In this document: positions 1 through 18,092 of the stretch, one piece after another
Numbering within the stretch: the stretch's first letter is position 1
Layout: the number at the start of each line of letters is the position of its first letter
Assembly: GCA_964583985.1 (NCBI GenBank)
Contig: CAZOYD010000066.1
Span: 1 to 18,092 of the forward strand
Direction: 5' to 3'
Source of the DNA: an uncultured archaeon
GTDB taxonomy: Archaea > Asgardarchaeota > Lokiarchaeia > Sigyniarchaeales > SOKP01
DNA: 18,092 bases
The notes under the pieces: model-generated
Database searches by the model: none
What the model was told of the DNA's origin: nothing
Seen by the model: the letters and a program-made list of their open reading frames with translations, nothing else
Translations under genes and position numbers: made by a program

Positions 1-644
1 ATGGGTGTTCCAATCTGTCTCGAATATTTAACTGGTCCATCACTTTCCAATAACACGTGATCTATATCAACCATTTTAACAGTTTTTCTAACCGGAGGAG
101 AATATTTTATAGCGGGTGTTATCGAAAAATAATATCCTCTTTCAATTCCTTCTTTCAAAAATTGTTCTGGTCCTGAATACCAATGTATATTCACATTAGA
201 GATATTATATGATGGGAGCAGTTCAAAAACTTCCTTTTCTGCTCCTTTTGTATGAAGATTTACGGGTAATTTTAACTCTTGTGCAAGGGAAAGCATTTTA
301 GAAAAAATCTTTTCTTGGAGTGGGTATGTCTTCTGATCTTTAATGAAATGGTGATCTAAACCAATCTCTCCAATACAACAAAGTGCATTTTTATTATTCC
401 TAATTAATTCCTCAACTGATCCAATCATTTTATCAATCTGGTTATTCATTTGAATTTCTTCAGGATGAATCCCTAAGGAAGGATAAAAGAGATCATTTTG
501 TTCACATAATTCCAGTATTCTCTTTTGACTAATAATGCTCATTGAAACTGCGATTACTTTCTCTACACCCGCATTAAGCGAATCGTTAATTAATTGATCT
601 AATGCGAGATATAAATTCGCATGACAATGGACATCAATTAACAT
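1..644 (-). CDS. tatD: TatD-family metallo-dependent deoxyribonuclease (3' end runs off the window)
   Basis: Hand translation from ATG at 644: MLIDVHCHAN...SLGIHPEE...CIGEIGLDHHF...LPVNLHTKG...NIHWYSG...VLLESDGP. These match the TatD DxHxH, GxHP, GEIGLD, LH, HW and LLE(T/S)DxP motifs. Absent from the ORF track because it is partial. Confidence 0.93.
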   Translation of the reverse strand, partial: MLIDVHCHANLYLALDQLINDSLNAGVEKVIAVSMSIISQKRILELCEQNDLFYPSLGIHPEEIQMNNQIDKMIGSVEELIRNNKNALCCIGEIGLDHHFIKDQKTYPLQEKIFSKMLSLAQELKLPVNLHTKGAEKEVFELLPSYNISNVNIHWYSGPEQFLKEGIERGYYFSITPAIKYSPPVRKTVKMVDIDHVLLESDGPVKYSRQIGTP

Positions 645-688
645 TAAAACACCCTAGATTTTTTATGTTATGGAAAAAGAGCAAATAT

Positions 689-1024
689 TCATAATTGGTT
701 TATTTCTGCTCTTAATTTTACAATTTTCATGACAAGATTAAATTTACCGTGAGGATAATCTTGTGTCTCAAGATATTGATTTAATTGGTCTAGTTCTTTA
801 ATTAAATATTTCTTAATATCTTCTTTCGTTACATTACCTAAAAGTTTTGGGAGAGGTTCGAATTTTTGAGTTCGCTTCATTCGCAAATCAGATATTGCTT
901 TAGCTAACAGAGCTTGAAAACCTTTAGATTTTGAAGGATCTACGCCATCAAGAGTGTCTAATGTTGTCTTAAGGCCGTCAATAAAAGCTTCTAAATCCTT
1001 AATATCAATTTTCTCATCATTCAT
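689..1024 (-). CDS. Hypothetical small helical protein (111 aa)
   Basis: ORF with ATG start, co-oriented between the FGase-like gene and tatD; no recognisable motif. Confidence 0.7.
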   Translation of the reverse strand: MNDEKIDIKDLEAFIDGLKTTLDTLDGVDPSKSKGFQALLAKAISDLRMKRTQKFEPLPKLLGNVTKEDIKKYLIKELDQLNQYLETQDYPHGKFNLVMKIVKLRAEINQL

Positions 1025-1120
1025 TTAAGATCATGAAAATCATATAAAGATGTTATTATATCCTATATAGCTTTTTAACATATATATTTCTTTATTCTAA
1101 TTGATCTATAGATAAAACTA

Positions 1121-1885
1121 TCATGAAAAATCTTTTTCAAGTTCATGAACGATAATCTCTGCGAGGTTAATCAACACCTTTCTTCTTAACTCCTCATCTT
1201 TAATTCTGATTTTATCCGAAAATTCGATTTGAATGGATTGGCTGTTTTTGATGTTATTTGCACCATATTTTTTAGTGATAAATCCACCGGTCAAAACATA
1301 TTCTTTTCTTAAATGGTGACCAGGAGCAATCTGAATACCAATTTTATTAAAACGTTTGATAATTTTACCGCGTACATTTTTGCCTTGTTCCTTTTTAGGC
1401 AAGGGTTCTGAAAATAATGTTTTTAAATTATTAGTCCCTAATATCAATTCAACATCTCTAAAACCATGAGGACGCCTGTTTGATTCGAATCCATGAATAT
1501 CGACCAATAATGACTTATTAAATTGTTCCAAATTAAGATAAATATATTCATTTAGCTTGGAATGATAATATTGATATATTTCATTAGCAAACATAGAAGT
1601 ACTCACAAAAGCTGTCAATTTTTCTCTATTCAAGTCTATGTTTTTCCTACTCACCAAAGAAAAAACATAACTCGGGATTTTAGCTTCATTATTATGCACT
1701 TCATATACTGATTTTATTTGTTCAATTAGCTCGACTGCAATTTCTATCGTATTTTTATCAATGCCACGAATACCACTTTTTCGTTCAGGTATTTCATCAA
1801 TGATGGTCTTCCCTCCATGAGGAACTGATAAAATTAATGGTAAATTTCCTCGATAACATTTGATATATTTCGCAAAATCATGCAT
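1121..1885 (-). CDS. N-formylglutamate amidohydrolase-like Zn-dependent hydrolase
   Basis: Motifs LILSVPHGG, D..T, SR..IDLNR, YH..L, LLVDIHG, LGT and SIQIE are typical of the FGase family. Confidence 0.75.
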   Translation of the reverse strand: MHDFAKYIKCYRGNLPLILSVPHGGKTIIDEIPERKSGIRGIDKNTIEIAVELIEQIKSVYEVHNNEAKIPSYVFSLVSRKNIDLNREKLTAFVSTSMFANEIYQYYHSKLNEYIYLNLEQFNKSLLVDIHGFESNRRPHGFRDVELILGTNNLKTLFSEPLPKKEQGKNVRGKIIKRFNKIGIQIAPGHHLRKEYVLTGGFITKKYGANNIKNSQSIQIEFSDKIRIKDEELRRKVLINLAEIIVHELEKDFS

Positions 1886-1938
1886 AATAATGAACTCAAT
1901 AAATTAGAAAAATAAGGAAAAAAAATAAATATATGGAT

Positions 1939-2394
1939 TTAAGTATAGTAGTATGCGCGCATGATCATAAATACACCTAACCATAAACCAAAACCGCAGA
2001 TACCCAAGATATAATATGCCCAAAAGATGTTCTTATCAAATAGCCAATGGCAAAATGCCCAACTACCTAACGCACCTACCATCCCCATTAATATATCTGT
2101 TATTATGTTAGGCAAACTATCTACTCGCCCCTCAAATTTCCAGCCTAACTGAATGAAAAGGAGATTTTCTAAAAGCTCCCATCCAATAAATAATACGACT
2201 GATAAAATAAACACAAATAATAGAGAAAATAATGGAGTCTTCCCTCTTTTTTTGGGAATGGTATAAAATAAACTCAGTATAGTAAAAGCACCAATACCAA
2301 AACAAATATGACCTATTGAATAAAAATCAAACCAAGAAACACCCACTTCGGAAATATTTTCAGCAAACAGCCAATTAAACATCATGTATATCAT
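1939..2394 (-). CDS. Small integral membrane protein (~4 TM) with H...WE..E...N..TD motif
   Basis: Four hydrophobic segments. D.YSIGH / GWELLE / NIITD resembles membrane-embedded metal-binding motifs. Start may be at MMFNW. Confidence 0.75.
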   Translation of the reverse strand: MIYMMFNWLFAENISEVGVSWFDFYSIGHICFGIGAFTILSLFYTIPKKRGKTPLFSLLFVFILSVVLFIGWELLENLLFIQLGWKFEGRVDSLPNIITDILMGMVGALGSWAFCHWLFDKNIFWAYYILGICGFGLWLGVFMIMRAYYYT

Positions 2395-2478
2395 TCACCA
2401 AATAATGGTTTTTAATTGATTTTATTTAAAAAGCAATTGAATTATATATATAATTAGGTCTCCGGTTTTAAAATTATT

Positions 2479-3780
2479 ATGATCAATCACTTGAAGAATC
2501 AAATTGCATTAGTATTATATTACCATAAAGATCACATTTTTTCCTATAATGCTCTTGTAGCAGCTGTAGAAACCGAAAGCTATCTGGATGATATTAAAAT
2601 TGCTTTCATTCGCAAGAAAGAAGAATTAATCACGGAGATCAAAAAGTTAATCTTAAACAATTATTCTGTCATTTTGGGAATATCATTCTTCACAACTCAA
2701 ATTTGGGACACTTATGAATTAATCAGTCTGTTAAGAAAAAAATTCACTAAACAGATCACTATCATTGCTGGAGGATCCCATCCTACTGGAGATCCATCAG
2801 GAACCCTAAAAATGGGCGTAGATATTGTTGTCATTGGAGAAGGAGAGCAAACTTTAATAGAAATACTAAAAAGAGTAATAGATGGAGGAGAAATTAAACG
2901 AGTGAAAGGTGTAGCACTTCTTCTTGATGATAAGGAAATTTATTTCACCGAAAAAAGAGACCCTATTGATTTAAATCAATATCCTCCATTGCCTCAAAAA
3001 CACACTAAATTTGGAGCAATTGAAATTACTCGAGGGTGCCCATATAGGTGTTATTTTTGCCAAACGTCTTACATTTTCGGAACTAGTCCAAGACATAGAA
3101 ATATCGATTCGATCTGTAATGCTATTAAATTTATGAAGCAGTATAATAAGAATGATATAAGATTTTTATCCCCCAATGCCTTTTCCTACGGATCTATTGA
3201 TGGTAAAATATTGAATTTACCTAAATTAGAAGAATTACTTGAGCGAACTAAGGAGATTATTGAACCCAAGGGAAGAATCTTTTTCGGTTCATTCCCTTCC
3301 GAAGTGCGGCCAGAGCATGTTACTCAAGAAACTATCAATTTAATTCTAAATTACGCTGCAAATGATAACTTAGTGATCGGGGCTCAATCAGGTAGTCAAA
3401 AAATATTAGATGCTTGTAATAGAGGACATGATACTGAAGATGTATATAATGCAGTGAAATTGACACTTAAATCAGGGTTAAAAGCTTATGTTGATTTTAT
3501 TTATGGTCTTCCAAATGAAAATGACGAAGATATTCAATTAACTTTTAAATTTATGAAAACTCTTACAGAAATGGGCGCAAAAATTCATGCACACTCCTTT
3601 ATGCCACTTCCAAAAACTCCATTTGCTAAAATGCCAGTAAAGATGTTCACACATGCTTTCAATAAACAAATTAACCTATTAAATAGGCAAGGAATTTTAT
3701 TTGGAGAATGGAAAAAACAAGAGAAGTTAGCCATGAAAATCTCCAAATATCTAATAGAAAACAGGTTAGATGGTTTTTAA
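2479..3780 (+). CDS. B12-binding domain radical SAM protein (TIGR04013-like)
   Basis: N-terminal cobalamin-binding region (IAGGSHPTGDP, VVIGEGE), EITRGCPYRCYFCQT (CxxxCxxC), FFGSFPSEVRPE, IGAQSGS, HAHSFMPLPKTPF. Confidence 0.9.
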   Translation: MINHLKNQIALVLYYHKDHIFSYNALVAAVETESYLDDIKIAFIRKKEELITEIKKLILNNYSVILGISFFTTQIWDTYELISLLRKKFTKQITIIAGGSHPTGDPSGTLKMGVDIVVIGEGEQTLIEILKRVIDGGEIKRVKGVALLLDDKEIYFTEKRDPIDLNQYPPLPQKHTKFGAIEITRGCPYRCYFCQTSYIFGTSPRHRNIDSICNAIKFMKQYNKNDIRFLSPNAFSYGSIDGKILNLPKLEELLERTKEIIEPKGRIFFGSFPSEVRPEHVTQETINLILNYAANDNLVIGAQSGSQKILDACNRGHDTEDVYNAVKLTLKSGLKAYVDFIYGLPNENDEDIQLTFKFMKTLTEMGAKIHAHSFMPLPKTPFAKMPVKMFTHAFNKQINLLNRQGILFGEWKKQEKLAMKISKYLIENRLDGF

Positions 3781-4646
3781 TCTTTAATGAAAAACTTGTC
3801 TCGCTCTTGTCGAATAAAACCTTCTTTTTTAAGAGTATTCAAAATTTCGATGATTTTCTTTTCTTCATAATTAATTGTATCAATTATTTCTTTTATTGAA
3901 AGAGATTTCTTTAAAAGTAGTTTTAGGATTTTTCCTCGTATTTGTCTAGTTGAACCATCAAAGTTTGACTGTTTTCTATAATGAACACTTCTTTTATTTA
4001 AATCTGGATGGGTTTTTTTTAACATGGTCCCAAAATCCATTAAAGCATAATACCAATCTCTTGGATTTTCTCTATCTACAGAAATCTTTACTATTTCCAT
4101 TATATCTTTATCATCAATTTGAGATTTTCCCGGAAAGAAAAAATATATGTATACACGTCTAACATTCGTTTCGATAAAAAATGTTGGGATGTTATAAGCA
4201 AAACTCAATATGGAAGACGCAGTGTTATGACCGATTTGGGGAAGTGAAGTTAATGCGTTTATTTCTTTTGGCACCTCTCCATTGAATTCACTCAAAATCC
4301 GCTCAGCTATCTCTTTTAAAGCGATTGCTCTTCGATTATAACCTAATCCTTGCCACGTAGATAATAATTCTTCAACTGATGCTTGAGCTAAAGATTTAAA
4401 ATCGGGAAACTTATTTATGAATTCTACAAATTTTTCAGCAACTCGATTTGTTTGAGTCTGCTGCAACATTATTTCAGAAACCACTACTTTATAAGGGGTA
4501 ATGTTCTCTCTAAAAGGAAAGCTTCTTTTTTTACGATTATAAAACGAGTAAATAAAATCTTGGAATGCTTTTATGACTTCACTAGTCAACCCTTGGGACT
4601 TGTAAAGCTTGTGAAAATCAGAGATTAAAACGATTTTATAATTCAA
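3777..4646 (-). CDS. mutY: A/G-specific adenine glycosylase-like HhH-GPD protein (MutY-like, no Fe-S cluster cysteines, C-terminal winged-helix-like tail)
   Basis: PYKVVVSEIMLQQTQ, WQGLGYNRRA, LPQIGHNTA (HhH), ETNVRRV, ALMDFG. TTG start; stop overlaps the stop of the convergent radical SAM gene. Confidence 0.85.
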   Translation of the reverse strand: MNYKIVLISDFHKLYKSQGLTSEVIKAFQDFIYSFYNRKKRSFPFRENITPYKVVVSEIMLQQTQTNRVAEKFVEFINKFPDFKSLAQASVEELLSTWQGLGYNRRAIALKEIAERILSEFNGEVPKEINALTSLPQIGHNTASSILSFAYNIPTFFIETNVRRVYIYFFFPGKSQIDDKDIMEIVKISVDRENPRDWYYALMDFGTMLKKTHPDLNKRSVHYRKQSNFDGSTRQIRGKILKLLLKKSLSIKEIIDTINYEEKKIIEILNTLKKEGFIRQERDKFFIKD

Positions 4647-4728
4647 TTTTGTTCTGTATATACCAATAAATAGTGATAAAAGAAATTAATGTTTTTAAAA
4701 AGAAGGCGAGTACATTATTGATTCTAAA

Positions 4729-6639
4729 TTATTTTGCTATATTAAATGCAAATTCTGTAACCCCACTCTCTATTTTATTCAATGTTAATTTAAAACCTGA
4801 GGTGTTGATTATATGTAACATTGATTTATTTTCAAGAAGTATAGATCCACCAAAAGTCTTGTAATTAAGTTCACGACCAATTTGTACTAAACGATTTAAT
4901 AGAAATTTAGTTATGCCCAAGCCTCTCCAATCTTTTTGCACGATAAATGCTAATTCCGCTAATGATGGTTGGAATGTTTTAAAAAAAGCTCCCATGGCAA
5001 TAATTTTTCTTTCTCCTTCTTCTTCTATTTCTCCTATTAATATCATATCCGTAGTATAATCAATATTAACCATCGGTTGCATTTTTTTATGACGAAAATC
5101 ATGAATTGGAGAAAAAAATCTTAAATACCGATCTTGATCATCAAGGGAATAATGAAGCTCTTGAATCAATCTTTCGTCCGTTGGTTTAATGGGTCTTATA
5201 TTGATCATCTTTCCATTCTTTAATTTGAACGATGTTTCATATTTTTCGGGGTAAATGCTAATTCTACCATCAATGGATACAGGTAACTTTTGATCAGAAT
5301 AAACGTAGTTCCATTTTTTTGCATGTTCCAAGAGTTCCTCACGAAAATCAGGATGGGCAATGTTAATCATCTCAAGTACTCTCTCTCTTATACTCTTACC
5401 ATATAAGTAAGCAATTCCCCATTCTGTTGCAACATAATGTACATCTCCCCGAGTAATTACCACCCCACTGCCTGGTTGGAGAAAGGGGACAATTCGAGAT
5501 ATTATTTTACCATCCTCTAACGTAGCAGTAGAAGGGAGAACCATTATTGGTTTACCATCTATTGCTCTTGCTGATCCTCTAACAAAATCAACTTGACCCC
5601 CGATACCACTATAAAATTGATGTCCTATCGAATCCGAATTAACTTGACCCGTAAGATCTACTGAAAGTGCTGCATTTATTGCCACTTGCTTTTTATTTTG
5701 ACTTATAATATATGGATCGTTTGTATAATCGCAAGGATGAAATTCTACCATCGGATTATCATTACAAAAATTATATAACCGGTGAGATCCCATGACAAAG
5801 GAGCAAATAATTTTATCCTTATGGATTGTCTTCTTTTTACATGTTACAACACCCTTTTCGACAAGATCTACAATTCCATCTGAAAAAACCTCGCTATGCA
5901 CTCCTAGATTCTTCTTATTTTCTAGTTCAATTGTAACAGCGTTAGGGATCTGACCTATACCCATTTGTATTGTTGATTCGTCTTCAATCAAAGAGGCAAC
6001 AAATTTAGCTATTTTTTGGGCGACTTCATCCGTTTCACCGTAATCGTATTCTATGATATCATGATTAGATACGATAAAAGAATCTATATCATCCATATGT
6101 ATGAATGAATCTCCAAGGGTTCGAGGCATCTTTGGATTGATTTCAGCAACAACAAAATCTGCTTCTTCAGCAATTGGTTTAACAATATCCACATTAATTC
6201 CAAAACTACAATATCCATATTTATCTGGAGGACTTACTTGAATGAGAGCTGTATCAAGGTGCATTTTTCCAAGTTTAAAAAGCCAGGGGATTTCTGACAA
6301 TAACATTGGAGTATAATCAGCTTGGCCTCCTTTTATATATTTGCGAAGTGATTTACCAATGAAAAATGCATTATGGCGATATAAATCTTCAATTCCACCT
6401 GCAGTTTCATAATAATCCAAATCACTCAAACTCAAGAAATGTAATATCTCAACATCCGGTAGCTTTGGACCCAAAGTAATTAACTTTTGCGTGAGGTCTA
6501 ATGGTTCAGCACAACCCGAATCAATAAAAATTCTATCGCCTGGTTTAATAAATTTCAAAATGGCATTCTCAATGGAAACCTTCTTTTTTTCGTATTTTTT
6601 TAATGATCCAAGTAAATCTAATTCAAATTTATCAGACAT
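4729..6639 (-). CDS. Acetyl-CoA hydrolase / 4-hydroxybutyrate CoA-transferase family protein fused to a C-terminal GNAT domain
   Basis: QVSPPDKYGYCSFG, QMGIGQIP, LGVHSE, DLTGQVNSDSIG, SGIGGQVDF, VHYVATEWG; C-terminal IRPIKPTD...RYLRFF...AELAFIVQKDWRGLG GNAT region. Confidence 0.9.
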   Translation of the reverse strand: MSDKFELDLLGSLKKYEKKKVSIENAILKFIKPGDRIFIDSGCAEPLDLTQKLITLGPKLPDVEILHFLSLSDLDYYETAGGIEDLYRHNAFFIGKSLRKYIKGGQADYTPMLLSEIPWLFKLGKMHLDTALIQVSPPDKYGYCSFGINVDIVKPIAEEADFVVAEINPKMPRTLGDSFIHMDDIDSFIVSNHDIIEYDYGETDEVAQKIAKFVASLIEDESTIQMGIGQIPNAVTIELENKKNLGVHSEVFSDGIVDLVEKGVVTCKKKTIHKDKIICSFVMGSHRLYNFCNDNPMVEFHPCDYTNDPYIISQNKKQVAINAALSVDLTGQVNSDSIGHQFYSGIGGQVDFVRGSARAIDGKPIMVLPSTATLEDGKIISRIVPFLQPGSGVVITRGDVHYVATEWGIAYLYGKSIRERVLEMINIAHPDFREELLEHAKKWNYVYSDQKLPVSIDGRISIYPEKYETSFKLKNGKMINIRPIKPTDERLIQELHYSLDDQDRYLRFFSPIHDFRHKKMQPMVNIDYTTDMILIGEIEEEGERKIIAMGAFFKTFQPSLAELAFIVQKDWRGLGITKFLLNRLVQIGRELNYKTFGGSILLENKSMLHIINTSGFKLTLNKIESGVTEFAFNIAK

Positions 6640-6783
6640 AAAAACCCACTTGAAATAATACTAGTACTTTAAATTAATAAATAGAATTTGGAAACTATTA
6701 ATCTTATCTTGTTGACTAAAAAATCCTACCTTGTTTTAATCCACTATATCATAAAAAATATTTAATGATTAGATTTACAATAC

Positions 6784-7395
6784 TTATCTTGCTGACTTGA
6801 TTATAAGCGCTACAAGTTTATTAATATACTTACTTTTCTGAATTTTACAGATATGGGCTACTTTTTTAAAATTAAATGATTCTGCTAAAGCATCCAAATA
6901 GGAGATATTATATAAAATTGAGATGTACGAATTATTTTTCATGAAAAGATCCTCCAATTCTAATTGAATTTGATTTTTAGTGACGCTTTTTGAAGATTCT
7001 TTAATTCGTTTTGACACTTCCTCAAGAACATGATTAAAATGAATATCACGTATTCTCGAGATTAATGAACTAAGAACCAAGATATACAATAATATTATAT
7101 CAAAATTAGTATCCTTGAGTGCTGCAAGTTTAATCTCAACTTCTTGGTTAATTTCTTTGATGGAATTTTCATCTACTCCTCTTATTTGGGTAAAAGGATG
7201 GAAAAATTTTAAATATTCACCTTCTAAAAAGAATTCAAGGTTTTTTAGAAATAATTCCTTAAATTTTTTAACAACTAATCCCGAATTTCGGATCTTTATC
7301 GATACATCGGGTGTTCTGCCAGTAATTCTATCACTACCATGAATATAAAACTGTTGTTCTATTAAATTATCCGTAGCTTTGTAAAGTCTTTGCAT
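6784..7395 (-). CDS. Hypothetical protein (203 aa)
   Basis: Long ORF with normal composition; no recognised motif. Confidence 0.7.
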   Translation of the reverse strand: MQRLYKATDNLIEQQFYIHGSDRITGRTPDVSIKIRNSGLVVKKFKELFLKNLEFFLEGEYLKFFHPFTQIRGVDENSIKEINQEVEIKLAALKDTNFDIILLYILVLSSLISRIRDIHFNHVLEEVSKRIKESSKSVTKNQIQLELEDLFMKNNSYISILYNISYLDALAESFNFKKVAHICKIQKSKYINKLVALIIKSAR

Positions 7396-7622
7396 TTCCG
7401 TATCTATAATATTGACACCCTAAAAATCTTAATTTTAAAATTTCATTTAAATCATGATAATTATAAGATTTAATCTTTTGTTATGCAAAAATCGAGATCT
7501 CTTAGGTTAAATAATATAGCACAAATATTAATTACGGTGTATAACATGTATATCATAATCGAAATTTGATTTTCACAAATTTTATCAAATCTAAATAAAA
7601 CGAACGTAGGAGTTATTATAAA

Positions 7623-9347
7623 ATGGGATTAAAAATAGCATCAACAATGGCAACCGTGTTCCTATTTGCAATGGTATATGCATTAGTATTCATTGTCGGA
7701 ATTTGGTTTTTACCCTCTGATCTAATTGGTCTTTTATTGATGATTGGATTCACGATACTTATAGTTTTATTTCAATATGGTATGTCTCCTCTAATAATAC
7801 GATGGATTTATAGAATTGAATGGATTCCTTATGAAAATTATGTTTCCAATTACCCACACTTGGGAAATGCGATAGATAAAGTTGTTGAAATCCAAGGAAT
7901 CAAAACCCCAAGAGTCGGAATTATTCATGATATGAACCCTAATGCTTTTACCTTCGGTTACACTAAAAATAGTGCTAGATTGGTAATCACTGATGGAATC
8001 TTGCATTATTTAGATGAACGAGAACAGACCGCTGTCGTCGCTCATGAATTAGGTCATATTGTCCATAATGATTTCATCCTGATGACCGTCGTGTTTGCAA
8101 TTCCTCTTATTTTTTTAACTGTTGCTAGGTGGTCGTATTATGCAGTTCGATTTTCTGGCGCTAGAAAATCAAGCAGTAGTGATTCTGGGGGATATATTGG
8201 GATAGCGTTATTCGCAATCGCCCTAATATCTTATCTAATGTATTATATCGGATTTTTAGTGTCTCTTGTTGTCAGTAGGATTCGTGAATATTATGCCGAT
8301 CAGCACGCGGCCGAATTAACGGAGGACCCAAATACATTATCTACTGCATTGGTTAAAATTGCTTATGGCCTATTAGTTGGAGGTACTGAAGTGCAAATAA
8401 AAGAACGAAATCAATCCAAAATAAGAGCTCTCAGAGGATTAGGCATCTTCGATCCAAAAAAAGCCAAACAAATCGCAGTACAAGGCATGGATGGATCTGG
8501 CAAGTATTCTAAAGACGTGATTCAAGCTGCCGCTGGTTGGGATCTCTTCAATCCGTGGGCTAAATATTTCCAAATTTTTAGCACGCACCCCTTACCTGCG
8601 AAAAGAATTCAACGACTCAATTCACAATGTGCAACATATGGAATACCAATAGAAATAGATTTCTCCAATGCACGGAAGATTAAAGAGGAACAAGTCGGAA
8701 AATCGATGGCGGGAGAATTCATCACTGATATCCTTATTAAGAAATTACCATCAATCCTTTTCTGGATTTCATTTTCATTATCTGTTCTATGGTTTCTTGG
8801 GTTTATTGGATTCTTGAGTTTAGGGACGTTAGGGGATTTACAAAACTTAAATCTTTTATGGATAGTGACGTTCTTTTTCATGGGATTTACTGTTATTGTA
8901 CGCACTAAATTCATGTACCGAAGCGGTTTTAAACCCAAAACTGTCGTCGATCTCGTTACACAGATCAACGTATCCCCTGTCAGACCCATTCCAGCTATGA
9001 TAGAAGGTGTTATTGTAGGAAAAGGGGTTCCGGGATATTATTTCAGTGATGACTTGTACTTTCAAGATAATACCGGACTTATGTACATTGATTATAGATT
9101 TGGACTTAGCATAGTCGACTTCTTCTGGGCAATCACAAAAGTAAAACATTTGATTGGACAAACGGTCAGAATTAGGGGATGGTATCGCCGTGGACCAAGT
9201 CCATATATTCAAATCGATAGATTAGAAACAAGAGAAGGAAGGGTCTTTAGAAATTATGCAAAACACATGACATATTTGCTTGCCGTGTTATTCTTCATTA
9301 TTGGATCGTTTCTATTTTATCTTTATTTTACAACATTTGTACTCTAA
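7623..9347 (+). CDS. htpX: HtpX-like M48 membrane zinc metalloprotease with long C-terminal extension
   Basis: PNAFTFG, AVVAHELGH (HExxH), SRIREYYAD, LSTALVKI, FSTHP; AGGAG ribosome-binding-like motif upstream. Confidence 0.88.
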   Translation: MGLKIASTMATVFLFAMVYALVFIVGIWFLPSDLIGLLLMIGFTILIVLFQYGMSPLIIRWIYRIEWIPYENYVSNYPHLGNAIDKVVEIQGIKTPRVGIIHDMNPNAFTFGYTKNSARLVITDGILHYLDEREQTAVVAHELGHIVHNDFILMTVVFAIPLIFLTVARWSYYAVRFSGARKSSSSDSGGYIGIALFAIALISYLMYYIGFLVSLVVSRIREYYADQHAAELTEDPNTLSTALVKIAYGLLVGGTEVQIKERNQSKIRALRGLGIFDPKKAKQIAVQGMDGSGKYSKDVIQAAAGWDLFNPWAKYFQIFSTHPLPAKRIQRLNSQCATYGIPIEIDFSNARKIKEEQVGKSMAGEFITDILIKKLPSILFWISFSLSVLWFLGFIGFLSLGTLGDLQNLNLLWIVTFFFMGFTVIVRTKFMYRSGFKPKTVVDLVTQINVSPVRPIPAMIEGVIVGKGVPGYYFSDDLYFQDNTGLMYIDYRFGLSIVDFFWAITKVKHLIGQTVRIRGWYRRGPSPYIQIDRLETREGRVFRNYAKHMTYLLAVLFFIIGSFLFYLYFTTFVL

Positions 9348-9375
9348 CAAGATTTTTTTTCTAATTAATTTTAAA

Positions 9376-9409
9376 TTTTTTTAAACTTTTTTTTAAACTT
9401 TTTTTAAAC
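9376..9409 (+). repeat. Three tandem T7-8AAAC units after htpX; probable oligo-T terminator region
   Basis: tttttttaaac / ttttttttaaac / tttttttaaac shortly downstream of the htpX stop and a preceding T run. Confidence 0.6.
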
Positions 9410-9471
9410 TTTTTACTGATGGTATCTTTTATTAAATCAAAGCTTTTCTTAATTACTCTTCTTAAGATATA

Positions 9472-10728
9472 ATGCTGGTGAAATACATGAATAAAAAGAA
9501 AGTGGAATTAATGGCTCCTTTAAAAAATATGAAGTCTTTAAATGCAGTAGTTGAAACTGTTGATGCGGTGTATTTTGGTGTCGAAGGTTTAAACATGAGG
9601 ATGTTTAGCGATAATTTCAAATTAAATAACTTGCAAAATATCGTGAAAACATGTCATGATAATGGTGTAAAAGCGTACCTTACGACCAACATCATCATCT
9701 ATGAAAATGAATTTGAATTATTGGATGCCATGTTAGAGAAGGCGGTAGAAGCAGAAATTGATGCCATTATCGTCCACGATATAGGCGCGATTGAGTTAGT
9801 GAAAGAAAAAGGATTAAACTTTCACATATCAACTCAAGCAAGCGTATCCAATTCAAGATCAGCTAAATTTTACGAAGCATTAGGAGCAAAAAGATTAATT
9901 CTAGCACGTGAATTATCTCTGGAACAAATTAAAGACATCAAACAGAAAATGCTAAAAGCGGAGATTGAAACCTTTGTTCATGGTGCCCAGTGCACTTCTA
10001 TTTCCGGTAGATGTTATTTCTCAGCAGAAACATGTGGAAGTCAAGAATATTCCGCAAATCGAGGGAGATGCGTGCAACCTTGCAGGAGGAGATGGCGCGT
10101 GTATGATGATCAGAATAATGAATTACTCTATGATGGAACTTTCTTTATCAATGCAAAAGATCTCTGCATGATTGCACACCTGCCAAAATTGATTGAAGCG
10201 AAGATTGATGCCTTCAAGATTGAAGGTAGAATGAGAGATCCCATCTACATCGAAGAAGTTACATCATGTTATCGAGAGGCAATTGATAGCTATTATGACA
10301 ATACATATACTCAAGAAAAGGTCACAAACTGGCTCAAACGACTCAATAGAGTGTATAACCGAGGCTTTTCAACCGGATTTTATTTTGGTTTGCCCAAAGG
10401 AAGCGAGATTCAGTCAAAACATGATGGAAATATCGCCACCCACAAAAAAATTGAAATTGGTAAAGTATTGAGCTATTTTCCAGAAAAAAATGCTGCCAAG
10501 ATATTACTAACCTCAGGAAAGCTCAAATTAAAGGATGAAATCTTCATTATCGGGACGCATACCGATACCTTTTTAAAACAAGAGATCAATTCGATCCAAA
10601 TCAAAGGAAAAAAGAATCTCTCCGAAACTCCATTTGTCTCCTCTCAAGAGAACAGAATCACGGTTGGAATTCGAGTGGATAAACCTGTTAAAAAAAATGA
10701 TAAAATTTTCATGATGGGATTAAAATAG
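9472..10728 (+). CDS. U32 'peptidase' family protein (Fe-S-dependent RNA hydroxylase-like, TrhP/RlhA-related)
   Basis: ELMAP, DAVYFG, HISTQASVSN, LILARELSL, ETFVHGAQCTSISGRC, NRGRCVQPCR, KDLC, FKIEGRMR. Confidence 0.88.
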   Translation: MLVKYMNKKKVELMAPLKNMKSLNAVVETVDAVYFGVEGLNMRMFSDNFKLNNLQNIVKTCHDNGVKAYLTTNIIIYENEFELLDAMLEKAVEAEIDAIIVHDIGAIELVKEKGLNFHISTQASVSNSRSAKFYEALGAKRLILARELSLEQIKDIKQKMLKAEIETFVHGAQCTSISGRCYFSAETCGSQEYSANRGRCVQPCRRRWRVYDDQNNELLYDGTFFINAKDLCMIAHLPKLIEAKIDAFKIEGRMRDPIYIEEVTSCYREAIDSYYDNTYTQEKVTNWLKRLNRVYNRGFSTGFYFGLPKGSEIQSKHDGNIATHKKIEIGKVLSYFPEKNAAKILLTSGKLKLKDEIFIIGTHTDTFLKQEINSIQIKGKKNLSETPFVSSQENRITVGIRVDKPVKKNDKIFMMGLK

Positions 10729-10804
10729 CAATAATTTTTAATACTTTACAATAATTTTGTGAAAATGAGAAAATTGTCATACCTTTTTAATCATTCTTAA
10801 CAGC

Positions 10805-12463
10805 TTAATGGAATAAATAGAGAAATCGTTCCATGTAATATAAACAAACTTGATTGTAAACCCCCGTGAAATAATAATCCAGTACATGACCTGCGAATGG
10901 TAACAGAATACGTATGATATTAGGATTATTATATTGAAGGTACTTGTTTTTTAATGTCAATGAAATACTAGGATCAACGATACCATCACTACCTCCATGA
11001 ATCACGAGGCATGGAGGACTTGATTGATTGACCAAGAGTTCTGGTTGGACTAAATCTTCTGATCCCGGAATGCCGAGGATTGAAGTAGCAATTCCATTTG
11101 CAGGATATAATGGAACGATCCCTTTAATTGTTAGATCTTGACTAAAAAGTGAAGAATAAGAAGGATGATGATATGCAAAAGCCACAGCACATGCTAATTG
11201 TCCACCTGAAGATCCACCGGTGATAAATACCGAATCGAGATTTGCATTATAATCTTTTGAATAATTCGCCAAATATTTAGTAAATATTCCTATGTGCCTC
11301 ACCATATCGTCGATAGTAAAATCTCCCTTGACGTTTTCTGGAGTTATCATCCCAAAAGGCATTGAATTTCTTAAACCATACTGAATATCGAATACGACAT
11401 ATCCTTGAGCAGCGAAATATTTATTGTTTTGTATTTTATTTGTAAATCCTTTATCTGCTAAACTCCATCCTCCCCCGTGAATTGAGATTAAAACTGAATT
11501 ATTACCGGGCAAGTTGTTAGTAAGAGGTATATATGCATCATAATATAACTCAACTCCATCTCCCTCATAATATAAAACATCTTTTACGATTTCGCATTTT
11601 TTAGGAGATTCTCCTAACAAATATTTTGAAATCGAAAATGGGCTATCTAAGAAGAATGGCTGAGCCGTTTCAATTTTCTCATCCCAATCTGAACCAAAGG
11701 CATTTTCAAAATCAAAATTTGCTCGAATTATTGTAGAATTGATTGAGAATAATGGTAACAAACAAATAACAATCGTGAAAATTCCTATACTTGAAAAGAA
11801 AATCCTCCTGATTTTATCTGGTTTTGTTTTTATCAAGAAGAGAAAAAAAGCAAGAAAAGCAAAAAAAAGACCTAAAGACACTTGAGAGGCTGCAGCTAAC
11901 ACTCCAGCAGCATAATTCGAACTTCCATTTATTATTGAAAGTGAATAAAGAAACCCGATTATTAAAAATGTTTTGCAAGTGAAACTTCTTTTTTTTAACT
12001 GTCTTTTACTCATAGACTTTTTATATTTCAATTTTTTAACTCCTTGCATTGAAATCAACAGGTAATAATTGACTAGAAATCCACAAAAAGATAATGAAAA
12101 GAACCCAAAATAGCTCATAGTTGAATATAATGATACTTCAATTTGATAATAAGATGCCGAAATGAGGAAATTTCCTAAAAGCATCAATAAAGGAGACAAG
12201 ATCGTAAGAACGAGATATAACTCGCTTAACTTCCATATAAGATGTTTCTCTGATTCAAACCCAACGAAATATATAATGATTACATTATAAATCCAACTCA
12301 CGAGAACTAGGATTGCAAAAATGTCAAAAAGTTTAATTTCAAAAACCATCAATATGCAATATGAGATTTCAAATAAAAAAGCATAGATATTAAAGCAAAT
12401 TCCAAGAAAACTGAGTAATTTCAAGTTCTTTTCTTTTTTCAGAAATACTGAATGATTGAGCAT
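10805..12463 (-). CDS. Membrane-anchored alpha/beta hydrolase (HSL-like esterase/lipase) with multi-TM N-terminus
   Basis: IHGGGW oxyanion motif, GGSSGG nucleophile elbow, IHGGSDGIV Asp, AGH His; several N-terminal TM helices. Confidence 0.88.
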   Translation of the reverse strand: MLNHSVFLKKEKNLKLLSFLGICFNIYAFLFEISYCILMVFEIKLFDIFAILVLVSWIYNVIIIYFVGFESEKHLIWKLSELYLVLTILSPLLMLLGNFLISASYYQIEVSLYSTMSYFGFFSLSFCGFLVNYYLLISMQGVKKLKYKKSMSKRQLKKRSFTCKTFLIIGFLYSLSIINGSSNYAAGVLAAASQVSLGLFFAFLAFFLFLIKTKPDKIRRIFFSSIGIFTIVICLLPLFSINSTIIRANFDFENAFGSDWDEKIETAQPFFLDSPFSISKYLLGESPKKCEIVKDVLYYEGDGVELYYDAYIPLTNNLPGNNSVLISIHGGGWSLADKGFTNKIQNNKYFAAQGYVVFDIQYGLRNSMPFGMITPENVKGDFTIDDMVRHIGIFTKYLANYSKDYNANLDSVFITGGSSGGQLACAVAFAYHHPSYSSLFSQDLTIKGIVPLYPANGIATSILGIPGSEDLVQPELLVNQSSPPCLVIHGGSDGIVDPSISLTLKNKYLQYNNPNIIRILLPFAGHVLDYYFTGVYNQVCLYYMERFLYLFH

Positions 12464-12472
12464 CTAAACTAC

Positions 12473-12750
12473 TTATTCCTCATCTAATAAATCAATATAT
12501 GGAAATGTTTTTATTTCAATTTTGTTTTCCGTAGCTTTGATTAACTTTTGAATGCTAATTTTAAAAATAGTAATATCTTTTCTAGTTTTTACCACAGAGC
12601 CGATTATTATATTTGAAGGAGGTTTTAGAAAAAATTAAGACAACATCATTTCTTTCTAAAATTTAGTTGATAGGCAAAAAAGTTTCCAAATCCCTCTAAA
12701 AACTTGAATCCTGCTTCACTTGCCCATCTTTTTTCAGTTTTGCGTAAAGG
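12473..12750 (-). pseudogene. Two adjacent protein-like gene remnants
   Basis: Open stretch 12646-12750 reads PLRKTEKRWASEAGFKFLEGFGNFFAYQLNFRKK*. Open stretch 12473-12634 reads FFLKPPSNIIIGSVV...FPYIDLLDEE*. They are joined by an ATGA overlap at 12646-12649, and each is cut by an upstream in-frame TAA. Confidence 0.35.
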
Positions 12751-12969
12751 TTAATCTGGATAATATAAAAACCCCCCTATAAATCTTGTTGACAGGTATT
12801 CATCAAAGAATTTGTTGCGTTGAAAAGAGTTGATAACATAACCATTTTAATTTTAAAATTGAATGAAATTCAGAATAAAATTAGCCAAAATCTAAATAAA
12901 AGTATAAAAAGTATAAAGAAAAAAAATAAAATTCTCGAAGGAAATTCACTTCCTGGATGAATTTATGGT

Positions 12970-13012
12970 TTAATCCACCATGTCTTCAAAAGCTTCAAGG
13001 ACTAACTCAATT
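12970..13012 (-). repeat. Direct repeat of the SCP2 3' exon (copy of 14205-14247)
   Basis: ttaatccaccatgtcttcaaaagcttcaagg(a/g)ctaactcaatt; 42/43 identical, 1235 bp apart. Confidence 0.95.
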
Positions 13013-13132
13013 CCCACATCTGGTTGTGACACTTTAGCAAAGCGGAGTCTGTGTCGTAATATCACCGAAGGATCCAGATTACATTACGGCACAATCGTAG
13101 CGGCGCGAGTTGCGTACAACCTGATGAAGTAA
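13013..13132. other. GC-rich (~48%) long imperfect hairpin; possible ncRNA, intron or element end
   Basis: Outer arms catctggttgt (13017-13027) / acaacctgatg (13116-13126). Inner arms tgtgtcgtaat (13050-13060) / attacggcaca (13083-13093). Confidence 0.65.
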
Positions 13133-13180
13133 AATGATTACAATTTTTAAAAATGATTTATATGCATGCGTGATTGAACC

Positions 13181-13274
13181 TAATTCTTCTGAACCCATGA
13201 TATCGAGAATTGAAGTAGCGATTCCATTTGCAGGATAAAATGGAATGATCCCTTTAATTGGCAATGCTTGACTA
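13181..13274 (-). pseudogene. Internal fragment of an alpha/beta hydrolase gene, homologous to 11051-11144
   Basis: Ungapped alignment 78/94 nt. Translates IKGIIPFYPANGIATSILDIMGSEEL versus IKGIVPLYPANGIATSILGIPGSEDL in the intact gene. Confidence 0.9.
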
Positions 13275-13775
13275 TTAGTGAATGTTTTCTTCATACTTTT
13301 TCAAATCAATAAAGAGAATAGAGTTATTCTTCCGATCTCGAAACCATTCAAATCCCATATTTACCTTTTCTAAGTAATAGTTTTTCATATCTAGAGTTGT
13401 TTCCACTAACAATAAGCGACACGCAATGATTTTACTTGCTTCTAATGATTTTTCTAAGGCGATTTTTATCAATGTATTTCCGAGGTTCTTATGTTTATAC
13501 TTTTTATCTACACCTAAGCGACCGAGAAGTACTATTGGTACTTTATCAATTCCAAATATACGTGCATCTCCTGTATTTAACTGGGAAGCAGAAAGTGTTA
13601 AAAAAGCAATTACAATATTAGAATCTTTCAAACAAAATACATATGTTTTTGAAAGCTTTCGTTCTTGATTGAGGAGAGCTAGATCAGTTAAAAAAGAGTT
13701 AATGACTCGTTCCCCACAGTCAAAAGATTCAATAATAGCGTCTTTATCTAATTGTTTAAAAAGTAAATCCGTCAA
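13275..13775 (-). CDS. GNAT-family toxin (AtaT/TacT-like acetyltransferase)
   Basis: SFDCGERVINSFL, SKTYV, PIVLLGRLGVDKKYKHKNLGNTLI, CRLLLVE are characteristic of GNAT toxins of type II TA systems; TTG start. Confidence 0.82.
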   Translation of the reverse strand: MTDLLFKQLDKDAIIESFDCGERVINSFLTDLALLNQERKLSKTYVFCLKDSNIVIAFLTLSASQLNTGDARIFGIDKVPIVLLGRLGVDKKYKHKNLGNTLIKIALEKSLEASKIIACRLLLVETTLDMKNYYLEKVNMGFEWFRDRKNNSILFIDLKKYEENIH

Positions 13776-13789
13776 TTGAAAAAGCCCTT

Positions 13790-14035
13790 TTATAATTTCT
13801 CAATTTCTTCTAATGATATTGTATATTCCTTCTCTTCCAAATTTTGATAGAACTGGTGTGAAGATTTAAAAAAAGAATGAGTTCTTTCATCAATTACTCG
13901 ATTTTCAAGTTTGTTTTCAAGATCTTGAATCTCGTGTTCGGTTAAAATGATCTCTTCAGAATCATCAAAGTAGAAGTTTTCTTCAGATATTTTCTCTTCT
14001 TTTTTCATTTGTTTTTCTTTTGGGGTTGTCATCAT
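13790..14035 (-). CDS. Putative acidic antitoxin upstream of the GNAT toxin
   Basis: 81 aa, very acidic, 14 nt upstream of the toxin. EEIILTEHEIQDLENKLEN resembles the toxin-binding C-terminal part of DUF1778 antitoxins. Confidence 0.6.
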   Translation of the reverse strand: MMTTPKEKQMKKEEKISEENFYFDDSEEIILTEHEIQDLENKLENRVIDERTHSFFKSSHQFYQNLEEKEYTISLEEIEKL

Positions 14036-14130
14036 AATATATATTGCAATATTCCTATAAATGATTTATTATCAGGACTCGATTATATCCATAATTCTAA
14101 AATTTTTTTTAGAATAAATAAATTTAAATT

Positions 14131-14169
14131 AAAAAAAAAAATTAAATATAAAAAATAGAATAAAAAAAA
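14131..14169 (-). terminator. Oligo-T tracts downstream of the reconstructed SCP2 stop
   Basis: A10 (14131-14140) and A8 (14162-14169) runs on + are T runs on the minus strand, starting ~35 nt after TAA at 14205. Confidence 0.45.
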
Positions 14170-14204
14170 GTAAAGATAATTAACGATATGGATATATTAT
14201 TGAC

Positions 14205-14692
14205 TTAATCCACCATGTCTTCAAAAGCTTCAAGGGCTAACTCAATTTAAGAGGTTTGAGGGATTTCCTCAAATTTTATCTCTTGGAAAGCCATTGCGTC
14301 TTGAAGATTACCTTCTACTGTAATATCACCAGCCATATAGGCACTTGTGGCGTTTTAGCGCTGTTTAGAATTTAAACTAGCTCAACTTCGCCAAACAACA
14401 TGCCTGCACCAACTTCTTGGGTTGCGGAAAATGTGAAAGATGGATTGTCAACAACACCTTCTCCGAATTCAAGAGTGCCATCATGAGCTTTTAGCCAAAA
14501 TTTAGCGTCTTTATCGGTTATGATCATTTGAATAACGATATCCATGTCTTCTAATTCTTCTTTGAGGTCTTCGTTTTCTTCAGCAATTTGCTTGAATAGT
14601 TCGAATACTTTTAAAGAATCAGCAGGTGATGCTGCTGCTGCTCCAGCGTCAAACTTTCCTTTCATTTCATTAATTAATGCTTCGTCAACCAT
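14205..14692 (-). CDS. SCP2 sterol/lipid-carrier protein, 142 aa after removal of two BHB introns (exons 14692-14383, 14353-14277, 14246-14205)
   Basis: Exons 310+77+42 = 429 nt give MVDEAL...FGEGVVDNPSFTFSATQEVGAGMLFGEVDATSAYMAGDITVEGNLQDAMAFQEIIELALEAFEDMVD*. This includes the SCP2 C-terminal signature G.xD...AxMxGxIxVxG that is missing from the listed 110-aa ORF. Confidence 0.88.
14247..14276 (-). other. 30-nt BHB-type intron 2 in the SCP2 mRNA
   Basis: CAA-GAGA-TA^A-aaTTTGAGG aaatc CCTCAAAcc-TCTT-AA^A-TTG; removal gives GAG ATA ATT GAG (E-I-I-E) and deletes an in-frame TAA. Confidence 0.85.
14354..14382 (-). other. 29-nt BHB-type intron 1 in the SCP2 mRNA
   Basis: TGGCG-AAGT-TG^A-GCTAGTTTA aattc TAAACAGC-GCTA-AA^A-CGCCA; removal gives GTT GAC GCC (V-D-A). 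Confidence 0.82.
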
Positions 14693-15121
14693 TTTGATTT
14701 TCAACCTTCTTTTATAGTTTTGTACTTATTTTGATTGTTAGGTTATAATAAATACTATTAAGTATAACTTTTTACTATATAAAAAGATTATATTTCTTCT
14801 TATATAATATAGTAAAATTGGAATGCATTACTTTTTTAAATTACTATTTTTTTCGTCGGTAATAGAAAAGTTTTAGAGGGAGAAACATGATAAATATCTT
14901 GATAAGGGTAAAAACTTAAAAAGTTGTTTTCAAAAATGTAAATGCATTAACAACTTTAAATATACGTGAAGAGATGAAGGATTTTTCTTGCGTGTATTAC
15001 TTAAACCATAAAAATAAAAGCATTTAATCAATGAGAATAATAAAACTTTGCTTTAAAATAAATTAATACACTCCTATCATATTTTAATTCAGAATCATTG
15101 CTTTTCTGGGTGTTTTGACAA

Positions 15122-16276
15122 ATGATAAAGAAGAACAGAAAAGATTATTTAGAAATCAAGAATGAATTGAAGATTTATTTTGATAAAATTTTTGATAATT
15201 ACCCTGATATACCAGAGAACCTTCCTAGCTTAAGAAATATAGGTAATATGTTCAAAGTCGCAAGAAACTTTGTAAAGAAGTATCTCTTAAGTGAATATAT
15301 TTCATTGCACTTTGATGAAGATCCTTCTGAATTATACTCCCGTTACTGGCCAAAAACGCGTTCTGAAAAAATAGATGAGATTCATGATAAACTAATTGAA
15401 GAATTTAGTTATCAATTTAATAGGTATTATCCCAATGAAATAGAATGTATTTCTACAATAGGGCAATTATCTAAAAAATATGGAGTTGGATTTATTTCTA
15501 TCAAAGTATGGCTAATGGATTATATTAAAGAAATATTTGAAATTAATATCGCTGAAAAGATATATACTGAAATCTTTCCAACATTATCATCACAATCACC
15601 TTCTTATACTGATATCAAATGCCTTATTGAGAGCAGACAAGGTCAGTTGTTAACATGTGAAACTGACTGGAATAATATGAAAGAACAGCCTACAAAAAGA
15701 TATATTGACATAAAATGCAAATTTGGGCACAATTGGAGCCCTACCATTAACGGTTTATTATATGATAATCGATGGTGTCCAACTTGTAATGAAAGTAAAG
15801 GAGAACAGTTAACACGAATGTATATGGAGGCAATCTTTTCAAAGATTTCTGGGAATCCTATAAAATTTCCAACTGTTACACTTTATAATGCATTTCATAT
15901 TGATGTTAATAGAGGAGGAAGGATGCATTTTGACGGATATAATCCAAATGTAAAAATAAGGAAAAAATTTTTCAGAATTGCTTTTGAATATGATGGAAAA
16001 CAGCATGATACATACCCAAATTCAATCCATAGAAAATTTTCAGAATTTCAAGAACTGCAGAAAAGGGATAAGTTAAAAGAAACTATATGTAATCTACTTA
16101 AATTTAAAACAATCTTAATTAGAATTAAAGAAATCTTGGGTTTTAATTGTTCTAATCCTCAAAGTTTTCAAACTGAAATTATTCGACAATTTCAAAAAAA
16201 CACGGGAATAAAGATTTCTAATTTGCCTATGCTGGAGTATAATATACTTGAAAATAATTTAAATAGAAAAAAGTAA
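15122..16276 (+). CDS. Putative free-standing endonuclease: two N-terminal HTH-like repeats, Zn ribbon, Vsr/DUF559-like nuclease domain
   Basis: KCKFGHNW...WCPTC Zn ribbon; ESKGE, FDGY, IAFEYDGKQH, QKRDKLKETIC, LIRI nuclease-type motifs. Confidence 0.75.
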   Translation: MIKKNRKDYLEIKNELKIYFDKIFDNYPDIPENLPSLRNIGNMFKVARNFVKKYLLSEYISLHFDEDPSELYSRYWPKTRSEKIDEIHDKLIEEFSYQFNRYYPNEIECISTIGQLSKKYGVGFISIKVWLMDYIKEIFEINIAEKIYTEIFPTLSSQSPSYTDIKCLIESRQGQLLTCETDWNNMKEQPTKRYIDIKCKFGHNWSPTINGLLYDNRWCPTCNESKGEQLTRMYMEAIFSKISGNPIKFPTVTLYNAFHIDVNRGGRMHFDGYNPNVKIRKKFFRIAFEYDGKQHDTYPNSIHRKFSEFQELQKRDKLKETICNLLKFKTILIRIKEILGFNCSNPQSFQTEIIRQFQKNTGIKISNLPMLEYNILENNLNRKK

Positions 16277-16372
16277 ACAGATAAAAAATAGTACCCATAA
16301 TTCTAATATTAAGTGATTAGAAACATTATACCCTCCTCTTATATAAATTCCAGAAATTTTTATTTCTAGAAT

Positions 16373-17245
16373 ATGCTTGAAAAAAGTGAGTCTCTTGCTG
16401 AGATGTTAGGGATAATCCTTGGAGATGGTCGTCTGAGATGGGATCCCACAGGAAGGCATTATCAATTGGATGTCATTCTAAATTGGGTTGAAGAAAAAGA
16501 TTATGTCCTTTATGTTAATGATCTTATGATGAGATTATTCCAATATAAACCTAAATTATCAAGGCAAATAAATGAGGATGGTTCAATAGGAAAGGGTATA
16601 TATCTTACTATTTATAGCAAAAAACTAGTCTATGAACTAATATCCTTAGGTTTAATACCTGGAAATAAAGTAGAGAACCAAATCAAAGTCCCAAAATGGA
16701 TTAAGGAATGCAAATCCTATATGATAGCGTGTTTAAAAGGACTATTTGATACTGATGGTTCCATATTTCCTGTCATAAAAGAAGGTGCAATTAAAATGAA
16801 TTTTAAAAATGGATCTCTATCTTTAGTTGAAGATTTCAAAGAAATGACAGAATTATTTGAAATCAAGACATCAAAAATATCTTCTTACTCTGAGATTACG
16901 GAAAAAACAAATGAATTCTCAATTACCTTTATTTTACAGATCCAAGCAAGAAACCAAGTGAAAAAGTTCCTAGATATTATAAATCCTATGAAATGGGAAT
17001 ATCGAAAAGAATATTTATTAAAAATAATAACGAATCCTTTTGATTATACTATGGAATATTATTCTGATAGTGATATTGAAAATTGGATATTACTTTATGA
17101 AAAATTTAAATCTTATAGGCTAGTTAGTGAATGCATATTGAAAGAACAAGGAAAATCTCCGAAAATTGATACAATACGATTACGAATAAAAAAATATTTT
17201 GGTGAGAAATATGAAAAATGGCTAAAAGATGTTAAAAGTATGTAA
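16373..17245 (+). CDS. Free-standing two-motif LAGLIDADG homing-endonuclease-like protein
   Basis: LAEMLGIILGDG and ACLKGLFDTDG motifs, with GL.PGNK...IKVPKWI between them. No intein splicing blocks. Stop lies 17 nt from the tRNA 3' end. Confidence 0.88.
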   Translation: MLEKSESLAEMLGIILGDGRLRWDPTGRHYQLDVILNWVEEKDYVLYVNDLMMRLFQYKPKLSRQINEDGSIGKGIYLTIYSKKLVYELISLGLIPGNKVENQIKVPKWIKECKSYMIACLKGLFDTDGSIFPVIKEGAIKMNFKNGSLSLVEDFKEMTELFEIKTSKISSYSEITEKTNEFSITFILQIQARNQVKKFLDIINPMKWEYRKEYLLKIITNPFDYTMEYYSDSDIENWILLYEKFKSYRLVSECILKEQGKSPKIDTIRLRIKKYFGEKYEKWLKDVKSM

Positions 17246-17279
17246 TTGAATTGATAAGTGATTGGCGCCCACACCGGGA

Positions 17280-17309
17280 ATTTCATCGCGTATGGTTTTC
17301 ATACGCGGA
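17280..17309 (-). other. tRNA intron at position 59/60 (T-loop), near-canonical BHB
   Basis: CCGGG-TTCA-AA^T-cCGCGTATG aaaac CATACGCGa-TGAA-AT^T-CCCGG; splicing restores TTCAAAT. Confidence 0.9.
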
Positions 17310-17355
17310 TTTGAACCCGGGTCGCAGGAGTGACAGTCCCGAATGCTGGACCGGA

Positions 17356-17385
17356 TTATGCGTGAGGTTTGAAGCAATCCTTACT
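17356..17385 (-). other. tRNA intron at position 15/16 (D-loop), relaxed BHB
   Basis: GTGT-AG^A-GTAAGG attgcttcaaa CCTCAC-GCAT-AA^T; central helix GTGT/GCAT; no clear outer helix. Confidence 0.8.
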
Positions 17386-17423
17386 CTACACTATGTGGGC
17401 AAAATGTTTTTAAATACTAAAAG

Positions 17424-17432
17424 TTATAAAAA
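17424..17432 (-). promoter_or_regulatory. Candidate TATA box for tRNA-Asp
   Basis: TTTTTATAA on the minus strand, ~24-32 nt upstream of the mature tRNA 5' end; the AT-rich background lowers specificity. Confidence 0.45.
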
Positions 17433-17566
17433 GTGAAATACAACCAAGTTTAAAAATTTTATTCTTGGGCATTTAAATGGCTCAATTTGAGGGCTTATAT
17501 ATTTTCGTTAAAAAAAGGGTATCAAAATTAAAATTAAAAAAAAATTTGAAAAGATTTGCTAAGGAT

Positions 17567-18092
17567 CTACCAATTTGCTTTTAATTCCTTTTTCATTAAT
17601 TTTCTTATATTACCAATCGCCCATAGAACATACTTATAGCACGTTTTTCCCCAAACTCCTTCTTTCATGTATTCCATCATTTTATTTGGATCACTGAAAT
17701 CATACCCCGATAAATTTGGGCAAAGCACCGTTCCAAATTCCTTTTCAAACTCTTTTGCAAATTGGGCTGATTTCATGTAGGCAGGCATTACTAAATTAGG
17801 GGACATAATTTTTTTTTCTTTTCCTCCTAAAATCACCCCGACTGCAGCACACCCACCAACCACAGCACCGCATGGTCCAACCCATCCTTTCTCCGACTTA
17901 TAACCACCTAATCCACCAGATAAGGGGATCATGATATTATGAATTATTTCTTCATCACTTTCAAGTATTTTTAAAATATTCGTCAAAGTCGCTTCAGCAC
18001 AACCGGCAGGAAAAGATTTGGGTAGAGATTCTTCTAGATCCTTAACTGCTTTATCGAACTTCACACTAATATCACTTTCCGTGATTTTTTGC
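17567..18092 (-). CDS. C_GCAxxG_C_C family putative redox protein (5' end probably outside the window)
   Basis: GCAEATL, GGLGG, GPCGAVVGG, FGTVLC, KTC. The frame stays open upstream of the GTG at 18064 to the window edge (QKITESDISVKF...). Confidence 0.82.
   Translation of the reverse strand, partial: QKITESDISVKFDKAVKDLEESLPKSFPAGCAEATLTNILKILESDEEIIHNIMIPLSGGLGGYKSEKGWVGPCGAVVGGCAAVGVILGGKEKKIMSPNLVMPAYMKSAQFAKEFEKEFGTVLCPNLSGYDFSDPNKMMEYMKEGVWGKTCYKYVLWAIGNIRKLMKKELKANW

What the first reader, a model, noticed from the sequence alone, without database searches (positions are those of the whole stretch)
14205..14692. Protein-coding gene (SCP2) split by two tRNA-type BHB micro-introns: candidate multi-intron mRNA splicing in an archaeon
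Seen: the ORF track stops at ...GEVELV*, but the missing SCP2 C-terminus lies downstream in two pieces, separated by 29-nt and 30-nt hairpin insertions. Each insertion, with its flanking exon sequence, forms an outer helix, a 4-nt central helix and two 3-nt bulges. Cutting after the second nucleotide of each bulge joins 310+77+42 = 429 nt into an uninterrupted 142-aa SCP2 with no other lesion. Established: that cut rule belongs to the archaeal splicing endonuclease EndA, with RtcB as ligase. BHB introns are common in archaeal tRNA/rRNA, and the crenarchaeal cbf5 intron is the well-known mRNA case. Inference: this is a functional two-intron mRNA spliced by the tRNA machinery, in a lipid-carrier gene of a probably Asgard-like host. 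Automated annotation would call it a truncated gene, so such introns may be widely overlooked.
Basis: partly seen in the sequence, partly recalled or inferred. Interest (0 to 1): 0.95.

Follow-up and report, generated by a model that had tools for sequence, protein, structure and literature searches.

The report
Two tRNA-type mini-introns in Asgard SCP2
The only close copy of an SCP2 lipid-carrier gene in this Loki-type Asgard archaeon is broken by two 29- and 30-base hairpin inserts shaped like tRNA introns, so the full protein can probably be made only after the tRNA-splicing enzymes cut and rejoin the mRNA; the papers I could search show this inside a coding sequence for one archaeal gene only (cbf5).

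Summary
On the minus strand, 310 + 77 + 42 nt are separated by inserts of 29 nt (14354-14382) and 30 nt (14247-14276). This product is identical to P0002, which the relative L109 encodes without interruption.

Related Lokiarchaeia carry about 30-nt inserts at six or seven sites in the same 40 codons. At 11 of 11 inserts whose borders were set by homology alone, the bulge-helix-bulge cut rule fits, with 3-4 of 4 central pairs. The chance estimate is about 8e-8 for eight independent inserts. Insert 1 has a homologue in a distant allele with two compensatory pair changes and no disruptive change. All eight intron-bearing alleles are otherwise intact (89 synonymous against 7 non-synonymous codon changes after the insert).

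The genome encodes two EndA paralogues and RtcB. A tRNA-Asp 2.6 kb away carries two 30-nt introns of the same build. No spliced RNA was seen for this gene, and both motifs are relaxed, not perfect.

New here: the inserts are patchy among close relatives, their exon flanks diverge unusually, and an old copy of exon 3 lies 1.2 kb downstream.

This scan had already reported such mini-introns on other contigs of this genome and in other Asgard genomes. Verdict: probably real spliced introns (0.8).

The parts
14383..14692 (-). Exon 1 (310 nt, codons 1-103 plus the first base of Asp104). The start ATG is at 14692.
   Evidence: It matches Pfam SCP2 positions 1-72. Homologues start MVDEAL.
14354..14382 (-). 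Mini-intron 1 (29 nt, phase 1). It is a hairpin of 3+5 bp with one bulged A and a 5-nt loop. Unspliced reading stops at TAA after ELV.
   Evidence: It is absent from L001, L002, L003, L109 and L110 at exactly this place. A homologous insert in L143/L022b shows 2 compensatory pair changes.
14383..14393 (-). 5' half of BHB 1 in exon 1: outer helix strand UGGCG (14389-14393), central strand AAGU (14385-14388), and the first two bulge bases UG (14383-14384).
14348..14359 (-). 3' half of BHB 1: central strand GCUA (14356-14359), bulge AA|A (14353-14355), and outer strand CGCCA (14348-14352) in exon 2.
14277..14353 (-). Exon 2 (77 nt, rest of Asp104 to Ile129). It encodes helix 105-111, strand 114-118 and the start of the C-terminal helix.
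   Evidence: Residues 101-132 are invariant in 33 orthologues.
14247..14276 (-). Mini-intron 2 (30 nt, phase 0, in-frame TAA at its end). It has a 7-bp hairpin; the central strand UCUU is 14249-14252 and the bulge AA|A is 14246-14248.
   Evidence: It is absent from intron-less relatives. The same insert, 28/30 identical, is in L007/L058, and a different 30-nt hairpin sits at the same site in L143/L022.
14277..14285 (-). 5' half of BHB 2 in exon 2: outer strand CAA (14283-14285), central strand GAGA (14279-14282), and bulge bases UA (14277-14278).
14205..14246 (-). Exon 3 (42 nt: 13 codons plus TAA). It encodes the second half of the C-terminal helix. Its first bases, UUG at 14243-14245, form the outer helix of BHB 2.
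   Evidence: It is identical to the same stretch of L109.
12970..13011 (-). Displaced old copy of exon 3, 41/42 identical (Ala to Val), followed by the 3' flank that directly follows the gene in intron-less relatives.
   Evidence: (repeat D1: 12898-13012 against 14133-14247).
13012..14204 (-). DNA inserted between the present exon 3 and the old tail. It carries an 81-aa ORF (13790-14035) and a GNAT acetyltransferase ORF (13275-13775).
   Evidence: Absent in L109, L110, L120, L001 and L007.

Best explanation
This is a working SCP2 gene whose pre-mRNA carries two tRNA-type (bulge-helix-bulge) mini-introns.

Proposed steps:
1. The 488-nt coding region is transcribed whole.
2. Each insert, together with the exon bases beside it, folds into a relaxed BHB. 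This consists of an exon-exon outer helix, a 3-4-bp central helix made of four exon bases and four intron bases, two 3-nt bulges, and an intron hairpin.
3. The host's two-subunit splicing endonuclease EndA cuts after the second base of each bulge.
4. RtcB joins the exons. This recreates the split Asp104 codon G|AC and yields a 429-nt ORF for the 142-aa protein.
5. The 29- and 30-nt introns are released, probably as circles.

Shown: the inserts, their exact borders, the fit to the cut rule, conservation of the fold, selection on the downstream exons, and the presence of the enzymes. Inferred: the cutting and joining of this mRNA.

The inserts behave as gained or lost elements. Close relatives lack them, and other lineages carry different ones at neighbouring sites.
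For: 1. Borders. The joined product equals P0002, encoded uninterrupted in L109. Between window and L109 there are 34 synonymous and 0 non-synonymous codon differences, 10/0 of them in exons 2+3.

2. Recurrence. Orthologues carry 29-34-nt inserts after GEV, SAY, DITV, QDA, FQE and FQEI.

3. Cut rule. At all 11 inserts whose borders were set by alignment to intron-less genes, one register gives 3-4 of 4 central pairs with cuts after the second bulge base. The product of per-insert chance values is 3.9e-9 for ten inserts. I multiplied eight independent ones by hand to about 8e-8.

4. Covariation. Insert 1 of the window and of L143 differ at 7 places. Four make two compensatory pairs, three are unpaired, and none breaks a pair. 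The helices are 100% paired, against 20-45% when the partners are slid.

5. No decay. All eight distinct intron-bearing alleles give intact 142-144-aa proteins. After the first insert they differ from the nearest intron-less relative by 89 synonymous and 7 non-synonymous codons.

6. Split codon. Asp104, invariant in 33 orthologues, exists only after base-exact joining of G and AC.

7. Machinery. There are two EndA paralogues. One is closest to the catalytic subunit of the Aeropyrum pernix heterotetramer, 3p1z_B. RtcB is also present. Asgard EndA is reported as the (alpha-beta)2 type with the loop that gives broad specificity (PMC5829648).

8. Internal control. The tRNA-Asp at 17263-17400 has two 30-nt introns with the same register, 4/4 central pairs and similarly loose inner helices.

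9. Same genome. The only RNase HII gene carries a 30-nt insert inside DEAGR|GP that obeys the same rule.

10. Need for the exons. Exons 2-3 encode a helix, the last strand and the 22-residue C-terminal helix of a confident SCP2 model (pLDDT 95.6).
Against: - Both motifs are imperfect. The central helix of intron 1 has an A.A mismatch, and the 5' bulge of intron 2 is widened by a 2x2 loop.
- BHB-like motifs whose removal merges open frames are as common as decoys in this AT-rich genome. The fold alone therefore proves nothing; the case rests on homology.
- The nearest relatives (L109, L110) lack both inserts. The inserts may be recent, so part of the selection signal could predate them.
- A paralogue with 51% identity exists (C47).
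- The duplicated exon 3 shows that the 3' end was rearranged.
- In archaea, ribosomes may load before splicing and make a truncated protein.
Confidence: 0.8

Rival explanations
1. The gene is a young pseudogene. Two hairpin insertions killed it, nothing removes them, and a paralogue covers the function.
For: The closest relatives are intron-less. A 51%-identical paralogue exists on C47. The locus has taken up two larger insertions. No spliced RNA was seen.
Against: - Eight independent intron-bearing alleles show no second lesion, and 89 synonymous against 7 non-synonymous changes lie downstream of the insert.
- Insert 1 has persisted long enough to collect two compensatory pair changes.
- The cut rule fits 11 of 11 inserts.
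- Single-copy RNase HII and tRNA-Asp carry the same kind of insert.
Confidence: 0.08
2. The inserts are removed from the RNA, but not by EndA and RtcB. Another nuclease-ligase pair or an unknown RNP recognises the hairpins.
For: The motifs depart from the strict BHB. No enzyme test exists.
Against: - The register of bulges and central helix is exactly that of EndA substrates.
- It is the same as in the two tRNA-Asp introns of this window.
- The genome has the broad-specificity type of EndA (PMC5829648).
- At 29-30 nt the inserts are too short for self-splicing introns.
Confidence: 0.06
3. The ribosome skips the inserts by translational bypassing or recoding, as in T4 gene 60 or the mitochondrial byp elements of Magnusiomyces. 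The mRNA is never cut.
For: The lengths (29-34 nt), a stop codon soon after the break and a hairpin resemble bypass elements (my own knowledge of those systems).
Against: - Three of the sites are in phase 1, so the conserved residue (Asp104 here) is encoded only after the bases are joined. A hop would give Asn or another residue.
- No matching take-off and landing codons flank either insert (read).
- Bypassing does not predict the exon-intron central helix seen in 11 of 11 inserts.
Confidence: 0.02
4. Assembly or sequencing artefact.
For: The genome is a metagenome bin of 138 contigs.
Against: An independent contig of run X1 covers both inserts without a mismatch. Homologous inserts occur in other genomes and metagenomes.
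Confidence: 0.01

Closest known systems
BHB intron in the cbf5 pre-mRNA of Crenarchaeota (Watanabe 2002; Yoshinari 2006; Yokobori 2009, PMC2738675)
   Same: A short intron lies inside an archaeal protein-coding sequence. It is flanked by a bulge-helix-bulge built from exon and intron, in a host with a hetero-oligomeric EndA. It is patchily present among relatives, showing gain and loss.
   Different: cbf5 has one intron in one gene, and its splicing was shown by experiment. Here there are two introns in one mRNA, six or seven alternative sites in 40 codons across relatives, the host is an Asgard archaeon, the gene is an SCP2, and no RNA proof exists for it.
Non-canonical BHB introns of archaeal tRNA genes, including the heavily interrupted tRNA genes of Asgard archaea (bioRxiv 10.64898/2026.10.13.758758; PMC5829648)
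   Same: Same size class, same cut register, relaxed motifs, repeated lineage-specific gains, and same presumed enzymes. A tRNA-Asp in this window has two such introns.
   Different: The host RNA is a translated mRNA. Removal must restore a reading frame, and it competes with translation. The preprint does not treat protein genes.
BHB intron in the 5' UTR of HVO_1309 mRNA, Haloferax volcanii (PMC7714728)
   Same: An mRNA is processed by EndA, shown in vivo and in vitro.
   Different: That intron lies in the untranslated leader, not in the coding sequence, and the host is a euryarchaeon with the alpha'2 enzyme.
Unconventional splicing of HAC1/XBP1 mRNA in eukaryotes (IRE1 cut, RtcB or Trl1 ligation; my own knowledge)
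   Same: It works alike. A protein endonuclease cuts at RNA structures, a tRNA ligase joins the ends, the intron is tiny (26 nt in XBP1), and its removal changes the C-terminal reading frame.
   Different: The nuclease (IRE1) and the motif (two 7-nt loops) are different. That splicing is regulated by stress. No regulation is known here.
Gene-tail replacement by inserted mobile DNA, as in atp6 of Allomyces mitochondria (my own knowledge; a lead, not tested)
   Same: A fresh copy of the gene's 3' end sits in front of inserted DNA, and the old tail is left downstream as a relic.
   Different: Here the fresh tail is joined to the gene body through a mini-intron. The cargo is an acetyltransferase pair, not a proven endonuclease.

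Membership tests
Archaeal BHB (EndA-dependent) intron | [quoted passage not shown] | tested here: inconclusive
   The feature is met only in relaxed form. Insert 2 has 4 of 4 central pairs (one G.U) and a 3-nt 3' bulge, but a 2x2 loop follows the 5' bulge. Insert 1 has 3 of 4 central pairs (A.A mismatch) and strong outer and inner helices. Such relaxed forms are reported as substrates of (alpha-beta)2 EndA with the L1 loop (PMC5829648).
Archaeal BHB (EndA-dependent) intron | Cuts after the second base of each bulge give the exact functional junction | tested here: met
   Both junctions reproduce the sequence of intron-less orthologues. The same holds for 9 further inserts in orthologues and 2 tRNA-Asp introns.
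Archaeal BHB (EndA-dependent) intron | The fold is conserved through compensatory change | tested here: met
   Insert 1 has 2 pairs changed on both sides and 0 broken pairs, from two sequences only. Insert 2 was not testable: its 2 changes against L007 fall in unpaired bases.
Archaeal BHB (EndA-dependent) intron | The host encodes the splicing endonuclease and RtcB ligase | tested here: met
   There are two EndA paralogues over the Pfam cut-off. They are alpha-like and beta-like by NCBIfam and PDB matches. RtcB scores 557 bits.
Archaeal BHB (EndA-dependent) intron | The intron is absent from the mature RNA | tested here: inconclusive
   One attempt on four public runs gave no contig across either junction of this allele.
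SCP2 sterol/lipid-transfer family (PF02036) | Full-length match to the family profile and the SCP2 fold | tested here: met
   The joined sequence (= P0002) covers profile positions 1-100 of 101 at 51.1 bits, against a cut-off of 21.3. The AlphaFold model has pLDDT 95.6 with five strands and a long C-terminal helix. No fold search was run and ligand binding was not tested.
Translational bypass element | Matching take-off and landing codons, with the product encoded without joining bases | tested here: not met
   The phase-1 break splits the invariant Asp104 codon, and no matching codon pair flanks either insert.
Repeated mobile hairpin element (MITE-like) | Further copies in the genome | tested here: not met
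   No second copy of either insert exists in the 3.8-Mb genome.

The most novel reading that the evidence does not exclude
The mini-introns may be mobile at the DNA level. In this reading they enter the most conserved stretch of a gene together with a tract of donor exon, or even a whole replacement gene tail.

- The window keeps a footprint of such an event. The duplication that left an old exon 3 1.2 kb downstream begins exactly at the 3' splice site of intron 2.
- Intron-bearing alleles differ from their nearest intron-less relatives mainly in the 24-40 nt beside each intron.
- Recombination between the two tails would leave a bare mini-intron.

If so, Asgard archaea would have a turnover of mRNA introns (gain, spread, loss) serviced by the tRNA-splicing machinery.
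Probability: 0.3. Interest if true: 0.9.

Novelty: new variant of a known kind. Interest (0 to 1): 0.82.

Why it matters
In the papers I could search, protein-coding genes of archaea count as uninterrupted. cbf5 is the one documented spliced coding sequence, and one Haloferax leader intron is also known (PMC7714728, PMC2738675).

- A gene with two such introns, in the archaeal group closest to eukaryotes, means that split genes and obligatory mRNA splicing by a protein enzyme exist there.
- Neighbouring sites are used in relatives, and the inserts are present or absent among close relatives. Intron gain and loss can therefore be studied at population scale.
- In practice, gene callers report such genes as truncated (P0001). 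Asgard proteomes and metabolic reconstructions therefore carry hidden errors.

Tried and rejected
The DNA behind the other truncated clusters (P0014, P0031, P0062, P0082, P0093, P0105, P0120) could not be read.

- **RNA evidence (both caps used).** No joint was found.
  - Run X14 laid nothing.
  - X19 contigs cover only 14600-14793.
  - The one X22 contig (14284-14342, 3 mismatches) runs on into intron-less sequence of a relative, so it says nothing about this allele.

- **Genome-wide scan for BHB motifs whose removal merges open frames.** Real and decoy rules gave equal counts: 8286 against 7858 and 8310 clusters at loose settings, and 92 against 77 and 76 at strict ones. Nearly every gene end gives a hit. 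No count of introns can be drawn from this.

- **Paralogue-based tblastn screen of 3196 ORFs.** It gave only 6 candidates in two families and missed SCP2 itself. It is too insensitive.

- **'Stops inside' in L027 and L029.** These proved to be the ordinary end of uninterrupted genes.

- **Donor of the tract around intron 1.** L143 fits (5 differences in 48), but some intron-less alleles fit as well (4). No donor can be named.

- **Link between the neighbouring LAGLIDADG gene and introns.** Its homologue in L006 lies beside intron-less SCP2 genes. L007 and L110 lack it although they carry an SCP2 or tRNA intron. No consistent association was found.

- **Alternative cut for insert 1.** Central helix GGCG/CGCU, a 32-nt intron and product GEN-ATSAY keep the frame but delete a residue that is invariant in 33 orthologues, so I dropped it (my reading).

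Full report
**What is there**

The window is the whole of contig C66 of a 3.8-Mb genome in 138 contigs. The gene is on the minus strand.
- From the ATG at 14692 the frame runs 310 nt and, unspliced, ends GEVELV*.
- Taking out 14382-14354 (29 nt) and 14276-14247 (30 nt) joins 310 + 77 + 42 nt into 142 codons.
- That protein is identical to P0002.
- P0002 is encoded without interruption on the metagenome contig L109.
- Window and L109 differ at 34 codons, all synonymous; 10 of these lie in exons 2 and 3.
- The joined sequence fills the Pfam SCP2 profile (positions 1-100 of 101, 51 bits). Exon 1 alone reaches only position 72.
- A confident model (pLDDT 95.6) places a helix, the last beta-strand and a 22-residue C-terminal helix in exons 2-3.
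- Residues 101-132 are invariant in 33 orthologues of 76-96% identity, so the inserts sit in the best conserved stretch of the protein.

**Host**

Homologues carry the names Promethearchaeota or Lokiarchaeota. The genome has two EndA paralogues. One is closest to the catalytic subunit of the Aeropyrum pernix heterotetramer; the other is more distant and partly beta-like. It also has RtcB. Asgard EndA is described as (alpha-beta)2 with the L1 loop that allows relaxed motifs (PMC5829648).

**The fold**

I used the register known from tRNA. On each strand there are four bases of central helix, then a 3-nt bulge cut after its second base.
- Insert 2: central helix GAGA/UCUU, bulges UA|A and AA|A, outer helix CAA/UUG, then a 2x2 loop before a 7-bp hairpin.
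- Insert 1: central helix AGU/GCU next to an A.A mismatch, bulges UG|A and AA|A, outer helix UGGCG/CGCCA (extended to about 14 bp in the fold), and an inner helix of 3+5 bp.

Folds forced into this shape cost 1.8 and 0.2 kcal/mol over the optimum. These are relaxed BHBs.

**Is it more than chance?**

Structure alone is not enough. In this AT-rich genome, BHB-like motifs whose removal merges open frames are as frequent under decoy pairing rules as under the real one. The weight comes from comparison.

Among about 190 gene copies fetched, eight distinct alleles are interrupted (eleven loci, some of them identical copies):
- after GEV: window and L143/L022b;
- after SAY: L022a and two copies in L060;
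- after DITV and after QDA: L139-141;
- after QDA: L155;
- after FQE: L172;
- after FQEI: window, L007/L058 and L143/L022.

Borders were set only by alignment with intron-less genes. At all 11 inserts one register gives 3-4 of 4 central pairs. The per-insert chance values multiply to 3.9e-9 for ten inserts, and about 8e-8 for eight that I take as independent.

Insert 1 of the window and of L143 (genes 31% apart over the first 270 nt) differ at 7 places. Two are compensatory pairs, three are unpaired bases, and none breaks a pair.

Every intron-bearing allele is otherwise intact. Downstream of its first insert it differs from the nearest intron-less relative by 89 synonymous and 7 non-synonymous codons in sum.

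The phase-1 break splits the invariant Asp104 codon. Only base-exact joining of RNA gives the conserved protein, which excludes ribosomal hopping.

**Controls in the same genome**
- A lead from another note on this window pointed to a tRNA-Asp at 17263-17400. I confirmed two 30-nt inserts there. Their removal gives a normal 78-nt tRNA-Asp(GUC). They show the same register, 4 of 4 central pairs and equally loose inner helices. One of them is missing in L109, L120 and L007.
- The only RNase HII gene has a 30-nt insert inside DEAGR|GP that fits the rule, with a 9-bp hairpin.
- ARAGORN finds only 22 tRNAs in this complete genome, 13 of them with introns. This fits the heavily interrupted Asgard tRNA genes of a recent preprint.

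**History of the inserts**

The nearest relatives of each intron-bearing allele are intron-less. In the same genus the close orthologue is interrupted in three genomes of those searched: G000, G022 and G023.

Differences from the nearest intron-less relative cluster beside the inserts. In the 48 nt around each site they number:
- 14 at the window's insert 1;
- 11 and 13 in L139;
- 10 in L172.

Control pairs of intron-less genes of like divergence average 3-5. Insert 2 of the window shows no excess. This may reflect exon tracts moving with the intron, or synonymous sites adapting to pair. Flank codons that form the motif (GGC..GACGCC, GAGATA, GCGTAT) are rare in intron-less genes: 9, 5 and 10 of 143.

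**The spare tail**

A second copy of exon 3, 41/42 identical, lies at 12970-13011. It is followed by the flank that follows the gene in L109, L110, L120 and L001. So 1235 nt were inserted between the gene body and its old tail: the present exon 3, a new flank, an 81-aa ORF and a GNAT acetyltransferase ORF. The duplication starts one base before the 3' splice site of insert 2. L007 has the same insert 2 without this cargo. I cannot tell which state came first.

**What is missing**

There is no RNA proof for this gene.

**Literature**

The searches found cbf5 as the only spliced archaeal coding sequence, plus a Haloferax leader intron. They found nothing on Asgard mRNA introns.

**Earlier notes of this scan**

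This scan had already reported the same kind of mini-intron on other contigs of this genome and in many other Asgard genomes. Some of those notes cite RNA contigs with the exact junction. They are unchecked notes. I tested only RNase HII and tRNA-Asp fully; uL11 I checked only partly.

Noticed in passing
window 12970-13011 (-), repeat 12898-13012 / 14133-14247: A displaced old copy of exon 3 (41/42 identical, Ala to Val) lies with the native 3' flank 1.2 kb downstream. The duplication begins at the 3' splice site of insert 2.
   Followed up: partly
window 13275-14035 (-): The cargo of the 1.2-kb insertion is an 81-aa ORF (no family) followed by a 166-aa GNAT acetyltransferase (phrog_1758, 2e-25). 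It could be a GNAT toxin-antitoxin pair; this is not shown.
   Followed up: partly
window 14976-17259 (+): A 2.3-kb insertion relative to L109, L110, L120 and L007 lies between SCP2 and tRNA-Asp. It holds a 384-aa ORF without family match (15122-16276) and a LAGLIDADG_3 protein (16373-17245). LAGLIDADG homologues lie beside SCP2 in L006 and L177 too.
   Followed up: partly
window 17263-17400 (-): tRNA-Asp(GUC) has two 30-nt non-canonical introns, in the D-loop region (17356-17385) and in the T-arm (17280-17309). ARAGORN and Rfam miss it. The D-loop intron is absent in L109, L120 and L007 and present in L110.
   Followed up: yes
G000:C1:127200-127829 (-): The only RNase HII gene has a 30-nt in-frame insert with TAA inside the DEAGRGP motif. 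Its central helix is four G.U pairs and its hairpin is 9 bp.
   Followed up: yes
L060:1324-1655 (-): The 32-nt insert after SAY in the second L060 copy shares a 15-nt hairpin core with the window's insert 1, with one mismatch, although it sits 17 nt further on. This could be chance in AT-rich sequence or a moved hairpin.
   Followed up: no
window 14300-14312 and 14213-14225 (-): The codons for NLQD in exon 2 and AFED in exon 3 are reverse complements. In the folds they form a 9-bp helix that encloses insert 2. The helix is also present in intron-less alleles, so this region may offer ready-made outer helices.
   Followed up: no
G000 whole genome: ARAGORN finds only 22 tRNA genes in a genome rated 100% complete, 13 of them with introns. 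Many tRNA genes are probably hidden by non-canonical introns.
   Followed up: no
L002, L005, L006, L009, L010, L012-L016: In most same-genus genomes this SCP2 gene is a tandem pair about 730 nt apart. The window has a single copy. L007 keeps a 16-codon relic of a second copy at 1238-1285.
   Followed up: partly
G000:C27:35660-35779 (-): The N-terminal domain of uL11 matches only from profile position 20 on and below the cut-off.
   Followed up: partly

What the first reader, a model, noticed from the sequence alone, without database searches (positions are those of the whole stretch)
14354..14382. SCP2 intron 1: 29-nt, frameshifting, stop-containing insert with BHB geometry
Seen (minus strand): outer helix TGGCG/CGCCA formed by exon 1 and exon 2, central AAGT/GCTA (3 pairs plus one A-A mismatch), bulges TG^A and AA^A, intron stem GCT(A)GTTTA/TAAACAGC. 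Canonical cuts regenerate the Asp codon of the GEVDA motif across a phase-1 junction. Inference: the imperfect central helix needs a relaxed-specificity EndA or makes splicing inefficient, which could be a regulatory step. The unspliced RNA encodes a truncated SCP2.
Basis: partly seen in the sequence, partly recalled or inferred. Interest (0 to 1): 0.85.

Follow-up and report, generated by a model that had tools for sequence, protein, structure and literature searches.

The report
tRNA-type mini-intron in Asgard SCP2 gene
A small lipid-carrier (SCP2) gene of an uncultured Lokiarchaeon, a close archaeal relative of eukaryotes, is broken by a 29-base insert shaped like a tRNA intron, which almost certainly has to be cut out of the messenger RNA; the papers I could search confirm such splicing inside an archaeal coding sequence for only one gene (cbf5).

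Summary
Window 14382-14354 (minus strand) is a 29-nt insert that shifts the frame and carries a stop, inside an SCP2 gene of a 3.8-Mb Lokiarchaeial (Promethearchaeota) MAG.

With its exon flanks it forms a relaxed bulge-helix-bulge (BHB) motif:
- a 5-bp exon-exon helix;
- a central helix of 3 pairs plus an A.A mismatch;
- two 3-nt bulges;
- an intron hairpin.

Cutting after the second base of each bulge, and removing a second 30-nt insert (14277-14248), gives a 429-nt CDS. Its product is identical to a 142-aa protein encoded uninterrupted in related metagenome contigs.

The downstream exons show 10 synonymous and 0 non-synonymous differences from that allele. Twenty inserts at six or seven sites in orthologues all place a BHB central helix at the junction the protein requires.

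The genome encodes a catalytic EndA alpha subunit that keeps the Lys/Arg of the broad-specificity loop, a non-catalytic beta subunit, and RtcB. The rubredoxin, RNase HII and uL11 genes of the same genome carry similar inserts.

No RNA data were available, so splicing is inferred. The "regulatory" idea is untested.

The scan has already noted the same kind of insert in many other Asgard and DPANN genomes. The closest case in print is the crenarchaeal cbf5 intron.

The parts
14383..14692 (-). SCP2 exon 1: ATG at 14692 through the first base of the Asp codon (103 codons plus 1 nt)
   Evidence: ORF list. Pfam SCP2 profile positions 1-72 of 101. Identical to residues 1-103 of P0002.
14354..14382 (-). 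Intron 1: 29 nt, phase 1, frameshifting. The unspliced frame meets TAA at 14374-14372.
   Evidence: Appears as a 29-nt gap against the intron-less alleles L003-L008. BHB geometry. Only the predicted junction has the central helix.
14389..14393 (-). Outer helix h, 5' strand (UGGCG, exon 1)
   Evidence: Pairs 5/5 with 14348-14352. The extended exon-exon duplex of -16.2 kcal/mol is the strongest among 95 distinct orthologues.
14385..14388 (-). Central helix H, 5' strand (AAGU, exon 1)
   Evidence: 3 of 4 pairs with 14356-14359. The A.A mismatch is at the outermost position.
14382..14384 (-). 5' bulge UG|A. Predicted cut between 14383 and 14382.
   Evidence: Position follows from the BHB rule (cut after the 2nd bulge base). 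It gives G|AC, the Asp codon.
14360..14381 (-). Intron hairpin h' (3 bp, a bulged A, 5 bp, 5-nt loop)
   Evidence: Present in the MFE fold.
14356..14359 (-). Central helix H, 3' strand (GCUA, intron)
14353..14355 (-). 3' bulge AA|A. Predicted cut between 14354 and 14353.
14348..14352 (-). Outer helix h, 3' strand (CGCCA, exon 2)
14278..14353 (-). SCP2 exon 2 (last two bases of the Asp codon through ...AFQE and the first two bases of the Ile codon)
   Evidence: Translation DATSAYMAGDITVEGNLQDAMAFQEI matches P0002.
14248..14277 (-). Intron 2: 30 nt, in frame, carries a TAA. Central helix AGAG/CUCU, bulges AU|A and UA|A, 7-bp hairpin. Boundaries are equivalent over 3 positions.
   Evidence: 30-nt gap against L003-L008. 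BHB. Shared with L036 with 2 substitutions.
14205..14247 (-). SCP2 exon 3 with stop codon (14207-14205)
   Evidence: Completes the 429-nt CDS, which equals P0002.

Best explanation
Window 14382-14354 (minus strand) is an archaeal bulge-helix-bulge intron inside the coding sequence of an SCP2-family gene of a Lokiarchaeon.

Proposed mechanism:
1. After transcription, the end of exon 1 and the start of exon 2 pair with each other (outer helix).
2. Four exon-1 bases pair with the last bases of the intron (central helix), and the intron body forms a hairpin. This exposes two 3-nt bulges on opposite strands.
3. The (alpha-beta)2 tRNA-splicing endonuclease EndA cuts after the second base of each bulge.
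4. RtcB joins the exons (G|AC, restoring Asp) and probably circularises the 29-nt intron.
5. A second 30-nt intron, 76 nt downstream, is removed in the same way. The mRNA then encodes the full 142-aa protein.

Shown here: the geometry, the exact restoration of the protein, selection on the downstream exons, the same architecture at other sites in orthologues, and the presence of the enzymes.

Inferred: the cleavage and ligation themselves.
For: 1. Removing 14382-14354 and 14277-14248 gives a 429-nt CDS whose product equals P0002. P0002 is encoded without interruption on six metagenome contigs.

2. Against that allele, exon 1 has 24 synonymous and 0 non-synonymous codon differences, and exons 2+3 have 10 and 0. 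Among orthologues that all carry an insert after SAY, the downstream codons differ by 10-17 synonymous and 0-3 non-synonymous changes.

3. This is the only orthologue in the genome. The next paralogue is 50% identical.

4. The BHB sits at the protein-defined junction. Its chance rate is 4.1e-5 per position pair, and only the predicted register has the central helix.

5. Twenty inserts of 21-50 nt lie at six or seven sites within the last 45 codons of orthologues:
- Each has a central helix of at least 3 pairs at a junction that yields the conserved protein.
- For the 13 inserts tested, the inner three pairs form at such a junction, against a local null of 5.4% per position pair.
- Each has a hairpin of different sequence.
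- Seven of those 13 show the BHB core in the unconstrained MFE fold.

6. Exon-exon pairing is stronger in genes that carry the intron at that site:
- This intron: -16.2 kcal/mol against a median of -7.8, reached by none of 94 others.
- Site D: 3 of 3 at or below the 1st percentile.
- Site B: 3 of 5 beyond all 90 others.

7. The exon strand of intron 2's central helix (AGAG) is present only in the intron-bearing alleles. The closest intron-less allele (L003-L008) has GGAA there through synonymous changes.

8. The enzymes are encoded:
- An EndA alpha subunit with Tyr/His/Lys and the K-P-R of the Crenarchaea-specific loop (K44/R46 of A. pernix).
- A beta-like paralogue with Tyr->Phe and His->Ser.
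- RtcB.

9. Other genes in this genome carry the same kind of insert:
- Rubredoxin: 32 nt, a textbook BHB that restores CPVCG.
- RNase HII: 30 nt inside DEAGR|GP.
- The single-copy uL11 gene: 31 and 35 nt, restoring GGKASGGPPIGPAVGP.

10. The same sequence is assembled in at least five independent metagenome contigs.
Against: - No transcript data: no spliced junction read and no circular intron.
- The spliced junction sequences were not found in metagenome contigs. This is uninformative, because those are mainly DNA assemblies.
- The central helix has only 3 pairs, one of them G.U, and is absent from the MFE fold. The fold energy is not unusual against shuffles (z -0.63).
- The short outer helix is partly a by-product of the Gly and Ala codons.
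- Intron 1 is seen only in one near-clonal lineage. The synonymous differences from the intron-less allele could therefore predate the insertion. The argument for long-term selection rests on the older introns at other sites.
- My crude genome-wide BHB-plus-ORF scans found no enrichment over frame-shifted controls. I cannot say how common such introns are in this genome.
Confidence: 0.86

Rival explanations
1. The insert is spliced as above, but splicing is deliberately inefficient or conditional. Intron retention (a 106-aa truncated SCP2) versus splicing would then be a regulatory switch.
For: The central helix is imperfect (3 pairs, one G.U, one A.A mismatch). The BHB conformer lies 1.8 kcal/mol above the MFE. 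In Haloferax, removal of a 5' UTR BHB intron seems to matter for expression of HVO_1309 (PMC7714728).
Against: Imperfect central helices, with the same outermost mismatch, recur at other sites in orthologues (site D). The host EndA carries the loop that confers broad specificity, so an imperfect helix need not mean poor cleavage. The intron is absent from the closest alleles, which encode the identical protein, so no conserved regulatory role is evident. The truncated product lacks the last 29 of 101 SCP2 profile positions.
Confidence: 0.08
2. The insert is a recent, unspliced disruptive insertion. The gene would be a fresh pseudogene, and the BHB-like fold a coincidence or a relic of the inserted element.
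For: Intron 1 occurs only in one near-clonal lineage. No RNA evidence exists. Part of the outer helix is inherent to the codons.
Against: Two separate inserts in one gene are both excisable exactly by the same cutting rule. Intron 2 is shared with a diverged species whose exon 3 is intact. About 9% of orthologue clusters are interrupted in the same way and stay under purifying selection. There is no other orthologue in the genome. The single-copy uL11 gene of the same genome carries such inserts. The exon-exon duplex here is the strongest in the family.
Confidence: 0.04
3. The full-length protein is made without RNA cutting, by translational recoding (ribosomal bypassing or frameshifting), or the insert is removed by another intron type (group I/II or spliceosomal-like).
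For: A hairpin within a coding gap recalls the T4 gene 60 bypass. That comparison rests on my own knowledge and was not tested.
Against: The junction splits a codon (G|AC), so no take-off and landing codon pair can reproduce Asp. The only GT...AG pair (14386...14361, 26 nt) leaves CGC TAA in frame. At 29 nt the insert is far too short for group I or II ribozymes, and Rfam finds nothing in the window. Different inserts at other sites share only the BHB architecture.
Confidence: 0.02

Closest known systems
BHB intron in the cbf5 pre-mRNA of Crenarchaeota (Desulfurococcales, Sulfolobales; Watanabe 2002; Yoshinari 2006; Yokobori 2009, PMC2738675)
   Same: A short (16-44 bp) insert inside a protein-coding sequence, with a BHB or relaxed BHB at the exon-intron borders. 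It occurs in hosts with a hetero-oligomeric EndA, must be removed to give an active protein, and shows gain and loss among relatives.
   Different: A different gene and a different phylum (Asgard/Lokiarchaeia). Here there are two introns in one 429-nt CDS, and six or seven sites used across orthologues. Presence or absence differs between alleles that encode the identical protein. cbf5 splicing was shown experimentally; here it is inferred.
Non-canonical BHB introns of Asgard tRNA genes (Valentin-Alvarado 2024, PMC11291895; bioRxiv 10.64898/2026.10.13.758758)
   Same: The same lineage, the same presumed enzymes ((alpha-beta)2 EndA, RtcB), similar lengths, relaxed motifs that depend on exon pairing, and many independent gains.
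   Different: Those introns interrupt tRNAs, where the cloverleaf supplies the exon helix. Here the exon helix is built from synonymous codon choices in an mRNA. Neither paper reports protein-coding hosts.
BHB intron in the 5' UTR of Haloferax volcanii HVO_1309 (Schwarz et al. 2020, PMC7714728)
   Same: An EndA substrate in an mRNA. The excised 46-nt intron was detected as a circle, and cleavage was confirmed in vitro.
   Different: It lies in the untranslated leader, so no reading frame depends on it. The host is a euryarchaeon whose EndA I did not examine.
IRE1/RtcB unconventional splicing of HAC1/XBP1 mRNA in eukaryotes (my own knowledge; RtcB-HAC1 reference listed in PMC5829648)
   Same: It works alike: protein-only, non-spliceosomal removal of a short, frame-changing intron from an mRNA. 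Cuts are made in stem-loop structures and the ends are joined by a tRNA ligase.
   Different: The nuclease (IRE1) and the substrate motif are different, and the event is stress-regulated. The two are not homologous at the endonuclease step.

Membership tests
Archaeal EndA-dependent (BHB) intron | [quoted passage not shown] | tested here: met
   Bulges UG|A and AA|A are exactly 4 positions apart. The central helix has 3 standard pairs plus A.A, which makes it a relaxed form.
Archaeal EndA-dependent (BHB) intron | Flanking helices: an exon-exon helix h and an intron helix h' | tested here: met
   h is 5/5 and extends to a -16.2 kcal/mol duplex. h' is 3 bp, a bulged A, then 5 bp.
Archaeal EndA-dependent (BHB) intron | Cuts after the second base of each bulge give a functional mature RNA | tested here: met
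   The predicted cuts give a CDS whose product is identical to the uninterrupted homologue P0002.
Archaeal EndA-dependent (BHB) intron | The host encodes a splicing endonuclease able to accept relaxed motifs, and an RNA ligase | tested here: met
   EndA alpha (207 aa, best PDB match A. pernix alpha 3p1z_B, K-P-R of the specific loop kept). A beta-like subunit (205 aa, Tyr->Phe, His->Ser). RtcB at E 3e-167.
Archaeal EndA-dependent (BHB) intron | Cleavage and ligation observed (spliced RNA, circular intron, or in vitro cutting) | not testable with these tools
   No transcriptome is available. Searches for the spliced junctions in metagenome contigs found nothing.
cbf5-type archaeal pre-mRNA intron | Located inside a protein-coding sequence that is non-functional unless the insert is removed | tested here: met
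   A frameshift and stop follow codon 103. The SCP2 profile is truncated at position 72 of 101.
cbf5-type archaeal pre-mRNA intron | The host gene is cbf5 and the lineage is Crenarchaeota | tested here: not met
   The gene is an SCP2-family protein. The closest relatives are Promethearchaeota/Lokiarchaeota MAGs.
Repeated mobile element (MITE-like insertion) | Multiple copies in the genome, or terminal and target-site repeats | tested here: not met
   Neither intron sequence recurs in the 3.8-Mb genome beyond 13-mers. No flanking direct repeat is visible.

The most novel reading that the evidence does not exclude
Lokiarchaeial mRNAs are populated by a turnover-prone class of EndA-spliced micro-introns that are gained, lost and possibly relocated on short evolutionary time-scales.

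Evidence within this one 142-codon gene family:
- Six or seven sites are used within 45 codons.
- Alleles that encode the identical protein differ by two introns.
- Exon codons appear tuned to build the splicing helix.
- The hairpin core of intron 1 (15 of 16 nt) recurs in an intron at a different site, 17 nt downstream, in a same-genus relative. This hints at intron movement between sites.

If this is general, the closest prokaryotic relatives of eukaryotes routinely splice protein-coding messages, including those of essential genes such as uL11.
Probability: 0.5. Interest if true: 0.9.

Novelty: new member of a known kind. Interest (0 to 1): 0.76.

Why it matters
- **Scarcity in print.** In the papers I could search, splicing inside an archaeal coding sequence is confirmed for a single gene, cbf5 (PMC2738675; PMC7714728 says so explicitly). 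A two-intron gene in an Asgard archaeon extends this to the lineage closest to eukaryotes. So do the similar inserts in rubredoxin, RNase HII and the ribosomal protein uL11 of the same genome. The splicing would be protein-only: EndA is the ancestor of the eukaryotic TSEN enzyme, and RtcB is the ligase.
- **Annotation.** Gene callers report truncated proteins. About 9% of the orthologue clusters of this SCP2 are cut short at intron sites, so Asgard proteomes and completeness estimates are distorted.
- **A natural experiment.** The intron-bearing and intron-less alleles occur in the same sample. This allows study of how such introns arrive and how exon sequence adapts to them.

Tried and rejected
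1. **Genome-wide counts.** I ran three BHB-plus-ORF-restoration scans of the 3.8-Mb genome.
   - The three versions were a strict BHB, a relaxed BHB with a hairpin, and the central helix only with codon-usage and no-start filters.
   - Passes equalled the frame-shifted controls: 643 vs 655, 1587 vs about 1554, and 5267 vs about 5190.
   - A per-locus comparison of 592 split-ORF candidates also showed no excess (34 vs 67, with twice as many decoy pairs).
   - The filters exclude the verified cases: small genes, introns near N-termini, and a Met soon after the junction. The scans therefore have no power, and I give no intron count.
2. **Spliced junction 24-mers** of both introns, searched in metagenome contigs: 0 hits. 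Uninformative.
3. **GT-AG reading:** the 26-nt candidate leaves an in-frame TAA.
4. **Rfam and ARAGORN on the window:** nothing found.
5. **Outer-helix co-adaptation from the 5 bp alone:** rejected as weak, because 27 of 95 intron-less genes also pair 5/5 with G.U. I replaced it with the 20-nt duplex comparison.
6. **Truncated matches in G022, G015 and G113:C67** turned out to be contig ends, not introns.
7. **Naming the inserted two-gene cassette** as a toxin-antitoxin pair: only a weak GNAT hit (E 0.007) and no NCBIfam hit. Left unnamed.

Full report
**What is at the coordinates**

On the minus strand an ORF starting at ATG 14692 encodes 103 residues of an SCP2-family protein. It matches Pfam SCP2 profile positions 1-72 of 101. 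The ORF then runs into ...GEVELV and TAA at 14374-14372.

The rest of the domain lies downstream in another frame (ATSAYMAGDITVEGNLQDAMAFQEI). After a further in-frame stop comes IELALEAFEDMVD.

- Outer helix UGGCG/CGCCA.
- Central helix AAGU/GCUA, with three standard pairs and an A.A mismatch.
- Bulges UG|A and AA|A.
- Hairpin GCU(A)GUUUA/UAAACAGC.

The explicit BHB structure is worth -11.7 kcal/mol. The MFE of -13.5 differs only by lacking the central helix.

**Organism and enzymes**

The window is contig C66 of a 3.8-Mb, 30% GC genome. The closest protein hits are annotated Promethearchaeota/Lokiarchaeota.

The genome has two EndA paralogues:
- One (207 aa) aligns end to end with the catalytic alpha subunit of Aeropyrum pernix EndA (3p1z_B, E 1e-36). 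It keeps the Tyr/His/Lys positions and the K-P-R that corresponds to K44/R46 of the Crenarchaea-specific loop. That loop confers broad substrate specificity.
- The other (205 aa) has Phe and Ser at the Tyr and His positions, as expected of a structural beta subunit.

This agrees with the published statement that Asgard archaea have (alpha-beta)2 EndA with the L1 insert (PMC5829648). RtcB is present.

**Independent definition of the junction**

A search with exon 1 returned a 142-aa protein, P0002, that is 100% identical over the query. It is encoded without interruption on six JGI contigs, L003-L008.

The DNA alignment shows exactly two gaps, of 29 and 30 nt, plus scattered synonymous differences. 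Removing 14382-14354 and 14277-14248 gives 429 nt that translate to P0002 exactly.

For intron 1 only two cut registers give this product, and only the BHB-predicted one has the central helix. A GT...AG reading leaves a stop. The junction splits a codon, so ribosomal bypassing cannot produce Asp.

**More than chance?**

Across the whole genome, 4.1e-5 of 29-nt-spaced position pairs show the same three features: the inner three central pairs, a 5/5 outer helix, and three hairpin pairs in register.

That figure overstates the case, because the GGN and GCN codons make the outer helix likely. Of 95 intron-less orthologues, 27 pair 5/5 with G.U allowed.

A fairer comparison uses 20 nt on each side of the junction. 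The window's exon-exon duplex is -16.2 kcal/mol, against a median of -7.8, and none of 94 other orthologues reaches it.

**Selection**

- Against L003, exon 1 has 24 synonymous and 0 non-synonymous differences. Exons 2+3 have 10 and 0.
- Intron 1 is confined to a near-clonal lineage: L087-L091 are identical, and it was not seen in 40 same-genus genomes. These differences might therefore predate it.
- The older introns settle the point. Genes that all carry an insert after SAY differ downstream by 10-17 synonymous and 0-3 non-synonymous codons.
- There is no second orthologue in the genome.

**The family picture**

Truncated homologues in the protein search led to more loci. Twenty inserts of 21-50 nt occupy six or seven sites within the last 45 codons:

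| Site | Position | Loci |
|---|---|---|
| A | EV\|D | this intron |
| B | SAY\|M | L092, L093/L094, L095/L096, L097, L038, L120, L122 |
| C | TVE\|G | L098-L100 |
| D | DA-A\|UG | L095, L098, L101, L124 |
| E | QEI | window intron 2, L036, L122 |
| E' | 2-3 nt upstream of E | L102/L103, L125-L127 |

Common features of these inserts:
- Each has a central helix of at least 3 pairs at a junction that restores the conserved core. For the 13 inserts tested, the inner three pairs form there, against a local null of 5.4% per position pair.
- At site D the BHB rule yields the conserved Met, where naive in-frame reading gives Leu.
- Hairpin sequences differ between lineages while the architecture is kept.
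- In 7 of 13 cases the unconstrained MFE fold already shows the BHB core. The rest are within 0.7-2.6 kcal/mol.
- Many of these motifs are relaxed, for example with a 5-nt 3' bulge at sites B and D.
- Exon-exon pairing is markedly stronger in intron-bearing genes at sites A, B and D.
- For intron 2, the exon strand of the central helix (AGAG) is present only in the intron-bearing alleles. L003 has GGAA there through synonymous changes.

**Other genes of the same genome**

Following first-stage notes, I checked three genes:
- Rubredoxin (C12) is cut at WVCPV by a 32-nt insert with a strict BHB: CCGG/CUGG, bulges UA|A and UA|U, and an 8-bp hairpin. Removing it restores CPVCG.
- RNase HII (C1) has a 30-nt, TAA-containing insert inside DEAGR|GP. 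Its BHB central helix is made entirely of G.U pairs.
- The single uL11 gene (C27) lacks its N-terminus in the ORF. Upstream blocks are joined by a 31-nt insert (UGGG/CCCA) and a 35-nt insert (GCCU/AGGU, outer helix 5/5). Joining them gives GGKASGGPPIGPAVGP, and the second was the top-scoring BHB in an unbiased local scan.

An essential single-copy gene interrupted in this way argues that the cell does splice such RNAs.

**What I could not show**

There are no RNA data. Searches for the spliced junctions in metagenome contigs were empty. My genome-wide scans had no power, so I cannot count the introns.

**Literature**

- cbf5 introns are 16-44 bp. In 2009 no archaeal pre-mRNA splicing was confirmed for other genes (PMC2738675).
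- A 2020 paper states that cbf5 was the only previously reported additional BHB intron (outside tRNA and rRNA). It adds a 46-nt intron in a Haloferax 5' UTR (PMC7714728).
- Asgard papers report abundant tRNA introns but no protein-coding ones.
- Ten full-text searches found no report of BHB introns in Asgard coding sequences. The library is incomplete, so this is not proof of absence.
- Within this scan the same kind of insert has been noted and followed up in many other Asgard and DPANN genomes. I did not let that move the scores.

**Verdict**

This is a real, well-supported BHB intron in an Asgard protein-coding gene: a new member of the cbf5 kind, in a gene that carries two such introns. 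Splicing is inferred with high but not complete confidence.

Noticed in passing
window 14248-14277 (-): A second 30-nt insert lies in the same SCP2 gene, in frame and carrying a TAA. Central helix AGAG/CUCU, 7-bp hairpin, long exon-exon helix. It is shared, with 2 substitutions, with a same-genus species (L036 / G089) that lacks intron 1. The exon strand AGAG is absent from the closest intron-less allele (L003-L008).
   Followed up: yes
window 14360-14381 (-) versus L120 (G014:C29, site-B intron): The hairpin core of intron 1 (GTTTAAATTCTAAACA) matches 15 of 16 nt of an intron that sits 17 nt further downstream (after SAY) in a tandem SCP2 copy of a same-genus genome. None of 5000 shuffles reached this score, but about 190 pairs were compared and hairpin symmetry inflates the match. 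This may be intron relocation between sites.
   Followed up: partly
window 12970-13066 (-) and 13171-14035: A displaced second copy of the SCP2 3' end lies about 1.1 kb downstream of the gene: GGTGATATTAC, then 43 unrelated nt, then the last 13 codons and the stop. Between the two lie a two-gene cassette (an 81-aa ORF at 13790-14035 and a 166-aa weakly GNAT-like ORF at 13275-13775) and a 104-nt fragment of the neighbouring BD-FAE hydrolase gene (13171-13274). The intron-less contigs L003-L008 have none of this. It looks like an insertion that replaced the gene's 3' end.
   Followed up: partly
L036:2172-2219: In the species that carries only intron 2, an intron-less fragment encoding MAFQEIIELALEALED lies about 220 nt downstream of the gene. 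This is a second case of a displaced SCP2 3' end. Replacement of the 3' end by recombination may be one way introns enter or leave this gene.
   Followed up: no
window 14975-17310 (+): About 2.3 kb is present here but absent from L003/L004, where the flanks are 86 nt apart. It carries a 384-aa ORF with no family match (15122-16276) and a free-standing 290-aa LAGLIDADG ORF (16373-17245). This is probably a mobile insertion upstream of SCP2.
   Followed up: partly
G000 whole genome (C27 35660-35950, C12 58100-58340, C1 127200-127829): The uL11 gene (two inserts checked, 31 and 35 nt), rubredoxin (32 nt) and RNase HII (30 nt) are interrupted by BHB-placed inserts that restore conserved motifs.
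   Followed up: yes
G000 whole genome: ARAGORN finds only 22 tRNA genes, 13 of them with introns, in a genome scored 100% complete. Most tRNA genes are probably hidden by non-canonical or multiple introns, as reported for other Asgard archaea.
   Followed up: no
L087 and L004 (JGI sample 3300031364): The intron-bearing allele and an intron-less allele that encodes the identical protein co-occur in one sample. They differ at about 8% of coding bases, all synonymous.
   Followed up: partly

What the first reader, a model, noticed from the sequence alone, without database searches (positions are those of the whole stretch)
14247..14276. SCP2 intron 2: 30-nt in-frame insert ending in TAA, with a full 4-bp central helix
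Seen: outer CAA/TTG, central GAGA/TCTT (4 pairs including one G-U), bulges TA^A and AA^A, 7-bp inner stem TTTGAGG/CCTCAAA. Unspliced it reads KFEEIPQTS* and drops the last 13 residues; spliced it gives FQEIIELALEAFEDMVD*. Inference: retaining only this intron would give an alternative C-terminus, so three isoforms are possible from one archaeal gene.
Basis: partly seen in the sequence, partly recalled or inferred. Interest (0 to 1): 0.85.

Follow-up and report, generated by a model that had tools for sequence, protein, structure and literature searches.

The report
tRNA-type mini-intron in Asgard SCP2 mRNA
A 30-base hairpin that interrupts the last helix of a lipid-carrier (SCP2) gene in an Asgard archaeon is very probably an intron cut out of the messenger RNA by the tRNA-splicing enzymes, but I found no support for the suggested extra protein isoform.

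Summary
On the minus strand, 14276..14247 is a 30-nt insert between codons I129 and I130 of an SCP2 gene.

Removing it, together with the 29-nt insert at 14382..14354, gives a 142-aa protein. This protein is identical to the product of an intronless gene in a sister species (39 nt differences, all synonymous).

The same site holds a near-identical insert in one relative. In two others it holds an unrelated 30-nt hairpin with the same bulge-helix-bulge (BHB) geometry. Among 132 related copies there are at least six insert sites within 80 nt.

The genome is a Promethearchaeota (Asgard) MAG. It encodes a catalytic and a non-catalytic EndA paralog and RtcB. Its RNase HII and uL11 genes carry similar inserts.

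Best reading (0.85): an EndA/RtcB-spliced mRNA mini-intron with a relaxed 5' site. There is no RNA evidence.

The three-isoform idea is arithmetically correct but unsupported. The retained-intron tail is not conserved (relatives stop at once), and exon 3 encodes near-invariant residues of the terminal helix.

The papers I could search report such coding-sequence introns only for cbf5. Unchecked notes of this scan record many similar cases on other Asgard DNA.

The parts
14383..14692 (-). SCP2 exon 1 (ATG at 14692; ends with G, the first base of the split Asp codon)
   Evidence: Pfam SCP2 match. Aligns to residues 1-104 of 130+ homologs.
14354..14382 (-). Intron 1: 29 nt, phase 1, contains a TAA; BHB with outer helix TGGCG/CGCCA
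   Evidence: The same site is occupied in L055 with two compensatory stem changes. It splits the codon G|AC.
14277..14353 (-). SCP2 exon 2 (77 nt; ...DATSAYMAGDITVEGNLQDAMAFQEI)
   Evidence: Collinear with intronless orthologs.
14247..14276 (-). Intron 2, the finding: 30 nt, phase 0, ends in TAA; cuts shifted by -1 or +1 nt give the same product
   Evidence: The site is shared with L003, L008 and L055.
14243..14285 (-). Whole BHB-like motif: h CAA/UUG, H GAGA/UCUU, bulges UA^A and AA^A, 2x2 AA/CC mismatch, 7-bp stem with a 5-nt loop
   Evidence: Read directly from the sequence. Register scoring; constrained fold.
14205..14246 (-). SCP2 exon 3 (IELALEAFEDMVD plus TAA)
   Evidence: Identical in protein to P0002/L021. 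Its residues are invariant in alignment A1.
12970..13011 (-). Relic copy of exon 3 (41/42 identical; the single mismatch turns invariant Ala133 into Val), followed by the ancestral 3' flank
   Evidence: Its downstream flank matches the sequence downstream of the SCP2 stop codon in L002, L003, L021 and L032.

Best explanation
The 30 nt at 14276..14247 are an archaeal bulge-helix-bulge (tRNA-type) mini-intron inside the coding sequence of an SCP2 gene of a Promethearchaeota (Asgard) archaeon.

Inferred mechanism:
1. In the pre-mRNA, the exon bases CAA-GAGA pair with the intron bases UCUU and the 3'-exon bases UUG. This presents two 3-nt bulges four base pairs apart on opposite strands.
2. The heteromeric splicing endonuclease (a catalytic EndA subunit plus a non-catalytic paralog) cuts after the second base of each bulge (UA^A and AA^A).
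3. RtcB joins ...GAG AUA to AUU GAG....
4. The mRNA, once the 29-nt intron 1 is also removed, encodes the full 142-aa protein with an intact C-terminal helix.

Shown here: the insert, its geometry, its absence from orthologs, exact restoration of a protein that really exists, conservation of the downstream exons, and the presence of the enzymes. Not shown: cleavage and ligation themselves.

At the DNA level the intron appears to spread with its flanking exon sequence by recombination between lineages and paralogs.
For: 1. Junction. Intronless relatives read ...AMAFQEI|IELALEAF... without a break. The window's doubly excised product is 142/142 identical to P0002, which is encoded by an intronless gene (L021, L148-L153). 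That gene differs at 39 nt, all synonymous, 12 of them downstream of intron 1.

2. Same site, different introns.
- L003 carries a 28/30-identical insert; both differences lie at unpaired positions.
- L008 and L055 carry an unrelated 30-nt hairpin with central helix GAG(A)/(A)CUC, outer helix UUCAA/UUGAA and bulges UA^U and AC^A.
- Their excised products equal the proteins of intronless genes that are 62 and 26 nt away, with 0 amino-acid changes. Exon 3 alone shows 7 nt changes and 0 amino-acid changes.

3. A general rule. All 11 inserts in this family, at sites nt 310, 327, 349, 370, 384 and 387, have 3-4 of 4 central-helix pairs at the junction defined by homology, with cuts after the second bulge base. 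Several split codons: G|AC in the window and L055, GA|G and A|TG or AT|G in relatives.

4. Exon co-variation. The window and L003 share A381 and G384, both partners in the h and H helices. Their four closest intronless relatives have G and A there.

5. Machinery. The genome has two EndA paralogs at 28% identity; one of them lacks the catalytic Tyr and His. It also has RtcB. Asgard EndA is reported as the (alpha-beta)2 type with the loop that confers relaxed BHB specificity (PMC5829648).

6. Same genome. The sole RNase HII match in this genome has a canonical 30-nt BHB insert inside its DEAGR|GP motif, and the uL11 N-terminus is split.

7. Chance. Shuffle test P about 2e-4.

8. Stability. The allele was assembled identically in at least 5 metagenomes.
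Against: - There is no RNA evidence. No spliced transcript of this allele exists in the protein/contig collection: all six contigs encoding P0002 carry L021-type DNA.
- The 5' cut site is relaxed (loop UAAAA opposite CC) rather than a closed 3-nt bulge.
- The BHB register is not the minimum-energy fold (-5.7 versus -9.5 kcal/mol), and the local fold is no more stable than shuffles (z = -1.4).
- Exon 3 of the window is identical in nucleotides to L021, so it carries no selection signal of its own. That signal comes from L008, L055 and L003.
- How splicing would precede coupled translation is unknown.
Confidence: 0.85

Rival explanations
1. One reading: intron 2 is spliced only partly or conditionally, and the retained form makes a functional 138-aa isoform with the tail KFEEIPQTS. 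One gene would then yield three proteins.
For: The insert is in frame and, in this allele, open for 9 codons. Its 5' site is the weakest BHB element in the gene, so incomplete splicing is conceivable.
Against: The tail is not conserved. L003, L008 and L055 stop immediately after QEI, and L143/L144 stop after QEC. The isoform would cut the terminal helix in half and lose seven invariant residues. Insert lengths and phases across the family show no preference for in-frame inserts.
Confidence: 0.06
2. The insert is a scar or a small mobile insertion in a decaying gene, with SCP2 function supplied by paralogs. The BHB-like shape would be incidental.
For: The genome has other SCP2 paralogs. The locus has suffered other insertions: a 1.2-kb segment with an exon-3 duplicate and a 2.3-kb endonuclease segment. 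No spliced RNA has been seen.
Against: There are no amino-acid changes against intronless sister genes across 26-62 synonymous differences, including the exons downstream of in-frame stops. Independent hairpins sit at the same site in three lineages. BHB-rule cuts restore the frame exactly at all six sites. Exon bases that pair with the intron co-vary with its presence. RNase HII and uL11, each found only once in this genome, carry the same kind of insert.
Confidence: 0.04
3. Programmed translational bypassing, as in phage T4 gene 60 or the mitochondrial 'byps' elements. The ribosome would take off at AUA, hop over the hairpin and resume, with no RNA processing.
For: The insert is short, hairpin-forming and phase 0. 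A stop follows the take-off codon directly in L003, L008 and L055.
Against: Sister inserts in the same gene and family split codons (G|AC here; GA|G and A|TG or AT|G in relatives). These can only be restored by joining nucleic acid. There is no matching landing codon in front of AUU GAG. The cut positions follow the EndA rule at all six sites. tRNA-Asp in the same window carries a ~30-nt insert, which cannot involve ribosomes.
Confidence: 0.02

Closest known systems
BHB intron in the cbf5 (pseudouridine synthase) pre-mRNA of Desulfurococcales and Sulfolobales (Watanabe 2002; Yoshinari 2006; Yokobori 2009, PMC2738675)
   Same: A short intron inside an archaeal coding sequence, with an unconventional (relaxed) BHB. 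Cuts are predicted between the 2nd and 3rd bulge bases. It is linked to a hetero-oligomeric EndA and shows lineage-specific gain and loss.
   Different: A different phylum (Asgard) and a different gene. There are two introns in one gene and at least six sites in the gene family. All inserts are 29-34 nt. The cbf5 gene of this genome is itself uninterrupted. Splicing is not demonstrated here.
Non-canonical, multiple tRNA introns of Asgard archaea (PMC11291895; bioRxiv 10.64898/2026.10.13.758758)
   Same: The same host group, the same motif and presumably the same enzymes. Gains recur at sites where the exons can supply half of the motif. The tRNA-Asp gene 2.5 kb away in this window carries a ~30-nt insert in its T-arm.
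   Different: The host RNA here is an mRNA, so the outer helix has to be made from codons, and retention has translational consequences. Those papers treat tRNA genes only.
BHB intron in the 5' UTR of Haloferax volcanii HVO_1309 (PMC7714728)
   Same: An EndA substrate inside an mRNA.
   Different: It lies in the UTR, not the coding sequence. It is 46 nt long, and its cleavage has been shown experimentally.
Translational bypass elements (T4 gene 60; mitochondrial byps)
   Same: Short hairpin inserts in coding sequence that are absent from the protein.
   Different: These need matched take-off and landing codons and cannot repair split codons. The inserts in this gene family split codons and obey the BHB cut rule.

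Membership tests
Archaeal BHB intron, relaxed form (hBH / HBh' as accepted by (alpha-beta)2 EndA) | A 4-bp central helix with a 3-nt bulge 3' of each strand; at least one bulge is flanked by helices on both sides | tested here: met
   H = GAGA/UCUU (4 pairs, one G.U). The 3' bulge AAA lies between H and h (CAA/UUG). The 5' cut site UAA follows H directly.
Archaeal BHB intron, strict hBHBh' form | Both 3-nt bulges are closed by helices, with the inner helix h' directly adjacent to the 5' bulge | tested here: not met
   A 2x2 AA/CC mismatch separates the 5' bulge from the 7-bp stem (hi = 0). In L008/L055 an extra base and an A.A mismatch give a comparable relaxation.
Archaeal BHB intron | Cutting after the 2nd base of each bulge yields the exact functional junction | tested here: met
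   The junction GAG AUA|AUU GAG gives a protein 142/142 identical to P0002. The same rule holds for 11 inserts at 6 sites.
Archaeal BHB intron | The host encodes the splicing endonuclease and the RtcB ligase | tested here: met
   Two EndA paralogs have both Pfam domains, and one lacks the catalytic Tyr and His. RtcB matches at 557 bits.
Archaeal BHB intron | The intron is excised from RNA and the exons are ligated (spliced transcript, circular intron) | not testable with these tools
   No transcript data could be reached. A look-up of the spliced product found only intronless genomic alleles.
Archaeal BHB intron | The insert is absent from orthologs while the flanking exons stay under purifying selection | tested here: met
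Translational bypass element | Matched take-off and landing codons, and inserts that never split codons | tested here: not met
   There is no AUA-like landing codon before AUU GAG. Intron 1 and inserts in relatives split codons.
SCP2 sterol-transfer fold (host gene) | Pfam PF02036 match and an alpha/beta fold ending in a long C-terminal helix | tested here: met
   PF02036 matches exon 1. There are PDB relatives 3cnu and 3bn8. The AlphaFold model has pLDDT 95.3 with helix 120-141.

The most novel reading that the evidence does not exclude
BHB mini-introns may be mobile at the DNA level. On this reading, intron 2 moves between species and between tandem SCP2 paralogs by gene conversion, carrying along the exon bases that form its splice helices. 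This is what the sharp L008/L055 mosaic suggests: 64 differences in nt 1-330, then 1 difference in the last 99 nt plus an identical intron (Fisher P = 3e-7). The weaker window/L003 pattern points the same way. The lineage-specific free-standing LAGLIDADG and nuclease genes 430 nt upstream of SCP2 may drive such conversion. The exon-3 duplicate runs exactly from the 3' splice site to the stop codon and could record a related rearrangement.
Probability: 0.25. Interest if true: 0.75.

Novelty: new member of a known kind. Interest (0 to 1): 0.6.

Why it matters
In the papers I could search, EndA-type splicing inside an archaeal coding sequence is documented for one gene only: cbf5, in Crenarchaeota.

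This locus is an Asgard gene that needs two such excisions. It comes with unusually clean natural controls:
- Intronless sister genes encode exactly the predicted spliced protein.
- Unrelated hairpins occupy the same site in other lineages.
- Six sites lie within 80 nt across the gene family.

This makes three questions testable in the closest prokaryotic relatives of eukaryotes. Are protein-coding messages routinely cut and rejoined? How is that reconciled with coupled transcription and translation? How do such introns arrive and spread?

There is also a practical consequence. Gene callers truncate these genes: this one is on record as a 106-aa protein on 8 contigs.

Tried and rejected
- Rfam found nothing at gathering thresholds in the window and only chance-level matches at E up to 10 in 12800-14800. 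ARAGORN found no tRNA in the raw window.
- The intron sequence is not a repeat family in the genome: blastn-short found only chance matches of 15 nt or less.
- I ran a de novo genome-wide scan for BHB plus ORF-joining, with a mirror-geometry control. It gave no excess at any threshold (for example 2343 versus 2293, and 227 versus 199). The scan is uninformative, because adjacent genes swamp it. It is not evidence against more introns.
- Direct RNA evidence was not found. The exact spliced protein (P0002) occurs on 6 contigs, all with L021-type DNA and genomic flanks. P0024 and P0073 sit on a single intronless genomic contig.
- Unconstrained folding does not single out the BHB.
- I tested pairing the intron-2 5' site with the exon-3 relic at 13011 as an alternative 3' splice site. 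The bases upstream of the relic (GUGG, then GA^A) cannot pair with GAGA, so I rejected it (by inspection).
- The 'GC-rich hairpin' upstream of the relic folds no better than shuffles (z = -1.4).
- NCBIfam gave no name for the 81-aa, 166-aa, 71-aa or 384-aa ORFs. The GNAT match of the 166-aa ORF is below Pfam's cut-off, so 'toxin-antitoxin module' remains a guess.
- P0120, a 130-aa truncated homolog, could not be fetched.

Full report
**What is there**

The window is AT-rich (the genome is 31.7% GC). It belongs to a 3.8-Mb Promethearchaeota (Asgard, Loki-type) MAG: neighbouring genes find 73-87% identical relatives in records titled Promethearchaeota or Promethearchaeia.

An SCP2 gene runs on the minus strand from 14692. 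Its open frame stops at ...GEVELV*. The rest of the protein lies downstream in two pieces.

The finding's coordinates are exact: 14276..14247 is a 30-nt in-frame insert ending in TAA.

I add two qualifications.
- The 5' bulge is separated from the 7-bp stem by an AA/CC mismatch, so this is a relaxed BHB, not a strict one.
- Because of flanking A residues, cuts shifted by one base in either direction give the same product. The minimum-energy fold uses a slipped AAGAG/CUCUU helix (-9.5 kcal/mol) rather than the BHB-constrained fold (-5.7 kcal/mol).

A shuffle test gives P about 2e-4 for a full central helix together with a 7-bp stem.

**Comparative test of the junction**

I searched 40 related genomes and the JGI metagenome contigs and collected 132 usable copies of this gene family.

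All but about a dozen are uninterrupted and read ...GEVDATSAYMAGDITVEGNLQDAMAFQEIIELA[LI]EA....

Excising the 29-nt insert (14382..14354) and the 30-nt insert from the window gives a 142-aa protein. That protein is identical, 142 of 142, to P0002. P0002 is the product of an intronless gene found on six metagenome contigs (L021, L148-L153). That gene differs from the window's exons at 39 nucleotides, all synonymous, and 12 of them lie downstream of the first in-frame stop.

The intron-bearing allele itself was assembled identically in at least five metagenomes. One of these is a sample that also contains the intronless sister gene.

**The same site in other lineages**

- L003 (genome G022) has a 28/30-identical insert at the same I|I junction. 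Both differences fall at unpaired positions.
- L008 (G023) and L055 (a metagenome contig) carry an unrelated 30-nt hairpin at the same junction. Its central helix is GAG(A)/(A)CUC, its outer helix is the 5-bp UUCAA/UUGAA, and its bulges are UA^U and AC^A.
- Their excised products equal the proteins of two intronless tandem genes on contig L147. These genes are 62 and 26 nucleotide differences away, with no amino-acid change. Within exon 3 alone there are 7 nucleotide differences and no amino-acid change.

So exon 3 is kept under purifying selection in genes whose frame, read unspliced, stops before reaching it.

**A hot spot of mini-introns**

Other family members carry 29-34-nt hairpin inserts at these positions of the spliced CDS:
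- nt 310 (the window and L055; the two are 23/29 identical and show two compensatory stem changes);
- nt 327 (L008);
- nt 349 and 370 (L051-L053);
- nt 370 (L067);
- nt 384 (L084 and L143/L144, with unrelated sequences that both end in CUUGAA).

At all 11 inserts, the junction fixed by homology coincides with a register in which 3-4 of the 4 central-helix pairs form and the cuts fall after the second base of each bulge. Several inserts split codons (G|AC, GA|G, and A|TG or AT|G). That excludes ribosomal bypassing and requires nucleic acid to be joined.

On a tree of the spliced coding sequences, the insert-bearing genes fall into at least five separate clades.

**Exon-intron co-variation and spread**

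Within the window's own clade, the two intron-2 bearers (the window and L003) share A381 and G384. These exon bases pair with the 3' exon and the intron. The four intronless relatives have G and A at those positions.

The window-specific synonymous states T300, C303 and C315 all create Watson-Crick pairs in the outer helix of intron 1.

L008 and L055 differ at 64 of the first 330 nt. They differ at only 1 of the last 99 nt and at none of the 30 intron bases (Fisher P = 3e-7). The 3' third of the gene, with intron 2, was therefore exchanged by recombination.

L003 shows a weaker pattern of the same kind (P = 0.04). This is suggestive evidence that the intron travels at the DNA level together with its flanks.

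**Machinery and genomic context**

The genome encodes two EndA paralogs, each with both Pfam domains and 28% identical to each other. One keeps the Tyr, His and Lys positions. The other has Phe and Tyr in place of the catalytic Tyr and His. That is the expected pattern for an alpha-beta pair. RtcB is also present.

Asgard EndA is reported as the (alpha-beta)2 type, with the loop that permits relaxed BHB substrates (PMC5829648). mRNA splicing in Crenarchaeota was linked to this enzyme type (references cited in PMC2738675).

In the same genome:
- The sole RNase HII match in this genome has a 30-nt insert with an in-frame TAA between DEAGR and GP. Its BHB has a full central helix (UGGU/GUUG) and a 9-bp inner stem closing the 5' bulge, but only 1 outer-helix pair; the bulges are AG^A and AC^A.
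- The uL11 N-terminus is found in four separate pieces.
- The cbf5 gene is uninterrupted.

**The isoform claim**

Three protein products are possible on paper: 106, 138 and 142 aa. Nothing supports a function for the 138-aa form.
- Its tail is specific to this allele. Relatives with an insert at this site stop immediately after QEI.
- Exon 3 encodes invariant residues.
- Exon 3 forms the second half of the terminal helix 120-141 in a confident model (pLDDT 95.3). The intron site lies in the middle of that helix.

**Comparison with what is known, and novelty**

The closest published case is the cbf5 intron of Crenarchaeota.
- PMC2738675 states that no other archaeal pre-mRNA splicing had been confirmed.
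- PMC7714728 (2020) still lists cbf5 as the only coding-sequence case and adds a 5' UTR intron in Haloferax.
- Work on Asgard archaea treats tRNA introns only (PMC11291895; bioRxiv 10.64898/2026.10.13.758758).
- My literature searches found no report of BHB introns in Asgard coding sequences.

Notes from this scan record many similar candidates in other Asgard genomes and several in this one. I re-tested those for this gene, for RNase HII and, in part, for uL11.

I therefore class this as a new member of a known kind of element (a BHB intron in an mRNA). It belongs to a lineage-wide phenomenon that appears to be unpublished.

**Limits**

No transcript evidence was obtainable. The 5' site is non-canonical. 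My de novo genome scan could not separate signal from noise.

Noticed in passing
window 12970-14204: There is a 1,235-nt lineage-specific insertion. Exon 3 is duplicated (12970-13011, 41/42 identical), running exactly from the 3' splice site to the stop codon. The relic copy keeps the ancestral downstream flank, and its one mismatch changes invariant Ala133 to Val. Between the two copies lie an 81-aa ORF, a 166-aa weakly GNAT-like ORF, a 71-aa ORF and a GC-richer stretch. The insertion is absent from L002, L003, L021, L022 and L032. Why its boundary coincides with the splice site is unexplained.
   Followed up: partly
window 13180-13274 versus 11050-11144: Inside that insertion, 95 nt are 83% identical to part of the 3' region of the downstream 552-aa BD-FAE esterase gene (10805-12463). 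The inserted segment therefore carries a fragment of an esterase homolog.
   Followed up: partly
window 14975-17310: The 384-aa ORF (15122-16276, no family match) and the LAGLIDADG ORF (16373-17245) form a ~2.3-kb block between tRNA-Asp and SCP2. In L021, L022, L032 and L003 a gap of about 90 nt takes its place. Free-standing endonuclease genes next to two intron-bearing genes may be relevant to intron spread.
   Followed up: partly
window 17263-17400 (minus strand): tRNA-Asp(GTC) is invisible to ARAGORN in the raw sequence. It is found once about 30 nt are removed from the T-arm. A second ~30-nt insert appears to sit in the D-arm. L021 aligns to this region with 30 nt fewer.
   Followed up: partly
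G000 C1:127200-127829 (minus strand), locus L145: The only RNase HII match in this genome has a 30-nt insert with an in-frame TAA inside its catalytic DEAGR|GP motif. Its BHB has a full central helix UGGU/GUUG, a 9-bp inner stem and bulges AG^A and AC^A, but only 1 outer-helix pair.
   Followed up: yes
G000 C27:35600-36000 (minus strand), locus L146: The uL11 N-terminal domain lies in four pieces (ALVTGG / KASGGPP / GPAVGPTG / LGAYIKDVV...), separated by three short AT-rich inserts.
   Followed up: partly
L003 about 1110-1160 (minus strand), roughly 170 nt downstream of its SCP2 stop: There is an intronless fragment reading ...MAFQEIIELA... (ATGGCTTTCCAAGAGATAATCGAGCTCGC). It looks like the remnant of a second, tandem SCP2 copy.
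   Followed up: no
L008 versus L055 (SCP2 coding sequences): The two genes form a sharp mosaic. They are 19% divergent up to nt ~325 and then nearly identical to the stop codon, including an identical intron 2. The breakpoint lies next to L008's own intron at nt 327.
   Followed up: partly
G000 C2:3-260 (minus strand), locus L156: Domain 3 of EF-1alpha matches only profile positions 9-90 and lies at a contig edge. This is consistent with, but does not show, the C-terminal interruption noted by another reader.
   Followed up: no

Follow-up and report, generated by a model that had tools for sequence, protein, structure and literature searches.

The stretch of DNA analysed here (the window, which is the whole contig C66, 18,092 bp) very probably contains a functional tRNA-Asp(GTC) gene, the only one detectable in its genome, with a predicted precursor of ~138 nt from which two 30-nt introns of the BHB type would be cut by EndA, the exons being joined by RtcB. 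The 3.8-Mb genome has a G+C content of 31.7% and is rated 100% complete; the host is a member of the Promethearchaeia, i.e., a Loki-type Asgard archaeon.

Gene architecture and the sole detectable tRNA-Asp copy

The gene and its upstream element consist of the following parts, all on the minus strand:

17424..17430, minus strand: TTTATAA, a TATA-like box occupying -30..-24 relative to the 5' end of the tRNA (direct sequence reading)
17263..17400, minus strand: tRNA-Asp(GTC), whole gene with encoded CCA, 138 nt, a G+C-rich stretch (direct sequence reading, and ARAGORN on the spliced form)
17386..17400, minus strand: exon 1, nt 1-15, comprising the acceptor 5' strand, U8 A9, the D-stem strand GUGU, and A14 G15
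17356..17385, minus strand: intron 1, 30 nt, at 15/16, after G15, relaxed HBh' (absent in relatives, covariation, motif scan)
17310..17355, minus strand: exon 2, Sprinzl positions 16-59, comprising the rest of the D-arm, the anticodon arm with CUGUCAC, a 4-nt variable loop, the T-stem 5' strand, and the T-loop to A59
17280..17309, minus strand: intron 2, 30 nt, at 59/60, after A59, near-canonical hBHBh' (absent in relatives, covariation, minimum-free-energy fold)
17263..17279, minus strand: exon 3, nt 60-76, comprising U60, the T-stem 3' strand, the acceptor 3' strand, G73 and CCA

In its unspliced form the gene is not recognized: neither ARAGORN nor Rfam at the gathering score calls a tRNA anywhere in the window, and a permissive Rfam scan of the unspliced gene yields a partial tRNA match of 13.5 bits. 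Removal of both inserts gives a 78-nt tRNA-Asp(gtc), which ARAGORN folds into a regular cloverleaf. By direct reading, the spliced product carries U8, A14, G18 G19, A21, U54 U55 C56 A58, G73, G10.U25 and C38. The set of Asp identity elements derived from yeast work (G73, G34 U35 C36, C38 and G10.U25) is completely present in the spliced sequence, and its role in the host is assumed. An intron-free orthologue from the same genus (L016) is equal to the predicted mature tRNA-Asp except for one base in the D-loop, and scores 60.1 bits against RF00005. The ARAGORN cloverleaf and this intron-free orthologue bear out the original prediction, according to which the tRNA-Asp is complete once two 30-nt non-canonical BHB-type inserts are removed and position 37/38 holds no insert; its structural description was right in every detail that was checked.

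The exons are well preserved, exon 1 being identical in orthologues of the same exon group and exon 2 showing 92-100% conservation among relatives. Upstream of the gene, 65-100 nt can be aligned in several relatives, and the TTTATAA box is likely, from its sequence and position, to be the archaeal promoter. The fold of the whole 138-nt precursor has a z-score of -3.3.

A second tRNA-Asp was not found in the 100%-complete genome by a regular expression for the GTC anticodon arm, by BLAST with the mature form, by ARAGORN with introns allowed, by Rfam, or by a splice-and-rescan procedure in which BHB-like inserts beside G+C-rich flanks were listed, spliced singly or in pairs, and rescanned. Genome-wide, a GTC anticodon arm with tRNA-like flanks occurs in this gene only, and the motif-driven splice-and-rescan of the complete genome recovers exactly these two 30-nt introns. 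As the only tRNA-Asp found, the gene should be essential. Because it escapes two widely used tRNA finders, tRNA-Asp will be wrongly recorded as missing when genomes of this lineage are annotated.

The failure of the standard finders would also fit a decaying pseudogene, in which the inserts are junk that broke the gene. Such a reading is extremely improbable, given that the exons are intact, that the inserts are kept across genera with compensatory changes, and that a TATA-like box is present at -30..-24. In particular, the original prediction had proposed to check for another tRNA-Asp in the genome, and the pseudogene alternative fails because the complete genome has none that could be detected. 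A functional two-intron gene thus remains the preferred reading. A search of the rest of the genome for further copies of the two introns, such as transposition would leave, gave only short chance matches. A hairpin on another contig (C33:35711-35743, GGATT-GCTTCA-AATCC) has 13 nt in common with intron 1, possibly by chance; this match, also a 79% hit of the search for orthologues, was ruled out as a tRNA, being an AT-rich hairpin.

Intron junctions and BHB structures

The evidence for the exon-intron junctions comes mainly from relatives. Orthologues were searched for in 40 related genomes, and the gene was found in most of them. At these loci 3 species have no intron, 9 have only the 59/60 insert and 1 has only the 15/16 insert, while both inserts are present in 3 other relatives and inserts at other sites in 2. 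Intron 1 is precisely absent in L002, L003, L016 and others, and intron 2 in L011 and L016-L019. All four intron states are present among congeners with near-identical exons, so that these loci provide a convenient, nucleotide-precise natural series for the gain and loss of tRNA introns. By sequence, the 59/60 junction is uncertain by 3 nt, since UCC stands at the start of the intron as well as of exon 3. For this T-loop intron the position 59/60 is selected by the modelled BHB geometry alone, in which a 4-bp helix H lies between two 3-nt bulges and the cut falls after the second bulge base.

The tRNA-Asp genes of several relatives are interrupted in other ways. A third insert is found after the anticodon stem in L049 (G155), an insert within the anticodon stem, on its 5' side, in L007 (G023), a differently placed D-loop insert of 18 nt in L017 (G003), and a T-stem insert in L063 (G073). 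The relative G018 has two tRNA-Asp genes, on contigs C305 and C347 (L067 and L011). One contains the 59/60 intron and has a LAGLIDADG neighbour; the other contains only the 15/16 intron and has an odd T-loop, UCCAAAU, with a C at position 55. The bin could be a mixture of two strains, or one of the two genes could be a copy in decay.

In the 59/60 intron the T-stem (49-53/61-65) serves as outer helix h. The central helix H is formed by UUCA (54-57) and UGAA (i25-28), and is flanked by the bulges A58 A59 i1 (AAU) and i29 i30 U60 (AUU). Helix h' is an 8-bp hairpin of i3-10 with i16-23, with a C.A mismatch (i2/i24) beside the bulge. The original prediction had named the T-stem as the outer helix of this intron, and the pairing is indeed present. 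When 19 distinct introns of 30 nt at this site are aligned without gaps, 86.7% of the cells are paired, compared to 23-58% when the partners are slid by 1-3 columns, and all 8 pairs of h' show compensatory changes on both sides. Percentage paired and covariation score both exceeded those of every slid control and were reached by none of 500 column shuffles, although here, as in the equivalent test of the 15/16 intron below, the structures tested came from the same sequences. The 59/60 hairpin is also present in the minimum-free-energy fold, and the T-arm segment has a z-score of -5.2.

The 15/16 intron is organized differently. Its central helix H pairs GUGU (10-13) with GCAU (i25-28), including two G.U pairs, and its bulges are A14 G15 i1 (AGA) on the 5' side and AAU. 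Helix h' is present as a 6-bp hairpin of i2-7 with i19-24 with one A.C mismatch. An outer helix h beyond the 3' cut is lacking; as a consequence, this intron belongs to the relaxed HBh' class and would depend on relaxed substrate recognition. An alignment of 10 distinct 15/16 introns shows 79% pairing versus 20-64% for slid controls, with compensatory changes in 6 of 6 h' pairs, and its percentage paired and covariation score likewise exceeded those of every slid control and were reached in 0 of 500 column shuffles. It had been noticed that the D-loop intron carries GCAT, in imitation of the D-stem 3' strand. This mimicry is confirmed for the present gene, but exact identity is not kept in relatives, which have GCAA or ACAT at this place.

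Thermodynamic folding gives a less clear picture of intron 1. Folded alone, it is no more stable than its shuffles (z = -0.2), and its minimum-free-energy structure is in another register, where GUGU pairs with ACGC (i23-26). If the intron were cut in that register, 28 nt would be removed and two extra A's would stay in the D-loop of an 80-nt product. In addition to having the lowest free energy, the ACGC register gives 4 pairs (GCGC or ACGC) in the group of L009, L010, L011 and L014, versus 3 in the GCAU register. It is nevertheless very unlikely to be the one used, since all intron-free orthologues, without exception, have 7-8 nt between G15 and A21 and no extra A's. Moreover, the 5' bulge and the h' helix would lose their BHB geometry, and covariation in the alignment peaks at slide 0 (79% paired, versus 61% at -2). 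The GCAU register, with removal of 30 nt, is therefore preferred. The 4-bp central helices of both introns are absent from the minimum-free-energy fold; together with the lack of a folding signal for intron 1, this means that the case for the two motifs rests on comparison and not on energy.

The adjoining insertion and its LAGLIDADG gene

The 3' flank of the tRNA-Asp gene is occupied by an insertion with two reading frames. These features, and the homologues of the endonuclease-like gene, are located as follows:

14922..17259, no strand assigned: insertion of about 2.3 kb that relatives lack, separating the tRNA 3' end from the SCP2-family gene (blastn against orthologous loci)
15122-16276, plus strand: ORF of 384 aa within the 2.3-kb insertion
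16373..17245, plus strand: free-standing gene for a LAGLIDADG endonuclease-like protein of 290 aa, in convergent orientation to tRNA-Asp (Pfam LAGLIDADG_3)
L067:1495-2373 and L068:1456-2376: full-length LAGLIDADG homologues, convergent, ending 19-20 nt from the tRNA-Asp 3' end
L071, L073, L075, L076, L079-L084 and L089-L092: distant LAGLIDADG loci beside tRNA genes, in genomes of the family

In relatives the SCP2-family gene is found ~90 nt past the 3' end of tRNA-Asp, and in L008 the two flanks of the insertion are 92 nt apart. A distance of 17 nt separates the end of the LAGLIDADG gene from the 3' end of tRNA-Asp, and the encoded protein contains two motifs, the Asp residues of which are both retained. 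With an endonuclease gene 17 nt beyond the tRNA 3' end, it is evident that the 59/60 intron, for which a role in blocking integration or cleavage had been suggested, failed to keep this flank free. No integrase-type att repeat of the tRNA-Asp 3' end is present in the contig. The 384-aa ORF has no match in Pfam, NCBIfam or PHROG; its nearest ESM-Atlas clusters are viral proteins of the DUF723/DUF4379/NUMOD1 type (score 0.93), which offers a lead, to be taken as such, that it may be akin to viral nuclease-associated DNA-binding types. On the far side of the insertion, the SCP2-family gene (about 14283-14719, minus strand) aligns with its orthologues as two segments, with a gap of ~26 nt (14355-14380) between them. 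This gap presumably corresponds to the 'SCP2 intron' of the original prediction, and would then be a mini-intron of the tRNA type inside a protein-coding gene.

The distribution of the LAGLIDADG gene is patchy, and its site is fixed. Within the family, full-length homologues are confined to two further genomes, one of them from another genus, with 61-63% sequence identity, and dozens of relatives lack the gene at this position. More distant free-standing homologues, with 36-47% identity, adjoin tRNA genes in 16 of 23 loci, within about 1 kb and mostly at 70-300 nt. Their sites include a tRNA-Met/tRNA-Thr spacer, tRNA-Phe, tRNA-Arg, tRNA-Ala, an rRNA spacer and a 17-tRNA array. By chance such adjacency is expected in a few percent of cases per locus; the loci are non-independent and represent at least 7 distinct sites. 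The array (L083, at 326-1695 of G078:C14) consists of 17 close-packed intron-free tRNA genes followed by the LAGLIDADG gene, and belongs to a lineage in which most tRNA genes are otherwise interrupted. It has the look of a mobile element or virus, or of a contaminant contig.

Free-standing endonucleases beside ORF-less group I introns are known from phages, where the process is called 'collaborative homing'. The tRNA-Asp introns could have been kept or spread through the neighbouring homing endonuclease in two ways: the 59/60 intron may break the recognition site and provide immunity, or the repair of a double-strand break here may carry the tRNA, introns included, into other genomes by co-conversion. 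In line with this, each of the three genomes with a full-length copy of the LAGLIDADG gene has it at 17-20 nt from the 3' end of tRNA-Asp and carries the 59/60 intron, and the tRNA adjacency of the distant homologues points in the same direction. Such a role is unlikely, however, considering that the 59/60 intron is found in 44 genomes and the full-length endonuclease gene in only 3, and that three out of three is not significant against a background of 44/82 for this intron. In addition, the three tRNA-Asp and intron sequences differ, giving no sign of recent co-transfer, some of the tRNAs next to an endonuclease gene lack introns, and the positions of the introns differ, so that there is no simple pairing of endonuclease and intron. 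A link between the LAGLIDADG gene and the 59/60 intron was rejected, three cases being too few to carry weight.

The broader proposal, that Loki-type Asgard archaea contain a free-standing LAGLIDADG family that homes to tRNA flanks and acts together with the mini-introns at tRNA-Asp, is put forward as an idea with a small chance of being right. Known free-standing homing endonuclease genes beside their target are the phage seg/mob genes and F-CphI beside psbA. The present arrangement resembles these in combining a patchy endonuclease gene with a fixed spot beside a conserved gene that holds a small ORF-less intron. It differs from them in the archaeal host, the LAGLIDADG type of the endonuclease, the tRNA neighbours and the protein-spliced BHB introns. 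If true, the proposal would provide a concrete route for the spread, or the precise loss, of BHB introns, the central open problem according to a 2026 preprint (10.64898/2026.10.13.758758). The presence of endonuclease genes beside tRNA genes, an association of which no mention was found in the literature searched, is in itself a lead on the dynamics of introns and tRNA loci.

Predicted splicing, distribution and relation to known tRNA introns

The genome encodes two EndA paralogues. The alpha subunit matches the catalytic chain of the Aeropyrum pernix (A. pernix) enzyme (3p1z_B, E = 1e-36), and the alignment includes the Tyr/His/Lys triad as well as the lysine of the Crenarchaea-specific loop (CSL), which is part of 'SKPR'. 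In the beta subunit Tyr is changed to Phe and His to Ser, as expected of a structural subunit. These alignments place the host EndA among the broad-specificity enzymes with CSL, of a predicted (alpha-beta)2 type, and the original prediction had indeed expected an EndA of the broad-specificity kind. Asgard archaea have been reported to possess this EndA type with its loop, which was tied to relaxed substrates (Kaneta 2018, PMC5829648), and a 59/60 intron of ARMAN-2 is cleaved in vitro by a broad-specificity EndA (PMC3239211). The genome further contains one copy of RtcB (PF01139, 556.9 bits) and a TGT-family gene of ArcTGT-like size.

These components suggest the following pathway. Transcription would give a precursor of ~138 nt with both introns, and each intron would fold together with the adjoining exon bases into a BHB-type motif; in the 15/16 motif, the intron copy of the D-stem 3' strand would take over GUGU. 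The heterotetramer-type EndA would then make its cuts 3' of G15 and i30 for intron 1, and 3' of A59 and i30 for intron 2, upon which RtcB would join the three exons to a 75-nt tRNA plus CCA. That the RNA is in fact cut and ligated, the order in which the introns leave, and the modification of the D-loop and T-loop after splicing are inferences. Splicing may plausibly precede modification of G15 and the T-loop, because G15 lies at the 5' cut and residues 54-57 are paired in the modelled splicing-competent fold. With one canonical and one relaxed motif in a single gene, the tRNA-Asp precursor offers a ready substrate pair for Asgard EndA.

The distribution of the introns was surveyed in genomes of the same class. 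The 15/16 intron occurs in the tRNA-Asp of 13 of 160 class genomes, all from one family and spread over five genera. An insert of 28-30 nt at 59/60 is present in 44 of 82 pattern-matched tRNA-Asp genes from the 160 genomes and absent in 38, the 44 being a lower bound, because the T-loop pattern is blind to inserts longer than 30 nt. Both introns are found in at least 7 class genomes by cross-reference, and in 2 more by their locus sequences. A pattern scan with one genome per species picked out 41 species in which such a tRNA-Asp has an insert in its D-loop, all of them Asgard (Promethearchaeota, Promethearchaeia and similar labels) or DPANN (Micrarchaeota, Aenigmatarchaeota); the tRNA-Asp genes of Micrarchaeota carry an insert similar to the 15/16 intron. 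Intron lengths are remarkably uniform: 19 of the distinct T-loop inserts are exactly 30 nt, with nearly all others at 28-32 nt, and among 12 distinct 15/16 introns, 10 measure 30 nt. In the same genome at least 9 other plausible two-intron tRNA genes are found, with introns that are mostly 30 nt long. An example is tRNA-Arg(GCG), with a D-loop and a T-loop intron of 30 nt each.

A review of tRNA introns lists 59/60 as a non-canonical position, and 15/16 is not on its list (PMC4090602). A phrase search for an earlier report of 15/16 gave nothing relevant; a term with a slash is unsearchable, and we therefore do not claim that this position was never reported. The view that 15/16 is a rare position does not hold here, given its occurrence in 13 class genomes and the similar insert in Micrarchaeota. 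The original prediction had named Thermoproteales-type archaea as the main bearers of such tRNAs; the present host is not Thermoproteales-like but a Loki-type Asgard archaeon, from a group with published heavy tRNA interruption, D-arm introns included (PMC11291895; bioRxiv 10.64898/2026.10.13.758758). In Atabeyarchaeia and Freyarchaeia, 92-95% of the tRNA genes contain introns, which are often multiple and often at non-canonical sites (Valentin-Alvarado 2024, PMC11291895). According to the 2026 preprint, ~30% of such inserts are missed by tRNAscan-SE, mostly in the D-arm, T-arm inserts usually have canonical motifs, and gains are recurrent, by a route of arrival that is unknown.

Multi-intron tRNA genes being already described in Asgard archaea, the two-intron tRNA-Asp is a clean further example. 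In common with the multi-intron genes of Atabeyarchaeia and Freyarchaeia/Jordiarchaeia, it contains several short BHB-type introns, at D- and T-arm sites missed by standard finders and with clean presence and absence among relatives, and has a two-subunit EndA in the background. Unlike these systems, it belongs to another class, the Promethearchaeia, which lies outside the focus of the two studies, and its introns cluster tightly at 30 nt. With Thermoproteales and ARMAN-2 (PMC4090602, PMC3239211) it shares the 59/60 site, the combination of hBHBh' and relaxed HBh' motifs, and a broad-specificity EndA. In contrast to the intron transposition seen in Thermoproteales, the introns described here have no copies common to different tRNA genes.
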